Origin: an uncultured Acidobacteriota bacterium
Lineage (GTDB): Bacteria > Acidobacteriota > Vicinamibacteria > Vicinamibacterales > UBA2999
Reading direction: 5' to 3'
Length of the DNA: 64,000 nt
Assembly (NCBI GenBank): GCA_963841905.1
Contig: CAWJEM010000022.1
Coordinates: forward strand, 92,835-156,834
The notes beneath the pieces are model-generated. The model worked only from the letters and a program-made list of their open reading frames with translations. It was not told the DNA's origin and did no database searches. The position numbers and the translations under genes are program-made. Below, one piece after another: positions 1-64,000 of the stretch. Within the stretch, counting starts at the first letter, position 1. Every line of letters starts with the position of its first letter.

Positions 1-1198
1 GCTTTCGGTGAGCATCTGACGTACGAGCCGTCCCCGCCGCGCGCCAAGCGCCCCACGCATCCCGACCTCTCGCGTGCGCGCGGCGCTCCGCGCGAGCAGC
101 AGATTCGCGACGTTGACGCAGGCCACCACGAGGACGAGCGCCACCGCACCCGCGAGCGTGAGCAGGGCGGGCCGAATCTCTCCGACCATCTGATCCTGCA
201 GGCGGAAGAGCATCACGGAGCGTCCCGCATTCCGCTGCGGTTCCTCCCGCTCGAGCGCGGCGTAGATCGCCCGCATCTCGGTGGAGGCGTCGTCGAACGA
301 CAGACCGTCACGCAGGCGCGCGATGGCGTACGAGCCCCCGCGCCCCAGGTACCGCGCGAAGCTGTTCCGTCGTGAGGCCATACGGCATCAGGAAATCGGC
401 GTGCTGCCCGGCGATCGTGAAGCGCGGCGGCATGATGCCGATCACCGTGCGGCGCTCTCCGTCCGTGGTCAGCGTCAGGTCGAGCACGTCGGGCCTGCCG
501 CCCAACGCTCGCTGCCAGAATTCGTGACTGAGCACCATCACGGAGGTGCCGCCGTCTTCCGCGGCGGTGTAGGCGCGTCCGCGTGCCGGCGCAACACCCA
601 AGGCGCGAAACACCTCGGACGAGGCACTGAGCCCGGCAATCTGGAGCGGCTCGCCATTCAGCGTGATGGCGACAGACCGCGACCCCACCATCGCGAGATG
701 CTCGAGGGTCTGAACGCGCTCTCGCCAGGCGACGAAGTTGGCTGGCGCGATCGAATTGCGATTGACGCCGCCGCGAGTCGTTTCCCAGACGGCCACGATT
801 CGCTCGGGCTCGCGATAGGGCAACGGCTCGAGCATCACCGTGCGGATCACACTGAACATCGCGGCGGTCGCGCCGACGCCGAGTGCGAGCGTCAGCAACG
901 CCGGAACCGTGAACCCTGGGGTGCGGAGGAACGACCGCACGCCGAACCGCAGATCCTGCACCACGCTATCGATGTGTGCTTCCCACCCGACATCGCGCAC
1001 GCGGTCTTTAATCGCCTCGACGCTGCCGACCTCGACGCGTGCCGTTCGCGTCGCCACTTCGCGCGGCAATCCCGAGGAGATCTTCTGTTCGATGGCCATG
1101 TCCAGATAGGCGCGCAGCTCCTCGTCGAGTTCGCGTTCGACGCGGTTTTTCCAAACGAGCGCACGAAGACCCGACACAAGGCGATTAAGACGCCTCAT
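1..1198 (-). pseudogene. ADOP-family (MacB/FtsX-like, duplicated) ABC permease; 3' end lies beyond the window; frame broken near 350-365
   Basis: From ATG 1196-1198 (ATGA overlap with the padR stop), ORF 308..1345 reads MRRLNRLVSGLRALVWKNRVERELDEELRAYLD...LALGVGATAAMFSVIRTVMLEPLPY, a canonical ADOP N-terminus, and stops at 308. My translation of another minus frame of 1..360 continues YLGRGGSYAIARLRDGLSFDDASTEMRAIYAALE...VACVNVANLLLARSAARTREVGMRGALGA (FtsX TM region). Confidence 0.85.
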
Positions 1199-1545
1199 CA
1201 CAGTTCCCCTGGTGCAGCTCTTAGAATGCGCGCGATGGCCGAAGTCTGCAGTTCCCAGTCGCGCGTCTCCCGTTTCAGACCGGCACGTCCCTCGGCGGTG
1301 AGCGTGTAGTACTTCGCGCGGCGATTGTTCTCGCTGGTCCGCCACTCACCGACAATCAGACCGTCACGCTCCAGGCGCCGCAGGGCTGGAAAAAGCGAGC
1401 CCGCGTTGACATGAAAGACGCCCCTGCTGATCTGCTCCAGGCGCACACCGATGCCGTAGCCGTGCATCGGCTCCAGCGCGAGCGTCTTGAGAATAAGCAT
1501 GTGCAGCGTTCCCTGCACGAGGTCCCGCTGTTCTCCTCTAGTCAA
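1198..1545 (-). CDS. PadR family transcriptional regulator
   Basis: 115 aa: LVQGTLHMLILKTLALEPMHGYGIGVRLEQISRGVFHVNAGSLFPALRRLERDGLIVGEWRTSENNRRAKYYTLTAEG is a typical PadR winged helix. TTG start. Its stop overlaps the permease ATG. Confidence 0.95.
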   Translation of the reverse strand: MTRGEQRDLVQGTLHMLILKTLALEPMHGYGIGVRLEQISRGVFHVNAGSLFPALRRLERDGLIVGEWRTSENNRRAKYYTLTAEGRAGLKRETRDWELQTSAIARILRAAPGEL

Positions 1546-1580
1546 TCTAGATGGGAAGCATATAATACTTCTCTAGATTG
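1543..1580. promoter_or_regulatory. Inverted repeat CAATCTAGA-N20-TCTAGATTG around a TATAAT hexamer; candidate PadR operator/promoter
   Basis: 9-bp perfect arms at 1543-1551 and 1572-1580, with TATAAT at 1561-1566. AT-rich island in GC-rich DNA directly upstream of (and overlapping) the padR start. Confidence 0.5.
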
Positions 1581-1642
1581 TCAAGAGGAGCGTTCCCGAC
1601 CGAGTCGTGTTGGTTTGGACCGCCACCGCCCACCGGCCAGTG

Positions 1643-2949
1643 TCAGGCACGAGTGAACAGCACGATGCGATTGGTGTTCGTGCCGCGGCGGTTGTTCGCC
1701 ACTCCCCAGATGTTCGCGGTCTTGGTAAACACCTGCTCATTCACCAGCACCGCGACCGGCGCCAACCCCGCGGCCAGGCCGGCAGGAACGACGATGTCCT
1801 CGAGGCGCAGGGTGCCGTTTCGCACTTCACCGACCTCGAACGCGACATACGCGCCAGGACTCAGCAGCCGCGCAATCTGTCGAAACGCGGCCTCGATGAA
1901 CCGGTGCCACGCGTCAACTGTTGCGTGAACGTTGATGCGCGCCGTTGGAGTCCACGCCGCAGAACCAGCAGCGCAGCCAGTTGTCGGCCGCGTAGTTGAC
2001 GACGTCCAGGAACGGCGGCGACGTGACCACCAACTGGACGCTTCCCGGGCGCCAGAACCGGCCGGTACACGATCCCGTGTGAAACCGGCTGCGCGACCCG
2101 AGGCGCGTCAGAGTCTGTCGCGTCGGTTCGTCGACGTCCGCGAGTAGCGACGCGCTCTTGCGATTGACGACGGCCCGCAAGTCCCGCCGCGGCGGCGTCT
2201 GGCGTCGCCGCGTATTGATCTTCAGCTGCGACGCGATGCTGACGGCCTGATTGGGTGGCAGGGTATAGACGGAAAGGAAACCCGTCGAGTGGCCGGTCAG
2301 GCGGTTGACAACGACCATCCGGATCCAGCGGTCGAGGTCGTCCATGCGGCCGTCCTGCTCACGTCCCATCAAGTAGGTACGGAGGGCGCAGATCTCGATC
2401 AGCGTCTCGGGATGGTAGAACGCCAGAAGTTCGTCGGGAACCTCGCTGGCGCGGGACAGGTCGAGGCGATCCAGGCGCGCGCGTACCTGATCACCCTGTG
2501 GCGGCCGCAGACGCGGGCCAGAGCAGGGCCTGAGCCAACGGGTTGATGTCACAGCCCGCGGGCACGCGGCCTCGGAGGGCCGCTTCGAGCAAGGTCGTAC
2601 CGCGTCCGGCAAAGGGGTCGTAGACGGTGTCGCCGGGACTGGTCAGCCGATCGATGAAGAACGCCGGCAGCTGCGGCTTGAAACAGGCCCGATACGAGAT
2701 CTCGTGCAGGCTGTTCGCGGCACGCTGACGGCTGGTCCAGTACTCATTCGTGAAAACCGGTACGCTCACCCCCGCCGTTACGTGTGCGCTAATCCGCGTC
2801 CGTCGTCTCTTCCACTTGAAGTCCGCCAGCGCTCCGAGCACATGGTCTGGTGAAACGCCACCGCGACTGGTCGGCGTTGATACGGGCTGCGGTTGCGGAA
2901 GCGACATGCTTGCGACGTCGATTGTAACAACGTCGGTGAGCGGTCCCAT
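1643..2949 (-). pseudogene. DNA methyltransferase (N4/N6 family; motif I DPFAGRGTT precedes motif IV TSPPF), split over three frames
   Basis: ORF 2491..3099 gives ...NEYWTSRQRAANSLHEISYRACFKPQLPAFFIDRLTSPGDTVYDPFAGRGTTLLEAALRGRVPAGCDINPLAQ. ORF 1914..2612 gives RLRPPQGDQVRARLDRL...VQLVVTSPPFLDVVNYAADNWLRCWF. ORF 1643..1825 plus my upstream translation gives INVHATVDAWHRFIEAAFRQIARLLSPGAYVAFEVGEVRNGTLRLEDIV...NEQVFTKTANIWGVANNRRGTNTNRIVLF. Frame breaks near 2510 and 1950. Start at ATG 2949 or 2907. Confidence 0.8.
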
Positions 2950-2979
2950 GCCGATTAGACTGGTCGGTGGAGAATCGCC

Positions 2980-3297
2980 GTGCCTCAAGCCGTCATCGTC
3001 CTCACTACGTTTCCCTCCGACGGGGATGCCGACGCGCTCGCGCGCAGCCTGGTGTCGGAGCGACTCGCCGCCTGCGTCAACATCCTGCCGCAGATGCACT
3101 CCATCTATCGATGGGAAGGCGCGGTCGAGACGGCGTCTGAGCGACAGCTAATCATCAAGACCGAAGAGTCTCAGCTCGAGTCGCTCAAGAAGCGGCTGAC
3201 CGCACTGCACCCGTACGACGTGCCAGAGATGTTGGTTCTCGCGGTCGCTGATGGCGGGGTCAGCTATTTGCAGTGGATCTCGGACTCGGTCGGATAG
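2980..3297 (+). CDS. cutA: Divalent-cation tolerance protein CutA
   Basis: 105 aa, VIVLTTFPSDGDADALARSLVSERLAACVNILPQMHSIYRWEGAVETASERQLIIKT...LHPYDVPEMLVL. GTG start preceded by GGTGGAGA. Confidence 0.9.
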   Translation: MPQAVIVLTTFPSDGDADALARSLVSERLAACVNILPQMHSIYRWEGAVETASERQLIIKTEESQLESLKKRLTALHPYDVPEMLVLAVADGGVSYLQWISDSVG

Positions 3298-3300
3298 ATC

Positions 3301-3383
3301 CAGCACCCACGGCACCCGCGCACCTTGAGCACAGTTGGCACCAGCACCCAGGCACCCGAGGCAGCTGAGGCACGTAAGGCACC
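3301..3383. repeat. Degenerate direct repeats of GGCACC(C)/AGCACCC
   Basis: cagcaccc acggcaccc gcgcacc ... ggcacc agcaccc aggcaccc ... aaggcacc fills the gap between convergent cutA and the PLP enzyme gene. I found no complementary arm. Confidence 0.8.
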
Positions 3384-3386
3384 TTG

Positions 3387-4538
3387 CTACGCGAGCGCCT
3401 GGTCCACATCCTCCTTGAGATCCTCGATGTCCTCGATGCCCACCGAGATGCGAATCATCCCGTCGGTGATGCCGATGGCGCCGCGACGCTCGGGCGGGAC
3501 GGAGGCGTGGGTCATGATGGCCGGGTGCGAAATGAGGGTTTCGACGCCGCCGAGGCTCTCGGCGAGTGACATCAGCTTGAAACGAGGCAGCACCGTTCTG
3601 GCGGCGTCGATCGACCCCACGTCGAACGTGATCAGGCCGCCGAATCCCCGCATCTGCTTTTTCGCCAGGCCGTGGTGCGGGTGATCGGGAAGACCCGGAT
3701 AGATCACGGATTTCACCTTGGGGTGCTTCGCCAGATGTTCCGCGAGCGCCTGGGCATTGGCGTTGGTGCGCTCAATCCGGATCGGCAAGGTCTTGGTGCC
3801 GCGCAGCACCAACCATGAATCCATCGGTCCCAGAATCGCGCCGGCGGCGTTCTGAACGAATTTCATCCACTCCACGTCATCGGCATGCTTCAGCACGTTG
3901 ATGCCGCCGACGCTGTCGCTGTGCCCGTTCAGGAACTTGGTGGTGCTGTGAGTGACGAGGTCGGCGCCGAGCTCGAGCGGGCGCTGAATGTACGGGCTCG
4001 CGAACGTGTTGTCGACGATGACGCGGACACCATGGCGATGCGCAATGGCGCAGGCGGCCGGGAGGTCGGTAATCCGAAGCATCGGATTGGTTGGTGTTTC
4101 GATGAACAAATACCTGGTCTTCTTGGTAATTGCCGGCTCGATCAAGTCGAGGCGCGAGGTATCCACGTAGGTGAAGTCGAGGCCGAACTTGCGGCGCACC
4201 CGTTCGAAGAGACGGAAGGTGCCGCCGTAGGTGTTGTCGCTGACCACGAGATGGTCACCGGCTTCGAGCCTGGTCAGGATGGCATCAATCGCGGCCATGC
4301 CCGAGGCGAAGGCAAACGCGGCGGCGCCCGACTCGATCGCTGCCAGGTTTGCTTCGAGCGCCATGCGAGTGGGGTTCTGGGTGCGGCCGTACTCGAACCC
4401 TTTATGCTGCCCGAGACCCTCCTGCACGTAGGTCGAGGTTTGATAAATCGGGGTGATGATGGCGCCGGTCGTCGGATCGGGTACCTGACCGGCATGAATG
4501 CACACGGTGTTGAAGCGCGCGGTGTCCTTGAGTTTCAC
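3387..4538 (-). CDS. Cys/Met-metabolism PLP-dependent enzyme (cystathionine gamma-lyase / gamma-synthase family)
   Basis: FNTVCIHAGQ...YQTSTY...GFEYGRTQNPTR...THSTTKFLNGHSD...ESLGGVETLISHPAIMTHASVP. Likely GTG start at 4538 behind AAGAGGGA; the track ORF extends to 4640. Confidence 0.9.
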   Translation of the reverse strand: MKLKDTARFNTVCIHAGQVPDPTTGAIITPIYQTSTYVQEGLGQHKGFEYGRTQNPTRMALEANLAAIESGAAAFAFASGMAAIDAILTRLEAGDHLVVSDNTYGGTFRLFERVRRKFGLDFTYVDTSRLDLIEPAITKKTRYLFIETPTNPMLRITDLPAACAIAHRHGVRVIVDNTFASPYIQRPLELGADLVTHSTTKFLNGHSDSVGGINVLKHADDVEWMKFVQNAAGAILGPMDSWLVLRGTKTLPIRIERTNANAQALAEHLAKHPKVKSVIYPGLPDHPHHGLAKKQMRGFGGLITFDVGSIDAARTVLPRFKLMSLAESLGGVETLISHPAIMTHASVPPERRGAIGITDGMIRISVGIEDIEDLKEDVDQALA

Positions 4539-4606
4539 GGTCCCTCTTTTTACTCTGTTATCATTTTGCGAGCAATTCAGCCGCCGCCAATAACGCCTTC
4601 CATGAG

Positions 4607-6769
4607 ATGACGTCCACCCGTCTGACGCTGCCCGGTGCAACGCCGTCCCGCGCGCAGCTGTGGCGGCGCCAACTGTTCGGCAGTGTTCCTGGACGCGCCG
4701 CGTTGATTGGTGCGGCCGTCAAGGCGGTCACCACAATCCTCGGGTGGATCACGCCGGGCGCGTCGGTGGTGGAGGCCCTCGACGCCTTTGGCAGCCTTGC
4801 CCTGCTGTTTGCCGGTGGCTACGCGCTGACCCGCGGCATCATCTGGGCCAAGCGCCGGTTGTTGTGGCGGGTGCGCCGCAAACTCATCCTCTCGTACATC
4901 TTCGTTGGGTTGGTGCCCGGCCTGTTGATCATCGCGTTCTTTCTGATCGCTGGCCTGATCCTCTTTTTCAACGTCAGCACCTACTTGCTGCAGTCGCGGG
5001 TGCGAACGCTGGTCGACCAGGCGGACTTCCTCGCCGAGTCGGTGGCGCTGCAAGCCGCGCACGGCGACCCGGTCGATACGCTCCGCCGGACGCTCGTGCG
5101 GCGGCAGGCGAGCGCCGCTGAACGCTTCCCGTACACCTCGATTGCCATCGTGCCGGTGGAGAAGCTCCAATGCCCCTCCGAGGGTCTAACCAACGTCACG
5201 GTGCCACCGGTTCAGCCGATGACTGTCGGGCCGTGGCAGCACCTCGATCCGCCCGCTCGGGTGCCAGGGTGGGTTCCGTGTGATGGGTTCACTGGAATCA
5301 TCGCTTACGAAGGGTCCAACGGCCAGTCGATGGAAACGCGGCTGGTCATGCGGGCGGTTGCGCTGCCACAAAGCGCCTCGCCCCAGTGGGCGGTCATCGT
5401 CGATCTGCCGTTCACGGTGACGATCGAGGAGCGCTTGCGCGAGGAAACGGGCATCCGTCTGGGGGCAGCCACGGCCCTCCCGTCACAAGACGCGCGCATC
5501 GCGATCCCGCGTGGCCGGCTGCTCGAGAATCGACTCAACCCCGAAGCCGATGCGACTTCCGCGTTTGGTGAAGGCTGGGTGGCGTTCTTCGACGTTCGCG
5601 ACTGGGCGAGGGGCGCCACCTACTTCGCCACCATCGCTATCCAACTGAATGTTCGGGAAATCTATGACCGGATGACTGCCCTTTCCGCGCAGCGGCAGTT
5701 CGGCCAGCTTCTGCTCTTGACGCTGGCGTTTCTCGGCGTGCTGTTCCTGACCATCCAGTTCGTCGCCTTCGTCATTGGATTCGTGCTGGCGCGACAGATT
5801 ACCGGCGCGGTTCACGATCTGTTCACCGGGACCGAGCACCTGCGGAATCGGAACTTCATGCACCAGATTCCGGTACGCGCGCGCGACCAGCTCGGCGAGC
5901 TGGCCGAATCGTTCAACGTCATGACGGGGGAGGTGACCAAGCTCCTCAAGGAGAACGCTGACAAGGCGCGGATGGAGCAGGAGATGCTCGCCGCCCGTGA
6001 GATTCAGCAGAGGCTGCTCCCGTCGGGTCCGCTGAGCGTGCCGGGGCTTTCGATCATGGCGTTCTGCGAACCGGCACGCGAAGTGGCAGGCGATTACTAC
6101 GACTTCCTCCATATCTCGGACACGAAGCTCGGCGTGCTGATCGCCGACGTGTCGGGGAAGGGTCTGCCGGCTGGCCTCTACATGGCGCAGCTCAAGGTGC
6201 TGGTCCATTTGCTGGCGCGCACGCATCCATCGCCACGCGACTTCCTCAAGGCAATCAACCGTGTGGTTGCCGACAACATCGACTCGAAGAGTTTCATCAC
6301 CATGTCGTACGCCGTGCTCGATCTCGAACGCGGCGATATAGTGTTGGCGCGCGCCGGACACTGTCCCTTGATTCGCATCCCGGGCATCGCGCCGGCTGGA
6401 CTCCGCAAGGCCGAGGTCCATGCGCCTGATGGGCTCGTCCTGGGCTTGAAGATCGACAGCGGCGAGATGTTCGATGCGATGATTCAGGAGGTCTCTATCC
6501 CGCTGGCGGCCGATGACCTGATCGTCTTTTTCACCGACGGTATCAGCGAGACCATGAACGACGCGTTCGATTGTTACGGTGAGCCGCGGCTAGCCAAGGT
6601 GCTCGAACAGTACGCGCACCTGCCGTTCGAGCAGCTGCGGTCCTTCATCTTCGCCGATCTCCGGTCCTTCTCTGGAGAGGCGGATCAACATGACGACATG
6701 ACGATGATCCTGCTCAAAGTCGATTCGTCGATGGTGAGCCGACCGGTCGACCACGTGGCGCCAGTCTAG
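4607..6769 (+). CDS. Membrane-bound HAMP-domain PP2C/SpoIIE-family serine phosphatase
   Basis: 720 aa with N-terminal TM segments, a second TM followed by a HAMP-like region (ARQITGAVHDLFTGTEHLRNRNFMHQIPVRARDQLGELAESFNVM), then AREIQQRLLP...EVAGDYYDF...IADVSGKGLPAGLYM...FFTDGISE...DDMTMILLKV. Confidence 0.9.
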   Translation: MTSTRLTLPGATPSRAQLWRRQLFGSVPGRAALIGAAVKAVTTILGWITPGASVVEALDAFGSLALLFAGGYALTRGIIWAKRRLLWRVRRKLILSYIFVGLVPGLLIIAFFLIAGLILFFNVSTYLLQSRVRTLVDQADFLAESVALQAAHGDPVDTLRRTLVRRQASAAERFPYTSIAIVPVEKLQCPSEGLTNVTVPPVQPMTVGPWQHLDPPARVPGWVPCDGFTGIIAYEGSNGQSMETRLVMRAVALPQSASPQWAVIVDLPFTVTIEERLREETGIRLGAATALPSQDARIAIPRGRLLENRLNPEADATSAFGEGWVAFFDVRDWARGATYFATIAIQLNVREIYDRMTALSAQRQFGQLLLLTLAFLGVLFLTIQFVAFVIGFVLARQITGAVHDLFTGTEHLRNRNFMHQIPVRARDQLGELAESFNVMTGEVTKLLKENADKARMEQEMLAAREIQQRLLPSGPLSVPGLSIMAFCEPAREVAGDYYDFLHISDTKLGVLIADVSGKGLPAGLYMAQLKVLVHLLARTHPSPRDFLKAINRVVADNIDSKSFITMSYAVLDLERGDIVLARAGHCPLIRIPGIAPAGLRKAEVHAPDGLVLGLKIDSGEMFDAMIQEVSIPLAADDLIVFFTDGISETMNDAFDCYGEPRLAKVLEQYAHLPFEQLRSFIFADLRSFSGEADQHDDMTMILLKVDSSMVSRPVDHVAPV

Positions 6770-6772
6770 ACC

Positions 6773-7729
6773 ATGCCAGAACTGACGGTCATCTTTCGCA
6801 CCGCGTCCAACATCGAGGCCAGCATCGTGCAGGCCCTGCTCGACAGCCACGGCATCGAGTCGGTGCGCACCTCGGGTCCGCCGGCGTCGCTGTTTCCCTT
6901 CACCGTCAACCCGATGGGCGAGACGTGCGTCTCAGTGCGGGAAGACGACGGACCCGAGGCGGTGCGGATTATCGAGAGCCATCGCGAAGAGGTGAGTGGC
7001 GGTTTGGTGGTACCGCTCCCGCAGCAATTTGCCGCGCTCGAGCTGCGAATCGGGTATCGCTTTCGCGATCGCGGGCTGCTCGAACACGCTCTCACTCACA
7101 AGTCCAAGGCGCATGAAGATCCAAGCGGGGGAGTGATGGACAACGAGTCGCTCGAATTCCTGGGCGACGCGGTCCTGGGGTTGGTGATAGCCGACGCGCT
7201 GTGCCGGGTCTTCCCGCGGTCCACCGAAGGTCAGAAGTCGAAGATCAAGGCCACGATGGTGTCCACCGCGTCGCTGGCGGAGCTCGCGGAACGCTTGCAG
7301 CTCGGCGACCACATGATTCTGGGTCGCGGCGAGGAAAAGACCGGGGGGCGCCGCAAGCAGGCGCTGCTGGCCGACACCTGCGAGGCGCTCATCGCCGCGA
7401 TTTACATCGACGGGGGACTCGAACCGGCGCGTCAGTTCCTGATGCGCGAGATGGGCGAGGCGGTCGAAGCCGCTGGCCAACCCGACTACCTGGGCCGCGA
7501 CCACAAGTCGCGGCTACAGGAAGTGCTCCAGGCGCTTGGGCGTCCGCTCCCGATCTACCGCATCGCTGGTGAAGCAGGCCCCGAACACCGCAAGATGTTT
7601 CACGTCGAGGTCGTCGTGTCGGGCGAAGTCATCGCGCAGGGCGTTGGCCGCACCAAGAAGGACGCGGAGCAGGAAGCCGCGAAAACGGCCCTGCTCGGGC
7701 TGACGGGCAACGCTAACGACGCGGAGTGA
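6773..7729 (+). CDS. rnc: Ribonuclease III with an N-terminal DUF2007-like extension of about 85 aa
   Basis: C-terminal 230 aa: GYRFRDRGLLEHALTHKS...NESLEFLGDAVLGLVIAD...DTCEALIAAIYIDGG...KSRLQEVLQ...GPEHRKMFHVEVVV...GRTKKDAEQEAAKTAL. The N-terminus LTVIFRTASNIEASIVQALLDSHGIESV...CVSVREDDGPEAVRIIESH resembles DUF2007. Confidence 0.9.
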   Translation: MPELTVIFRTASNIEASIVQALLDSHGIESVRTSGPPASLFPFTVNPMGETCVSVREDDGPEAVRIIESHREEVSGGLVVPLPQQFAALELRIGYRFRDRGLLEHALTHKSKAHEDPSGGVMDNESLEFLGDAVLGLVIADALCRVFPRSTEGQKSKIKATMVSTASLAELAERLQLGDHMILGRGEEKTGGRRKQALLADTCEALIAAIYIDGGLEPARQFLMREMGEAVEAAGQPDYLGRDHKSRLQEVLQALGRPLPIYRIAGEAGPEHRKMFHVEVVVSGEVIAQGVGRTKKDAEQEAAKTALLGLTGNANDAE

Positions 7730-7736
7730 TTCGCAA

Positions 7737-7826
7737 CAGTTACAAGTTACAAGTTACGAGTTACAAGTTTGAGTTGTCAGTTTCAAGCGCTTTGAACCTG
7801 TAACTTGGAACTTGTAACTTGTAACT
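7737..7826. repeat. Heptamer array hairpin: (GTTACAA)n left arm, (TTGTAAC)n right arm
   Basis: gttacaa gttacaa gttacga gttacaa gtttgag... cgc ...ctgtaac ttggaac ttgtaac ttgtaac, between convergent rnc (stop 7729) and the ATPase gene (stop 7842). Confidence 0.9.
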
Positions 7827-7841
7827 ATCTCGAACCTCCCC

Positions 7842-8966
7842 TCAATCAATCTCGATAATGCCCCACCCTTTGCGTTCGGCGCCGGCGGTGACCATGGCGA
7901 GTGAGGGTTCTGGCTGCGGGAGGCGCGAGAGCGCGTAATTTTGAACCTCGCGCGCGACCTCGTCGACTCCGGGCGGGACGGGGCGGCAGTGGAGACGGAC
8001 CCACAGACGGAGCAGCGGGTCCGAGAAGCTGTATCGCTTTTGCCGCGACACGACGAGGTCGACGTCCTCCAGCCACGAGAGGTAGTCCTTGGTCGAACCC
8101 GGTGTGCGCTGCAGGCGCAGCGCGATCTCGGTCAGTGTCAGCGGTTCTTCCTCGGCGAGGATTTCCAGGATCGCTTTGAGCGCCCCGTAGCCGCGCGCGC
8201 GATGCAGGCGAATCTCGTAGCGATAGCCACACCATGCGGTGAGCGCGCCGTCCGAGGTCAGCAGGGCGGTGAGCGCAGAGATGGGATCGCCGGCCCGGCC
8301 GCTGACGCCGGCACTGGCTTCGCTGATCGCGTGCACGTAGGCAGCGCGGCCATCGGCCAGCGCTTGAATCGTTCGACTGAGGAACTCGCGATCCTCAACG
8401 CCCGCTTCGCCCATCGGCGGCAGCATGGCGGTCACTTCGCTCGGTGAAAGCGCCGGCAGATGAATCACCTCGAATCGGGGCGAGCCATCGCGCAAGAGGC
8501 GATGCGCACGGGCCACGTAGCGTGAGGTCAGGACGAACCGGTTGCCGCTCTCCGCCAGCGCCTGCAGCAGTTCGCGCAGCACGTGGCGCAGCCCGGGGAA
8601 GCTCTCGAACGTCCGCAGCTCGAGGACCTCGTCCAGCAGGATGGTGGCCGGGCGATTGGCACTCGTGGCATGCGACAAGTAGGACAGCGTGAGCTCGAAC
8701 GCCTCGCGCGCCGAGCGCGGACTCTCGGCGGCGAGGAGTGGAAACGGCGACACGGCCGTGACGGCGCGGAAGAAGCGCTCCGGGGTGCTGGCGGAGCGTT
8801 CGACATCGATGTACTGGCACTGGTCGCCGCCCAAGCGCTCGGCCAGTGAGTGCATCGCCGTGGTTCGACCCGTACCGCACCCACCCAGAACGACCGGAAT
8901 GCGAGGCGGCGTGGCCTCGAGTGCGGAGATGAGCCGCCGCTCGAGCCCGGCATGAGGCGCCATCAT
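7842..8966 (-). CDS. ATP-binding protein (archaeal-type AAA ATPase/DUF234-like) with a C-terminal winged-helix region
   Basis: 374 aa. The P-loop [17 protein letters not shown] has Arg where the Walker A Lys is usual. Walker B-like ATILLDEV. C-terminal [38 protein letters not shown] overlap with the hutU stop. Confidence 0.6.
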
Positions 8967-10629
8967 CGTCGTGTCTCCACCATCGGAATACGTACAGCCC
9001 GCTCACCTGCCGTGCGCAGCGCGTCTGCATATCCAGCGTCCGCGTGACGTGCAACGCCCAGCCCAGGATCGCACGTCAGCACTCGCTCCAGGCGCTCATC
9101 GGCTTCGCGCGAACCATCGGCAACAATCACCATCCCGGCATGAATGGAATAACCAATCCCGACGCCGCCGCCATGATGCACGGACACCCAGGTGGCTCCG
9201 GCGGAGGCGTTGAGCAGCGCGTTGAGGATTGGCCAGTCGGCAATCGCATCGCTCCCGTCACGCATCCCCTCGGTTTCGCGGTTGGGCGACGCAACGGATC
9301 CCGCATCCAGGTGATCGCGACCGATGACAATCGGCGCCTTGACCTCGCCACGTCGAACCAGCTCGTTGATCCGCAGTCCGAAACGAGCGCGGTCGCCATA
9401 CCCTAACCAGAAGATTCTGGCCGGCAGGCCCTGGAACGCGACCCGCTCACCGGCAAGGCGAATCCAGCGGCAGAGGGCCTCGTCATGGGCGAACATCTCC
9501 AGGGCCGCACGATCGGTCACGAAAATGTCTTCGGGGTCGCCTGACAATGCCGCCCACCGGAACGGTCCTTTCCCCTCGCAGAACAGCGGGCGGATGTATT
9601 CGGGCACGAATCCTGGGATTGCAAAGGCGTCTGCGACGCCGGCACGAGCCGCCTGGGCTCGAAGATTGTTCCCGTAGTCGAACGCCACCGCGCCACGCCG
9701 CTTCATCTCCAACATCGCCGTCACGTGAACGCCCATGGCGGCGACGGAGCGTCGTTCGTACTCCGCCGGGTTCGACGCGCGCAGCGCATCGGCGGCCGCG
9801 AGTGACAACCGATCCGGCACGTAACCCGTGAGCGCATCATGGGCCGACGTCTGATCGGTGACGATGTCAGGCGTCACTCCGCGACGTACAGCTCCGGGAG
9901 GACTTCGGCGGCGTTGCCCAGGAGTCCAATCGATCGCGCTTCTCGGGCCTGTTGCCAGGCGCGCACCCGTTCCAACGCGATCTCGATGTCTGTCGTCCAC
10001 TCATCCAAGTAGCGCGAGGCCACACGACGCTCGATACGCTTGGGGTCGATTTCGACGATCAGCGCGACGCCCTCGTTCATCGTGACGGCGAGCGGCTGGG
10101 CCCCGCCCATCCCACCCAGCCCGGCGGTCACCGTGAGCGTTCCCGCGAGGCTCCCGCCAAAGTGGCGGCGGGCGATGGCCGCCAGGGTCTCGTAAGTGCC
10201 CTGGAGGATGCCCTGCGTGCCGATATAAATCCAGCTGCCGGCCGTCATCTGGCCGTACATCGTGAGGCCACGGTCTTCGAGGTCTCGAAACGTTTCCCAG
10301 GTCGCCCACTTGGGAACCAGATTGGCGTTGGCGATCAGGACGCGGGGCGCATGGGCGTGGGTCCGGAACACCCCGACGGGCTTGCCGGACTGCACCACCA
10401 GCGTCTGGTCATCGGCGAGATGCCGCAGCTCGTGAACGATCGCGTCGAAGGCGGGCCAACTGCGCGCCGCCCGCCCCGTGCCGCCGTACACCACCAGATC
10501 ATCCGGACGTTCGGCCACCTCGGGGTCGAGGTTGTTCATCAACATTCGGAGCGCCGCTTCCTGGAGCCATCCCTTACACGTCAGCGACGTGCCACGGGGT
10601 GCGCGGACCAGACGAGCGGCAGTCGTCAT
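8963..10629 (-). pseudogene. hutU: Urocanate hydratase, frame broken by one missing base near 9889
   Basis: ORF 9874..10629 ([40 protein letters not shown]...[12 protein letters not shown]) and ORF 8963..10000 ([17 protein letters not shown]...[15 protein letters not shown]...) together make a full HutU. Reading gagctg[g]tacgtcgcggagtgacgcct restores ELVRRGVTP. Confidence 0.9.
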
Positions 10630-10724
10630 CGAAGGAGTCGTACGGAGGGCGAACGTGAAGCTAAGAAACTAAGCAGCGTGCCTCGCCTTGTCAATCGAAA
10701 TTGCAATCGACGATGATCACTAAA

Positions 10725-12239
10725 TCAGTTGACAACGACGCCGGAGGCGTACTCAAGTGTGCGGGACTGAATCATCTCAGCGATTCGATCGAGATCAGGA
10801 GCCGGCGGCCGATCATCCCCCAGCATCGCGACGTGTTGACGCACCGCCGCATGCACCTGCATCAGTGAATCGGATGATGCGAGCGGCGACAGCAAGTCGA
10901 TCGCCTGGCACGCACACAAGACCTCGACGGCGATCACGTTGATCGCCAGCTGCAAGGCGCGTTCCGCCTTCAGGGCCGCGGCCATGCTCATGCTGACATG
11001 ATCTTCCTTGTTCGCCGACGTCGGAATCGTGTCGACGCTGGCGGGATGGGCCAGTGTCTTGAGCTCGGAGGTGAGCGCGGCGGCCGTCACCTGGGCGATC
11101 ATCAAGCCCGAGTGCAGCCCGCCGTGCCGAGTGAGGAAGGCTGGCAGGCCGCTCAGCGCCGGGTTGACGAGGCGTTCGGAGCGTCGTTCGCTGATCGTCG
11201 CCAGCTGGGTGAGTGCGATCACCAGCAGATCGGATGCCACGGCCACTGGCGCGCCGTGAAAGTTGCCGCCCGAGACGATTTCGCCGGCCTCGGCGAAGAC
11301 CATCGGATTGTCGGTCGCTGAATTCATCTCGATGCGGATGACGTTGTGAACCCACGTGAGCGCGTCGCGCGCCGCACCATGGACCTGAGGCGCACATCGC
11401 ATCGAATAGGCATCTTGAACCCGACCGCAATTGGCGTGCGCCCGATTGATGCCGCTGCCGGTAATGAGCCGGGTAAGGTTGTCCGCGACCGTCCGTTGTC
11501 CCGCGAACGGTCGAGCCTCGTGAATCCGCCCTTCGAACGGCCGAACCGAGCCCTGAAGGGCATCGATGGAGAGGGCAGCGGCGACGTCGGCCGCCCGAGC
11601 GAGCCGTTCGGTGCCGGCGACGGCCAGCGCCGCGACCGCCGTGGACACTTGCGTGCCGTTGATGAGCGCGAGCCCTTCTTTCGGGCCCAGCACGACCGGC
11701 TCAATCCCCGCCTCGTCGAGCGCCTGTTTCGCGGGACGGGTCTCGTGACCGTCCCACACCTCGCCTTCGCCAATCAACACGAGCGCCATGTGTGCGAGCG
11801 GCGCGAGGTCGCCGCTGGCGCCGACCGATCCGCGACTGGGCACGCGAGGATGCACGCCGCGGTTCAACGCCGTGACGAGCGTGTCGAGCGTCTCGAGTCG
11901 GATGCCTGAAAAACCTTTGGCGAGGACGTTGGCGCGCAGGGCCATGGCCGCCCGCACGGCACGAATCGGCAGGGGCTTGCCGACACCGGCAGAGTGACTG
12001 CGGAGCAAGTTGATTTGGAGCTGCGCCACGTCCTCGCGCGGGATTCGTGTTTCAGCGAAAGAGCCAAACCCGGTGTTGACTCCATAGATCGGACGGTCGC
12101 CATCGGCCAGTGCATCGACGACGCGGCGAGCGGCTTGCACTTGCGCGCGCGCGTCCGGCGTGATGGCGATCGGCTCGCGCCCATCGGCGATGGCCACGAG
12201 TTGGTCGATGGTCAGGTCGTGGCCGTTCAATTCGATCAT
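10725..12239 (-). CDS. hutH: Histidine ammonia-lyase
   Basis: 504 aa, PIYGVNTGFGSFA...SRGSVGASGDLAPLAHMAL (ASG MIO motif)...NGTQVSTA...DAYSMRCAPQVHGA. Confidence 0.95.
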   Translation of the reverse strand: MIELNGHDLTIDQLVAIADGREPIAITPDARAQVQAARRVVDALADGDRPIYGVNTGFGSFAETRIPREDVAQLQINLLRSHSAGVGKPLPIRAVRAAMALRANVLAKGFSGIRLETLDTLVTALNRGVHPRVPSRGSVGASGDLAPLAHMALVLIGEGEVWDGHETRPAKQALDEAGIEPVVLGPKEGLALINGTQVSTAVAALAVAGTERLARAADVAAALSIDALQGSVRPFEGRIHEARPFAGQRTVADNLTRLITGSGINRAHANCGRVQDAYSMRCAPQVHGAARDALTWVHNVIRIEMNSATDNPMVFAEAGEIVSGGNFHGAPVAVASDLLVIALTQLATISERRSERLVNPALSGLPAFLTRHGGLHSGLMIAQVTAAALTSELKTLAHPASVDTIPTSANKEDHVSMSMAAALKAERALQLAINVIAVEVLCACQAIDLLSPLASSDSLMQVHAAVRQHVAMLGDDRPPAPDLDRIAEMIQSRTLEYASGVVVN

Positions 12240-12257
12240 GTCACGACAATGATAATG

Positions 12258-13822
<1,565 letters not shown>

Positions 13823-13827
13823 CGCGC

Positions 13828-13937
13828 GAAGTTACAAGTTACAAGTTACAAGTTCAAAGTTCAATTGAAGGAGACTACCGCAGCGCGAGCCAACTCGCGA
13901 GCGCTGTTTGGAACTTGTCACTTGTCACTTGTAACTC
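13828..13937. repeat. Heptamer array hairpin of the GTTACAA family
   Basis: gttacaa x3, gttcaaa, gttcaat ... inner small hairpin cgcgag-ccaa-ctcgcg ... ttggaac ttgtcac ttgtcac ttgtaac. Lies between the purA stop and the ABC ATPase start. Confidence 0.9.
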
Positions 13938-13979
13938 TGCCTTCTGATCTCGCGTCGTCAAACGCAGTAGGATCGACAG

Positions 13980-14918
13980 GTGTCGCTCGAGTCGCTTGCC
14001 GTGCGTTGTCGCGGCGTCATCAAACGCTACGGCGACGTGACCGCCGTCGACGGCCTCGACCTCGATGTGGAGCGGGGCGAGTGCTTCGGCTTGCTGGGAC
14101 CGAACGGCGCCGGGAAGACAACGTCGATCGAAATTCTCGAAGGGCTGCTGGCCGCCGATTCCGGCGATGTCCAGGTCCTGGGTCGCAGCTGGCAGACCGA
14201 TCGCGCGTGGCTTCGTGCCCGCCTCGGTATTCAATTGCAGGAGACCCAACTCGCCGACAAGCTGACCGTCGCCGAAACGTTGTCTCTATTCCGTTCGTTC
14301 TATCCAGACGGCCCGACGGTCGATGAGCTGCTGGCGACCGTCGAACTCGGAACCAAACGAGACAGTTGGGTCGTCAAGCTCTCCGGCGGTCAGAAGCAGC
14401 GACTGTCGGTGGCGTGTGCCATGGCCGGCAAGCCCGATCTGTTGTTTCTCGACGAGCCGACAACCGGACTGGATCCGCAGTCGCGGCGTCAGCTCTGGGG
14501 CGTGCTCGAGCGGTTCAGCGAGACGGGCGGGACGATTCTGATTACAACGCATTACATGGACGAAGCGCACGCGCTGTGCGATCGCGTGGGAATCATGGAT
14601 CTCGGAAAGTTGATCGCGCTCGGCACTCCGACAGCCCTTGTTGCCGGCCTTGGCGCCCAGCACGTCGTCGACTTTGCCGTGGCCGACCCGACGCGCCTGC
14701 CGGCTGATGACCGGTTGCGGGCGTTGCCTGGCGTGACCGAAGTGCGGCACAACGACGAGGCGGTGTCGCTGGCGACCGCGGAGGTGCATCGCGCGTTGCC
14801 GGCATTGCTCGACCTGGTGCGCGAGCATCAGGTTGACCTCAGTCTCTTGACGACGCATAGCGCGACGCTCGAAGACGTGTTCGTGGCGCTCACCGGCCGT
14901 CACCTTCGCGAAGCCTAG
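13980..14918 (+). CDS. ABC transporter ATP-binding protein (ABC-2/DrrA-like exporter)
   Basis: GLLGPNGAGKTTSIEIL (Walker A), LSGGQKQRLSVACAM (signature), LLFLDEPTTGLD (Walker B). GTG start. Confidence 0.9.
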   Translation: MSLESLAVRCRGVIKRYGDVTAVDGLDLDVERGECFGLLGPNGAGKTTSIEILEGLLAADSGDVQVLGRSWQTDRAWLRARLGIQLQETQLADKLTVAETLSLFRSFYPDGPTVDELLATVELGTKRDSWVVKLSGGQKQRLSVACAMAGKPDLLFLDEPTTGLDPQSRRQLWGVLERFSETGGTILITTHYMDEAHALCDRVGIMDLGKLIALGTPTALVAGLGAQHVVDFAVADPTRLPADDRLRALPGVTEVRHNDEAVSLATAEVHRALPALLDLVREHQVDLSLLTTHSATLEDVFVALTGRHLREA

Positions 14919-14967
14919 CGAGGCTTCGCCTCAGACCGCTGAGCACGTTCTACTGAAGCCGCCCAAG

Positions 14968-15999
14968 ATGCCTAGACATCCGCTCATCGAGCTCACGCTG
15001 GCGCGCTTCCGCGAGTTCGTTCGCGAACCGGAAGCGGTGTTCTGGTCGTTCGCGTTTCCGATCATCATGACGTGCGCGCTGGGTGTTGCGTTTCGATCGA
15101 GCACCGACGCGCCAATCATCGTCGGGGTGGCGCAGACGCAAGGTGCGGACGCCGTCACCCGTTCGCTCGAGCGCGCCGGGGGGTTCGTCGTGCGGACGAT
15201 TCCCGCTCCGGAGATTGAGCGTGCCGTCCGCGATGGCCGCGCAGCGGTCGTTGTCGAAGCCGGGCAGCCGCCCGTGTACCACTTCGATGCGGCGCGCGCA
15301 GAAAGCCAGGCGGCGCGCCTCGCCGTCGACGAAGCGCTTCAACGCGCGGCAGGCCGATCGGATGTCTTCGTGGCCGAACGTCGTCCGGTCGCGCAAATTG
15401 GTTCGCGCTACATCGACTGGCTGGTCCCGGGGTTGCTCGGGATGGGCATCATGAGCACCGGTATGTGGTCGGTGAGCTTCTCGATCGTGACCGCGCGGAC
15501 GCGCAAGCTGCTCAAGCGTCTGGTGGCAACGCCGATGTCCCGCACGCATTACCTCGCGTCGTTCGTGCTGAGCCGTCTCGTGTTTCTCGCGCTCGAGTCC
15601 GTTGTCCTTGTCGGCTTCAGCTGGCTGGTGTTCGGCGTGGCCGTGCGAGGGTCGCTCGGGACGCTCGCCGCCGTCTGCATGACTGGCGCTCTGGCGTTCG
15701 GCGGAATGGCGTTGCTGGTGTGCAGTCGCGCTCGGACCATCGAAGCCGTGTCCGGCCTGTTGAACCTCGTGATGTTGCCGATGTGGGTGCTGTCGGGAGT
15801 CTTTTTCGCGTCGACGAACTTTCCTGACGTGATGCAGCCATTCATCCAGGCGCTTCCGCTGACGGCACTCATCGACGCACTCCGCGTCATCGTGAACGAA
15901 GGATTATCGATTGCCAGCGTTGCGGGTGAGTTGGCGATTCTGTCGATCTGGGGCAGCGTGTCCTTCGTGTTGTCCTTGAAGTTGTTTCGCTGGCAATGA
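14968..15999 (+). CDS. ABC-2 type transporter permease
   Basis: 343 aa with a REPEAVFWSFAFPIIM N-terminus, a large loop, then 5 C-terminal TM segments. Follows the ATPase gene. Confidence 0.8.
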   Translation: MPRHPLIELTLARFREFVREPEAVFWSFAFPIIMTCALGVAFRSSTDAPIIVGVAQTQGADAVTRSLERAGGFVVRTIPAPEIERAVRDGRAAVVVEAGQPPVYHFDAARAESQAARLAVDEALQRAAGRSDVFVAERRPVAQIGSRYIDWLVPGLLGMGIMSTGMWSVSFSIVTARTRKLLKRLVATPMSRTHYLASFVLSRLVFLALESVVLVGFSWLVFGVAVRGSLGTLAAVCMTGALAFGGMALLVCSRARTIEAVSGLLNLVMLPMWVLSGVFFASTNFPDVMQPFIQALPLTALIDALRVIVNEGLSIASVAGELAILSIWGSVSFVLSLKLFRWQ

Positions 16000-16000
16000 C

Positions 16001-16065
16001 TGGCAGTCAGCAGCCAGCAGCCAGCAGGCAGCAGCTGGCGACCGGCAGCCGGCTGCCGGCAGCTA
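16001..16065. repeat. CAGCAGC-type heptamer array containing an 18-nt perfect palindrome
   Basis: cagcagc cagcagc cagcagg cagcagc tggcgac cggcagc cggctgc cggcagc, with ccggcagccggctgccgg at 16042-16059. It occupies the whole 66-nt gap between two convergent stop codons. Confidence 0.85.
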
Positions 16066-17322
16066 CTAGCGAAGCCCACAGAAGCGCATCGCCGTAAGTG
16101 CGAGAACTCTGGCGGTGGTCATCAGGTCGTCGATCCGGACGAATTCGTCGGGACGATGAGCGTGCCGCACGTTGCCTGGCCCGAAGAGCACTGTGGGGAC
16201 GCCGCCCTGGTTGACCAGTAGCCGCATGTCCGCGCCGTAGGTCATGGCTTCGAGTCGAGGAGGCCGGGTGGTCACGTCCGAGATTGCGCCGGCGGTCGTG
16301 GAAACGATGAGCGCCCGTTCGTCTGTCTCGGCCGGCAGGAACTGACCGCCCCACCATTCGACGGTCGGTGGATGCTCCTCGAGGTGTGGGTTTCGATGGG
16401 CGGCGCCGGACACGATCCGCTCGAACGCGATCTTGGCGTCGGCGGCATTCTCGCCCGGTGCGATTCCGAATCGCCCTTCGCAGACCAGCCGATCCGGGAC
16501 CGACGAAGGCCAGTCACCCGCACTCATCCGTCCGACCGAGAGCGCGAATGGGAGCCGGTAGCGCTCGAAGCGCGGGCTTCGCAACCGCGCGTTGCGCTCC
16601 GTTTCAAAGGCGAGCAGCGCATCGTGAATCGGCCGAAATAGCTCGATCGCGCTCACGCCCTCTTCGCGCACGCAGCCGTGTGCGGATCGACCCTGAATCC
16701 GAATACGAAATGTCAGCGCGCCGGCGTGTGACGTGGCCAGCATCAGCTCGGTCGGCTCCATCGACACGGCGCCATCACCACCGTGACCGCGAAGGAGCGT
16801 TGCCAGTGTGCCCGCACCCCCGTCTTCCTCGGCCACCACCGACTGCAGCGCGACGCGCCCGCGCAGCCTGATGCCGCACACGGCCAACGCGCGCAGTGCG
16901 GCGATTGCCGCCGCGAGCCCGCCCTTCATATCGCAGGCGCCTCGCCCAAACACGCAGCCGTCGCGTACCGTCGCCTCCCACGGGTTGGTTGTCCATTGAT
17001 CGTGATCGCCGACCGGCACGACGTCGACGTGACCGTTGAGGATCAGCGTCGCCCCGTCGCCTTCGCCGAGCGTGCCGACGACGCCGAGTCCAGTTGTGCG
17101 TGGCACCTCCATCGCAAACGCCGGATGAGTCCGAATGGCGTCGAAATCGATGGTCCAGCAGTCGAGCGTCATGCCGAGAGAGCGGAGGCAACCGGCCATC
17201 CACTCCTGAGCCGGCGATTCATCCCCGCCGAGGCTGCGGATGCCAATCAGTGCGGCGAGATCGCTCAGGAGTTGCGGCCATTCGATCGCCTCGAGGACGT
17301 GAGCTTCCAGTGCCGTCGGCAT
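16066..17322 (-). CDS. M20 family metallopeptidase (ArgE/DapE/acetylornithine deacetylase-like)
   Basis: 418 aa, LILNGHVDVVPVGDHDQWTTNPWEATVRDGCVFGRGACDMKGGLAAAIAAL...VVAEEDGGAGT...FGPGNVRHAHRPDEFV. Confidence 0.85.
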   Translation of the reverse strand: MPTALEAHVLEAIEWPQLLSDLAALIGIRSLGGDESPAQEWMAGCLRSLGMTLDCWTIDFDAIRTHPAFAMEVPRTTGLGVVGTLGEGDGATLILNGHVDVVPVGDHDQWTTNPWEATVRDGCVFGRGACDMKGGLAAAIAALRALAVCGIRLRGRVALQSVVAEEDGGAGTLATLLRGHGGDGAVSMEPTELMLATSHAGALTFRIRIQGRSAHGCVREEGVSAIELFRPIHDALLAFETERNARLRSPRFERYRLPFALSVGRMSAGDWPSSVPDRLVCEGRFGIAPGENAADAKIAFERIVSGAAHRNPHLEEHPPTVEWWGGQFLPAETDERALIVSTTAGAISDVTTRPPRLEAMTYGADMRLLVNQGGVPTVLFGPGNVRHAHRPDEFVRIDDLMTTARVLALTAMRFCGLR

Positions 17323-17373
17323 GGCTGAGATTGAACCTTATTTCGGGCGCGTGCGTCTCATGCCTAGTAGCCA

Positions 17374-17389
17374 TGCTAAATAATTAGCA
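17374..17389. promoter_or_regulatory. AT-rich near-palindrome TGCTAAATAATTAGCA upstream of the ADOP permease RBS
   Basis: 14 of 16 positions self-complementary, 5 nt before AGGAGG and 15 nt before ATG 17404. It stands out in GC-rich DNA. Confidence 0.35.
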
Positions 17390-17403
17390 ATGCAGGAGGA
17401 CCG

Positions 17404-19788
17404 ATGCGTTTGGACATTCTGACCGCGTGGCGACAACTACGTCGGGCGCCGGGCACGGCCGTAGCTGCGATTGCCACCCTGGCGGTCGGTATCGGCGCCA
17501 CGACGGCTGTTTTCTCGTTCGTCACCGCGGTCATGTCAGCGGCGTCTCCCGCGCCTGATATGGAAGGCGTGGTTGCTGTGTGGTCACATAATCGCAACGA
17601 ATCCGAAACCAAAGGGCTGGTTTCGCCAGCCGATTTTCTCGACTGGGGGAGACGCTCCACCTCCTTCGATGCAGTGGCCGCATGGCGCGGGACGCAGATC
17701 AACGTCAGCGGAACGACGACTGCAGTCCGTACGGACGCCATGGTGGTGACGCCCTCATACCTGCAGATCTTTGACTGGCGCCCAATGCTTGGCAGGCCAT
17801 TCACGGATCAGGATGCGCTGAGCGGTGCGCCTCGAACCGCGATTGCGTCCTATCCGTTCTGGCAGAACACGCTCAACGGCCGGCCAGACGTGATCGGCCA
17901 CACGATCAGACTGGATGGCGCGCCCGCGACCATCATCGGCGTGCTGCCGCGGCTGCCGGCGCTGACCGGACTCCTGCTGCCGTTGTCGCTGGACGCACAG
18001 CAGTCGGAGCGCAGCGCGCGTACGCTCTTCGTGTTCGCGCGGCTGCGCTCAGGTGTGTCAATCGAGGCCGCTCGCGCGGAGATGGAGTCCATCGGCCAGG
18101 CGCTCGAGCGCGACTTTCCCGACACCAATCGCGGATGGTCGGTCAACACGCGGCCCGCCCAGGAGGAGTTCGTCGGCCCGCAAGCGCGTCTCGTGTTTGC
18201 GCTGCTCGTGGGGCTCGTCACCGCAGTGCTGTTGATTGGGTGTGTCAACGTCGCCAACCTCCTGCTCGCGCGAGGGGCCTCGCGTCGTGGCGAATTGGCA
18301 GTGCGACTGGCGCTCGGCGCAGGCGGGTGGAGGGTCGCGCGCCAACTGTTGATCGAGTGCGCGGTATTGGCGGTGCTTGGCGGTGTGCTGTCGCTCGTCG
18401 TGTCGCGGTGGACGCTCAACCTGCTGATGACCTTGGGCTCGATCGATTCGCCCTGGGTCGCCAACGGCGGCATCAATCCTCGCGCGTTGCTCCTCACCGC
18501 GCTCGCCAGCCTTGCCGCAACCGTGCTTGCCGGTCTGGCGCCTGCGCTGTCGGCGCGCCGGGCGAACCTCGTGTCCGGTTTGCACGACTCAGGTCGCTCC
18601 GGAGGAAGGGGTACACGCCGCACGACACGAATCCTGGTGACCGCCCAGGTCGCCATGGCCGTCGCCTTGCTGGTTGTCGCGGGCCTCGCGACTCGCACAC
18701 TCATCGCACTCGAGCGGTTGGAGCCGGGGTTCGAGATGGAGAATGTCCTGACCGCGTCGGTCACCTTGCCGGACTCGATGCCGCCCGACGTGGCCCATCG
18801 CTGGATTGAGGAGTCGATCGATCGGGCGCGGCGACTGCCGGGCGTCGTCGCCGCGGGCGCCACGTCACGTCTGCCGTTTGCCGGCGGGCGCTGGAACGCG
18901 AATCGTGGGCTCGAGATCGAAGGGCAGTCGGCCACGACGTCGGAGGGACGCTGGGCCGTTGACTATGTGATCACCCCGGGACTCTTCGAGTCGCTCCGCG
19001 TCCCGCTGGTTGACGGCCGGCTGTTCGCGCCCAGCGACGGCGCGGAGACGCAGCCGGTTGCAATCGTGAACCAAGCAATGGCGCGACGATTCTGGCCCAA
19101 CCGGTCGCCGATCGGCGCGCGGCTCCGCCAAGGAGGGACAGACAGCGTTTGGCGAACCGTCGTGGGTGTCGTCGCCGATATCCGCAATGACGATGCCGAC
19201 CAGCCACCGTTGCCGTATCTCTATGTACCGCTGGCTCAGGAACCCATTCGAACGGTGTCGATCGCCATCCGCACAGCGAACGATCCCGCGAGGCTCGCCG
19301 ACCCGCTGCGACAAGCGATCGCGGCATTTGATCCCGATCAGCCACTCTATGACGTTCGGACGATGGTCGACCTGTGGGCAGCGGATCTTCAGGGCTCTCG
19401 CATCCTCATCCAGGTGATGAGCGCGCTCGCGCTGATCGCGCTGGGCCTGGCCGGCCTTGGTGTCTGGGGGGTTGCCGCCCAAGCCGTCGGGCAGCGCACC
19501 CGCGAGATCGGCGTCCGGGTTGCGCTGGGCGCAAGCGCTGCTCAAGTCGGCCGATTGATTGCGTGGCAGGGGTTCGTGCCGATTGCGATTGGCCTTGCGA
19601 TTGGACTGGTTGTGGGACTGGGCCTCGGTCGCGTGATGCGCAGCATCCTGTTCCAGGTCACGCCAACCGATTCGCTCACGCTCGCCGGCACGCTGACGCT
19701 GCTCGCGCTAGTCGGACTCGCGGCAACTCTCGGCCCCGCCCTGCGAGCCGCTCGCCTCGACCCGCTGGCGGCGCTAAGGACGGAGTAA
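17404..19788 (+). CDS. ADOP-family (MacB/FtsX-like, duplicated) ABC permease
   Basis: 794 aa in one frame. MRLDILTAWRQLRRAPGTAVAAIATLAVGIGATTAVFSFV...CVNVANLLLARGASRRGELAVRLALGAG...REIGVRVALGASAAQV (two FtsX modules). Confidence 0.9.
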   Translation: MRLDILTAWRQLRRAPGTAVAAIATLAVGIGATTAVFSFVTAVMSAASPAPDMEGVVAVWSHNRNESETKGLVSPADFLDWGRRSTSFDAVAAWRGTQINVSGTTTAVRTDAMVVTPSYLQIFDWRPMLGRPFTDQDALSGAPRTAIASYPFWQNTLNGRPDVIGHTIRLDGAPATIIGVLPRLPALTGLLLPLSLDAQQSERSARTLFVFARLRSGVSIEAARAEMESIGQALERDFPDTNRGWSVNTRPAQEEFVGPQARLVFALLVGLVTAVLLIGCVNVANLLLARGASRRGELAVRLALGAGGWRVARQLLIECAVLAVLGGVLSLVVSRWTLNLLMTLGSIDSPWVANGGINPRALLLTALASLAATVLAGLAPALSARRANLVSGLHDSGRSGGRGTRRTTRILVTAQVAMAVALLVVAGLATRTLIALERLEPGFEMENVLTASVTLPDSMPPDVAHRWIEESIDRARRLPGVVAAGATSRLPFAGGRWNANRGLEIEGQSATTSEGRWAVDYVITPGLFESLRVPLVDGRLFAPSDGAETQPVAIVNQAMARRFWPNRSPIGARLRQGGTDSVWRTVVGVVADIRNDDADQPPLPYLYVPLAQEPIRTVSIAIRTANDPARLADPLRQAIAAFDPDQPLYDVRTMVDLWAADLQGSRILIQVMSALALIALGLAGLGVWGVAAQAVGQRTREIGVRVALGASAAQVGRLIAWQGFVPIAIGLAIGLVVGLGLGRVMRSILFQVTPTDSLTLAGTLTLLALVGLAATLGPALRAARLDPLAALRTE

Positions 19789-19789
19789 A

Positions 19790-19884
19790 GCAGGGCACAG
19801 GGCGTAGGGCGTAGGGCGTAGGCGGCAGGGGATAGGGTCCCTAAGCCCCTCCCTATGCCCTACGCCCTATGCCCCATGCCCTAG
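19790..19884. repeat. Heptamer array hairpin: (GGGCGTA/GGGCACA)n and (TACGCCC/TATGCCC)n
   Basis: gcagggc acagggc gtagggc gtagggc gtaggcg gcagggg atagggt ccc | taagccc ctcccta tgcccta cgcccta tgcccca tgcccta g. The ppk stop codon (19881-19883) lies in the right arm. Confidence 0.9.
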
Positions 19885-21965
19885 TCCTGCAGTGTCGCGT
19901 TCTTCGAGTACCACTCGAGCAGGAAGCGCTGCGAATCGACGGGCTCGATGCCTTCGGGTGGGCGAACCGGTTGATAACGGCCGTCGGTCTGCAGCTCCCA
20001 CGCGCGATGCGAGTCGCTGAGCAGGGCTTCGAGGACGGTGTCTCGCAAGTGGCGCTTGAGCGTCGGATCCTGGATGGGACACACGACCTCGACCCGGCGA
20101 TCCAGGTTGCGTTCCATCAAGTCGGCGCTCCCGATGTAGAGCTCCTCCTCGCCACCGTTCAGGAAGTAGTAGATGCGTGAGTGTTCGAGGAACCGGCCGA
20201 CGATCGATCGCACCTGGATCCGGTCGCTGATACCCGGAATGCCTGGCCGCAGGCAGCACACTCCTCGAACGACCATGTCCACCTTGACGCCGGTCTGCGA
20301 CGCCCGGTAGAGCGTCTTGATCATCCCCTGATCGGCAACCGCATTGTTCTTGATGATGATGCGCGCCGGGCGTCCGGCCTGCGCATGCTCGATCTCGCGG
20401 TCGATCAGCGCCTTGAACCCTTGGCGCAGACCGACCGGCGCGACCAGCAGCGCGTTGTACGAGCGCTTGTTCGAGTATCCAGTGAGGAAATTGAACACCT
20501 CCGTCACATCGTCGACAAGCGCCTGATCGCCCGTGAGTAGCCCAATGTCGGTATAGACCTGCGTGGTGACGCGGTTGTAGTTTCCGGTCGCGACATGTGC
20601 GTAGCGGCGAATGCCGTCCGCTTCCTGCCGAACCACGAGTGTCAACTTGCAGTGGACCTTCAGGTTCACCAGGCCGTAGACGACGTGGATGCCGGCCGAC
20701 TCCAACCGGGTGGCCCACGCGATGTTGTTCCGCTCGTCGAAACGCGCCTTGAGCTCGACCAGCACGGCGACCTGCTTGCCCTGCTCGGCCGCTTCGATCA
20801 GGAGGTCGACGAGGGGCGAGTTCGCGCCGATGCGGTAGAGCGTCATCTTGATCGCGACGACTTGCGGGTCGTTCACCGCGGCAAGCAGGAATGTCTCGAT
20901 CGTCGTGAACGAATCAAAGGGGTGATGAATCAAGAAGTCCTGATCGGCAATCTCTTCGAACACCTTGTCGGATTGATCGGGCGGCCAGAGGAGGCGCGGG
21001 TGAAAGACCGGATCTTTCAAGGCCGGCCGATGCAGGCGCGTGAGCATCGACCAGTCGGCAAACCCCATGCGCTCTGCCGTGCGCACGACGATGTCATCGC
21101 CGACCTCGAAGTTTTCGACCAGAATGTTGAGGACACGGCGCGGCATATCCTCCTCGACCTGTAACAGCGACAGCGCGCCGTAGCGCAGCTGCTTGAGGCC
21201 ACGATCCACGGTCTCGAGCAGGTCATCCGCCTCGTCCTCCTGGATCACCATGTCGGTGTCGCGGATGATGCGGAACAAGTGCGCGCCTTCGACCTGAGTT
21301 CCTGGAAACAGCTCCTGGATGTTGCGGCGAATGGCGTCCTCGAGAAAGACGTACGACGTTCCGGCACCCGGACGCGGTGACAGAGCCTCGGGAATCGCGA
21401 CAAACCGCGGCAGCATCCCGGGCACCTTCACGCGGGCGAACTTGGTGCGGCCGCTGTGCTTGACTCGCACGGCCAGGTTCATGCTGAGGTTCGAGATGTA
21501 CGGAAACGGGTGGCCCGGATCAAAGGCCAGCGGCGTCAGGACCGGGAAGATATGGGTGCCGAAGTATTGCGTGAGCCACTGGTCCATCGCCGGCGTGTAT
21601 TCACCAGGGTCGATGAAGTGGATGCCTTCGGCGGCGAGCAGCGGCCGCAACGACGTCGACCAGCACGCGGACTGGAGGTCCATTTGCTCGAGGGCCCGCT
21701 GCCGAATCACAGCCAGCTCCTGTTCGGTGTTGAGCCCGTCGATCGACACATCGTCGATATCGGCGCGGAACTTCTTCAAGATGGTCGCTACCCGCACCAT
21801 GAAAAACTCGTCGAGGTTGGACCCCGTGATCGCGAGGAACTTGACGCGCTCGAGGAGTGGGTGATAGGCGTCTTGCGCCTGGGCCAGCACGCGGTGATTG
21901 AATTCGAGCCAACTCAGCTCTCTATTTATATAGAGAGCGGGCGACCCGAGGTCTGCGCTGTCCAT
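19881..21965 (-). CDS. ppk1: Polyphosphate kinase 1
   Basis: YINRELSWLEFNHRVLAQAQD...FMVRVA...HCKLTLVVRQE...TGNYN...HSRIYYF. I prefer the ATG at 21965 (MDSADLG...) over the track start at 22109, because PPK1 proteins begin just before the YxNRELSWL motif. Confidence 0.93.
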   Translation of the reverse strand: MDSADLGSPALYINRELSWLEFNHRVLAQAQDAYHPLLERVKFLAITGSNLDEFFMVRVATILKKFRADIDDVSIDGLNTEQELAVIRQRALEQMDLQSACWSTSLRPLLAAEGIHFIDPGEYTPAMDQWLTQYFGTHIFPVLTPLAFDPGHPFPYISNLSMNLAVRVKHSGRTKFARVKVPGMLPRFVAIPEALSPRPGAGTSYVFLEDAIRRNIQELFPGTQVEGAHLFRIIRDTDMVIQEDEADDLLETVDRGLKQLRYGALSLLQVEEDMPRRVLNILVENFEVGDDIVVRTAERMGFADWSMLTRLHRPALKDPVFHPRLLWPPDQSDKVFEEIADQDFLIHHPFDSFTTIETFLLAAVNDPQVVAIKMTLYRIGANSPLVDLLIEAAEQGKQVAVLVELKARFDERNNIAWATRLESAGIHVVYGLVNLKVHCKLTLVVRQEADGIRRYAHVATGNYNRVTTQVYTDIGLLTGDQALVDDVTEVFNFLTGYSNKRSYNALLVAPVGLRQGFKALIDREIEHAQAGRPARIIIKNNAVADQGMIKTLYRASQTGVKVDMVVRGVCCLRPGIPGISDRIQVRSIVGRFLEHSRIYYFLNGGEEELYIGSADLMERNLDRRVEVVCPIQDPTLKRHLRDTVLEALLSDSHRAWELQTDGRYQPVRPPEGIEPVDSQRFLLEWYSKNATLQD

Positions 21966-22155
21966 TGACGACCAGTCGACGGCGGGCGTGGGCTGTGGAC
22001 GGCTTTCGCCGGTTCGTCGGGCGCGGGTCCGTCTCAGTGTTGGACCTAGCAGTGGCGGGGACGGGACCGGAAGTAAGTTGACGGTACGACGCGAGCGCGG
22101 ATCTGTCATGCGGGTTCAACTGAGCATAGCAAACTGCGGTGACTCGAGCCCGGCC

Positions 22156-23637
22156 TTACGGAAAGCACACGCGAATCGATGGCGGCCCACTCAGCCCATC
22201 ACGAGCCACGCCGCGCACCTGCACGCACTCGCCGGTCGTGCCTACGACTTCGGCCGCATTCTCGACGAGAGGCGTCCGGTCCGTCACGAGGCCGTTCCGA
22301 ACGCGCTCCAAGGCGTAAGAGATGGGCGCCACGCCCTCCGTGTCCGGCGTCCAAGCCGCAAACAGCCGGGTATCGTCGAATTCGGCCGTCAGCTGCGGCG
22401 GTCGCGGGACGGCTGAGAAGTCGGGCACGATTCGAACGATGCTTCCTCGCGCGTAATTCAGCACCAACAGTTCGCCATCGTGATCGGCGCCAAACGAGCT
22501 GATCAAGCCCAGTTGCGCGTCGCCCCCAAGGCTTTCGGTGTGTTCACGCACGTCGACCACACTGGCTTCGCCACTGGTTGAATCCAGCTGCAACCCAAGC
22601 GAAAACAGTCGGCCGCTGGCGAAGTCCCCGTAAAAATAGCGGCCGTTCAGGCTCGGATCGAGCCCCTCCCCTCGGTAGATCAGTCCGCCGGTTATCGCGG
22701 CGCCGATGTCCCGACCGTAGTCGTGGATGGGCTCGGTCAGCGGCAGGTACGCCGGCCGCGTCCGCATATCGAACGGCTCATGGCCCTCACGCAGGCGCCA
22801 GCCGTAGTTTCGTCCGCCTCGCCCGGATGGTTCGAAATTCACCTCTTCGCGCGAGTTTTGGCCAACGTCGGCGATCATCAACGCTGACGTCCCCCCGCGG
22901 GTCCAGTCATCGAAGCTGTAGCGCCACGGGTTGCGGAGACCAAACGCCCAGATCTCGGCCAACGCACGGACCGGCCGGCCATCGACGAATGGATTGTCGT
23001 CCGGCACGCGATAACCACGCGAATCATCGTCCGGCACGTTGACATCGATGCGCAGCATCTTGCCGAGCAGCGAGTCCAGGCCCTGGGCATGGTTCATGGG
23101 GTCGCCGCCGCTGCCGCCATCACCGAGACCGATGTACAGATAGCCCTCCGGGCCGAACGCAAGATGACCGCCGTTATGATTCGAGAACGGCTGATCGATG
23201 ACCCGACGACCGTTTGGCCACTGCAGATCGAACCGCGACTCGGGATCTGCGCGTAGGGAATCCTCGGCGTCACGCCGAAAGCGCGCGACAACGGTGTCAC
23301 CGTTTCGATTGGTGAAGTTGACGAAGAAGCGTCGGGACTCGGCATAGTCCGGGGCCAGGGCAAGACCCAGCAGCCCGCGTTCGCCCCCGCTCGCGACGTC
23401 ACGTTGGAGATCGAGGAACGGCTGCTCGCGCACCATGCCGTCGCGCACGACGCGGACCAACCCGCCCTGCTCGACAACGATGAAGGTGGCGGGCTGAGTG
23501 GGATCGGCCACGACTGCAACCGGGTCCTGCAGGCCGGTCGCTACGACCTGGCTGGCGATCTGCGGCGCGCACGGGCTGGCAGTCGCGAGGCTCGCGAGAA
23601 GTGCCAGAACAGCGCTCCGACCCATACGAAGGAGCAT
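22156..23637 (-). CDS. PQQ-dependent sugar (glucose/sorbosone) dehydrogenase family protein, secreted, with a C-terminal extra domain
   Basis: Signal peptide MLLRMGRSAVLALLASLATA. GERGLLGLALAPDY...NHNGGHLAFGPEGYLYIGLGDGGSGGDP...GKMLRIDV...IWAFGLRNPWRYSFD...DVGQNSREEVN...NYGW. Confidence 0.8.
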   Translation of the reverse strand: MLLRMGRSAVLALLASLATASPCAPQIASQVVATGLQDPVAVVADPTQPATFIVVEQGGLVRVVRDGMVREQPFLDLQRDVASGGERGLLGLALAPDYAESRRFFVNFTNRNGDTVVARFRRDAEDSLRADPESRFDLQWPNGRRVIDQPFSNHNGGHLAFGPEGYLYIGLGDGGSGGDPMNHAQGLDSLLGKMLRIDVNVPDDDSRGYRVPDDNPFVDGRPVRALAEIWAFGLRNPWRYSFDDWTRGGTSALMIADVGQNSREEVNFEPSGRGGRNYGWRLREGHEPFDMRTRPAYLPLTEPIHDYGRDIGAAITGGLIYRGEGLDPSLNGRYFYGDFASGRLFSLGLQLDSTSGEASVVDVREHTESLGGDAQLGLISSFGADHDGELLVLNYARGSIVRIVPDFSAVPRPPQLTAEFDDTRLFAAWTPDTEGVAPISYALERVRNGLVTDRTPLVENAAEVVGTTGECVQVRGVARDGLSGPPSIRVCFP

Positions 23638-23704
23638 ATCCCGCGAGCGGTACGCTGACAGTGCGAATCCGCGGCGTGGCCCGGTGGAGAACAGCTCGGG
23701 CTAG

Positions 23705-23749
23705 TTAACATTGTTAAGATCAACAACATGATAATCTTAACAACGTTAA
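23705..23749. promoter_or_regulatory. Candidate TetR operator: 16-nt inverted repeat TTAACATTGTTAAGAT / ATCTTAACAACGTTAA
   Basis: 15 of 16 complementary arms at 23705-23720 and 23734-23749. AT-rich island ending 1 nt before the TetR ATG (23751). Confidence 0.6.
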
Positions 23750-23750
23750 T

Positions 23751-24386
23751 ATGAGGCGCCCGAAAAGCCACTACCATCATGGATCGCTCCGCGCCGCCCT
23801 GATTGAGTCGACGGCGCGTCTGGTAGCAGAGAAGGGGCCGAGCGGTGTCACCCTGCGCGAGGCCGCGCGACGCGTCGGCGTGTCGGAAGCGGCGCCGTAT
23901 CAGCACTTCGCCGATAAGTCAGCGCTGCTGACCGGAGTGGCAGACGCCGGCTTCGAATTGCTTCAATTGTCGATTTCCGCAGCTCTCGAAACTGCGCCCT
24001 CCGATCCGGTGGATCGCCTCGAGGCGCTGAGCCTCGCCTATCTGCGATTCGCTCTCGATCGACCGCACTATTTCCGGCTGATGTTCGGTCGGCTGAGTGA
24101 TGCTCGTACCACGACGGCCGCCCCTGCCGTTCCGCTCTTCGACCACTTCGTCGAATCCGTTCGTGCCGCGCGTCTGAGTCACGGCCATGACGATGAGGAT
24201 TCGCTGAACGCGGCGGCGTTGCTCTGGTCCGTGCCGCACGGCTTGGCCTTGCTCTATCTCGACGGGTCGATTGACGCGGGGATTGGACCGCGCGCGCTCG
24301 AGGATCTGATACGAGCTGGCGTTCGTGCGCTGGTGGCGGCGCCGTTGCCCGAGGTCGGGAACAGCGAACCGACGTGGGGAATCTAA
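23751..24386 (+). CDS. TetR/AcrR family transcriptional regulator
   Basis: HHGSLRAALIESTARLVAEKGPSGVTLREAARRVGVSEAAPYQHFADKSALL is the TetR HTH signature. Confidence 0.9.
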   Translation: MRRPKSHYHHGSLRAALIESTARLVAEKGPSGVTLREAARRVGVSEAAPYQHFADKSALLTGVADAGFELLQLSISAALETAPSDPVDRLEALSLAYLRFALDRPHYFRLMFGRLSDARTTTAAPAVPLFDHFVESVRAARLSHGHDDEDSLNAAALLWSVPHGLALLYLDGSIDAGIGPRALEDLIRAGVRALVAAPLPEVGNSEPTWGI

Positions 24387-24455
24387 AGCACGGAAACACG
24401 GAACATCGGAAGTGTCGTTTTGTGCCTACTGTGGCTTCCGCCTTAAGGCGGAAGC
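24387..24455. repeat. CACGGAA heptamer array followed by the hairpin GCTTCCGCC-TTAA-GGCGGAAGC
   Basis: agcacggaa acacggaa catcggaag directly after the TetR stop, then a 9-bp perfect stem at 24434-24455 whose arms match the unit (CGGAAG/CTTCCG). Confidence 0.8.
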
Positions 24456-24618
24456 TACGCGTGGTTCGCTTTGCGGCCCAGGTGGCTCCGCGATCGCAAT
24501 TTTGAAGTAGCGGCGCTGCACTCGCGTGCGACAAAGGCGAATGATCAAACCCAGGGTTTCGGACGAAGCCGTACAGCGCGCAACTGGACGGGCTTGGGCT
24601 GAATGGTGCCGGCTGCTT

Positions 24619-24806
24619 TAGTCAGTGATCAGTGATCGGTGATCCGGTGATCCGTGATCAGTTAACGACTGACCACGGACCACCGACCACCGACCGGACC
24701 ACGACCGACCACTGACCACCGACCACCTGACCACGGACCACCGACCACTGACCACCGGACCACGGACCACTGACCACTGACCAGGGACCACCGACCTAGT
24801 CAGTGA
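24619..24806. repeat. GTGATCA/GACCAC(C/T/G) array: about 42-nt left arm and about 130-nt right arm
   Basis: gtcagtgatcagtgatcggtgatccggtgatccgtgatcag ttaac gactgaccacggaccaccgaccaccgacc...(about 18 units). TAGTCAGTGA occurs at both ends (24619-24628 and 24797-24806, the latter overlapping the TauE stop). Confidence 0.85.
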
Positions 24807-25542
24807 GCCACAAAAGGACCGCGAATACGATCACCGTCACGGTGACGACGCCTTCGAGCCATTTGTGTCCGCGGAGGACCGCGAGTCGGACACCCACCAC
24901 ACCTCCGACAAGGTTGCCAACTCCCAGCGCGATGCCAGTCGGCCAGTCGACGTTGCCGGTACCGGCAAAGACGGCCAGAGACAAGAGCGTCAGCAGCGAC
25001 ATCGCGAAGACCTTGACCGCATTGCCTCGCACGAGGTCGAGACCCGCGAGGTTGGTCATCGCCAGGGTGAGAAAGCCTACACCTGCCTGAAGGAAACCAC
25101 CGTAGAGCCCGACCACGAAAAATCCCAGGACCATCGTCCAGTGCCAGGGACTGCGGGTCGGTGACGGCTTCTCGGCAGAGATCGAGTGCCGGAAGAGCGT
25201 CGAGAGGGTCATTGCCAGCATAACGATCGACAGGATGCGACGAAACGCGATGTCCGGCACTCTCAGTGCGCCCCACACACCGATGCCAGCGCCCAACAAC
25301 GCCGGCGTGCTGACCGCCAGCGCCCATCGCCAATCGAGAACGCGGTGTCGATGAAAGCCCCAGGCGGCTGCGACGTTCTGGGTCACGATGCCCACGCGGT
25401 TGGTGCCGTTTGCGACCGATGCCGGCAATCCGAGAAAGAGCAGGAGCGGCAGGGTCAGAAAGGAACCGCCGGCAGCGAGAACGTTGATCACGCCGGCGAT
25501 GAATCCAATCACGACACAGGCAAGAAACGCGACGGGTGACAC
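24796..25542 (-). CDS. TauE/SafE (DUF81) family sulfite/anion exporter
   Basis: 248 aa, polytopic. VINVLAAGGSFLTLPLLLFLGLPASVANGTNRVGIV... and a second repeat half. Confidence 0.85.
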   Translation of the reverse strand: MSPVAFLACVVIGFIAGVINVLAAGGSFLTLPLLLFLGLPASVANGTNRVGIVTQNVAAAWGFHRHRVLDWRWALAVSTPALLGAGIGVWGALRVPDIAFRRILSIVMLAMTLSTLFRHSISAEKPSPTRSPWHWTMVLGFFVVGLYGGFLQAGVGFLTLAMTNLAGLDLVRGNAVKVFAMSLLTLLSLAVFAGTGNVDWPTGIALGVGNLVGGVVGVRLAVLRGHKWLEGVVTVTVIVFAVLLWLTD

Positions 25543-25670
25543 TAGCGACGCTCCGCCGCGAGTTGTTCAGAAGCGATGCGGAAGGCGTCCCAGAAGGGTG
25601 GTTTGATTCTCACGACAGCGGCTTGGATTGGAAGATGTCTGGAGCTTATCGCTTCCTGTAGAGTACGCGT

Positions 25671-27665
25671 GTGACGCCCCACGGCATCCTGCAGGAGCTC
25701 GTCCTCGTGTACGCGCTCGCGGTCCTGCTTCTGATGCTGGGCGCACGCCTGCGAGTGCCATCGATTGTGGCCCTCATCGTTGCCGGTGTGATCGCCGGTC
25801 CCGCCGGCGTCGGACTGATGAAGTCGCAGGAAGATGTTGACCTCCTCGCGGAAGTCGGGGTCGCGCTGCTGCTGTTTACCGCCGGGCTCGAATTCTCGCT
25901 GAGCGATCTGCGGCGCACCTGGCGGAGCATCGTGCCAGGAGGACTCGCCCAGGTGCTCCTCACGGTCGTTGCGACGGGTGGCTTGATCGCACTCTTCGCT
26001 GGCGGATCGTTCAATCGTCTGTGGATTGTGGGCCTGTTCGTCGCGCTCTCGAGCACGGCGGTCGTGCTCAAGGAGCTCGCGCGCCGCAATCACCTCCACT
26101 CGCCACACGGAAAGATCACGGTTGGCGTCCTGCTCCTGCAGGACTTCGTCGTGATCGCGCTCCTGGCCACCGTACCCACGCTGCTGGGCAAGGGCCCCGC
26201 ACGTGGCGGTGTCGCCGCGGCGTTGCTCAACCTGCTCATGGTCAGCGGAAGCGTCCTCCTGGTCGGACGCGTGTTGCTGCCACGCTTGCTCCGCGCTGCT
26301 GCGGCGCTCTCACGCGAAGCGTTCGCGCTGTCGGTGCTGCTCGCCAGCGTCGGTACGGCCTACCTCGCACAGTTGCTGGGCCTTTCCATGGCGGCCGGCG
26401 CGTTTCTGGGCGGCCTGATTCTCGCAGAGGGTGAATTCAGCCATCAGGTCCACGCCGATGTCCGACCGCTGCGCGACCTGCTGGCCAGCCTCTTCTTCGT
26501 CTCGGTCGGCATGCTGATCGACGTACGAGCAATGGCGCCCGTACTGCCAGTGGTGCTGGTCGTAGCCGTGGGAGTCGTGACACTCAAAGTCGCGGTCGCT
26601 TTTGGCGCCTTGGCGGTCGCATGCGCCCCGCCGCGGGTGGCGCTGGCATCGGCGGTGGCACTGGCGCAGGTCGGTGAGTTCTCATTCTTGCTGGGACGCG
26701 CGGCGCTCGATGGCGGCGTGATCACGCAGGAATGGTGGCAAGTTCTGTTGGGGGCCAGCGTCCTGACGATGGCCGCCACGCCGTTTCTCATTGGTGCGGC
26801 GCCCGATCTTGCCGCGTGGACGATGCGCGGGCGCGCCGGCGCGCCACTCACGTTGGACACGCAACGCGACACGCTCAAGGATCACGTCGTCATTCTCGGG
26901 TACGGGATTGGCGGACAGCTGGTTGCGCAGTCACTCGCGGAGTTGTCGGTGCCGTACGTCGTGCTCGAACTGAATGGTGCGACCGTCCGCAACGCGCTCG
27001 CGCGCGGCGTGAATATCCACTATGCCGACGTGACGGCGCCGGAGCCGCTCGAGGCGGCTGGGGTCGCGCGAGCCGCTGCTGTCGTGGCGCTTCTCAGCGA
27101 TCCCGACGCCTCGGAGCGCGCAATCAAAGCCGTACGCGCCCTCAATCCGCACGTTCCCGTGATCGCGAGAACACGATACCGGCTCGAAGCGGAGCGGCTG
27201 GCCGCTGCGGGCGCGACGCTGGCGGTAGCCGAGGAGCTCGAGGCATCGCTGGAAGTGCTGTCGCAGTTGATGATGCGCCTTCACATTCCGGGGAACGTTG
27301 TCGAGACCCTCGTCGACAATTACCGTCGTGTGCTCGGCACGCCGACGGGACGCGCGACCCGCGCGCCGGCGGTGCCGTACGATCAGATGCCAAAGGAGAT
27401 TCTCGATGCGCCGGTGTCGAGCTTCCGCCTTGGTGCGGACGCGTGGGCGGCTGGACGTTCGCTGCAGGAATTGAATCTGCGCGCGCAGACGGGCGCGACG
27501 GTGCTGGCGATCAGACGTGGTGGCTCGACCATTACGAGCCCCGTTGGATCTTTCCGGCTTCAGGCACATGACGACGTGTTTCTGCTGGGGGATGACAGCG
27601 ACGTGCTGCTGGCCCGCAGTTTTTTGAGTGATGGACCGCGTGCCCGGGGTCTGGCCCCCCAGTGA
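25671..27665 (+). CDS. Kef-type (CPA2) cation:proton antiporter with RCK (TrkA-N and TrkA-C) domains
   Basis: 664 aa. About 12 TM segments, then HVVILGYGIGGQLVAQSL (Rossmann fold) and a C-terminal RCK_C-like region (LRAQTGATVLAIRRGGSTITSP...DDVFLLG). GTG start. Confidence 0.85.
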   Translation: MTPHGILQELVLVYALAVLLLMLGARLRVPSIVALIVAGVIAGPAGVGLMKSQEDVDLLAEVGVALLLFTAGLEFSLSDLRRTWRSIVPGGLAQVLLTVVATGGLIALFAGGSFNRLWIVGLFVALSSTAVVLKELARRNHLHSPHGKITVGVLLLQDFVVIALLATVPTLLGKGPARGGVAAALLNLLMVSGSVLLVGRVLLPRLLRAAAALSREAFALSVLLASVGTAYLAQLLGLSMAAGAFLGGLILAEGEFSHQVHADVRPLRDLLASLFFVSVGMLIDVRAMAPVLPVVLVVAVGVVTLKVAVAFGALAVACAPPRVALASAVALAQVGEFSFLLGRAALDGGVITQEWWQVLLGASVLTMAATPFLIGAAPDLAAWTMRGRAGAPLTLDTQRDTLKDHVVILGYGIGGQLVAQSLAELSVPYVVLELNGATVRNALARGVNIHYADVTAPEPLEAAGVARAAAVVALLSDPDASERAIKAVRALNPHVPVIARTRYRLEAERLAAAGATLAVAEELEASLEVLSQLMMRLHIPGNVVETLVDNYRRVLGTPTGRATRAPAVPYDQMPKEILDAPVSSFRLGADAWAAGRSLQELNLRAQTGATVLAIRRGGSTITSPVGSFRLQAHDDVFLLGDDSDVLLARSFLSDGPRARGLAPQ

Positions 27666-27817
27666 CATTCGGAGACAAGCTGCGCATCGGTGCGCGCAGA
27701 GCATGTAGTCGATTTGTTTCCCGCATTCCAACGCAACCGTGTAAAATTCTCCGCGTTATATAGTCCGTGCGGTGCCGCTGAGGTCGCGGCACTACCAATT
27801 AGGTAAGGAGGAAGCCC

Positions 27818-29008
27818 ATGTCGCTGTCCCGTCGGCGACTGTTTCAACGGTTCGGCTCGGCGCCCCTCAATGGAGAGTGGATCGCCGCGCGTGGCCGTGA
27901 GGCAGCCGTAGCCGAAGGTTCCCTGGAGTTCGCGCAGCAACAGCGCGCGGCCGCCAGTTCGAACGTCATTCGCATCGCCAGCAACGAGAACCCACTCGGC
28001 CCCGGGCAGCACGTGGTCGACATCATTGTCGGCAAGTTTCCCGAGGCTGGCCGTTATCCGTTCAATGCCCAGCAGCGCGAACCCGTGCTGGTCAAGGCGC
28101 TGGCCAGCAAATACAGTGTGAGCGACAACCAGATTGCGTTGGGCCCGGGCTCCGGTGAGATTCTCTCGAATTCGGTACGTGCCTTCACCTCGCCGAGCAA
28201 ACCGCTGGCGACGGCTTGGCCGACCTTCGAGAACCCGCGCGACACGGCCCGCAAGATTGGGACCGAAGTGCGTGCGATAGACCTCGATGCCAACTTGCGA
28301 ATCAACATCGACAAGCTCGTCGAGGCATCCAAGGGTGCGGGTCTCGTTTTCTTCTGCAACCCCAACAACCCGACTGCAACGGTTCACGGTGCGCCGGCAG
28401 TTGCCGATTTCGTCAAGCGGGTGCGTGCCGCGTCACCGGAGACGGTCATTCTGATCGACGAGGCGTATCACGACTACGTCACGGATCCGGCGTACAAGAC
28501 GGCAATGGACATCGCCAAGAGCACGCCCAACGTCTTCGTGGCCCGAACCTTCTCGAAGGCGTACGGCATGGCGGGTCTGCGAGTGGGCTACGCCGTTGGC
28601 GATGCCGAAGTGATCAAACGGCTGAACGAGTTCCGGATGCCGTACGCGGTGAACCTGCCAGCAATTGCTGCCGCGACCGGCGCGCTCGCCAATCAGAAGC
28701 ACATCGACGAGGAGCGCGGTCGCAACACGTCGGTGAAAACGTTCACCATCAAGGCATTCGAACAGATGGGGTTCAAGGCGACCGATTCGCAGACCAACTT
28801 CATCTTCGTCAACATCAACCGTCCCGCCGCGGCCTTCCGCGACGCTTGCCGTGAGGCGGGCGTAATGGTCGGACGCGACTTCCCGCCCTACGAGAAGACC
28901 CACTGCCGCATCTCCATCGGCACCCAGCAGGAGATGGAGCGCGCGGTCGGCGTCTTCAAGAAGGTCCTGGCAGCCAGCACGAGCACGGCCAACCAGGGGC
29001 GGCAGTAA
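27818..29008 (+). CDS. HisC-like class-II PLP aminotransferase with an N-terminal RR motif
   Basis: MSLSRRRLFQRFGS...IRIASNENPLGPG...FFCNPNNPTATV...LIDEAYHDY...RTFSKAYGMAGLRVGYA. AAGGAGGA RBS. Confidence 0.85.
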   Translation: MSLSRRRLFQRFGSAPLNGEWIAARGREAAVAEGSLEFAQQQRAAASSNVIRIASNENPLGPGQHVVDIIVGKFPEAGRYPFNAQQREPVLVKALASKYSVSDNQIALGPGSGEILSNSVRAFTSPSKPLATAWPTFENPRDTARKIGTEVRAIDLDANLRINIDKLVEASKGAGLVFFCNPNNPTATVHGAPAVADFVKRVRAASPETVILIDEAYHDYVTDPAYKTAMDIAKSTPNVFVARTFSKAYGMAGLRVGYAVGDAEVIKRLNEFRMPYAVNLPAIAAATGALANQKHIDEERGRNTSVKTFTIKAFEQMGFKATDSQTNFIFVNINRPAAAFRDACREAGVMVGRDFPPYEKTHCRISIGTQQEMERAVGVFKKVLAASTSTANQGRQ

Positions 29009-29041
29009 CAGGGATTTGAGAAGGTGAAGGAGGATTCCGTT

Positions 29042-30202
29042 ATGTCGCTGTCGCGACGTCGATTCGTTCAAACTGTGGGCGCGGGCGCTGCCGGGTTCTG
29101 GGTGGCGGGCCGCGGTCGCGAAGCCGGTCTCTTCGACCTGGGCTTCGACGCGCTGCACGCGCAGACCAGCTCGCCGATCATCCTGGCGAGCAACGAGAAC
29201 CCGCTCGGCCCCGGCCGGGCGGTGCTCGACGCCGTGCGCGCCGGATTCGGTGAGCTCGGCCGGTATCAGTTCGCCACGGCCGCCGAAGTCACCGAGCTCG
29301 TGGCCAAGAAGCACGGCATCAAGCCGGAAAACGTTTTGCTTGGCTCGGGCTCGACCCAGATCCTCCGCAGCACGACCCACGTGTTCTGCTCCAAGACCGC
29401 ACCGCTCATCGCGCCGATTCCGGCCTACGAAGAGTGTGCGGGGTATGCGGCGCTCATGGGCTATCCGGTCCGCACCGTGAAGCTCACCCCGCCGCCCGAG
29501 CTCAAGATGGATGTGGCCGCCATTCTCGACGCCGCCAAGGGCGGCGGAATGGTGTTCGCCTGCAACCCGAACAACCCGGTCGCCACGGCCGTCGATGGCA
29601 AGACGTCCCGGGACTTCATCGCCGCGCTCGCCAAGGTCTCGCCGAACACGACCACGCTCGTCGACGAAGCCTACTTCGAATACGCGACGATGCCTGGTTA
29701 CGAGACGATGATCCCGCTGGCGGTCGAGAACCCGCGCGTGGTCGTCGCCCGCACGTTCTCCAAGGCTTTCGGTATGGCCGGCTTGCGCATTGGCTACGCC
29801 ATCGGCCATCGCGACTCAATCGCGAAGCTCCGTGCGTGGGATGCCGACGGCGCCATCAACGTCCTCGGGCTCAGCGCGGCTCGTGCCGCGTTGACTCAGG
29901 ATCCCAACATCCTGAAGAACGAGAGCAAGCGCAACACCGAGGCTCGTGCGTTTACCGCCAAGTGGTTCAAGGATCACGGCTACACGCCGACCGATTCGCA
30001 GACCAACTTCCTGTTCGTGGACATCAAGCGTCCGGCGCGCGGCTTCCGTGAAGCCTGTGCCAAGCAGGGCATCCTCGTGGGCCGCGACTTCCCGCCCTAC
30101 GAGAAGACGCACTGCCGCATCTCCATCAGCACGATGGAGGACATGCAGAAGGCCGTGAAGGTGTTCGAAGCTGCGCTCGCCGTCCCCGCGCAGGCGGCGT
30201 AG
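29042..30202 (+). CDS. HisC-like class-II PLP aminotransferase with a twin-arginine signal (paralogue of the upstream gene)
   Basis: MSLSRRRFVQTVGAGAAGFWVAG...ILASNENPLGPG...FACNPNNPVAT...LVDEAYFEY...RTFSKAFGMAGLRIGYA. ATG 29042 sits behind AAGGAGGA; the track ORF starts at 29024. Confidence 0.85.
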   Translation: MSLSRRRFVQTVGAGAAGFWVAGRGREAGLFDLGFDALHAQTSSPIILASNENPLGPGRAVLDAVRAGFGELGRYQFATAAEVTELVAKKHGIKPENVLLGSGSTQILRSTTHVFCSKTAPLIAPIPAYEECAGYAALMGYPVRTVKLTPPPELKMDVAAILDAAKGGGMVFACNPNNPVATAVDGKTSRDFIAALAKVSPNTTTLVDEAYFEYATMPGYETMIPLAVENPRVVVARTFSKAFGMAGLRIGYAIGHRDSIAKLRAWDADGAINVLGLSAARAALTQDPNILKNESKRNTEARAFTAKWFKDHGYTPTDSQTNFLFVDIKRPARGFREACAKQGILVGRDFPPYEKTHCRISISTMEDMQKAVKVFEAALAVPAQAA

Positions 30203-30218
30203 ACGACGAACGGTGTTA

Positions 30219-30261
30219 GAAACGGGCCTCAGCCTCATGACAAGCGGCTGAGGCCCGTTTC
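30219..30261 (+). terminator. Intrinsic terminator-like hairpin (16-bp perfect stem) followed by GTTT
   Basis: gaaacgggcctcagcc-tcatgacaagc-ggctgaggcccgtttc gttt, 17 nt after the aminotransferase stop. Confidence 0.75.
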
Positions 30262-30270
30262 GTTTAGGTG

Positions 30271-30366
30271 AGGCCCACGGCCTACGGTCCACGGTCGACG
30301 GCCCACGGTGCTGGCGAGGTTCGCTGAGGCTCTTCCGTGGACCGTGGACTGTGGACCGTGGACCTC
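30271..30366. repeat. Heptamer array hairpin of the GGTCCAC/GGCCCAC family
   Basis: ggcccac ggcctac ggtccac ggtcgac ggcccac ggtg ... ccgtgga ccgtgga ctgtgga ccgtgga cc. Confidence 0.9.
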
Positions 30367-30390
30367 AACTCTCTGGTGCAGGAGTCGCAA

Positions 30391-31362
<972 letters not shown>

Positions 31363-31367
31363 CTACG

Positions 31368-32693
31368 ATGTCATCCACCACTCTGACCCGAGCCATCGGT
31401 CTCCCTCAGGCCACCGCGATCGTCGTCGGCATCATCATCGGTGCCTCGGTCTTCGTGCAGGCGTCCGAGATCACGGCGCGCGTGCCGTCGTTGTGGGGCG
31501 TCACGCTGGCGTGGGTCACCGCGGGACTGCTGACGATGGGCGGGGCGCTCGTCTGTGCTGAGCTGTCATCGGCGATGCCACGAACCGGCGGCGTCTATGT
31601 GTTCCTGAAAGAGGCGTTTTCGCCGGCGCTCGGCTTCCTGTGGGGCTGGGCGATGTTCTGGAGCATGCACACCGGCATCGCAGCGGCGATCGCCACGGTG
31701 TTTGCGCGCTACGCCGGCTACTTCGTGCCGATGGGCGATGCCGCGCTGCGAGCGACGGCGGCGGGAGCGATCGTCGTCCTCTCGGTTGTCAACTATCTCG
31801 GTGTCCGGTTCGGCAGCGGAGTGCAGACGGCCTTCACGATCGTGAAAGTCGTTGCGGTGGCGGCCATCATCGCTGCCGGAGCGCTCCTTGATCCCGCCGG
31901 GACATCGCCGGTTGGCGCGGCTGCGGGGCCGCCCGACTACGGCGGCGGTGACTTCCTGCTTGCGGTTGGCGCCGGGCTGTTTGCCTTTGGCGGTTGGCAC
32001 ATGGTCACCTACACCGCCGAAGAGACCAAGGATCCAGAACGTACGATTCCCAGGTCTCTGGTGTACGGCACCATCATCGTGACGCTCTGCTATGTCGGAT
32101 TGAATATCGTTTATCTGTCGGTGCTGTCGATTGAGCGCGTGATCGCGTCCTCGCGCGTGGCCGCGGATACGTTCGAGGCGCTCGTGGGTCCCGTCGGTGG
32201 GAGCCTGGTGTCGGGACTGGTCATGTTCTCGGCGTTCGGGGCGCTGAACGGCGTCATCCTGGCCGGCCCGCGCGTCTACTACTCGATGGCGCAGGATGGC
32301 CTGCTGTTCAAGTGGGCGGCGGCGATTCACCCGACGTATCGAACACCTGGCCGCGCCATCCTGTTGCAAGGGTTGTGGGCGGTGGTCCTCGTCTTGACCG
32401 GCACTTATCGCGAGCTGTTCACACGGGTGATCTACACCGAGTGGATCTTCTTCGGCATGCTCGCACTCGGGGTCGTGGCCCTGCGCCGGCGGGCCGATTA
32501 CCGGCCGGCATGGCGGATGCCGGGAGTTCCCGTCATTCCCATCGTGTTTGCGTTGGTCTCGTTCGCAATTGCCGCGAACCAGATCCGCGTTGATCCGATC
32601 AACAGTGCCATCGGGCTGGTCCTGGTGATAATCGGGCTGCCGGTCTATTGGTGGTGGGTACGCGCGCGCCGCGTACCGCTTGGAGTGGCGTGA
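31368..32693 (+). CDS. APC-superfamily amino acid permease
   Basis: 441 aa, 12 TM. IVVGIIIGASVFVQ...CAELSSAMPRTGGVYVFLKEAF...GGWHMVTYTAEETKDPERTIPRSL. Confidence 0.9.
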   Translation: MSSTTLTRAIGLPQATAIVVGIIIGASVFVQASEITARVPSLWGVTLAWVTAGLLTMGGALVCAELSSAMPRTGGVYVFLKEAFSPALGFLWGWAMFWSMHTGIAAAIATVFARYAGYFVPMGDAALRATAAGAIVVLSVVNYLGVRFGSGVQTAFTIVKVVAVAAIIAAGALLDPAGTSPVGAAAGPPDYGGGDFLLAVGAGLFAFGGWHMVTYTAEETKDPERTIPRSLVYGTIIVTLCYVGLNIVYLSVLSIERVIASSRVAADTFEALVGPVGGSLVSGLVMFSAFGALNGVILAGPRVYYSMAQDGLLFKWAAAIHPTYRTPGRAILLQGLWAVVLVLTGTYRELFTRVIYTEWIFFGMLALGVVALRRRADYRPAWRMPGVPVIPIVFALVSFAIAANQIRVDPINSAIGLVLVIIGLPVYWWWVRARRVPLGVA

Positions 32694-32723
32694 CAAGGTC
32701 CGGCGACTGGCAGGGAGGTTCGA

Positions 32724-33068
32724 GTGAGACACGAGACCGCCGAACAGGCCATTCTGGCGCAGGAGCGCCGTGCGCTGGACCAATGGTCACAGGGCAAACC
32801 ACTGGGGTATGTAGCGAACGTCGCCGAGGATGTCACGTACTTCGACGACATTGGCGCGCACTCGCGAGTCGTCGGTCGTGAAGCCGTCACGACCTACTTC
32901 GCTTCACTCCAAGGAAAGATCGGAATCCTGACCCTGCACTATCTCACGTTCGCGCCAGACGGATCTCCGCTGACGCCGTGGAAAGCCACGCTGGTCTATC
33001 GTTTGATTGCCGGAGAGTGGCGCACGGTCCACGCGCACTGGTCGATTCTCAGGCAGCCCTCGCCATGA
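32724..33068 (+). CDS. NTF2-like / DUF4440 (SnoaL-like) small protein
   Basis: 114 aa. ERRALDQWSQGKPLGYVANVAEDVTYFDD...WKATLVYRLIAGEWRTVHAHWS. GTG start behind AGGGAGG. ATGA overlap with the next gene. Confidence 0.6.
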   Translation: MRHETAEQAILAQERRALDQWSQGKPLGYVANVAEDVTYFDDIGAHSRVVGREAVTTYFASLQGKIGILTLHYLTFAPDGSPLTPWKATLVYRLIAGEWRTVHAHWSILRQPSP

Positions 33069-34502
33069 CCCGCTCGCGCGTGCAGCTGTGTCGACTTGGA
33101 GCGTTGCTCGTGGCCACGCTTCTGTGCCTGCCGACCTCGGCGCAGGGGCAACCGCAGGCCTCACTTGCCGATCGCGCACTTGCGCGCGACATCTTCCGCG
33201 AGCTAGTCGCGATCGATACGTCGGAGCCCAACGGCAACCCGCGCGCGGCATCCGAGGTGCTGGCGAAGCGACTCGCCGCGTCGGGCTTCACGCCAGAAGA
33301 GGTTCAGATCGTCGGCGCCGCGCCGCGACTTGGTAACCTGGTCGTCCGGCTTCGTTCGACGTCGAAGCCCGACTCGACCGCGACTGCAGGTGCCAACGGG
33401 CCAGGTACTCTTGATGGCGCATCTCGACGTGGTACCTGCACGTCGCGATGACTGGTCCATCGAGCCCTTTGTACTCAGTGAAAAGGACGGCTACTTCTAC
33501 GGCCGTGGCACACACGACAACAAGGCGGGCGCGGCCATCTTGATCGCGAACCTGATTCGGCTGAAGCGCGACGGACTTGCGCCACGCCGCGACATCATCG
33601 TGGCCCTGACCACAGACGAGGAGACGACCGGGAATGCGATTCGCTGGCTCCTGGCCAATAACGCCGACGTCAAGCGAGCGACGCTCGCGCTCAACAGCGA
33701 CGGCGGTGACGGCATCCTGCGCGGCGAGCGACGGGTTGTGTTGGGCGTTCAGGCGAGCGAAAAAGTGTATCTGAGCTACCAGCTCGAGGTTCGCAACCCA
33801 GGCGGGCACAGTTCGGTCCCGCGTTCTGACAACGCCATCTATCAGCTCGCCAATGCGTTGAGCCGGCTGTCGAAACACCAGTTTCCATTGCGGCTGAACG
33901 AGGTCACACGCGCCTATCTGGCCCGCACCAGCGAGCTTGGCGGACCTGATGCCGCCGACATGCGACGCGCTGCATCGACTCCTCCCGATCGACTGGCGGT
34001 CGAACGGCTGGCGCAGAATCCGTCGTACGCCTCGAGCATGCGGACTACATGTGTGGCCACGACCCTGGAAGCGGGTCATGCGGAGAATGCCTTGCCGCAG
34101 ACCGCACGTGCGGTCATCAACTGTCGCATCCTGCCAGACGAAGATCCCAATGACATCGATCGCATCCTCGAAAAGGTCGTTGGTGACCGGGAAGTGACGA
34201 TTCGCCGTCTCGGCGAGCCGACGCCGAGCCCGCCGTCGCCATTGACCAAAGAAGTAATGGGCGCGATCGAGAGCGTGGCCGGGCGGCATTTCGAGGGAGC
34301 TCGCGTGATTCCAGAGATGTCGGCTGGCGCGACCGATGGGCTTTATGTGCGCAACGCAGGCATCCCGGTGTACGGCGTCTCCGCGATCTTCTCGGATCCT
34401 GACGACGTCCGGGCGCACGGCCGCGACGAACGCGTCCCAGTGCGCAGCTTCTATGATGCGCTCGACTTTTGGTACGATCTGGTGCGCGCCTTTGCCCAGT
34501 GA
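33065..34502 (+). pseudogene. Secreted M20 family metallopeptidase, frame broken near 33365-33405
   Basis: ORF 32978..33451 from ATG 33065 gives MTRSRVQLCRLGALLVATLLCLPTSAQG...FRELVAIDTSEPNGNPRAASEVLAKRLAASGFTPEEVQIVGAAPRLGNLVVRLRS. ORF 33330..34502 gives VLLMAHLDVVPARRDDWSIEPF...GYFYGRGTHDNKAGAAILIANL...TTDEETTG. Confidence 0.8.
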
Positions 34503-34540
34503 CGAGCGAGGGCTCCGCCTCGCTCGTCGACTATTTTGTT
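34501..34540 (+). terminator. Intrinsic terminator: 11-bp stem plus T-rich tail
   Basis: gacgagcgagg-gctccg-cctcgctcgtc followed by gactattttgttt. It starts at the M20 stop codon. Confidence 0.75.
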
Positions 34541-34640
34541 TGCCCCGCCTCCGCCACCCCGTCACGCAGAAAACGCGTGGCGGGGGCCCCGGGGTCCCCA
34601 CCGCGCGGACTTTGCGCGGTGGGGTGGTTCCGGCGGGGCA
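34541..34640. other. GC-rich nested-hairpin element (possible structured RNA or repeat)
   Basis: The outer pair tgccccgcc (34541-49) / ggcggggca (34632-40) encloses ccgccac...gtggcgg, ggggcccc and ccaccgcgc-ggacttt-gcgcggtgg. Confidence 0.5.
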
Positions 34641-34661
34641 GTCGCCTTGACGGAGCAAAAT

Positions 34662-35342
34662 GTGACTCATATATCTAGATATGAGGCCGTCAAGGCTTCT
34701 AAAGCCATTCTTGCAGCGGCAATCGGTACGGCGGTCGCCATCTACGCTGTCCTCTCGTGGCGTGCGCAGGACCATATCTCGCACGCCGGGTTCTGGTTCG
34801 AGGACGTCTCGTTCGAGTCGCCACATTTCGTCACGGCAGGGTACGGCGAACCGCTGACTGAGTCGGAAGCGAAGCTCATTCAAGAGGTGGCATGGTGGGA
34901 GGTCCGAGCGGCCTTCGCGGGTCTTCGGATTCGCTTCTCAGAGGATCGCGAAGCCTTCTACCGCGTGCGCGTGGTCCAGGAATTCGGGCCTGGCATCAGA
35001 GGCGCTGCAGGGGCGACCCGAGTGCTGCCGCCCCTCGGTGGCAACGGCTCGGTCAACTTTCTCATGCTGGCCAGCCAGGCCGTGTCGCACGCGCCGGACG
35101 GAGCCGATCGCGCCACCGTGGTACAAGCGATCGGGAGAGGTGTCGGACGGGCTGCAGTCCACGAGTTCTTGCATCAGCTGCTGCCGCGGCTGAACATTCA
35201 CGAGAGCAAGGACGACCGCAGTTACGAGTTTGCGTACTCGTCGCGGCCGGCGCAGTACGATGGAGACATGCGCTGGGACATTGCCAGACCGGCGCTGGTG
35301 GAGAGATTCGGAGATGTGCAGAAACATCAAGACGCTCGCTAA
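34662..35342 (+). CDS. Hypothetical membrane-anchored protein with an HExxH motif
   Basis: Track ORF 34536..35342, but its first 40 codons lie in the structured repeat. GTG 34662 gives VTHISRYEAVKASKAILAAAIGTAVAIYAVL (TM)...AAVHEFLHQLLP. I recognised no family. Confidence 0.4.
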   Translation: MTHISRYEAVKASKAILAAAIGTAVAIYAVLSWRAQDHISHAGFWFEDVSFESPHFVTAGYGEPLTESEAKLIQEVAWWEVRAAFAGLRIRFSEDREAFYRVRVVQEFGPGIRGAAGATRVLPPLGGNGSVNFLMLASQAVSHAPDGADRATVVQAIGRGVGRAAVHEFLHQLLPRLNIHESKDDRSYEFAYSSRPAQYDGDMRWDIARPALVERFGDVQKHQDAR

Positions 35343-35580
35343 CTTCGCCCCGCCCGCGACTGACGATGAGATTCGGGCGTCGGCACTGCAGTTCGTGCGG
35401 AAGCTGAGCGGGACCTCGAGGCCATCGCGGGCTAATGAGGATGTGTTCAACCGCGCTGTCGATGAGGTCACGTCAGCCGCGCAACGACTGATCCACTCGT
35501 TGACGACCAGCGCCGCGCCCCGCAATCGCGAAGAGGAAGTGCGAAAGGCGCGTGAGCGTTCGGAACGTCGTTTCGCCTGA
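35314..35580 (+). CDS. DUF2277 family protein
   Basis: MCRNIKTLANFAPPATDDEIRASALQFVRKLSGTSRPSRANEDVFNRAV matches the conserved DUF2277 N-terminus; this is an internal ATG of track ORF 35230..35580. Confidence 0.7.
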   Translation: MCRNIKTLANFAPPATDDEIRASALQFVRKLSGTSRPSRANEDVFNRAVDEVTSAAQRLIHSLTTSAAPRNREEEVRKARERSERRFA

Positions 35581-36133
35581 ATCGGTGGCCGCGCCCCATC
35601 TGGCCACGCGGCGGACCACCTTGCGGCCTCTCACCGCTGACGACCTGGCGGCGACGCACGCGCTCTGGACCGATCCGGGTGTCCGAAAATACCTGTGGGA
35701 CGACGTCGTCATCCATGAGGACCAGGCGGCCGAAGTCATCGCAGCCAGCGAACGTCACTTTCAGCAGTTTGGATACGGGTTGTGGGCGGTATCGGAGCGC
35801 ACAGGTGATCCTCGGCTCATGGGGGTTTGCGGGTTTCGTCCGTCCGAAGCCAAGGAGCCGGAGCTCCTGTTCGGGTTCTGGCCGCGATACTGGAAGCAGG
35901 GGCTTGCCAACGAGTCTGCGTGTGCGCTGCTGGCTTACGTATTCGAGATCCTCCAGTGTTCCTCGGTCGTCGCCGCCACTGACGTTCCGAACGACTCATC
36001 GATTCGAGCGTTGAGACGATTGGGAATGACGCTCGAGCGACGGGGCGTGTTGAACGGTTTGGACACACTCTTCTTCCGGCTTTCCCGCGAGGAGTTCGCT
36101 GCGTCGACGGGTGCGAGCGAACCGGCGTGCTAG
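35552..36133 (+). CDS. GNAT family N-acetyltransferase (RimJ/RimL-like)
   Basis: LRPLTADDLAATHALWTDPGVRKYLWDD...GYGLWAV...MGVCGF...LFGFWPRYWKQGLANESACALLAYVFE...ATDVPNDSSIRALRRLGM. The start may be GTG 35585 rather than 35552. Confidence 0.8.
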   Translation: MSVRNVVSPESVAAPHLATRRTTLRPLTADDLAATHALWTDPGVRKYLWDDVVIHEDQAAEVIAASERHFQQFGYGLWAVSERTGDPRLMGVCGFRPSEAKEPELLFGFWPRYWKQGLANESACALLAYVFEILQCSSVVAATDVPNDSSIRALRRLGMTLERRGVLNGLDTLFFRLSREEFAASTGASEPAC

Positions 36134-36145
36134 CATGGCCGCGAG

Positions 36146-36208
36146 CTGACCACTGATCACGGACCACGGACCACGGATCACGGATCACTGATCACGTGAT
36201 CACTGACC
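36146..36208. repeat. GATCACG/GACCACG heptamer array ending in the palindrome TGATCACGTGATCA
   Basis: ctgaccactgatcac ggaccac ggaccac ggatcac ggatcac tgatcac gtgatcac tgacc, 13 nt after the GNAT stop. Confidence 0.85.
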
Positions 36209-36419
36209 TTCATGAACACACTCGCGCGCACGGCGGCACCCGACTATCGTGCCTCGATGGCATCGCCCACGACCGCCGAGCAAACGATCGCCCGCTTTCG
36301 GGACAAGCCGCTCGACTTCGTCCACCAAGCGCTAGCGAGGCTCCGCCTCGGACCGTCAAGCATGTGCGATGCGGCTCCGCCTCGCTAGGGCAGTGTTTGC
36401 TTGCCCGCCTCCGGCGGGC

Positions 36420-36485
36420 AGACGTCTTGAAGGCAGTGCGGAGAAGCTTGACTCGTTTGCACGGGTTATGGTCTTCAAGACGTCT
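36420..36485. promoter_or_regulatory. 13-bp perfect inverted repeat AGACGTCTTGAAG-N40-CTTCAAGACGTCT upstream of the amidase gene
   Basis: Arms at 36420-36432 and 36473-36485; the amidase ATG is at 36527. Confidence 0.4.
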
Positions 36486-36526
36486 AGAACGTCAGTGGGC
36501 GTGTGCTTCACGTAAGATAGGGCGCG

Positions 36527-38242
36527 ATGATTCGCGCCCTCGTAGTGAGCGGCCTGGCGCTTGGGTTCCTCTCCCTTCACGCCAGCGGCCGGAGCCAGCC
36601 TTCGCCTAACGGCAGCTTCTCGGTCGTCGAGGCGACGATTCCCCAGATGGCGGCGGCGATGGCCGAAAAGCGAGTCACCTCGCGCGAGATCGTTCGCCAG
36701 TACCTCGTCCGGCTCGCCATCTACGAGGATCGCCTGAACGCGGCGCTGGCGGTCAACCCGCGCGCGCTCGAGGAGGCCGACGCGCTCGATCGCGAGCGAG
36801 CCGCCGGCAAGGTCCGTGGGCCACTGCACGGCATTCCCGTGGCGCTCAAAGACAACATTCACACCACGCATCTTCCGACCACCGGGGGAGCCCTCGCGTT
36901 TGTGGGATATGTGCCGCCATATGAGGCGACGCTGACGAAGAATCTTCGCGAGGCCGGCGCGATCATCATCGCGAAGGCGGGACTGACCGAGCTGGCGAAC
37001 TGGGTTGCCGGGGCGCCCAACCCAATGCCTGGCAACTACAACGCCGTCGGCGGGTTCGCGTTCAATCCGTACGACCCGCGTATGGACCCTCGAGAAGCGT
37101 CGTTCGATGGCCGTCCCGCGCTCGCGACCGGCGGCTCCAGCTCTGGTATCGGGACCGCGGCCAACCTGTGGGCGGCAAGCGTTGGGTCGGACACGGGCGG
37201 CTCTGTGATCAGCCCCTCGAACGCCAACATGCTGGTCGGCATTCGTCCGACCATCGGACGCATCAGCCGTTACGGGGTCATCCCGATCACCGCCGATCAC
37301 GATACGGCGGGCCCGATGACGCGCACCGTCACCGACGCGGCGGTGCTGTTCGGGGCGCTCGAGGGCGCGACCGCCGATCCCAACGATCCCGCGACCAAAA
37401 CGTGCACGCCGCCGCCCGCCCGCGACTATACGAAGTTTCTGAACACGAGTGGCCTGAAGGGCGCGCGCATCGGGATTCCACGAGCGTTTTACTACGAGCG
37501 GATCACGGTGGCGGGCGAGGAGCGCCCGCGCGGTGGTCTCAATGCCGAACAGGCCAAGCTCATGGCCGACGCCATTGCCGTCCTCAAGCAGCACGGTGCG
37601 GTCCTGGTCGATCCGGCCGACGTGCCGAGCTTCGTCGAGAAGGATCCGGCGTCGAACTTTCTGCGCTGGGATTACTGTTCCGGCGGCGATCAAGCCAAAG
37701 GGATGGATGCCGGGTGTTCGGTTGCCTTCAAGTACGGCATGAAGCGTGACTTCGACAAATGGCTTTCAAGCCTTGGGCCTTCAGCGCCCGTAAAAACGTT
37801 GACCGAGCTTCGCCAGTGGAACCTGACGCACACAAAGGCTGGCGCGATTCGCTTCGGGCAGTCGCGTCTCGACATTTCTGACGAGATGAATGTCGACACT
37901 GACAAGGCGCGGTTCGACGCGGACCACGTCAAGGACTGGAAGCTCAGTCGCGAACGGGGCATCGACGGGGTCATCGACGCGCACAAGCTCGATGCCCTTC
38001 TGACGCCAGGCGGTTCGGGTGCCGGGCTCGCGGCCCGAGCCGGCTATCCGATCATCGTGGTGCCGTTGGGGTTGGTGCCGAACGCACCAACGCCTGCCTT
38101 TCCGGCCGGTTTCGACGCCAAGCCCGCGCCCTATGGCGTCGGCTTCACCGGCAAGGCCTGCAGCGAGCCGCGCCTGATCGAACTCGCCTATGCCTTCGAG
38201 CAGGCGACGAAACGGCGCGTGCCGCCGCCGCTGATGCCCTGA
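36527..38242 (+). CDS. Secreted amidase (amidase-signature family)
   Basis: Signal MIRALVVSGLALGFLSLHA. GPLHGIPVALKDNIHT...GGSSSGIGTAANLWAASVGSDTGGSVISPS. Confidence 0.9.
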   Translation: MIRALVVSGLALGFLSLHASGRSQPSPNGSFSVVEATIPQMAAAMAEKRVTSREIVRQYLVRLAIYEDRLNAALAVNPRALEEADALDRERAAGKVRGPLHGIPVALKDNIHTTHLPTTGGALAFVGYVPPYEATLTKNLREAGAIIIAKAGLTELANWVAGAPNPMPGNYNAVGGFAFNPYDPRMDPREASFDGRPALATGGSSSGIGTAANLWAASVGSDTGGSVISPSNANMLVGIRPTIGRISRYGVIPITADHDTAGPMTRTVTDAAVLFGALEGATADPNDPATKTCTPPPARDYTKFLNTSGLKGARIGIPRAFYYERITVAGEERPRGGLNAEQAKLMADAIAVLKQHGAVLVDPADVPSFVEKDPASNFLRWDYCSGGDQAKGMDAGCSVAFKYGMKRDFDKWLSSLGPSAPVKTLTELRQWNLTHTKAGAIRFGQSRLDISDEMNVDTDKARFDADHVKDWKLSRERGIDGVIDAHKLDALLTPGGSGAGLAARAGYPIIVVPLGLVPNAPTPAFPAGFDAKPAPYGVGFTGKACSEPRLIELAYAFEQATKRRVPPPLMP

Positions 38243-38266
38243 ACGCGCGCCGTCGCTGCGCACGCC

Positions 38267-39253
38267 TTGCCGCCGCTCATGATCATCGACTTTCACAATC
38301 ATTACTACCCGCCCGAGTATCTCGATGTGGTGAAGAAGGGCGGGGCTCGCGTCAAGGTCGACTACGACGCGCAGCAGAATCCTCGGCTGCACTATCCGGG
38401 CGACTACAACGTCCTGGTGCCGGGTCATCGCGATCTCGACTACCGCGAGGGCGTGCTGCAGGCACATGGAGTCGACAAACAGCTCATTACCTTTACGACA
38501 CCAGGCGTTCATTTCGAGGATGCCGGCGCGGCCGTCACCATGGCGCGCGCCGTCAATGACGCGTATGCCAAAGAGGTTCGGCGCCGCAAGCACTTCGTCG
38601 CGCTGGCGACGCTGCCGCTCAACGACCCGGCCGAGTCGGTGCGCGAACTCGAGCGAGCGATGAAAGGGCTCGGGCTGCCGGGCGCCATGGTGTTCAGTAA
38701 CATCAACGGGACGCCGCTGGCAGATGCAGTCTACGAGCCGTTGTGGAAGAAGGCCAACGAGCTCAACGCCGTGATCTACATTCATCCCGCGCACCCGGCG
38801 AGCGTGCAGGGCATGGAGGACTACTGGCTGACCGCGCTCGTGGGCTTCCTGTTCGATACGACGCTGGCAGCCGCGCACCTCGTGTTTGCCGGCGTTCCGG
38901 AGCGCTATCCGAACATCAAGTGGGCGTTGACCCACATGGGCGGCGCGCTGCCATACTTGGCCGAGCGATCGGACCGAGGTTATGAAGCCTTTGCTGACTG
39001 CCGGCGCAACATCTCGAGGCCGCCGACCGAGTACTTCAAGCAGTTCTACTACGACACGGTGAACTTCAACCCGGACGCGATCGAGTTTGCGATCACGTTT
39101 GCGGGAGCCGATCGCATCCTGGCGGGAAGCGACTACCCCCACCAGATCGGCAGCATCCCCAAGATGCTGGATTCGCTGCAGCGCATCGACGTCACGGATG
39201 AGGAGCGGCGGATGATTCTCGGCGGCAATGCCGCGAGGCTGCTAGGTCTCTAA
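38267..39253 (+). CDS. Amidohydrolase-2 family protein (ACMSD-like metal-dependent hydrolase/decarboxylase)
   Basis: MIIDFHNHYYPPEY...IYIHPAHP...THMGGALPY...AGSDYPHQ. Confidence 0.8.
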   Translation: MPPLMIIDFHNHYYPPEYLDVVKKGGARVKVDYDAQQNPRLHYPGDYNVLVPGHRDLDYREGVLQAHGVDKQLITFTTPGVHFEDAGAAVTMARAVNDAYAKEVRRRKHFVALATLPLNDPAESVRELERAMKGLGLPGAMVFSNINGTPLADAVYEPLWKKANELNAVIYIHPAHPASVQGMEDYWLTALVGFLFDTTLAAAHLVFAGVPERYPNIKWALTHMGGALPYLAERSDRGYEAFADCRRNISRPPTEYFKQFYYDTVNFNPDAIEFAITFAGADRILAGSDYPHQIGSIPKMLDSLQRIDVTDEERRMILGGNAARLLGL

Positions 39254-39302
39254 AGGGATAGACGTACAGGCCTCAGAGACTCAGGGACACAGAGAAGACT
39301 TG

Positions 39303-39377
39303 GCACGGAAGCACGGGAACACGGAAGCACGGAACGGTGCCGCGCGGAGGATCCGTTCTTCCGGCTGAAGGCGGAAG
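39303..39377. repeat. CACGGAA heptamer array plus a CTTCCG...CGGAAG hairpin
   Basis: gcacggaa gcacggga acacggaa gcacggaa cgg ... ccgtt cttccg gctgaagg cggaag. Same architecture as 24387-24455. Confidence 0.8.
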
Positions 39378-39392
39378 AGTTGGAGGATAGGA

Positions 39393-39767
39393 ATGCAATC
39401 GAAGTGGGTGACAGCTGGAATCATCGCGGCGGTGTTTGCGGCCGGCGTGGGGGTCGGGGCGCTGCAGCAGCAGGCTCAAACGCGACGCGAGCCGCAGTTC
39501 GAAAACGAGCACGTCAGCGTCTGGAAGTCGATCATCCTGCCCAATCAGCCGCTGGCGCTGCATCGACACGACCTCGGCCGCACGATCGTCGCGCTCAAGG
39601 GCGGCACGCTCGACGTCGTCGACGCCGCCGGCAAGACGATGAAGCAGATGACATGGGAGTCGGGCAAGGCCTATTGGCTCGGGCCGGATTCGGCCGGCGA
39701 GCAGCACGGTGACATGAACCGGGGCAAGGAGCCGATCGAAGTCATCGTTGTTCAGATGAAGAAGTAG
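39393..39767 (+). CDS. Small cupin-like protein with an N-terminal signal/anchor
   Basis: 124 aa. MQSKWVTAGIIAAVFAAGVGVGA...VSVWKSIILPNQPLALHRHDLGRTIVALKGGTL...EVIVVQMK. GGAGGA RBS. Confidence 0.5.
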   Translation: MQSKWVTAGIIAAVFAAGVGVGALQQQAQTRREPQFENEHVSVWKSIILPNQPLALHRHDLGRTIVALKGGTLDVVDAAGKTMKQMTWESGKAYWLGPDSAGEQHGDMNRGKEPIEVIVVQMKK

Positions 39768-40603
39768 GACGCGCCTCGGACAGCGACCCGGTGAACTGTC
39801 GAACGGCGCGCCAGTACAGCCTCCGCGTCGGGCGGCACGGGCTCGTTGTGCTCACCGCCCGGAAGCGTGACGAAGGTCTTGGGACCGGGGAGTGCGGCAT
39901 ACAGGCGCTGCCCCAGACGATGGGGAATGACGCTGTCACGGTCGCCGTGCAGCACGAGCGTGGGTTGTCGGACGCCGGCCATCCAGTCGACCGTCGGCAT
40001 TCGATAGCTCGATCCCCAGGACAGCACCCACATCACCGGATTCGTTTCGAGCACCGAGCGCATGGACGGAAAGCCCGATTCGAGCACGATTCCGTCAGGT
40101 GCGCGCCGACTGGCCGCATACGCGGCCATTACCGTGCCCAGCGAACGCCCCCAATAAATGAGGGGTCGTGACCTGTCGTGCGGTCGCTCGTCGACGAATC
40201 GAAGCGTGGCATCGACGTCGCGATAGAGTCCCTGCTCCGAAGGCGTGCCCGTGCTCAGGCCGTAGCCCCGATAGTCGATGGCCAGGACGTCGAAACCCTG
40301 GCGCCAGAGTTCGACGAGCACATCGCTCCACACCGACAGGTTGCCGCCGTTGCCATGAAAGTACACGACATCAGCGTGCGCGTCTGGTCGCGCGAGATGC
40401 CACGCATGGAGACGCTCGCCATCGTCGGTCGTCAACGTCAGGGGTTGGTACTCGACACCCGACGAACGCGGGGTCGCTGTTTCGCCCGCGAACGGAAAGA
40501 AGGCGAGTCGAGGTTCGAGCCACCGTACCAGCCACACCACAAGCGCGAGCACCACGAGAACTACGAGGGGAGTCGTTGCCCAATTTCTCAACGAAGGTTC
40601 CAT
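39752..40603 (-). CDS. Alpha/beta hydrolase (S33/BAAT-like)
   Basis: VVYFHGNGGNLSVWSD...LAIDYRGYGLSTG...IYWGRSLGTVMAAYAA...VLHGDRDSVIP. The track start at 40627 (TTG) lies in the 8-mer repeat; ATG 40603 (MEPSLRN...) is the alternative. Confidence 0.8.
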   Translation of the reverse strand: MEPSLRNWATTPLVVLVVLALVVWLVRWLEPRLAFFPFAGETATPRSSGVEYQPLTLTTDDGERLHAWHLARPDAHADVVYFHGNGGNLSVWSDVLVELWRQGFDVLAIDYRGYGLSTGTPSEQGLYRDVDATLRFVDERPHDRSRPLIYWGRSLGTVMAAYAASRRAPDGIVLESGFPSMRSVLETNPVMWVLSWGSSYRMPTVDWMAGVRQPTLVLHGDRDSVIPHRLGQRLYAALPGPKTFVTLPGGEHNEPVPPDAEAVLARRSTVHRVAVRGASYFFI

Positions 40604-40668
40604 GGTTCCATGGTTCCATAGTTCCAAGGTTCGAAGTACAGAACCCTGGAACCCTGGAACCCTGGAAC
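40596..40668. repeat. 8-nt unit array hairpin: (GGTTCCAT)n and (GAACCCTG)n
   Basis: ggttccat ggttccat ggttccat agttccaa ggttcg aagtaca gaaccctg gaaccctg gaaccctg gaac, lying between or over two divergent start codons. Confidence 0.9.
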
Positions 40669-40671
40669 TGT

Positions 40672-42582
40672 ATGCTGTGGCGCATGTCGTTGTCTCGTGG
40701 CGTTCTGACGATCACCGTCTGCGCAATGACGCTCACGCCGGAGATCTTGGGCCAGTCCCGACCACGCGTGCCGAATGCTCCGTCCATTGCGGCTTACGAT
40801 CCAACCGAGCGATCGATCGATGATCTGCAACGAGCGATGCAGACCGGGGTGGTCACGTCACGCCAGCTCGTTGACAGCTACCTGGCACGAATCGACGCTT
40901 ACGATCAACAGGGCCCGGCGCTGAACGCCATCGTTGCCGTCAATCCTCGCGCGCGCGAGATTGCGGATGGACTGGACGGCGAACGACGCAGCAAGGGCGC
41001 CCGGGGACCGCTGCACGGCATCCCGGTGCTGGTCAAGGACAACTATGAAACCGTGGAGATGCCGACCAGTGCCGGCTCGATCGCGCTGGCCACGTTTCAT
41101 CCGGCGCGCGACGCGCATCTCGTCAAGCGACTCAGGGAGGCGGGGGCGGTCATTCTCGGCAAGACCAACATGCACGAGCTCGCGGCCGGGATCACGACCG
41201 TTGGGTCACGTTTCGGGCAGACCCTGAACCCTTACGACCTCGACCGCAATGCCGGCGGTTCGAGTGGTGGAACAGGCGCCGCGGTCGCCGCCAGCTTCGC
41301 GGCCGGGGGCATGGGCAGTGACACTTGTGGATCGATTCGAAACCCCGCCTCGCACAACAATCTCGTCGGGCTGCGCGGCACGCAAGGCCTCTCCAGTCGG
41401 GCTGGCATCGTCCCGCTGTCGAGCACGCAGGATATCGGCGGACCGATTGCGCGCTCGATCGACGACCTGGCAATCATGCTGGATGCAACGGTCGGCGCCG
41501 ATCCGTCGGATCCGCAGACGGCGATCGGTGCCGGGCACATTCCGGCGTCATATCGCGCGCTTCTTCGTGCTGACGCATTGAAGGGCGCCCGCATTGGTGT
41601 CGTTCGTAGCCTCTTTGGGTCCGCCACCGAAGATCAGGAGGTGACTCGCGTCGTCCAGGGCGCGCTCGATGCGCTCAAGAAGGCGGGCGTCGAGGTCATC
41701 GACACGCCAATTCCTGGCCTCGACGATTTGTTGCGGGACAGCTCGATGATCAATTCGGACTTCAAGTTCGATCTCGCCGAGTATCTCGGCCGCGATCCGT
41801 CAGCGCCAGTGAAGTCCCTGGGTGAGATTCTCGATCGCGGGCTGTATCACACCGCGCTGGAGGCCAATTTTCGCACTCGCAACGCCGTCGAACACCGGGA
41901 GAGCGATCTATCACGCCGGGCGAGGATCAAACGAACGGCGATACGTGGCGCTGTCGAAGCCGTCTTGGACGAGCATCAGCTCACGGCGGTCGTGTATCCC
42001 ACGCTACGTCGTAAACCAGCGCGGATAGGCGATGGGCAAGGGGGAACGAATTGCCAGGTCAGTTCCCACTCCGGTTTGCCGGCGCTCGGATTGCCGGCGG
42101 GGTTCAGCGAAGACGGCCTGCCGGTTGGCATGGACCTGCTCGGCCGGACGTTTGGCGAAGCCGACTTGCTTGCGCTTGGCTTTGCGATCGAGCAGACGGT
42201 GAAGCTCCGGCGGCCGCCGTTCAGCACGCCGCCCTTGATTGACGGCAAGGCGCCGGCAATTCGGATAACGAACATTACCTCCCAGGGTGCGACCGTCAAC
42301 CTGTCGTTCAACGACACGACATCCAGGTTGCACTACGTGATCAAGCTCGAAGATCCCGTACGGGAGAGGCTGGCGGCCATTTGGCTTCACACCGGGAGTC
42401 CGGACAAGCCCGGTGCCGCCAGACATCAACTGTTTGCGGTCGGCCGCCCTCAGGATGGCGTCGTCACGCTGTCGGCGCAGGATCGCCGCGATCTCGCCGA
42501 GGGTCGATTGCTCGTTCGCTTTTACGTCGACAGCGTGAAGGGGAGTAGCGGCGATGTGCCGGTGCGATTTGAATGGCGATAA
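40672..42582 (+). CDS. Secreted amidase (amidase-signature family) with a C-terminal extension of about 130 aa
   Basis: MLWRMSLSRGVLTITVCAMT (signal). GPLHGIPVLVKDNYET...GGSSGGTGAAVAASFAAGGMGSDTCGSIRNPA. The track ORF 40168.. has a spurious 5' extension antisense to the hydrolase. Confidence 0.9.
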   Translation: MLWRMSLSRGVLTITVCAMTLTPEILGQSRPRVPNAPSIAAYDPTERSIDDLQRAMQTGVVTSRQLVDSYLARIDAYDQQGPALNAIVAVNPRAREIADGLDGERRSKGARGPLHGIPVLVKDNYETVEMPTSAGSIALATFHPARDAHLVKRLREAGAVILGKTNMHELAAGITTVGSRFGQTLNPYDLDRNAGGSSGGTGAAVAASFAAGGMGSDTCGSIRNPASHNNLVGLRGTQGLSSRAGIVPLSSTQDIGGPIARSIDDLAIMLDATVGADPSDPQTAIGAGHIPASYRALLRADALKGARIGVVRSLFGSATEDQEVTRVVQGALDALKKAGVEVIDTPIPGLDDLLRDSSMINSDFKFDLAEYLGRDPSAPVKSLGEILDRGLYHTALEANFRTRNAVEHRESDLSRRARIKRTAIRGAVEAVLDEHQLTAVVYPTLRRKPARIGDGQGGTNCQVSSHSGLPALGLPAGFSEDGLPVGMDLLGRTFGEADLLALGFAIEQTVKLRRPPFSTPPLIDGKAPAIRITNITSQGATVNLSFNDTTSRLHYVIKLEDPVRERLAAIWLHTGSPDKPGAARHQLFAVGRPQDGVVTLSAQDRRDLAEGRLLVRFYVDSVKGSSGDVPVRFEWR

Positions 42583-42583
42583 C

Positions 42584-42700
42584 GGTTACAAGGGCGCAGG
42601 GCGTAGGGCATAGGGCACAGGGAGGGCGTAGGGCACAGGCGAAGGCCCATTTCCCCCCTCCCGCCCGGTGTTCTGTTCCCTGTTCCCTGTATCTGTAACT
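42584..42700. repeat. Heptamer array, chimeric GTTACA + GGGCNNA units, with a partly complementary right arm
   Basis: ggttaca agggcgc agggcgt agggcat agggcac agggagg gcgtagg gcacagg ... ctgttcc ctgttcc ctgtatc tgtaact. Confidence 0.85.
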
Positions 42701-42717
42701 CTCAGAGGAGACCCAGC

Positions 42718-45700
42718 ATGCTGCTGCGTCATACGTTCGCGTTTATCGTCGTGCTCATCGCCGCGGTCGGCGTTCGTCCGTCAGCGGACGTCAATGTGCG
42801 CGATACGCGATTGCTGCATCAGCCGGCCACCAGTGGCACCATGTCGCGTTCATTTATGCCGATGATCTGTGGGTGGCGACGGCTCGACGGCCGTGATCTT
42901 CGACGCCTGACCACTGACTATGGCGTCGAATCGAGCCCGGCGTTCTCGCCAGACGGGGCGCTGATTGCCTTCACGGCCCAATACGACGGCAACCGCGACG
43001 TCTATACCGTGCCGGTGGATGGCGGCGTGCCCAAGCGTCTCACCTGGCACCCCGGCGCCGACGAGGTGCAAGGCTTTACGCCGGACGGGCGTCGTGTGCT
43101 GTTCACCTCGCCGCGATCCGTCTTCACAACGCGCTACACGCAGTTGTTCACGGTCGCGCTCGACGGCGGCATGCCCGACCTTCTCCCGATTCCCAACGCC
43201 GCCAGCGGGACCTACTCGCCCGACGCCCGCCGAATCGCTTACAACCCCATCGCGCCTCGATTCGAACAGTGGAAGCAATATCGAGGTGGCACGGTCTCTC
43301 GGATTTGGCTTTATGACACGTCCAGCCATGCCATCGAGAAAATCCCGCAGCCTGCGTCTCGTGCCAACGACGTCGACGCCATGTGGATTGGCGACCTCGT
43401 CTACTTCCGGTCGGATCGGGACGGCGAGTTCAATCTCTACTGCGTACGAATCGGGATCGCAGCGCGTTCAGCGGCTGACGAATCACCAGGACTTTCCGAT
43501 TCTGAACGCCGCGACGGGTGGTGGACAGATTGTGTACGAGCAGGCCGGCTACCTGCATCACTTCGACCCGTCGACCAAGACCTCTCGCAAGCTCACGTTT
43601 GGCGTGTCGTCCGATCTTCGCGAAACGCGCGAGCGGTTCGTCAAAGGTGCCAACTGGATCAGGGCAGCGGCCATTTCGCCAACGGGCGCTCGAGCCGTGT
43701 TCGAGTTCCGCGGTGAGATCCTGACGGTGCCGGCGGAGAAGGGTGATGCGCGCAACCTGACGAACACGCCGGGCGCGCACGAGCGCGCGCCGTCATGGTC
43801 GCCTGATGGCACGCGGATCGCCTACGTATCTGACGCGTCTGGGGAGTATCTCCTGCACGTCGTAGGCCAGGACGGGAAGGGCGAGACGACCAAGCATCGG
43901 CTCGAAGGCGCCGGCTTCTACACCAACCTTCGATGGTCGCCAGACAGCAAGCAGATTGCCTACACCGACAACGCCCAAGCGCTGTTCGTATTCGACGTTC
44001 AGAAAGGGACGACGAGGAAGGTAGCCGCTGCCAAGGTCTATGGTCCGTTCAACAGCATCACGTTACGGCTGGTCGCCGGACTCGCGGTGGCTCGCTTACA
44101 CCGCCAACACGCATCCGCTGACGATGACTCTGTCGGTCTACTCGGTCGATCAGGACAAATCGTTTCCCATCAGCGATGGACTCGCCGAGGTGAGTGAACC
44201 CGTCTTCGATCGCAGCGGCAAGTATCTGTACCTGTTTGGATCCACGGATGCGGGACCTGTCCTCGACTGGTTCGCGCAATCGACGTCTGACAACCGTCGA
44301 ACGCGGAATATCTATCTCGTCGTGCTGCGGAATGACCTTCCGTCGCCGTTGGCGAGAGAGAGCGACGAGGAGAAGCCCAAAGCGGCTTCGCCGAGCACAT
44401 CTGCCGCCGGAGAGAAGCCTCCCGCGGAACCGCCGGCTGAGCCTGTCCGCATCGACTTCGAGGGGATCGAATACCGCATCCTCGATCTCCCCGGAGTTGG
44501 GGGCGAGTTGTCCAACCTCCAAGCGGCCGCGACGGGGCAGCTGTATTACCTCAGCGCCAGCGCTGAATTACCACCACCACCGCCACCAGGGGCGCCACCC
44601 ACCCCGCCGCGTGGGGCGCGCCTGTTCCGTTTCGACCTCGCGAAGCGTCAGACCGAACAAGTGCTGGACGATGTTCGAGACTATCGAATCTCGAGTGACA
44701 CCAAGAAGCTTCTGTATTCGACTCGCGACAACTGGTTCATCACGTCGCTGTCGCCGAAGGTCGTAGCGGCCGAGGGTCGCCTCGCAACCGCCGACCTCGA
44801 AGTCCGCATCGACCCGCGAGCGGAATGGGCACAGATATTCGACGAGGCGTGGCGCATCAACCGCGATTACTTTTATGCGCCCAACATGCACGGCGTGGAC
44901 TGGCCGGCGCTGAAGACCAAGTACAAGGTGTTGCTATCCGACGTCGCCGTCCGTGGCGACCTCAACCGCGTGATTCAGTGGATGTCGAGCGAGTTGGCGG
45001 TCGGCCATCACACCGGCGGCGGCGGTGACCGCCTGGACACCCCGAAAACAGTGCCAGGTGGTCTTCTCGGCGCCGACTACTCGGTCGAGAACGGGCGGTA
45101 TCGCTTCAAGAAAGTCTACGGCGGCCTCAACTGGAACCCGCAGCTGCGTGCGCCGCTCACTGAGCCCGGCGTCAATGTTCGCACGGGCGAATACTTGCTC
45201 GCCGTCGGCGGCCGCGACGTGCGGCCACCCGCGAACATCTACAGTTTCTTCGAGAACACGGCAGGGAAGATCGTCGAGATCACCGTTGGCCCCAACGCGG
45301 ATGGCAGCGGCTCGCGCACCGTGCACGTCGTTCCGATTGGCAACGAAGCGGCGCTTCGCAATCGGGACTGGGTGGAGGGCAATCTGAAGAAGGTCAACTC
45401 GGCCACCGGCGGGCGCGTCGCATATGTCTATGTGCCCAACACTGCCGAGCCTGGCTATACCTACTTCAAGCGGTATTTCTACCCGCAAACGCACAAGGAC
45501 GCCGTCATCATCGACGAGCGCTTCAACGGCGGTGGCCAGATTGCGGATTACTACATCGATATTCTCAGGAGGCCCCTCATCAGCTACTGGGCTATGCGCT
45601 ACGGCGACGATCTCCGCACACCGGTGGCGGCGATCCAGGGTCCCAAAGTGATGATCATCGATGAGACGGCAGGGTCGGGCGGAGACCTGCTGCCGTGGAT

Positions 45701-46045
45701 GTTCCGCAAGTTCAAGGTTGGCACCCTGGTCGGGCAGCGCACCTGGGGCGGCTTGGTGGGTGTGTTGGGATTCCCCATCCTGATGGACGGTGGATCGATT
45801 ACCGCTCCGAATCTGGCGATCTGGACGCCCGAGGAAGGATGGGTGGTTGAAAACGAGGGCGTTCCGCCTGACGTGGAAGTCGAGCAGACACCGAAGGACG
45901 TGATTGCCGGTCGCGATCCGCAACTCGAGCGCGCCATCGCGATTGCGCTCGAAGACCTGAAGAAGAGCCCGCCGACGCGCCCGGCACGACCAGCGTTTCC
46001 CGTGCGCGGAAAGACACTACGGGGAACGGCGCCGACGGGAGGTGA
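42718..46045 (+). pseudogene. Tricorn-type protease (TolB-like beta-propellers + S41 peptidase), at least 4 frame breaks; 3' end uncertain
   Basis: Three overlapping track ORFs (42718..43716, 42965..44197, 44040..46292) join into one tricorn-like protein: ...YSPDARRIAYNP...QWKQYRGGTVSRIWLYD...FRSDRDGEFNLY / YESGSQRVQRLTNH...SWSPDGTRIAYVSD...RWSPDSKQIAYTDN / YGWSPDSRWLAYT...FNGGGQIADYYID...TAGSGGDLLPWMFR. A hidden frame at 42840-42881 encodes HVAFIYADDLWVAT. Confidence 0.85.
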
Positions 46046-46047
46046 GT

Positions 46048-46119
46048 GCAGGGCACAGGGCACGGGGCGCAGGGCGGGGGCCGCAGTCCTACGCCCTGGG
46101 CCCCAGGCCCTATGCCCTG
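46048..46119. repeat. Heptamer array hairpin of the GGGCACA/GGGCGCA family
   Basis: gcagggc acagggc acggggc gcagggc ggggg ccgcagt cctacgc cctgggc cccaggc cctatgc cctg, between the tricorn 3' end and the peroxiredoxin stop (46127). Confidence 0.9.
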
Positions 46120-46126
46120 TCGCGCT

Positions 46127-46813
46127 TCACCCTCTAGGCTGCGGCACGATCCGCAGGTACGGCTTCGGCGCTTTCCAGCCGTTGGGATATTTCTCCTTGG
46201 CTTCCGCATCGCTGACTGCCGTCAGGATGATCACATCGTCGCCATCCTTCCAGTTCACCGGTGTGGCCACCTTGTGCTTTGCAGTCAGCTGAATCGAATC
46301 GATGACCCGCAGGACTTCATCGAAGTTGCGCCCCGTACTCATCGGATACGAGATGACGAGCTTGACCTTCTTGTCCGGACCGATCACGTAGACGTTGCGA
46401 ACGGTCGCGTTGTCGACGGCGGTCCGACCTTCGGAGCTGTCTCCCGCCGTGGCGGGCAGCATTCCGTACAGCTTGGAGATCTTCAGCTCGGGATCGCCAA
46501 TCATCGGATAGTTGGGCGCAGTCCCCTGCGTTTCGGCAATGTCCTTGGACCAGCCCTCGTGCTTGTCGACCGGATCGACGCTGAGCCCGATGACTTTGAC
46601 GTTGCGCTTGTCGAATTCCGGCTTGATCCGCGCCATGTAGCCGAGCTCGGTTGTACAGACGGGCGTGAAGTCTTTCGGATGCGAAAACAGAACGCCCCAG
46701 GAATTGCCGAGCCATTCGTGAAAACGAATCGGACCCTGGGTGGTGTTGGCTTCGAAGTCTGGCGCGTCGGCGCCTATGGCGAGCGGGCCATTCGTTGCGA
46801 GCGAGGGGGCCAT
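46127..46813 (-). CDS. 1-Cys peroxiredoxin (Prx6 family)
   Basis: APDFEANTTQGPIRFHEWLGNSWGVLFSHPKDFTPVCTTELG...GLSVDPVDKHEGW...NYPMIGD...RNFDEVLRVIDSLQ-like region. Confidence 0.95.
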   Translation of the reverse strand: MAPSLATNGPLAIGADAPDFEANTTQGPIRFHEWLGNSWGVLFSHPKDFTPVCTTELGYMARIKPEFDKRNVKVIGLSVDPVDKHEGWSKDIAETQGTAPNYPMIGDPELKISKLYGMLPATAGDSSEGRTAVDNATVRNVYVIGPDKKVKLVISYPMSTGRNFDEVLRVIDSIQLTAKHKVATPVNWKDGDDVIILTAVSDAEAKEKYPNGWKAPKPYLRIVPQPRG

Positions 46814-46859
46814 GCGATCTCTCCTGCCTGAATGTTGAGGTAGTGAAACCTCGATGATA

Positions 46860-48386
46860 TCAAACGCTCGTGTCGTCCATCGGACGGTTCGCGAGCGCGT
46901 TGCGATCGACCTTGCCTAGATGGGTGCGCGGCAGCGTGTCGAGGAAAATCACCTCACGCGGGTATTTGTAAGGCTCCAGCCGCGCTTTGGCAAACGCTTG
47001 CAGCTCAGCCGCAAGCCCCGAGGATGCTTCGCTACAGACCACAAACGCACAAGGCTTGACGAGTCCGTCTGCGTTTTTCACTCCAACGACGGCGACCTCG
47101 CGAACGGCCTCGTGTTGAAGGAGGCAATTCTCCAATTCGCCGGGGGACAACCATTTGCCGCTGATCTTGAGCATGTCGTCCACGCGGCCACAGTAGGTGA
47201 ACGTCCCATCCGCGTTTTGTCGCAGCATGTCGCCCGAGACGTACCATTCGCCGCGAAACGCGTGCATCGTGTCGTCATGCCGTTGCCAGTATCCGATGGC
47301 GCGCGAATCGCCCTTGACCCACAGCATGCCGGCGTCACCTCGCGGGACCTCGCGCCCTTCGTCGTCGCACAGCTTGATGTCGAACCCTTCAACGGCGTGG
47401 CCGAGCGTGCCGGGCACGACGGCGCCTGGCCGATTGGAGAGGAAGATGTGCCACATCTCGGCCGTGCCGAGGCCATCGAGCAATTCCACGCTGAAGGTGG
47501 TCTGCCACCGCTCGTACAACTCCGCTGGAAGCGCTTCGCCGGCGGATGTGGCCAGCCGAAGGCATCGAAGATCGCGGTCCGCTGCCGTGGGATGCGCAAC
47601 CATTTGTTGCACCATCGTTGGCACGTTGATCAGGATGGTCGGCCGGTGGTGCTCGATCTGCGCGAAGACGGTTTCGGGAGTGCTCCGCTCGGGAAACAGC
47701 ACGCAGGACGCGCCCACCGAGAACGGAAACAGCACGTTTGAACCCAGGGCGTACCCGAAGAACAATTTCGGCACCGCCATCGTCACGTCGTTCGAGGTGA
47801 GGCCAAGCACCCCCTGGCCGTAGCGCTCGGTGGTGTTCACATACGATCGGTTGGTTTGCACGACGGCCTTGGGTCGTCCGGTTGTCCCGCCGCTGAAGAG
47901 CCAGATCGCGGCGTCATCACGGTGCGAGTGGAATGGTGCGGAGGTCGGACCAGTCGAGTCCAACAGCTGCGGCTCCAGGCTCGGGTCGTCCACAACGAAA
48001 ACGTGAGGCGTCGGGTCGAGCGCACTCGTGGCGGCTTCGATTGCAGCTTTGTGCGCGCGGTCCGCGAAGGCGGCACGGGCGCGGGTGTACTCGAAGAAGT
48101 ATGCGAGCAGGTCCGGCGGCGAGTCCGGGTTCACCATCACGACCGCAGCGCCGCGCCTCAGAATCCCGAAGAGCGCGGCCACGAAAGGCACGCCGTCCGG
48201 GAGTGCGATGATGACGCGCTCTTCCGGCCGAACGTCAGCCTGAGCGAGGAGTCGCGCGACCTGGCCGGCCATGGCCGAAATCTCGCGGTAGCGCCACGTG
48301 CGATGAGCGGTCCGGATCGCCACCGCGTCGCCCCGGCCCTCCCGCACGCGAGCATCGACGAAGTACGTCGCGAGATTGAGCGTCAT
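46860..48386 (-). CDS. Benzoate-CoA ligase family aryl-CoA ligase (AMP-forming)
   Basis: 508 aa. NLATYFVDARVREGRGDAVAIRT...WLFSGGTTGRPKAVVQT...YVSGDMLRQNADGTFTYCGRVDDMLKISGKWLSPGELE...LPRTHLGKVDR. Confidence 0.85.
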   Translation of the reverse strand: MTLNLATYFVDARVREGRGDAVAIRTAHRTWRYREISAMAGQVARLLAQADVRPEERVIIALPDGVPFVAALFGILRRGAAVVMVNPDSPPDLLAYFFEYTRARAAFADRAHKAAIEAATSALDPTPHVFVVDDPSLEPQLLDSTGPTSAPFHSHRDDAAIWLFSGGTTGRPKAVVQTNRSYVNTTERYGQGVLGLTSNDVTMAVPKLFFGYALGSNVLFPFSVGASCVLFPERSTPETVFAQIEHHRPTILINVPTMVQQMVAHPTAADRDLRCLRLATSAGEALPAELYERWQTTFSVELLDGLGTAEMWHIFLSNRPGAVVPGTLGHAVEGFDIKLCDDEGREVPRGDAGMLWVKGDSRAIGYWQRHDDTMHAFRGEWYVSGDMLRQNADGTFTYCGRVDDMLKISGKWLSPGELENCLLQHEAVREVAVVGVKNADGLVKPCAFVVCSEASSGLAAELQAFAKARLEPYKYPREVIFLDTLPRTHLGKVDRNALANRPMDDTSV

Positions 48387-48500
48387 TGGGGGTGACCAAC
48401 AGCGGAGTCAGTATACATAGCGAGCCTGCGCCTCAGACCTGATCAGTCGCCCCGCAGATGTCGCCACGCCACGAGTTTACGTTAGGCTTGCACGGCAGGC

Positions 48501-49706
48501 ATGCCGGTTCACCAATGGCTTTCGCTGTCGTGGCCCGCATTCGAGCGCGTGGGGAGTGAGCGCACGGTGGCGGTGCTACCGGTTGGCGCTCTCGAAGCGC
48601 ATGGCCCGCATTTGCCGTTGGGCACCGATGTCGTCATCGCCGACGCGATGGCGCGAGCGGGCGCAGAGCGACTTGCCGGTCGTGGATTCGAAGTCGTGTT
48701 GCTCCCTGCGCTAACAGTCGCGCCCGCGCCGTTTGCTTCGGCGTTCGCTGGGACGATCGATACCCCGGCGGCCGCGACGACATTGCTCATTGCCGGCGTG
48801 GCCGGCAGTGTCGGTCGGCACGGCGTCCGGGTCATGGCGATCGCCAACGCGCACCATGACCCAGCGAACGTTGCTGCCATCCGTGAAGCCGCAGCGCAGG
48901 AAGTCGATGGGTGCACGATAGTGTTTCCCGACCTGACACGACGTCGTTGGGCGAGCCGATTAGGACCCGAGTTTCAAAGCGGCGCCTGCCATGCCGGGCG
49001 CTACGAGGGCTCCATCGTCCTGGCTGAACATCCCTCCTGGGTGGACGTCGAAACCATGAGCGGCTTGCCTCCCAATCCCGCCTCGTTGGTTGACGCGATT
49101 CGTCGCGGCGATCGGTCGTTCGCCGCTGCGGGTGGGGCCCGCGCCTATTTCGGCTGGCCCGCAGCGGCCACCGCCAATGAGGGACGACAGAGCATCGAGA
49201 CGCTGGGGGCAATACTAGAAGAGTCAGTGCTGGAGGCGCTCGCCGCCAATCCGCCTCTCCGAGACAACCGCATGCCCAAACATGACTCACCGCAAGCTGT
49301 TCACGTCAATCCACCGTCTCGTGGGCGGCCGCGCGGCTTTTCACATGGTGTCCTCACACCTGCAGGGTGGCGCACCTTGCACGTGGCTGGCCAGACGGCA
49401 GCCGACGACGAGAGCGGTGTCGCGGTCGGTGATTTTGCGACACAGTTCGAGTTGGCCCTCGTCAGAACCTTGGAAGTGGTGAGGACCGCCGGCGGGGATC
49501 CGAAGCATGTCGTTCGAATGACGATCTACGTCACGGACCTCGACGAATATCGCGGGGCGCGCGGCAGCTTGGCGGACGTCTGGAAACGACACTTGGGAAC
49601 CCACTACCCGGCGATGGCCCTCATCGGTGTGACTGGGCTGGTGGATCGCGATGCGGTCGTCGAGATCGAAGCGGATGCTGTGTTACCCATCAAGGAGCGG
49701 TCGTGA
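48501..49706 (+). CDS. Creatininase-family amidohydrolase fused in frame to a RidA/YjgF-family domain
   Basis: N-terminal 250 aa: VAVLPVGALEAHGPHLPLGTDVVIAD...IANAHHDPAN...GACHAGRYEGS. C-terminal 140 aa: GFSHGVLTPAGWRTLHVAGQTA...VVRMTIYVTDLDEY...YPAMALIGVTGLVDRDAVVEIEA. No stop between the two halves; there is an internal Met at about 49270. Confidence 0.7.
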   Translation: MPVHQWLSLSWPAFERVGSERTVAVLPVGALEAHGPHLPLGTDVVIADAMARAGAERLAGRGFEVVLLPALTVAPAPFASAFAGTIDTPAAATTLLIAGVAGSVGRHGVRVMAIANAHHDPANVAAIREAAAQEVDGCTIVFPDLTRRRWASRLGPEFQSGACHAGRYEGSIVLAEHPSWVDVETMSGLPPNPASLVDAIRRGDRSFAAAGGARAYFGWPAAATANEGRQSIETLGAILEESVLEALAANPPLRDNRMPKHDSPQAVHVNPPSRGRPRGFSHGVLTPAGWRTLHVAGQTAADDESGVAVGDFATQFELALVRTLEVVRTAGGDPKHVVRMTIYVTDLDEYRGARGSLADVWKRHLGTHYPAMALIGVTGLVDRDAVVEIEADAVLPIKERS

Positions 49707-50500
49707 CGGCGCCAGCGTCTTTCCTCGTCGCCCACGAGGAGTCGACGGGTGTCACGACGATCACCCTCAACCGGCCGCAGCGCCTCAACGCGCTCACGTT
49801 CGAGGTCTACGGGGAGCTCAGGTCCACATTCGATGCGTTGAGCGGCACGCCGGAGGTTCGTGCGATTGTCCTGACGGGTAAGGGCCAGGCGTTTTGCTCG
49901 GGCGGCGACGTTCACGACATTATCGGGCCCCTTCTGTCACGCGACTTTCAGGGGTTGCTCGCGTTCACGCGCTTGACTGGCGATCTCGTTCGAAGCATCC
50001 GCGCGTGCCGCCAGCCAGTGGTCGCGGCGCTCAATGGCACCGTCGCCGGTGCCGGGGCGGTTATTGCCACCGCGTGTGACATCAGGATTGCGGCGTCATC
50101 GGCAAAGATCGCGTTTCTGTTCACGAAGGTCGGGCTCTCTGGTGCAGACATGGGCGCCGCCTGGCTGCTGCCGCGCATCGTCGGTACTGGTCGAGCAGCC
50201 GAGCTGCTCATGATGGGCGACTTCATCAGCGCGGCGGAAGCTCTCCGAATCGGTCTCTACAATCGCGTGGTCGAAGACGACGCGCTGGCGGTGACCGCTC
50301 GAGAGTTTGCGGAGCGGTTGGCACGCGGGCCGTCGTTCGCTCTCGAGATCACGAAGGACGCCATGAATCGGGAGGCTGCGATGGATCTGCCATCGGCGCT
50401 CGAAGCGGAGGCGCAGATTCAGGCGGCCCTCATGCTGCATCCGGACTTCCGCGAAGCGTACGAAGCGTTTCGCGACAAACGAGAGCCAAGGTTCAAGTGA
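49703..50500 (+). CDS. Enoyl-CoA hydratase/isomerase (crotonase) family
   Basis: ITLNRPQRLNALT...VLTGKGQAFCSGGDV...AALNGTVAGAGAVIATACDIRIA...FTKVGLSGADMGAAWLLPR. 4-nt overlaps with both neighbours. Confidence 0.9.
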   Translation: MTAPASFLVAHEESTGVTTITLNRPQRLNALTFEVYGELRSTFDALSGTPEVRAIVLTGKGQAFCSGGDVHDIIGPLLSRDFQGLLAFTRLTGDLVRSIRACRQPVVAALNGTVAGAGAVIATACDIRIAASSAKIAFLFTKVGLSGADMGAAWLLPRIVGTGRAAELLMMGDFISAAEALRIGLYNRVVEDDALAVTAREFAERLARGPSFALEITKDAMNREAAMDLPSALEAEAQIQAALMLHPDFREAYEAFRDKREPRFK

Positions 50501-51639
50501 AGGCTGTGACGGCGTTGCTCGAACCAGCACACCAGGAGCTCTGGCGTCGTGTGTCGGAATGGGCGCGGCGTGTTCTGCGGCCCAAGCGTGAGCCTGCGAC
50601 AGACGACGAAGCTCGGCGTGAGGCGCGCGCGCTGCTTCGTGAGATTGGCGGTGGTGGGTGGCTTCAGGCGCTGGCGTCGCAGGACCTCCGGGGCATCTGC
50701 CTCGTGCGCGAAGCAGTGGCCGCGCAGAGCCCGCTGGCGGATGCAGTGGTCGCGATTCAGGGACTCGGTGCCACCGCGTTGATCCTCGGGGGCACGGCCG
50801 AACAGCGGTCGCGCTGGGTGCCGGGGATCATCGCCGGCGATGTGATGGCCGCCTTTGCGATGACCGAACCAGATGCCGGCTCGGACGTTGCGGCGCTAAC
50901 CACGACGGCTCGACATGACGACGACGGTTGGATTCTCGAGGGCGAGAAGCACCTCATTTCGAACGCCGGACTCGCGGACATTTATCTCGTCTTCGCAAAG
51001 ACGTCACCCGAACAGGGGAGTCGTGGTATCTCGGTGTTCCTCGTGCCATCGGACACCTCTGGCTTGTCGTTCGAAGGCGCGCAGGTGCTCGCGGCCGCCC
51101 ATCCCCTGGGCCGGATCCGCTTTCGCAATTGCCGGGTTCTCGACTCGGCACTGGTGGGAGAGCGCGATCGGGGGTTCAAGCTCGGAATGCAAACGCTCGA
51201 TCGACTGCGGCCGACGGTCGGCGCCGCCGCATGCGGCCTGGCAGCTCGCGCGTTGGACGAAGCCATTGCCCACGCCCTTCAGCGACGGCAGTTCGGCCAG
51301 GCCCTCGCCGACATGCCGGTCATACGAGCAAAGGTCGGCCAAATGGCAACCGATCTCGATGCCGCACGGATGCTGGTGTATCGCGCGGCGTGGGAACAGG
51401 CGCATGGCGCCCAGCGAAATTCGGCGTCAGCCGCGATGGCCAAGCTGTTCGCGACCGAAATGGCGCAACGCGTGGTCGATGAGGCAGTGCAGATCGTCGG
51501 AGGCATAGGCGTACTCGTTGGCCATCCCGTCGAAAGGCTGTATCGAGCCGTCCGCGCCTTGCGAATTTACGAAGGCGCCTCTGATATTCAGCGGCTGATC
51601 GTCGCCGGCGGTGTTTTCGACGAGGCCACGAACGCGTGA
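50497..51639 (+). CDS. Acyl-CoA dehydrogenase
   Basis: 380 aa. AAFAMTEPDAGSDVAAL...EGEKHLISNAG...ATEMAQRVVDEAVQIVGGIG...RALRIYEGASDIQRLIV. Confidence 0.9.
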   Translation: MKAVTALLEPAHQELWRRVSEWARRVLRPKREPATDDEARREARALLREIGGGGWLQALASQDLRGICLVREAVAAQSPLADAVVAIQGLGATALILGGTAEQRSRWVPGIIAGDVMAAFAMTEPDAGSDVAALTTTARHDDDGWILEGEKHLISNAGLADIYLVFAKTSPEQGSRGISVFLVPSDTSGLSFEGAQVLAAAHPLGRIRFRNCRVLDSALVGERDRGFKLGMQTLDRLRPTVGAAACGLAARALDEAIAHALQRRQFGQALADMPVIRAKVGQMATDLDAARMLVYRAAWEQAHGAQRNSASAAMAKLFATEMAQRVVDEAVQIVGGIGVLVGHPVERLYRAVRALRIYEGASDIQRLIVAGGVFDEATNA

Positions 51640-53971
51640 CGCGCGGCCTGCGGATCGTCTGCGTCGGCGGCGGGCCGGGAGGTCTTTATTTCGCTCTCTT
51701 GATGAAGCGCGCGGCCCCCCAGAACGACATCTGTGTCGTCGAACGCAACCGTCCTGACGACACGTTCGGTTTCGGCGTGGTGTTTTCGGACGCGACGATG
51801 GCTGGGATTGCCGAGGCGGACACCGAAGCGTTCGCGGCGATCTCGAACGGCCTGGTTCACTGGGACGACATCGCCATTCACCATGGTGGCGAGACGATTG
51901 TCTCAACCGGACACGGTTTCAGCGGCATGAGCCGTCACACGCTGCTGGCGACGCTGCAGCAACAAGCGGCCGCTGCGGGCGTGCGCCTCGAGTTCGAGCG
52001 AGAGATCGACACGCTGGATCAATTCGCCGACGCTGACTTGATCGTGGGCGCCGATGGCGTCAACAGCACCGTTCGGCGACTGCTGGGCGATCGCCTCGAG
52101 ACCACGATCGACCATGGACCGAATCGCTTCGTGTGGCTGGGCACGACGAAGCCGTTTGCCGAGTTCACCTTCTACTTCAAACGGAACGGGCACGGCCTGT
52201 GGCGAGTCCATGCCTATCAGTACGGGCCGAATCGCTCGACGTTCATCGTGGAGTGCCGCGACGAGACCTGGCGTGCGGCCGGGATGCATCGCGCGAGTGA
52301 AGAAGAAACGGCCGCGTTTCTCGAGGCGCTGTTCAGCGAAGAGCTCGCCGGTCATCGGCTGATCACGAACCGTTCTCTGTGGCGCCAGTTTCCGACCGTC
52401 AGCGTGAGACCCTGGTCGAGCGGCAACGTCGTGTTGTTGGGTGATGCGGCGCACACCGCCCACTTCTCCGTCGGTTCCGGCACGCGGATGGCAATGGAGG
52501 ATGCGGTCGCGCTGGTCGAACAGTTAGGGCAGGTAGGGCAGGTAGGGCAGGTAGGGCGGAGTGGGTCGGGTAGGGCAGGTTGGGGAGGCACTGGAGGCGT
52601 ACGAAGCAGCGCGGCGGCCGGCGGTTGAGAGCTTGCAGCGCGCTGCGCAGGCCTCGCTGCAATGGTTTGAAGACACCGAGCGCTACCTGCGGCTGCCCTG
52701 GTTGCAGTTTGCGTTCACGCTGCTGACGCGATCGCTCCGGATCACTCACGAGGATCTGCGAAAGCGCGACCCCGCCTTTCTCGGTCGAGTTGACCGTGCG
52801 GTGTCCGAGGCCGCGACGCGTCAAACGCGACTCGAAGCCCCAGCCGGCAAGACATCTGGGGCAGTGCCGCCACCGATGTTCACCCCGTTCCGGCTCAGAG
52901 ATCTCATCGTGCCGAATCGGATCGTGGTCTCACCGATGTGTCAGTACGTGGCTGACGATGGGACGGTGGGCGACTGGCACATCGTGCATCTTGGCAGTCG
53001 TGCGATTGGCGGCGCGGGGCTCGTGATGGCCGAAATGACCGACGTGAGCCGCGACGCGCGGATCTCCACGGCGTGTGCGGGTCTTTACCAGCCCGAGCAC
53101 GCGGTGGCGTGGCGGCGAGTGGTTGACTTCATTCATCGCGAGACACCCGCCAAGGTCGGCATCCAGTTGGGGCACGCAGGCCGCAAGGGAGCCACGAAAA
53201 AGCTGTGGGAAGGCGACAGCGAACCCATGGACGGTCCCGCATGGCCTCTCCTCTCGCCGTCTCCCATTCCTTATTTCGCCGACCGATCGCCAATTCCGCG
53301 AGAGATGACTCGCGACGACATGAACGTCGTTCGAGAAGACTTCATTCGGGCGACGTATCTTGCGCTCGACGCTGGATTCGATCTCCTCGAAGTACACATG
53401 GCGCACGGATATCTCCTGGCCTCGTTCATCTCACCCCTGACCAACCGCCGAGAGGACGAATATGGTGGCGTGCTGGCCAACCGCATGCGGTTCCCGCTCG
53501 AGATCTTCGCAGCGTGTCGTAAGGTATGGCCGGCGGAGCGACCAATGAGCGTGCGGATCAGCGCGGTCGACTGGGTGCCCGGTGGGCTGGAGCCCGCCGA
53601 CGCCGTCGAGGTGGCGCGACTACTCAAGTCGCGTGGCTGCGACGTCGTGGACGTCTCGGCTGGGCAAACGGTGCCGGAACAGCGTCCACAGGTACGGTCG
53701 ATTGTTCCAGACGCCCTTTGCCGACCGCATCCGGCACGAAGTGGGGATGCCGACGATGGCGGTTGGCAACATCTCGTCCTACATGGACGTCAACACAATC
53801 ATTGCGGCCGGCAGAGCGGACTTGTGTCTGCTCGCGCGCGCGCATTTGTTCGACCCCTACTGGGCACGCCATGCCGCCTACATGCAGGGCTACGTCATAC
53901 CGTGGCCCGATCCGTACAAGTCGGTCGAGCGATATACGCCTCGATTTGAATTCCGTTTCGGGGGAGACTGA
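51636..53971 (+). pseudogene. Bifunctional FAD monooxygenase / Old-Yellow-Enzyme reductase (2-aminobenzoyl-CoA monooxygenase/reductase or salicylyl-CoA 5-hydroxylase type), two frame breaks
   Basis: ORF 51636..52628 gives RIVCVGGGPGGLYFALLMK...VLLGDAAHTAHFSVGSGTRMAMEDAVAL. ORF 52561..53949 gives [15 protein letters not shown]...IVVSPMCQY...HAGRKG...[31 protein letters not shown] 53582..53971 gives [27 protein letters not shown]...[10 protein letters not shown]. Breaks at about 52566 and 53691. Confidence 0.8.
52524..52585 (+). repeat. Intragenic 9-nt tandem array GGGCAGGTA encoding (G-Q-V)n
   Basis: gggcaggta x3, gggcggagt, gggtcgggta (10 nt), gggcaggtt. Reads [23 protein letters not shown] inside the monooxygenase gene. 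Confidence 0.9.
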
Positions 53972-53975
53972 TGCC

Positions 53976-55467
53976 GTGGTTTCTGTGAACCCCGCCGATC
54001 CCTGCACCATTGTCATTTTTGGCGCGAGCGGTGACTTGACCCACCGACTCTTGATCCCATCGCTGTACAACCTCGCCGAAATGGGACTGCTGTCCGACCG
54101 GGTGGCCATCATCGGCCTCGCCCGATCGGAATCAACCGTGGAGCAGCTCAAGGAAAAGTTCCGGGAAGCAATCGAGAGCGCCGAAGGCCATCCGGTCGAT
54201 GCCGCTCTCTTTGATCGCACGAATGCAGCACCTCTCGTACATCGCGGCTGATTTCAACGACGAATCGGCATGGCAGCGGCTGGCTGACGAACTGGATGCG
54301 ATGGCGGAGGCGATCGAGACACGGAACGTCCTCTTCTATCTCGCGATCGCCCCCGAACAGTTTCTGAACGTGTGCGAACGGCTGGCGCGGCGAGGACTCC
54401 TCGACGAACGCGACGGTTGGCGGCGGGTGATTGTCGAAAAACCATTCGGCACCGATTTGGCGTCGGCGCGTGAGCTCAATCGACGACTCCGGATCGTCAT
54501 GAAGGAGCATCAGATCTATCGGATTGATCACTACCTCGGGAAGGAAAGCGTTCAAAACATCCTGGTCTTTCGCTTCGGCAACGGCATCTTCGAGCCGATC
54601 TGGAATCGTCGTTACGTCGACCATGTGCAAATCACGGTGGCCGAAACGCTGGGCGTCGAGATGCGCGGCAGCTATTACGATCAGGCAGGCGCGCTGCGCG
54701 ATATGGTTCCGAATCATCTGTTTCAGATTCTGACGCTGACAGCGATGGAGCCGCCCAGCTCGCTCGAGGCCAACGCGCTGCACAACGAACAGGTGAAGGT
54801 TCTCGAAGCGATCGAGCCCTTGAGCCTGCGCGAGTGCAGCGCGACGAGCGTGCGAGCCCAATACACCGGCGGGACGGTCGGCGGTTCGACCGTGCCGCCG
54901 TACCGGGTCGAGCCGCGCGTCAATCCGGCCTCGAAGACCGAAACGTATGTGGCATTCCGCATCGCGGTCGACAACTGGCGGTGGGCCGGCGTGCCCTTCT
55001 ACCTCCGCACCGGCAAGCGACTGGCGAAGAGGAAGAGCGAGGTCGTGATCCAGTACAAACAGCCGCCGTTGGCGCTCTTCCGCCAGGCCTCGATGGCGGC
55101 CCCGGAACCCAACCTGCTGGTCATCTCGATTCAGCCAGAGGAGACGATCAGGTGGCGTTTTGCGGCCAAACTGCCCGGGGCGGAATTGACGACGAGCCCG
55201 GTCGACATGCGGTTCAACTACGACGACTATTTTGGCGTCGAACGCCACACGGGTTACGAGACGCTGCTCTACGACGCGATGACCGGCGACCGCATGCTCT
55301 ACAAACGGGCCGATATCGTCGAAGAGGGTTGGGCCGTTGTCGAACCCATCTTGAAGGCGTGGACGAGCGGTGAATGCGGGCTGGCGTCGTATCCCGCAGG
55401 CAGCGACGGGCCTCGGGAAGCTGATGAACTCCTCTCGCGCGAAGGGCGGCGGTGGAGACGGTTGTGA
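53976..55467 (+). pseudogene. zwf: Glucose-6-phosphate dehydrogenase, frame broken near 54210
   Basis: The tail of ORF 53526..54251 gives [30 protein letters not shown]...[11 protein letters not shown] 54199..55467 gives [15 protein letters not shown]...[11 protein letters not shown]...[23 protein letters not shown]...[19 protein letters not shown] 53976 sits behind GGGGAGA. Confidence 0.9.
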
Positions 55468-55593
<126 letters not shown>

Positions 55594-56535
55594 TCATGAT
55601 TCCCTGTGCCCTCCAAACTGTGCACGCATGGCTGACAGCATCCGGTTGGCGAAATCGTCCTGGCCGCGCGAGCTGAAGCGTCCGAAGAGCGCGGCGGCGA
55701 GCACGGGAACAGGAACTGCGGCATCGATGGCGACATGCGCCGTCCAGCGCCCTTCGCCCGAGTCGCCGACGCGGCCCTCGAAGGCTCCCAAAGCAGGGTC
55801 TTCGGCCAGGGCGCGCGCCGTCAGGTCCAACAGCCACGAGCCGATGACGCTGCCTCGCCGCCACAATTCAGCAACCTCGGGGAGATCGAACTCGTATTCG
55901 GGCGCGTGCTCCAGCAGGTTGAAGCCCTCCGCGTAGGCGGCCATCAGGCCGTACTCGATCGCGTTGTGAACCATCTTGACGAAGTGGCCGGCGCCATGGC
56001 TGCCGCAGTGCAAGTAGCCGTACTCGGCCGGCGTGGGCTCGCCGTCGTCGGCCAGTCGAGGCGCCGCATCGATCCCGGGGGCGAGGGCGCGAAAAATCGG
56101 GTCGAGACGTCCGACCACGTCGGGGTTCCCACCAATCATCAGGCAGTAGCCGCGCTCAGCTCCCCAGATTCCGCCGCTCGTGCCGACATCGACGTATTCA
56201 ATCTGACGAGCGCCCAGACGCGCGGCTCGCGCCGTATCGAGCTTGTAGTGAGAGTTCCCGCCATCGATGACCACGTCACCCGCCGACAGCAGCGGCTGCA
56301 ACGCATCGATCGTCGCGTCGACGACGGTGTCGGGCACCATGATCCAGACGGCGCGCGGTGTGCGCAGTTGATGGATCAGTTCCACCAGGCTTGTCGCCGG
56401 CGCGACCCCCTCGCGTAATAGCGCGGCAGCAGTGTCGGGGCTGCGGTCGTAGGCGATGACCTGATGACCACCCTTCACGAGTCGGCGCGACATGTTGGCA
56501 CCCATGCGGCCGAGGCCGATCATTCCGATTTGCAT
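55594..56535 (-). CDS. gnd: 6-phosphogluconate dehydrogenase, decarboxylating (short Gnd/YqeC type)
   Basis: MQIGMIGLGRMGANMSRRLVKGGHQVIAYDR...VIDGGNSHY...VDVGTSGGIWGAERGYCLMIGG...GAGHFVKMVHNAIEYGLM. ATG 56535; the track ORF extends to 56646. Confidence 0.9.
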   Translation of the reverse strand: MQIGMIGLGRMGANMSRRLVKGGHQVIAYDRSPDTAAALLREGVAPATSLVELIHQLRTPRAVWIMVPDTVVDATIDALQPLLSAGDVVIDGGNSHYKLDTARAARLGARQIEYVDVGTSGGIWGAERGYCLMIGGNPDVVGRLDPIFRALAPGIDAAPRLADDGEPTPAEYGYLHCGSHGAGHFVKMVHNAIEYGLMAAYAEGFNLLEHAPEYEFDLPEVAELWRRGSVIGSWLLDLTARALAEDPALGAFEGRVGDSGEGRWTAHVAIDAAVPVPVLAAALFGRFSSRGQDDFANRMLSAMRAQFGGHRES

Positions 56536-56596
56536 TCCAGCATTATCCGCGGATCGAGCGCCGCCACTTCGGAGCAGATCGTTGGCCTGGCAGCGA

Positions 56597-57010
56597 ATGA
56601 CAACACGCGTACAATTCGGAGCGGTGAAGCGCTTCAAAGATCTCACCGAACGCGAGTTGGTGGCTCTGGCGATCTCGCTCGAGGAAGAGGACGAGCGGGT
56701 CTACGCCGACTTTGCCGAGGGCTTTCGCGAGCACTATCCGGCGACGGCGCAGGTCTTCGCTGCGATGCAAAGCGAAGAATCAGAGCATCGACGCGCGCTC
56801 ACGGAGCTGTTTCGCGAACGGTTCGGCGAGCACGTCCCGCTGATTCGCCGTCAGGACGTCAAGGGCTTCGTGGCGCGACGTCCGCTGTGGCTGACTAGTC
56901 CACTCCGCGTCGAGGCGGCGCGTGCGCAGGTGTCGGCGATGGAGCTCGAGAGGCGACTCGCCATCGGCTCTTCGTACTGCAGGTCGTTCAGCCGGCGCTC
57001 GCCGGGTTGA
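56597..57010 (+). CDS. Ferritin-like (erythrin/CCC1-N type) domain protein; possibly the N-terminal part of the VIT1 gene that follows
   Basis: MTTRVQFGAVKRFKDLTERELVALAISLEEEDERVYADFAE...MQSEESEHRRAL...VSAMELE gives one E...ExxH pair plus a third-helix E. The tail RRLAIGSSYCRSFSRRSPG looks out of frame. Confidence 0.55.
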   Translation: MTTRVQFGAVKRFKDLTERELVALAISLEEEDERVYADFAEGFREHYPATAQVFAAMQSEESEHRRALTELFRERFGEHVPLIRRQDVKGFVARRPLWLTSPLRVEAARAQVSAMELERRLAIGSSYCRSFSRRSPG

Positions 57011-57426
57011 TGGACGGATCGGTTTCGACACTGGCGCCGCTTTTCGCGGCGGCATTTGCGACACGAGATTCGTGGGATGCGTTTCTCGTCGGCATGGCCG
57101 CTTCAGTGGGGGCAGGCATTTCCATGGGGTTTGCTGAAGCGCTGTCGGACGATGGCTCCATGACCGGCCGCGGGCAACCGGCGCTGCGTGGAACGATCTG
57201 CGGCGTGACGACCACCGTTGGCGGGATTGGTCACACATTGCCGTATCTCATACCAAGCTTTCATGTCGCCACGCTGGTCGCGGTGCTCGTCGTCGCGGTC
57301 GAGTTGGTCGCTATCTCGTGGATACGCTTTCGATTCATGGACACGCCGTTCTTGCAGGCGACGTTTCAGGTGGTGTTGGGGGGATTCCTCGTTTTTCTGT
57401 CCGGCATTCTGATCGGCAGCGCCTGA
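57007..57426 (+). CDS. VIT1/CCC1-family iron/manganese transporter membrane domain
   Basis: LMDGSVSTLAPLFAAAFATRDSWDAFLVGMAASVGAGISMGFAEALSDDG... with 5 TM segments. Its frame stays open upstream to 56899 (...HRLFVLQVVQPALAG). Confidence 0.7.
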   Translation: MMDGSVSTLAPLFAAAFATRDSWDAFLVGMAASVGAGISMGFAEALSDDGSMTGRGQPALRGTICGVTTTVGGIGHTLPYLIPSFHVATLVAVLVVAVELVAISWIRFRFMDTPFLQATFQVVLGGFLVFLSGILIGSA

Positions 57427-57474
57427 ATCCGCGGAAGTCGTCCGCGGAAGGCACGGAAGGAGAACGGCGGGCCA

Positions 57475-58212
57475 CTACAGCGACGACGCGCTGCGAAACA
57501 CGAACGTTGCGAACGCGCTCCACGTGGACGTCAGCGCGAGCGGCTCGCTCCAGACACGAAATGCAAACGCCACAAGACCGGCAACATACACCGGATGCAC
57601 GGCGCGAATGTGGCGCCAGTCGTACACGACGGCCAGCAGCACCGGCGACGACCAGACGAGATACATGCCGGCAAGACCGGCGGGTGGTGCCGGCAGAAAC
57701 GACATCCGGCCCGCCGCGGCTACCAGCAGCGCGGTCGCGGCGACGGTCATTAGTTTCTTGTGCACGTCGGGTCGCCGCCGGAACCGGACAGCCGCACCGA
57801 AGAAGCTCGCGAACAACAGCATGTCGACCAAGGCAACATACAGCAGCCCTTCGGCCTGCCCTCCACGCGGCAGCTGCGCTGATCGCAAGACTCCCGTTGT
57901 CAGTCCTACGATGACGAGTAGCACGCCGTAGGCGATGCCGATGCGGCCGAGCCGCAGATGCCATCGGAGTCGTCCATTCGCCGCGAGCAGTGCTTGCGCC
58001 GCGAACAGCGCCAGCCATCCAGTAAACACGATCGCGTGAACGTGGATGAGTGGTGGCTGTGCGATCGTCAGGCGAACAAGCGGCCCGTAGTACGTCGGCC
58101 AGAACCCCACAGCAGCGATCACGGTCATGAGCGCGCTCAACGCGATGTAGAGCGGACGTCGCTGTGGGATCGCGCCCGTCAGAGTAACGGTGGTTTTCTC
58201 ATCAAGCAACAA
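57475..58212 (-). CDS. Hypothetical polytopic membrane protein
   Basis: 245 aa, 6-7 hydrophobic segments, last gene of a minus-strand overlapping gene string. No family recognised. Confidence 0.4.
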   Translation of the reverse strand: MLLDEKTTVTLTGAIPQRRPLYIALSALMTVIAAVGFWPTYYGPLVRLTIAQPPLIHVHAIVFTGWLALFAAQALLAANGRLRWHLRLGRIGIAYGVLLVIVGLTTGVLRSAQLPRGGQAEGLLYVALVDMLLFASFFGAAVRFRRRPDVHKKLMTVAATALLVAAAGRMSFLPAPPAGLAGMYLVWSSPVLLAVVYDWRHIRAVHPVYVAGLVAFAFRVWSEPLALTSTWSAFATFVFRSASSL

Positions 58213-59407
58213 CGCGTCGCGGCAGATGCCCGCCCAGGTGCATCAACAAGTCGTAGACCGACGCACCACACGCCACCGCGACATCCTCGGGACGCGATCC
58301 TTCCTCCCAATCCCACAGGGTGACGACATCACCGATTCGCACCGTCGGCTCAGCGCCGATCTCGACGATGGTGTGGCTGGCTGAGACGGACGCGATGACG
58401 GGATAGAGCGCGCCGTTGATGCGGACGCGCGCCCCTTTGGCGGCAACCCGCGGCCAGCCGTCGGCGTGACCGACCGGCAGCGTGGCAACCCAGGTATCGG
58501 TCTTCGCAAGATAAGCGCGGTTGTAGCCCGCGCTCTCGCCGGCGGCCAACTTCTTCACGTAGGCCACGCGCGCACGCAGCGCCCCTGCAGGTGCCAGCGA
58601 CATGCGATTGGCCTTGCGAAACGCTGGCTCGGGATAGACGCCAAACAGGGCCATGCCCGGTCGCACCATGTCGAGGACGATGTCGGGATGTTGAAAGAAG
58701 GTGTAGCTCGAAGCGGCATGGCGGAGGCCGGTGGTGAGACCAACCGCGCGCAGCTCCGCGTTCAACGCCTCGAAGCGGCGAAGCTGTTCGCGGTCGAACG
58801 CTTCGTCCTCGCTGAACGTCATCATGACACCGTCAATCGTGACGCCCGTCTGACCCGCGAGCTGCTTCACGAGGGTGAATGCTTCGCGGTAGGGGACACC
58901 GACACGCCCAAGACCGGTATCGATGCAGACGTGAATCTTGATGGAGCGGCCGCCGCGTGCGGCCACCCGCGACAGATCCGCACCGATTGGCGTATAGACC
59001 ATCGGCATGATGTCGCGGGCATGGAGGTCGGGCAGATCACCGGGCTCGAACGGTCCCATCAGCAGCACGGGAGTGGTAATGCCAGCGTCCCGAATCGCAA
59101 ACGCCTCTTGCAGCTTGATGACCGCGAGTCCGTGCACTTGCTTGAGCGGCGCCAGAATCCTGGCAATCGGGACAACTCCGAATCCGTACCCGTTGTTCTT
59201 GATGACGGCAAGGATGGGACGGTCACCGATGGTTGCTGCGACGGCCGCCACGTTCCGGCGAAGGTGCTCGGGTTTGATCTCGATCCACGGATCGAAGGCG
59301 GAATCTCGCGATGTCGGCTGTGGTTCGACTCCAACACCTTGCCACGGTCCGATCGACATGGCGGCAGCGGTCGCGCTAAGAAATGATCGACGATTCATCG
59401 CGAACAT
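58202..59407 (-). CDS. Alanine racemase family PLP enzyme with a twin-arginine signal
   Basis: MFAMNRRSFLSATAAAMSIG (RR signal). ILAVIKNNGYGFG (PLP-Lys region)...HVCIDTGLGRVG...GVMMTFSEDE...AGESAGYNRAY...ATLPVGHADGW...SASHTIVE. Confidence 0.8.
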   Translation of the reverse strand: MFAMNRRSFLSATAAAMSIGPWQGVGVEPQPTSRDSAFDPWIEIKPEHLRRNVAAVAATIGDRPILAVIKNNGYGFGVVPIARILAPLKQVHGLAVIKLQEAFAIRDAGITTPVLLMGPFEPGDLPDLHARDIMPMVYTPIGADLSRVAARGGRSIKIHVCIDTGLGRVGVPYREAFTLVKQLAGQTGVTIDGVMMTFSEDEAFDREQLRRFEALNAELRAVGLTTGLRHAASSYTFFQHPDIVLDMVRPGMALFGVYPEPAFRKANRMSLAPAGALRARVAYVKKLAAGESAGYNRAYLAKTDTWVATLPVGHADGWPRVAAKGARVRINGALYPVIASVSASHTIVEIGAEPTVRIGDVVTLWDWEEGSRPEDVAVACGASVYDLLMHLGGHLPRRVVA

Positions 59408-60086
59408 CCCGTTTGGATAGCTGGCGCGGTTCTTCGGTGGTCACCAGTGGTGGGTTTTCAGCATTCGGGCTCCGCACCATCTGCCACGTTGCGGCGGGCA
59501 GAAGCGCGATGCCTACCAGGTAGAGTGCCAGCGTTCCAAACGCGACGTATCCCTCCAGCGCATGGGGCGGGCGCTGCGCGATGCTGCCGAGCGTCAGTCC
59601 GTCGAAGAGCATTTGCAGGGCACGCGACAGGCGGCCTTGCGCAGGTGCCGACATCGCGGCGAGGACGATGAACTTCAGCGTGAAGACAGCGCCGAACGTC
59701 ACGAGCAAGCCACGAAGCAAGCGAGGCCGATCGGGACCAATCGCGAACGCTTGCAGCACGAGACTCACGAGCACAATCCACACAATGAGGGCTGGGACCC
59801 CGGATTCAGGAAGCACCAGTGTCGTCACCTGCGCCGACGCGGCGAATGCGGTTGCCAGGACGGCGAAGCCATTCAGATTGGCGATCGTTGACCGGGCGCC
59901 GTTCATCAGGCGCTCGGGCGCAAGGGTACCGCTGCGGACGTAGAGCACCAGCAGCACCGTAGCCATCACCAGCGAGGCCAGCGAGGGCGGCATCATGGTG
60001 ACGTCGCCTTCCGGACGCAGCGCGCCGGCAAGCACGACGGTCAAGAAGAGCGCCGGCAGCAACCACGCCTCGAGAAACGGCGTCAT
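59376..60086 (-). CDS. Hypothetical membrane protein
   Basis: 236 aa, about 6 TM segments. Overlaps neighbours on both sides (operon-like). Confidence 0.4.
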   Translation of the reverse strand: MTPFLEAWLLPALFLTVVLAGALRPEGDVTMMPPSLASLVMATVLLVLYVRSGTLAPERLMNGARSTIANLNGFAVLATAFAASAQVTTLVLPESGVPALIVWIVLVSLVLQAFAIGPDRPRLLRGLLVTFGAVFTLKFIVLAAMSAPAQGRLSRALQMLFDGLTLGSIAQRPPHALEGYVAFGTLALYLVGIALLPAATWQMVRSPNAENPPLVTTEEPRQLSKRDVRDESSIIS

Positions 60087-60595
60087 TTTCGCTCCTGCAG
60101 CAGACGAAGTGGATTCAGATCGGAAGCGTCGCGAGTCAGACCCGCCTCCAGTTCTGCCCGAAGCTCGTCGGCCGATCGCATCTGCAACGTCTCGTCGTTC
60201 ACAACCAGCCGACCACCGGGCGCCAACGCAATGGCCTGATCGATGTGCTTCAGTCCCTCTCGATACAGCACATCGTCTCGGTGTGTGCGATACCAGCCCT
60301 GACGATAGCAGGAGTATGCGATGTAGAACTGCGTCCGTGCGTCGCGAGACGCGGGATCCGCGCGTGAAAAGGCGGCCCGCGACTCGATGAACTGATCTCT
60401 CCGGAAGAACGCGAGGCCGTCCGCGAACGCTTGCGCATCGATATCGTAGGTGCCCACGGTGGCTGACAAACCACCGACCGCTTCAGCAACGCTCCGCGGT
60501 TGCGAGGCCAGAAGCCAGGCAATCACCGCCGCGTACGCGATGGTTGCCGCCAACCCCAGACTGCGTGTCACGGGTTCCGTCAGGCGCGTGGTCAT
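60083..60595 (-). CDS. Hypothetical membrane-anchored protein
   Basis: 170 aa with one N-terminal TM segment (LGLAATIAYAAVIAWLLA). 4-nt overlaps with both neighbours. Confidence 0.35.
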   Translation of the reverse strand: MTTRLTEPVTRSLGLAATIAYAAVIAWLLASQPRSVAEAVGGLSATVGTYDIDAQAFADGLAFFRRDQFIESRAAFSRADPASRDARTQFYIAYSCYRQGWYRTHRDDVLYREGLKHIDQAIALAPGGRLVVNDETLQMRSADELRAELEAGLTRDASDLNPLRLLQERK

Positions 60596-61677
60596 GGCGA
60601 CACTTGTCGCGGGGCGAGCCGTCCAATGACCGGGTGATGGTCCGAGCCGTACTTTGCCCCAACCCGAGTCGTGCTGCCTGTCCAGCCGTCCTGCAGGCGG
60701 AAGAACAGGTAATCGAGCCGTCCCATGAGATGCGTTCGGCGTGGGTCCTCGCTCACGAGACTTCGCGACCAGGCGCGAGCGATCGAGTACGCCTCCTCAC
60801 CGGCGCCAGCCTGGATCGTATTGAAGTCGCCACCAAGCACGGTGCCTGACGATCGCACAGCCTGTGAAGGGCGGGACGTTCGAAGCACATTGAGCAACGC
60901 CACGACCTGGCGCGGTCGCGGGCTGCTGAAAATCCAAAGCGTCGCCGCGGAACTCACTGGTTCGAGGTGCGCGCTCACGACGTCGAGGCGATCCGGGCCG
61001 TCGATTGTGCGCACATCAATCGCGGCGCCAACGGCGACCCGACGCTGCCGCTCGAGCGGCAGCTCCACCGCGAACGGCGCGTGCAGCCTTTCCGTTGAGA
61101 CAATCGCGTTGCCGCGGTCTTCAAAGGCGTTGGCGCCGTTTCTCATCGAGGGAACATACAACATCGAGAGTCCCAACGTTGTGGCGTGGTCATGAGCGTC
61201 GCCGCCACGCCCATCGCGTCTCGTAATTGCGAAGGCACTCCGACCGTCGGCCGGGAACGGCGGTACGTCGCTACCTCGCCGATAGAGCTCCTGAAGCAGC
61301 AGCACGAAGTGCTTCACGGGTTGACCACCGGTCAAGCGACCGGCTCGCAGGTCGGCGATGAGGGCCCCGAGATCGCCCTCGAACATGTGGGCATTCCACG
61401 TCAGCACGACCAAGTCGTCCGGCCCAGGTATCTCGTCGACTCCACCCGGCGGCGATGGCACGATGACGGGCCTTCCAACCGCGCGACACCATCGATCGAG
61501 CTGGCCCAGATCTTCGTGCGAACTCACGTGCCACGTCACGGGAACAGGGCTACCGGTCCCAGCCCGAGCCGCGCAGGTGTCGAGCACGCTCGGCGGATGG
61601 CCTCGGCCATTCACTGGCCAACACATCGCGAGCGCTGCCAGGATGCACCACGCGATCAGCAGAACCGAGGACCGCAT
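60592..61677 (-). CDS. Endonuclease/exonuclease/phosphatase (EEP) family protein, secreted
   Basis: Signal MRSSVLLIAWCILAALA. VLTWNAHMF...LLLQE...EDRGNAIVS...LGGDFN...LDYLFF...GSDHHPV. Confidence 0.7.
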   Translation of the reverse strand: MRSSVLLIAWCILAALAMCWPVNGRGHPPSVLDTCAARAGTGSPVPVTWHVSSHEDLGQLDRWCRAVGRPVIVPSPPGGVDEIPGPDDLVVLTWNAHMFEGDLGALIADLRAGRLTGGQPVKHFVLLLQELYRRGSDVPPFPADGRSAFAITRRDGRGGDAHDHATTLGLSMLYVPSMRNGANAFEDRGNAIVSTERLHAPFAVELPLERQRRVAVGAAIDVRTIDGPDRLDVVSAHLEPVSSAATLWIFSSPRPRQVVALLNVLRTSRPSQAVRSSGTVLGGDFNTIQAGAGEEAYSIARAWSRSLVSEDPRRTHLMGRLDYLFFRLQDGWTGSTTRVGAKYGSDHHPVIGRLAPRQVSP

Positions 61678-61711
61678 TCATTCAGGATAGCGCCGCGCAT
61701 ATACTGCGCGC

Positions 61712-62614
61712 ATGGTCCGTGTGATGGTTTTCGCCGGCGTGGTGACACTCGCGGGCCAGCAACCGACGGCACCGCCGGCGGGCGGCGCTCAGACACCGCC
61801 GGGCACCGACATCTACGAGCTCGCGTTCAGCGGCCGGCTCGAGACGCTCAAGGAAGCAACCCCGCAACCCATCAGCGTTGCGCCGGGCTACGACAATCAA
61901 CCCTTCTACACGCCCGACGGCGCAGCCGTGTTGTTTACGGCCAATCGTGACGGTAAGCAGACGGACATCTACGAATTCGATCGCGCGGCGCGGCGCGTCC
62001 GGCAACTGGTTGCGACCCCCGAAGGCGAGTATTCGGCAACCATCACGCCGGATGGCAAAGGCTTCAGCGTGATCCGCGTCGAAGCCGACGGGACACAACG
62101 CCTGTGGCGCTTCGACCGCAACGGCAGCAACCCGAAGGTCGTGCTTTCCGAGATCAAGCCAGTCGGTTATCACGCCTGGGTGGATGCGGATCGATTGGTC
62201 CTCTTCATCCTCGGCAAGCCGTCAACGCTTCAGACCGCACCGGTGTCAACCGGCAAAGGTACTGTCGTGGCCAGCAACGTCGGCCGTTCGATCCTGCGCA
62301 TGCCGGGCGGCAACTCCATCAGCTTCGTCGAGCGCCTGGAGAACGGTGAACACTGGGTGAAAGAGCTGAATCCCACGACCGGCGTGAGCACGCCGCTGGT
62401 GATGGCGCCCGCCGGCTCGACCGAGCGGGATTGCGCGTGGCTGCCGGATGGTACGCTCCTCATGTCGGCCGGCGCACGAATCGTGGCGTGGCGGCGAGGT
62501 CAGGGATGGCGTGACGTCTACGATGTGGCCATCCACAAACTGGGCGCCGTGACACGGATGGCGGTGGCGCCGGATGGGCGGAGTATGGCCATCGTGGTGA
62601 ACGAGGGAAAATAG
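61712..62614 (+). CDS. TolB-like (PD40/WD40-like) beta-propeller protein, secreted
   Basis: GYDNQPFYTPDGAAVLFTANRDGKQTDIYEFD...EGEYSATITPDGKGFSVIR...MAVAPDGRSMAIVVNE. Confidence 0.6.
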   Translation: MVRVMVFAGVVTLAGQQPTAPPAGGAQTPPGTDIYELAFSGRLETLKEATPQPISVAPGYDNQPFYTPDGAAVLFTANRDGKQTDIYEFDRAARRVRQLVATPEGEYSATITPDGKGFSVIRVEADGTQRLWRFDRNGSNPKVVLSEIKPVGYHAWVDADRLVLFILGKPSTLQTAPVSTGKGTVVASNVGRSILRMPGGNSISFVERLENGEHWVKELNPTTGVSTPLVMAPAGSTERDCAWLPDGTLLMSAGARIVAWRRGQGWRDVYDVAIHKLGAVTRMAVAPDGRSMAIVVNEGK

Positions 62615-62618
62615 ACCC

Positions 62619-62825
62619 ATGAGCTTCTGCGAACACTGCCAGGGACAACGTTTCGACCGGGCCCGCGTCCTCCGGGCGCTGCGGCAGATCCGCAAGGACC
62701 TGCGTGCCCCCGATCGCGGGGGACCGCTCGACCATGCGATTTTCACCGCGCTCGAGACGGTGCGAGCCCTCGACATCCCACACCTCGAGCCTGAAGAGGT
62801 CGAGGAGAATCAAGTGATTCACTAA
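62619..62825 (+). CDS. Small hypothetical protein (68 aa, CxxC near the N-terminus)
   Basis: MSFCEHCQGQRFDRARVLRALRQIRKDL... Starts 4 nt after the previous stop, behind GAGGGA. No family recognised. Confidence 0.3.
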   Translation: MSFCEHCQGQRFDRARVLRALRQIRKDLRAPDRGGPLDHAIFTALETVRALDIPHLEPEEVEENQVIH

Positions 62826-63070
62826 CGTCGGTTCTTGACGGGGGTTCTTCACGGAGGTTCTTGACGAGGGTTCGACAAAGGTTCTTTGACGACAGTTCAT
62901 CGGCGAACGAACCATCGTGAAGAACCGTCTCGTGAAGAACCTTCGTCAAGAACCTTCGTCAAGAACCTTCGTCAAGAACCTTCGTGAAGAACCCTCGTGA
63001 AGAACCCTCGTGGAGAACCCTCGGCGAACCATCTTTGAGAACCTTCGTAGAGAACCGTTGTGGAGAACCT
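62826..63070. repeat. 13-nt unit array: about 5 GGTTCTTSAC-type units, then about 12 GTSAAGAACCYTC units up to the next start codon
   Basis: cggttcttgac gggggttcttcac ggaggttcttgac ... gtgaagaaccttc (gtcaagaaccttc)x3 (gtgaagaaccctc)x2 gtggagaaccctc ... gtggagaacct gATG. The last unit supplies GGAGA as the RBS. Confidence 0.9.
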
Positions 63071-63071
63071 G

Positions 63072-64000
63072 ATGGATCGCCTTCTTCAAGATCTCAGAGT
63101 CGCCATCCGCACCCTCGCCCGCCAGCGGACGTTCTCGCTCATCGCCATTCTCACGCTCGCCCTCGGCGTGGGCGCGACGACCGCGATCTTCAGCGTGGTG
63201 TACGGCATTCTGCTGCGTCCGCTCCCATACGCCGAATCCAGCCGGCTCGTCACGCTGGGGCAGACTGCCAAGAGTGATCCGCAGGAGCCGGTCGATGGGT
63301 CCAGCTCGCACGTGAACTTCCTCGACTGGAAGCAGTCGAGCAAGACGATCCCCTCGATGGCGATGTACTCAGGGGGTCGGGCGGTCATCAGCAACCAGGG
63401 TGCAGCCGACGTCGTTCGGATCGGCAGCGTCACGCCGGGCTTTTTCGACGTGTTCCGCGCGACTCCCATCTCGGGGCGCGAATTCACGGCGGAAGAGAAC
63501 CAACCGACTGGCCCGCGCGCGGTCGTCGTCAGCTATGGCTTCTGGCAGGACCGGCTTGGAGCCAGGCTCGACGTGCTGTCGCAGACGGTCGAGATCAGCG
63601 GCGTGCCGTGGCCCATTGTGGGCGTTGCGCCGCGCGGCTTCGACTTTCCGAACGGCGCGCGTCTTTGGATGCCCGTCCGCAACAACGACGAGCAGTGTGG
63701 TCGTGGGTGCGTGTATCTGAACGGGATCGGTCGCCTCGCGAACGGCGCGACGGTGGAGGCGGCGCAGGATGAAATGACGGCCGTTGCTTCCGCCCTCGAA
63801 CGCGATTTTCAAGGCGACAATGCCAACGTCACGGTCATGGTGCAAAGCCTCCACGATCGCACGGTCGGGAGCGTCCAGCTGGCGCTCGTCGTGTTGCTGG
63901 CCGCCGTCACCATGGTGCTGCTGATTGCGTGTGCGAACGTGGCCAATCTCTTGTTGGTCCGTGGCGCGGCGCGCCAGAGTGAGATCGCAGTTCGAACCGC
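63072..64000 (+). CDS. ADOP-family (MacB/FtsX-like) ABC permease, 5' part (runs off the window)
   Basis: Not in the track because it is open-ended. My translation from ATG 63072: MDRLLQDLRVAIRTLARQRTFSLIAILTLALGVGATTAIFSVVYGILLRPLPYAESSRLV...ACANVANLLLVRGAARQSEIAVRT, in one frame for 929 nt. Confidence 0.9.
   Translation, partial: MDRLLQDLRVAIRTLARQRTFSLIAILTLALGVGATTAIFSVVYGILLRPLPYAESSRLVTLGQTAKSDPQEPVDGSSSHVNFLDWKQSSKTIPSMAMYSGGRAVISNQGAADVVRIGSVTPGFFDVFRATPISGREFTAEENQPTGPRAVVVSYGFWQDRLGARLDVLSQTVEISGVPWPIVGVAPRGFDFPNGARLWMPVRNNDEQCGRGCVYLNGIGRLANGATVEAAQDEMTAVASALERDFQGDNANVTVMVQSLHDRTVGSVQLALVVLLAAVTMVLLIACANVANLLLVRGAARQSEIAVRT

What the first reader, a model, noticed from the sequence alone, without database searches (positions are those of the whole stretch)
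62826..63070. 13-mer array forming the whole upstream region and RBS of an ADOP permease gene
It belongs to the same 13-nt family as the hutH/purA gap 50 kb away. About 5 complementary units are followed by about 12 GTSAAGAACCYTC units, including three identical consecutive copies. The last variant, GTGGAGAACC, provides the GGAGA Shine-Dalgarno 5 nt before ATG 63072. Unlike the first ADOP gene, this one has no PadR gene. The array may be its regulatory region.
Basis: partly seen in the sequence, partly recalled or inferred. Interest (0 to 1): 0.6.

Follow-up and report, generated by a model that had tools for sequence, protein, structure and literature searches.

The report
Repeat hairpin inflating an operon spacer
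The 13-base repeat array in front of this permease gene is real. It is one copy of a fast-changing, hairpin-forming repeat family scattered between unrelated genes in this soil acidobacterium, not a control region made for this gene.

Summary
The 246-nt gap between the stop codon at 62825 and the ADOP ATG at 63072 consists of 5 GGTTCTTSACGNN units, a 14-nt centre and 13 NNCGTSAAGAACC units. The last unit carries GGAGA 5 nt before the ATG.

The interpretation does not hold. This genome has at least 56 two-armed and 26 one-armed copies of the same family, and the GGTTC arm always comes first. They lie between unrelated genes. Only 3 of 67 ADOP genes have one upstream and 4 have one downstream.

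The array starts 4 nt after the stop of a conserved 68-aa CxxC gene, so it fills an intercistronic spacer. At the orthologous site the spacer is 246 nt here, 199 nt in a 92%-identical relative and 32 nt (three units, no left arm) in a third congener. More distant orthologues have no array. Only the GTGGAGAACC unit next to the ATG is conserved.

Units grow by local duplication within an arm. The RNA would fold into a stem of about 80 bp (-140 kcal/mol).

The closest precedent is the inverted heptamer arrays of Xanthomonas. The function is unknown.

This scan had already reported the same repeat class on other pieces of this genome, including the sister locus at 12258-12512.

The parts
61712..62614 (+). 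PD40/TolB-like beta-propeller gene (300 aa), first gene of the co-directional run
   Evidence: ORF. PF07676 PD40 at E 1.9e-10. Weak TolB hit.
62619..62825 (+). Conserved small gene (68 aa, MSFCEHCxGQRFDRARVLRALR...LDIPHLE...VVH) with no known family; its stop TAA is at 62823-62825
   Evidence: Single-copy homologues at 55-97% identity in 19 of 41 relatives, in varied contexts. No Pfam or NCBIfam hit. GAGGGA lies about 10 nt before its ATG.
62830..62894 (.). Left arm: 5 units of GGTTCTTSACGNN, three clean and two degenerate (11 and 15 nt)
62895..62908 (.). Centre or loop of the element (AGTTCATCGGCGAA, a decayed unit)
   Evidence: It forms the unpaired tip in the folds.
62909..63069 (.). Right arm: 13 units of NNCGTSAAGAACC, with three identical copies at 62943-62981
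62825..63012 (+). Predicted long hairpin of about 80 base pairs, formed by the left arm and the first 7-8 right-arm units
   Evidence: RNA MFE -140.5 kcal/mol, z -11.4, 0 of 200 shuffles as stable. DNA fold -76 kcal/mol, z -9.7. Same stem in a wider context.
63013..63071 (+). Excess right-arm units outside the main stem. The last unit, GTGGAGAACC, holds the GGAGA Shine-Dalgarno-like motif at 63062-63066.
   Evidence: The unit is conserved in G005 and G008.
63072..64000 (+). 5' part of an ADOP family permease gene; it runs past the window end, about 800 aa in the genome
   Evidence: TIGR03434 at E 8.5e-95 on the part inside the window. Full-length hit of 868.9 bits at G000:C22:155915-158302.
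12260..12516 (.). Sister element of the same 13-nt family, between the divergent genes ending at 12239 (minus strand) and starting at 12533 (plus strand)

Best explanation
The array is one copy of a dispersed, lineage-restricted family of intergenic elements. Each element is built from two facing runs of a 13-nt unit: (GGTTCTTSACGNN)n, a centre, then (NNCGTSAAGAACC)m. It is not specific to ADOP genes.

Shown:
- The family has at least 82 loci in this genome, and the GGTTC arm always comes first.
- It occurs in all kinds of intergenic gaps.
- Its abundance ranges from 0 to 217 three-unit matches among species of one Vicinamibacterales genus.
- Unit numbers differ at almost every orthologous site compared.
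- Neighbouring units in an arm are identical far more often than distant ones, while the two arms are no more alike than unrelated elements.

Inferred:
- Each arm grows and shrinks by replication slippage.
- The paired part can be lost as a block by hairpin-stimulated deletion, which leaves one-armed remnants.
- At this locus the element sits in what is, in a relative, a 32-nt spacer between a small conserved gene and the ADOP gene. It has inflated that spacer to 246 nt.
- Selection has held only the unit next to the ATG, which serves as the ribosome-binding site.
- The ADOP gene is most likely transcribed together with the two upstream genes, through the element.
- In the RNA the element would form a stem of about 80 bp. 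That stem could protect the upstream message's 3' end, attenuate read-through or be cut by RNase III, much as REP elements act inside operons. This would be a by-product and not a dedicated switch.
For: Family census: 56 two-armed elements are all in the order GGTTC arm then GAACC arm, none is in the reverse order, and 26 are one-armed. The same order holds in 21 of 21 two-stranded loci from other MAGs. Every 7- and 8-nt sister family shows the same rule (56/56, 50/50, 14/14 and so on).

Not ADOP-specific: 3 of 67 ADOP genes have an element upstream and 4 have one downstream. The split among convergent, divergent and tandem gaps (13/6/37) does not differ from the baseline (p 0.24).

Lineage-restricted burst: three-unit matches number 217 in G000, 100 in G005, 72 in G006, 15 in G008, 4 in G002 and 1 in G007, with 0 in five other congeners and 0 for the reversed control pattern.

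Orthologous site: the spacer is 246, 199 and 32 nt, with GTGGAGAACC next to the ATG kept in all three. G001, G004, G007, G010 and G012 have no array.

Fourteen other sites: unit counts differ nearly everywhere. G008 has spacers of 0-31 nt at five of them, and other repeat families occupy the same gap at three.

Slippage: identical unit pairs make up 9.2% of adjacent pairs, 3.7% of non-adjacent pairs in the same arm, 1.0% of pairs across arms and 0.6% of pairs from different elements.

Block loss: at G000:C4:115486 a relative with 96% identical flanks lacks exactly the left arm plus the paired right-arm units. This is a 108-nt indel with AAC at both junctions.

Hairpin: -140.5 kcal/mol, z -11.4.

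Read-through is plausible for the class: two-armed heptamer arrays lie inside the S10 ribosomal-protein operon, at the rplW|rplB and rplB|rpsS junctions. At least six 13-mer elements fill whole spacers between co-directional genes.

No sigma-70-like promoter or U-tract terminator lies in the array.
Against: - Co-transcription, read-through and any RNA processing are inferred only.
- ADOP genes are mildly enriched for neighbouring 13-mer elements (odds ratio about 4, Fisher p 0.04 upstream and 0.02 downstream). I cannot explain this.
- Several 'empty' sites in G008 still hold one unit-like word, for example ACGCGGTTCG and CAGTGAAGAAC. The unit itself might therefore have a function, or arrays might grow from seeds instead of being lost.
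- Slippage alone does not explain the fixed arm order.
- Gene positions come from my own crude codon-usage caller, which missed the 68-aa gene.
- The 13-mer stems are much longer than the heptamer hairpins seen inside the ribosomal operon, so tolerance of read-through may not carry over.
Confidence: 0.78

Rival explanations
1. Operator array: the GAAGAACC units are binding sites for a DNA-binding regulator that controls this PadR-less ADOP gene.
For: The array covers the whole gap before the ADOP start and contains many identical sites. ADOP genes are weakly enriched for such elements.
Against: - 64 of 67 ADOP genes lack it upstream, and 4 carry it downstream.
- The same units flank more than 100 unrelated genes.
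- The array is reduced to three units or absent in orthologues.
- A 13-bp spacing puts successive sites on different faces of the helix (general knowledge).
- The family is missing from most congeners that keep many ADOP genes.
Confidence: 0.04
2. Contingency switch: changes in unit number alter the 5' leader or intercistronic RNA and so tune ADOP expression. The model is the heptamer repeats upstream of hmw1A in Haemophilus influenzae, which work through a 5'-UTR structure and RNase III.
For: Unit numbers differ between close relatives at this site. Three identical copies point to recent slippage. A long double-stranded RNA stem lies just before the ribosome-binding site. There is a precedent in PMC12721329.
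Against: The same behaviour is seen at every other locus of the family, whatever the neighbouring gene. Any tuning here would therefore be incidental. There is no within-population or expression data.
Confidence: 0.1
3. Terminator or 3'-end element of the upstream genes: the hairpin ends or stabilises the PD40-small ORF transcript, and the ADOP gene has its own start signal in the unpaired tail.
For: The element starts 4 nt after a stop codon. Family members sit a median of about 12 nt from the upstream stop but 40-80 nt from the next start. All array families together are about 1.7-fold enriched in convergent gaps. In Xanthomonas, similar repeats hug stop codons and transcripts often end in them (PMC4692102).
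Against: - No U-tract follows the stem, and no promoter-like site lies in the 58-nt tail.
- The G008 spacer of 32 nt leaves no room for a terminator plus a promoter.
- Arrays of the same class lie inside the S10 operon.
- For the 13-mer family alone, the distribution across gap types is not different from the baseline.
- Closeness to stop codons is also expected simply because sequence before a start codon is constrained.
Confidence: 0.15
4. Miniature transposon: GGTTCTTSACG units are terminal or subterminal inverted repeats bound by a transposase, and whole two-armed elements are inserted at new sites.
For: The arm order is fixed, as expected for terminal inverted repeats. Presence and absence vary between congeners. 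Copy-number differences look like bursts.
Against: - No target-site duplication or conserved sequence is seen outside the units.
[quoted passage not shown] One of them is present in all eight congeners searched, including three with no arrays.
- No match in viral contigs.
- 'Empty' sites often keep a unit-like word.
Confidence: 0.1

Closest known systems
Inverted GGGAATC heptamer arrays of Xanthomonas (and GGGGAYT repeats of Nostoc), Rehm et al. 2015, PMC4692102
   Same: Short units are repeated in tandem in intergenic DNA. In 70-75 cases per Xanthomonas genome, two arrays face each other in one fixed ('convergent') orientation and can form stem-loops. There is a strong bias to lie at or next to stop codons. 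The function is unknown.
   Different: The unit there is 7 nt and G-rich, with a quadruplex-forming reading, and typically about 4 units long. Here the unit is 13 nt and not G-rich, arms reach 15 units, stems reach about 80 bp, and the family is limited to part of one acidobacterial genus.
REP / BIME / REPIN elements (GTAG- and CGTC-tagged palindromic repeats, PMC3733652)
   Same: Both are high-copy, extragenic, mostly downstream of genes and arranged head-to-head. They form RNA hairpins, their abundance varies strongly between related species, and CGTC-type REPs lack a dedicated transposase. REP elements inside operons are known to stabilise the upstream message (general knowledge: malE-malF).
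   Different: Each REP unit is itself a stem-loop of 20-40 bp. The 13-nt unit here is not self-complementary, so the hairpin exists only between two arrays. No link to RAYT genes was found.
TAACTGA direct heptamer repeats of marine Beggiatoaceae and cyanobacteria (PMC4679880), and cyanobacterial STRR heptamers
   Same: These are intergenic tandem short units, often directly upstream of start codons where they replace the usual ribosome-binding site. Indels occur in whole units between strains.
   Different: They are direct arrays with only one indirect repeat among 169 sets, they are oriented with the downstream gene, and the unit is 7 nt.
Heptamer repeats upstream of hmw1A/hmw2A in Haemophilus influenzae (PMC12721329, PMC8262952)
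   Same: Tandem units lie between the promoter and the start codon. Repeat number changes the 5'-UTR structure, RNase III processing and expression (abstract).
   Different: Those repeats are a locus-specific contingency switch with a single direct array. They are not a genome-wide two-armed family.

Membership tests
Genome-wide 13-nt two-armed repeat family of this genome (the family of the hutH/purA gap element) | Unit NNCGTSAAGAACC with 13-nt spacing | tested here: met
   Unit profile from 718 units.
Genome-wide 13-nt two-armed repeat family of this genome (the family of the hutH/purA gap element) | GGTTC arm upstream of GAACC arm | tested here: met
   This locus has 5 minus-sense then 13 plus-sense cores. 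The order holds in 56 of 56 elements in the genome.
Genome-wide 13-nt two-armed repeat family of this genome (the family of the hutH/purA gap element) | Intergenic position and unit number that varies between relatives | tested here: met
Inverted short-tandem-repeat arrays of the Xanthomonas GGGAATC type | Tandem short unit, paired arrays on opposite strands in one fixed orientation, close to stop codons | tested here: met
   compared with PMC4692102.
Inverted short-tandem-repeat arrays of the Xanthomonas GGGAATC type | Heptameric G-rich unit able to form a G-quadruplex | tested here: not met
   The unit is 13 nt and has no G-tract.
REP / REPIN | Each unit is itself an imperfect palindrome (stem-loop) of 20-40 bp | tested here: not met
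   The 13-nt unit is not self-complementary. Pairing occurs only between arms.
REP / REPIN | Conserved GTAG or CGTC tag at one end of the unit | tested here: inconclusive
   CGT is 70-75% conserved at unit positions 3-5, followed by G (42%) or C (33%). However, this sits inside a tandem unit and not at the head of a stem-loop.
REP / REPIN | Associated RAYT (Y1 transposase) gene flanked by the repeats | tested here: not met
   There are two PF01797 genes. Neither has a 13-mer array of this family within 1.5 kb. A homologue of one of them is present in all eight congeners searched, including three without arrays.
[quoted passage not shown] | Target-site duplication and defined termini | tested here: not met
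   No duplication or conserved flank was seen in 56 elements or in five filled-versus-empty alignments. The boundaries are blurred by decayed units.
Operator or iteron array of a transcription factor | Sites confined to the regulon's promoters and conserved in orthologous promoters | tested here: not met
Intrinsic (Rho-independent) terminator | GC-rich stem followed by a U-tract | tested here: not met
   The scan finds no terminator-like site in 62600-63300, and the sequence after 63012 has no T run.
Any described RNA family (Rfam 15) | Match at or above the gathering score | tested here: not met
   Only two chance-level hits, at E 0.14 and 0.27.

The most novel reading that the evidence does not exclude
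The 13-nt family, and its 7- and 8-nt sisters with the same fixed arm order, may be produced by a dedicated machinery that has not been identified. The family went from 0 to more than 200 three-unit matches within one genus. Such a machinery would seed a GGTTC...GAACC palindrome next to gene ends and expand it. In operon junctions such as this one, the resulting stem of about 80 bp would then work as a heritable, quickly adjustable valve that sets how much of the upstream transcript reaches the ADOP gene.
Probability: 0.1. Interest if true: 0.65.

Novelty: new variant of a known kind. Interest (0 to 1): 0.33.

Why it matters
The result removes a tempting but wrong reading, namely a regulator-binding array for an orphan permease.

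It also gives a clean natural series at one operon junction (32, 199 and 246 nt). That series could be used directly to test what these abundant repeat hairpins do to transcription and translation. This is still an open question for the comparable repeats of Xanthomonas and cyanobacteria.

About a quarter of the intergenic gaps of 50 nt or more in this genome carry such arrays. Any effect would therefore bear on gene expression and genome stability across the whole organism. It would also bear on gene calling and assembly of Vicinamibacterales MAGs.

Tried and rejected
1. ADOP-specific element: rejected by the census of 67 ADOP genes.
2. Sigma-70 promoter inside the array: none found. By hand, the TTGACG words in the units have no -10 partner at 17 nt.
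3. A sigma-54 promoter like the GGCAY-N5-TTGC motif seen in distant orthologues: absent here and present in only 1 of 67 paralogues.
4. REPIN/RAYT system: no association.
5. Arm-to-arm copying (template switching that keeps the arms matched): no signal. Arm consensus distance within elements equals that between elements (permutation p 0.54), and identity between opposite-arm units is at background level.
6. Phage origin: 0 matches in viral contigs.
7. Known RNA family: none.
9. A composition rule for the fixed arm order, such as a G+T-rich first arm: it does not hold across families.
10. Target-site duplications at filled-versus-empty sites: none seen.
11. Which state is ancestral at this locus, three units or the full element: not resolved. 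A 108-nt indel with AAC microhomology at another site favours block loss of the paired part, but growth from seeds is not excluded.

Full report
**1. What is there**

The stop codon of an ORF is at 62823-62825 and the ADOP start ATG is at 63072. The 246 nt between them are almost entirely 13-nt units.
- TRF reports GGTTCTTGACGGG x3.4 at 62830-62873 and GAACCTTCGTGAA x12.5 at 62909-63070, with score 166.
- By eye there are five GGTTC-cored units on the left. Three are clean; two are degenerate, 11 and 15 nt long.
- A 14-nt centre follows, then thirteen GAACC-cored units on the right.
- Three identical consecutive copies lie at 62943-62981.
- The two-unit pattern GAACCNNCGTNNAGAACC occurs 17 times in the 64-kb window. 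All 17 are here or at 12261-12483, and none was seen in 100 shuffles.
- GGAGA (63062-63066) lies 5 nt before the ATG.
- The ADOP profile TIGR03434 starts aligning at residue 4 of this start. In the closest relative an in-frame TAA precedes the ATG.

**2. The neighbours**

The ORF that ends 4 nt before the array (62619-62825, 68 aa, CxxC near the N-terminus) is a real gene. Single-copy homologues with 55-97% identity occur in 19 of 41 related genomes, in many different contexts. It matches no Pfam or NCBIfam model. It follows a PD40/TolB-like gene (61712-62614) after 4 nt.

The array therefore fills the spacer between co-directional genes. It is not a free promoter region. No sigma-70-like promoter or U-tract terminator is predicted in it, and it matches no Rfam family.

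**3. The family**

I laid the whole genome (5.58 Mb, 24 contigs) in the Python box and chained GGTTC and GAACC cores with roughly 13-nt spacing.
- This gives 56 two-armed elements and 26 one-armed ones.
- All 56 have the GGTTC arm first. None has the opposite order, and no two like-sense arrays sit side by side.
- The same order holds at 21 of 21 loci from other MAGs that have matches on both strands.
- The many 7- and 8-nt unit families of this genome obey the same kind of rule, each with its own fixed order (56/56, 50/50, 14/14 and so on).
- Using my own codon-usage gene caller (4684 genes), all elements are intergenic.
- The two-armed 13-mer elements are spread over convergent, divergent and tandem gaps as 13/6/37. 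This does not differ from the baseline (p 0.24).
- In tandem gaps they lie a median of about 12 nt from the upstream stop and 40-80 nt from the next start.
- At least six, including this one, fill the whole spacer between co-directional genes.
- Genome-wide, 736 gaps hold a short-unit array. That is 26% of gaps of 50 nt or more.

**4. Test of the ADOP idea**

The genome has 67 ADOP genes. Three have a 13-mer element within 150 nt upstream and four have one downstream. Among all genes the counts are 53 and 75 of 4684.

This is a weak enrichment (odds ratio about 4, p 0.04 and 0.02). It applies equally to both gene ends. 64 of 67 ADOP genes have no such upstream array.

**5. The orthologous site**

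| Genome | Relation to G000 | Spacer between small gene and ADOP ATG | Content |
|---|---|---|---|
| G000 | this genome | 246 nt | full two-armed element |
| G005 | 92% identical over the 2.3-kb query | 199 nt | both arms, more decayed |
| G008 | 80-83% identical | 32 nt | three right-arm units, no left arm |

The G008 spacer reads TAG-AACCTTCGGCAAGAACCTTCGTGGAGAACCTA-ATG. In all three genomes the unit next to the ATG is GTGGAGAACC.

In G001, G004, G007, G010 and G012 the ADOP orthologue has neither the small gene nor any array upstream. The array is therefore not needed for an expressed-looking ADOP orthologue. Only the unit that carries the ribosome-binding site is conserved.

**6. Dynamics at other sites**

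For 14 other elements I located the orthologous gaps in G005 and G008.
- Unit counts differ at nearly every site, even where flanks are 96-98% identical.
- G008 has 0-31 nt at five sites. At these sites the two genes then sit at operon-like spacing.
- Three sites hold a different repeat family in one of the relatives.
- At G000:C4:115486 the relative G005 lacks exactly the left arm, the centre and the paired right-arm units. This is a 108-nt indel with AAC at both junctions, and it leaves two right-arm units. The remnant is of the same kind as the one G008 has at the ADOP site.
- Several 'empty' sites still contain one unit-like word. Loss and growth from a seed therefore cannot be told apart.

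**7. How the arrays change**

Among 718 units, the share of identical pairs is as follows:

| Pair type | Identical pairs |
|---|---|
| Adjacent units in the same arm | 9.2% |
| Non-adjacent units in the same arm | 3.7% |
| Units in opposite arms of one element | 1.0% |
| Units in different elements | 0.6% |

Arm consensus sequences within an element are no closer than those between elements (permutation p 0.54). Each arm therefore evolves by local duplication and loss. The arms pair only because every unit shares the conserved CGT..AGAACC positions.

**8. Distribution**

Three-unit matches per genome:

| Genome | Matches |
|---|---|
| G000 | 217 |
| G005 | 100 |
| G006 (60% complete) | 72 |
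| G008 | 15 |
| G002 | 4 |
| G007 | 1 |
| Five other species of the genus | 0 |

Ten of 151 genomes of the family have at least one match. The reversed control pattern gives 0 everywhere. Public records with the pattern are almost all Acidobacteriota or Vicinamibacterales MAGs. No viral contig has it.

Two Y1-transposase genes exist in G000. They are not flanked by these arrays. One of them has homologues in all eight congeners searched, including three without arrays.

**9. Structure and likely effect**

As RNA, 62815-63085 folds at -140.5 kcal/mol (z -11.4). The stem runs from 62825 to 63012 and has about 80 pairs. The last 58 nt, including the GGAGA, lie outside it.

Arrays of the same class, with heptamer units and two arms, lie inside the S10 ribosomal-protein operon at the rplW|rplB and rplB|rpsS junctions. 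The class is therefore compatible with transcription running through it.

My best reading is that the ADOP gene is co-transcribed with the two upstream genes through the element. The stem may then act like a REP element inside an operon, through 3'-end protection, partial attenuation or RNase III cutting. All of this is inference.

**10. Comparison with what is known**

The nearest described case is the GGGAATC arrays of Xanthomonas. These are tandem heptamers. In 70-75 cases per genome they form two facing arrays in one fixed orientation. They are strongly biased to stop codons, and their function is unknown (PMC4692102).

REP/REPIN elements share the extragenic, head-to-head, hairpin-forming and patchily distributed character. 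However, their units are themselves stem-loops, and GTAG-type REPs come with RAYT genes (PMC3733652). Both of those features were tested here and not met.

Direct heptamer repeats upstream of start codons (PMC4679880) and the hmw repeats of Haemophilus (PMC12721329) are functional analogies only.

**11. Verdict**

The regulatory-region reading is not supported, apart from the ribosome-binding-site unit.

The element is a 13-nt-unit variant of a known but unexplained kind of intergenic repeat hairpin. Earlier stages of this scan had already described the same class on other pieces of this genome and at the sister locus 12258-12512. My independent results agree with those notes.

New results here are:
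- the strict arm order across genomes;
- the evidence that each arm changes by slippage on its own, without arm-to-arm copying;
- the burst-like distribution within one genus;
- the operon-junction position, with a natural 32/199/246-nt series.

Noticed in passing
L004, L005, L007, L008 (ADOP orthologues of G001, G004, G010, G012), 16-20 nt upstream of the ATG: A conserved GGCA(C/T)-N5-TTGC word, which looks like a sigma-54 -24/-12 promoter, sits just upstream of the ADOP orthologues that lack the array. It is absent from G000, G005 and G008, and present upstream of only 1 of 67 ADOP paralogues in G000.
   Followed up: partly
G000:C16:485006-486002 (outside the window): Two-armed heptamer arrays (ACGGTCT/CCGTGGG and AGTTACA/TTGTAAC) lie inside the S10 ribosomal-protein operon, at the rplB|rpsS and rplW|rplB junctions. 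The nuo operon has none at its 11 junctions.
   Followed up: partly
62619-62825: A 68-aa protein (MSFCEHCxGQRFDRARVLRALR...LDIPHLE...VVH) is conserved as a single copy in 19 of 41 related genomes across several families. It has no Pfam or NCBIfam match and is easily missed by gene callers.
   Followed up: partly
G000:C22:62971-63262 and 70754-71062 (outside the window): Two nearly identical 13-mer elements (14-15 left units, 6 right units) with identical flanks lie 7.8 kb apart, which suggests a recent segmental duplication. C13:131855 and C14:1231 also share flanks, probably because of a contig-end overlap.
   Followed up: no
L030, L028 (G008) and L049 (G005): Gaps that hold a 13-mer element in G000 hold arrays of a different unit family in a congener, for example GGAGTTCG/CGAACTCC and CTCAGAGAC/GTCTCTGTG. 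The same gaps are therefore repeatedly occupied by different families.
   Followed up: no
L043 (G005:C5:143524-146859): In G005, the two arms of the element orthologous to G000:C8:88193 are separated by an extra stretch of about 600 nt inserted at the centre.
   Followed up: no
40596-40668 and genome-wide: The commonest 8-nt family (first arm AAGGTTCC, second arm GGAACCTT) shares the GGTTC/GAACC core and the same arm order as the 13-nt family.
   Followed up: no
whole genome G000: There are 67 ADOP-family permease genes in a 5.6-Mb genome. The one at the window start has a PadR gene upstream (1198-1545, minus strand). The one at 17404-19788 has an M20 peptidase gene divergently upstream instead.
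   Followed up: partly
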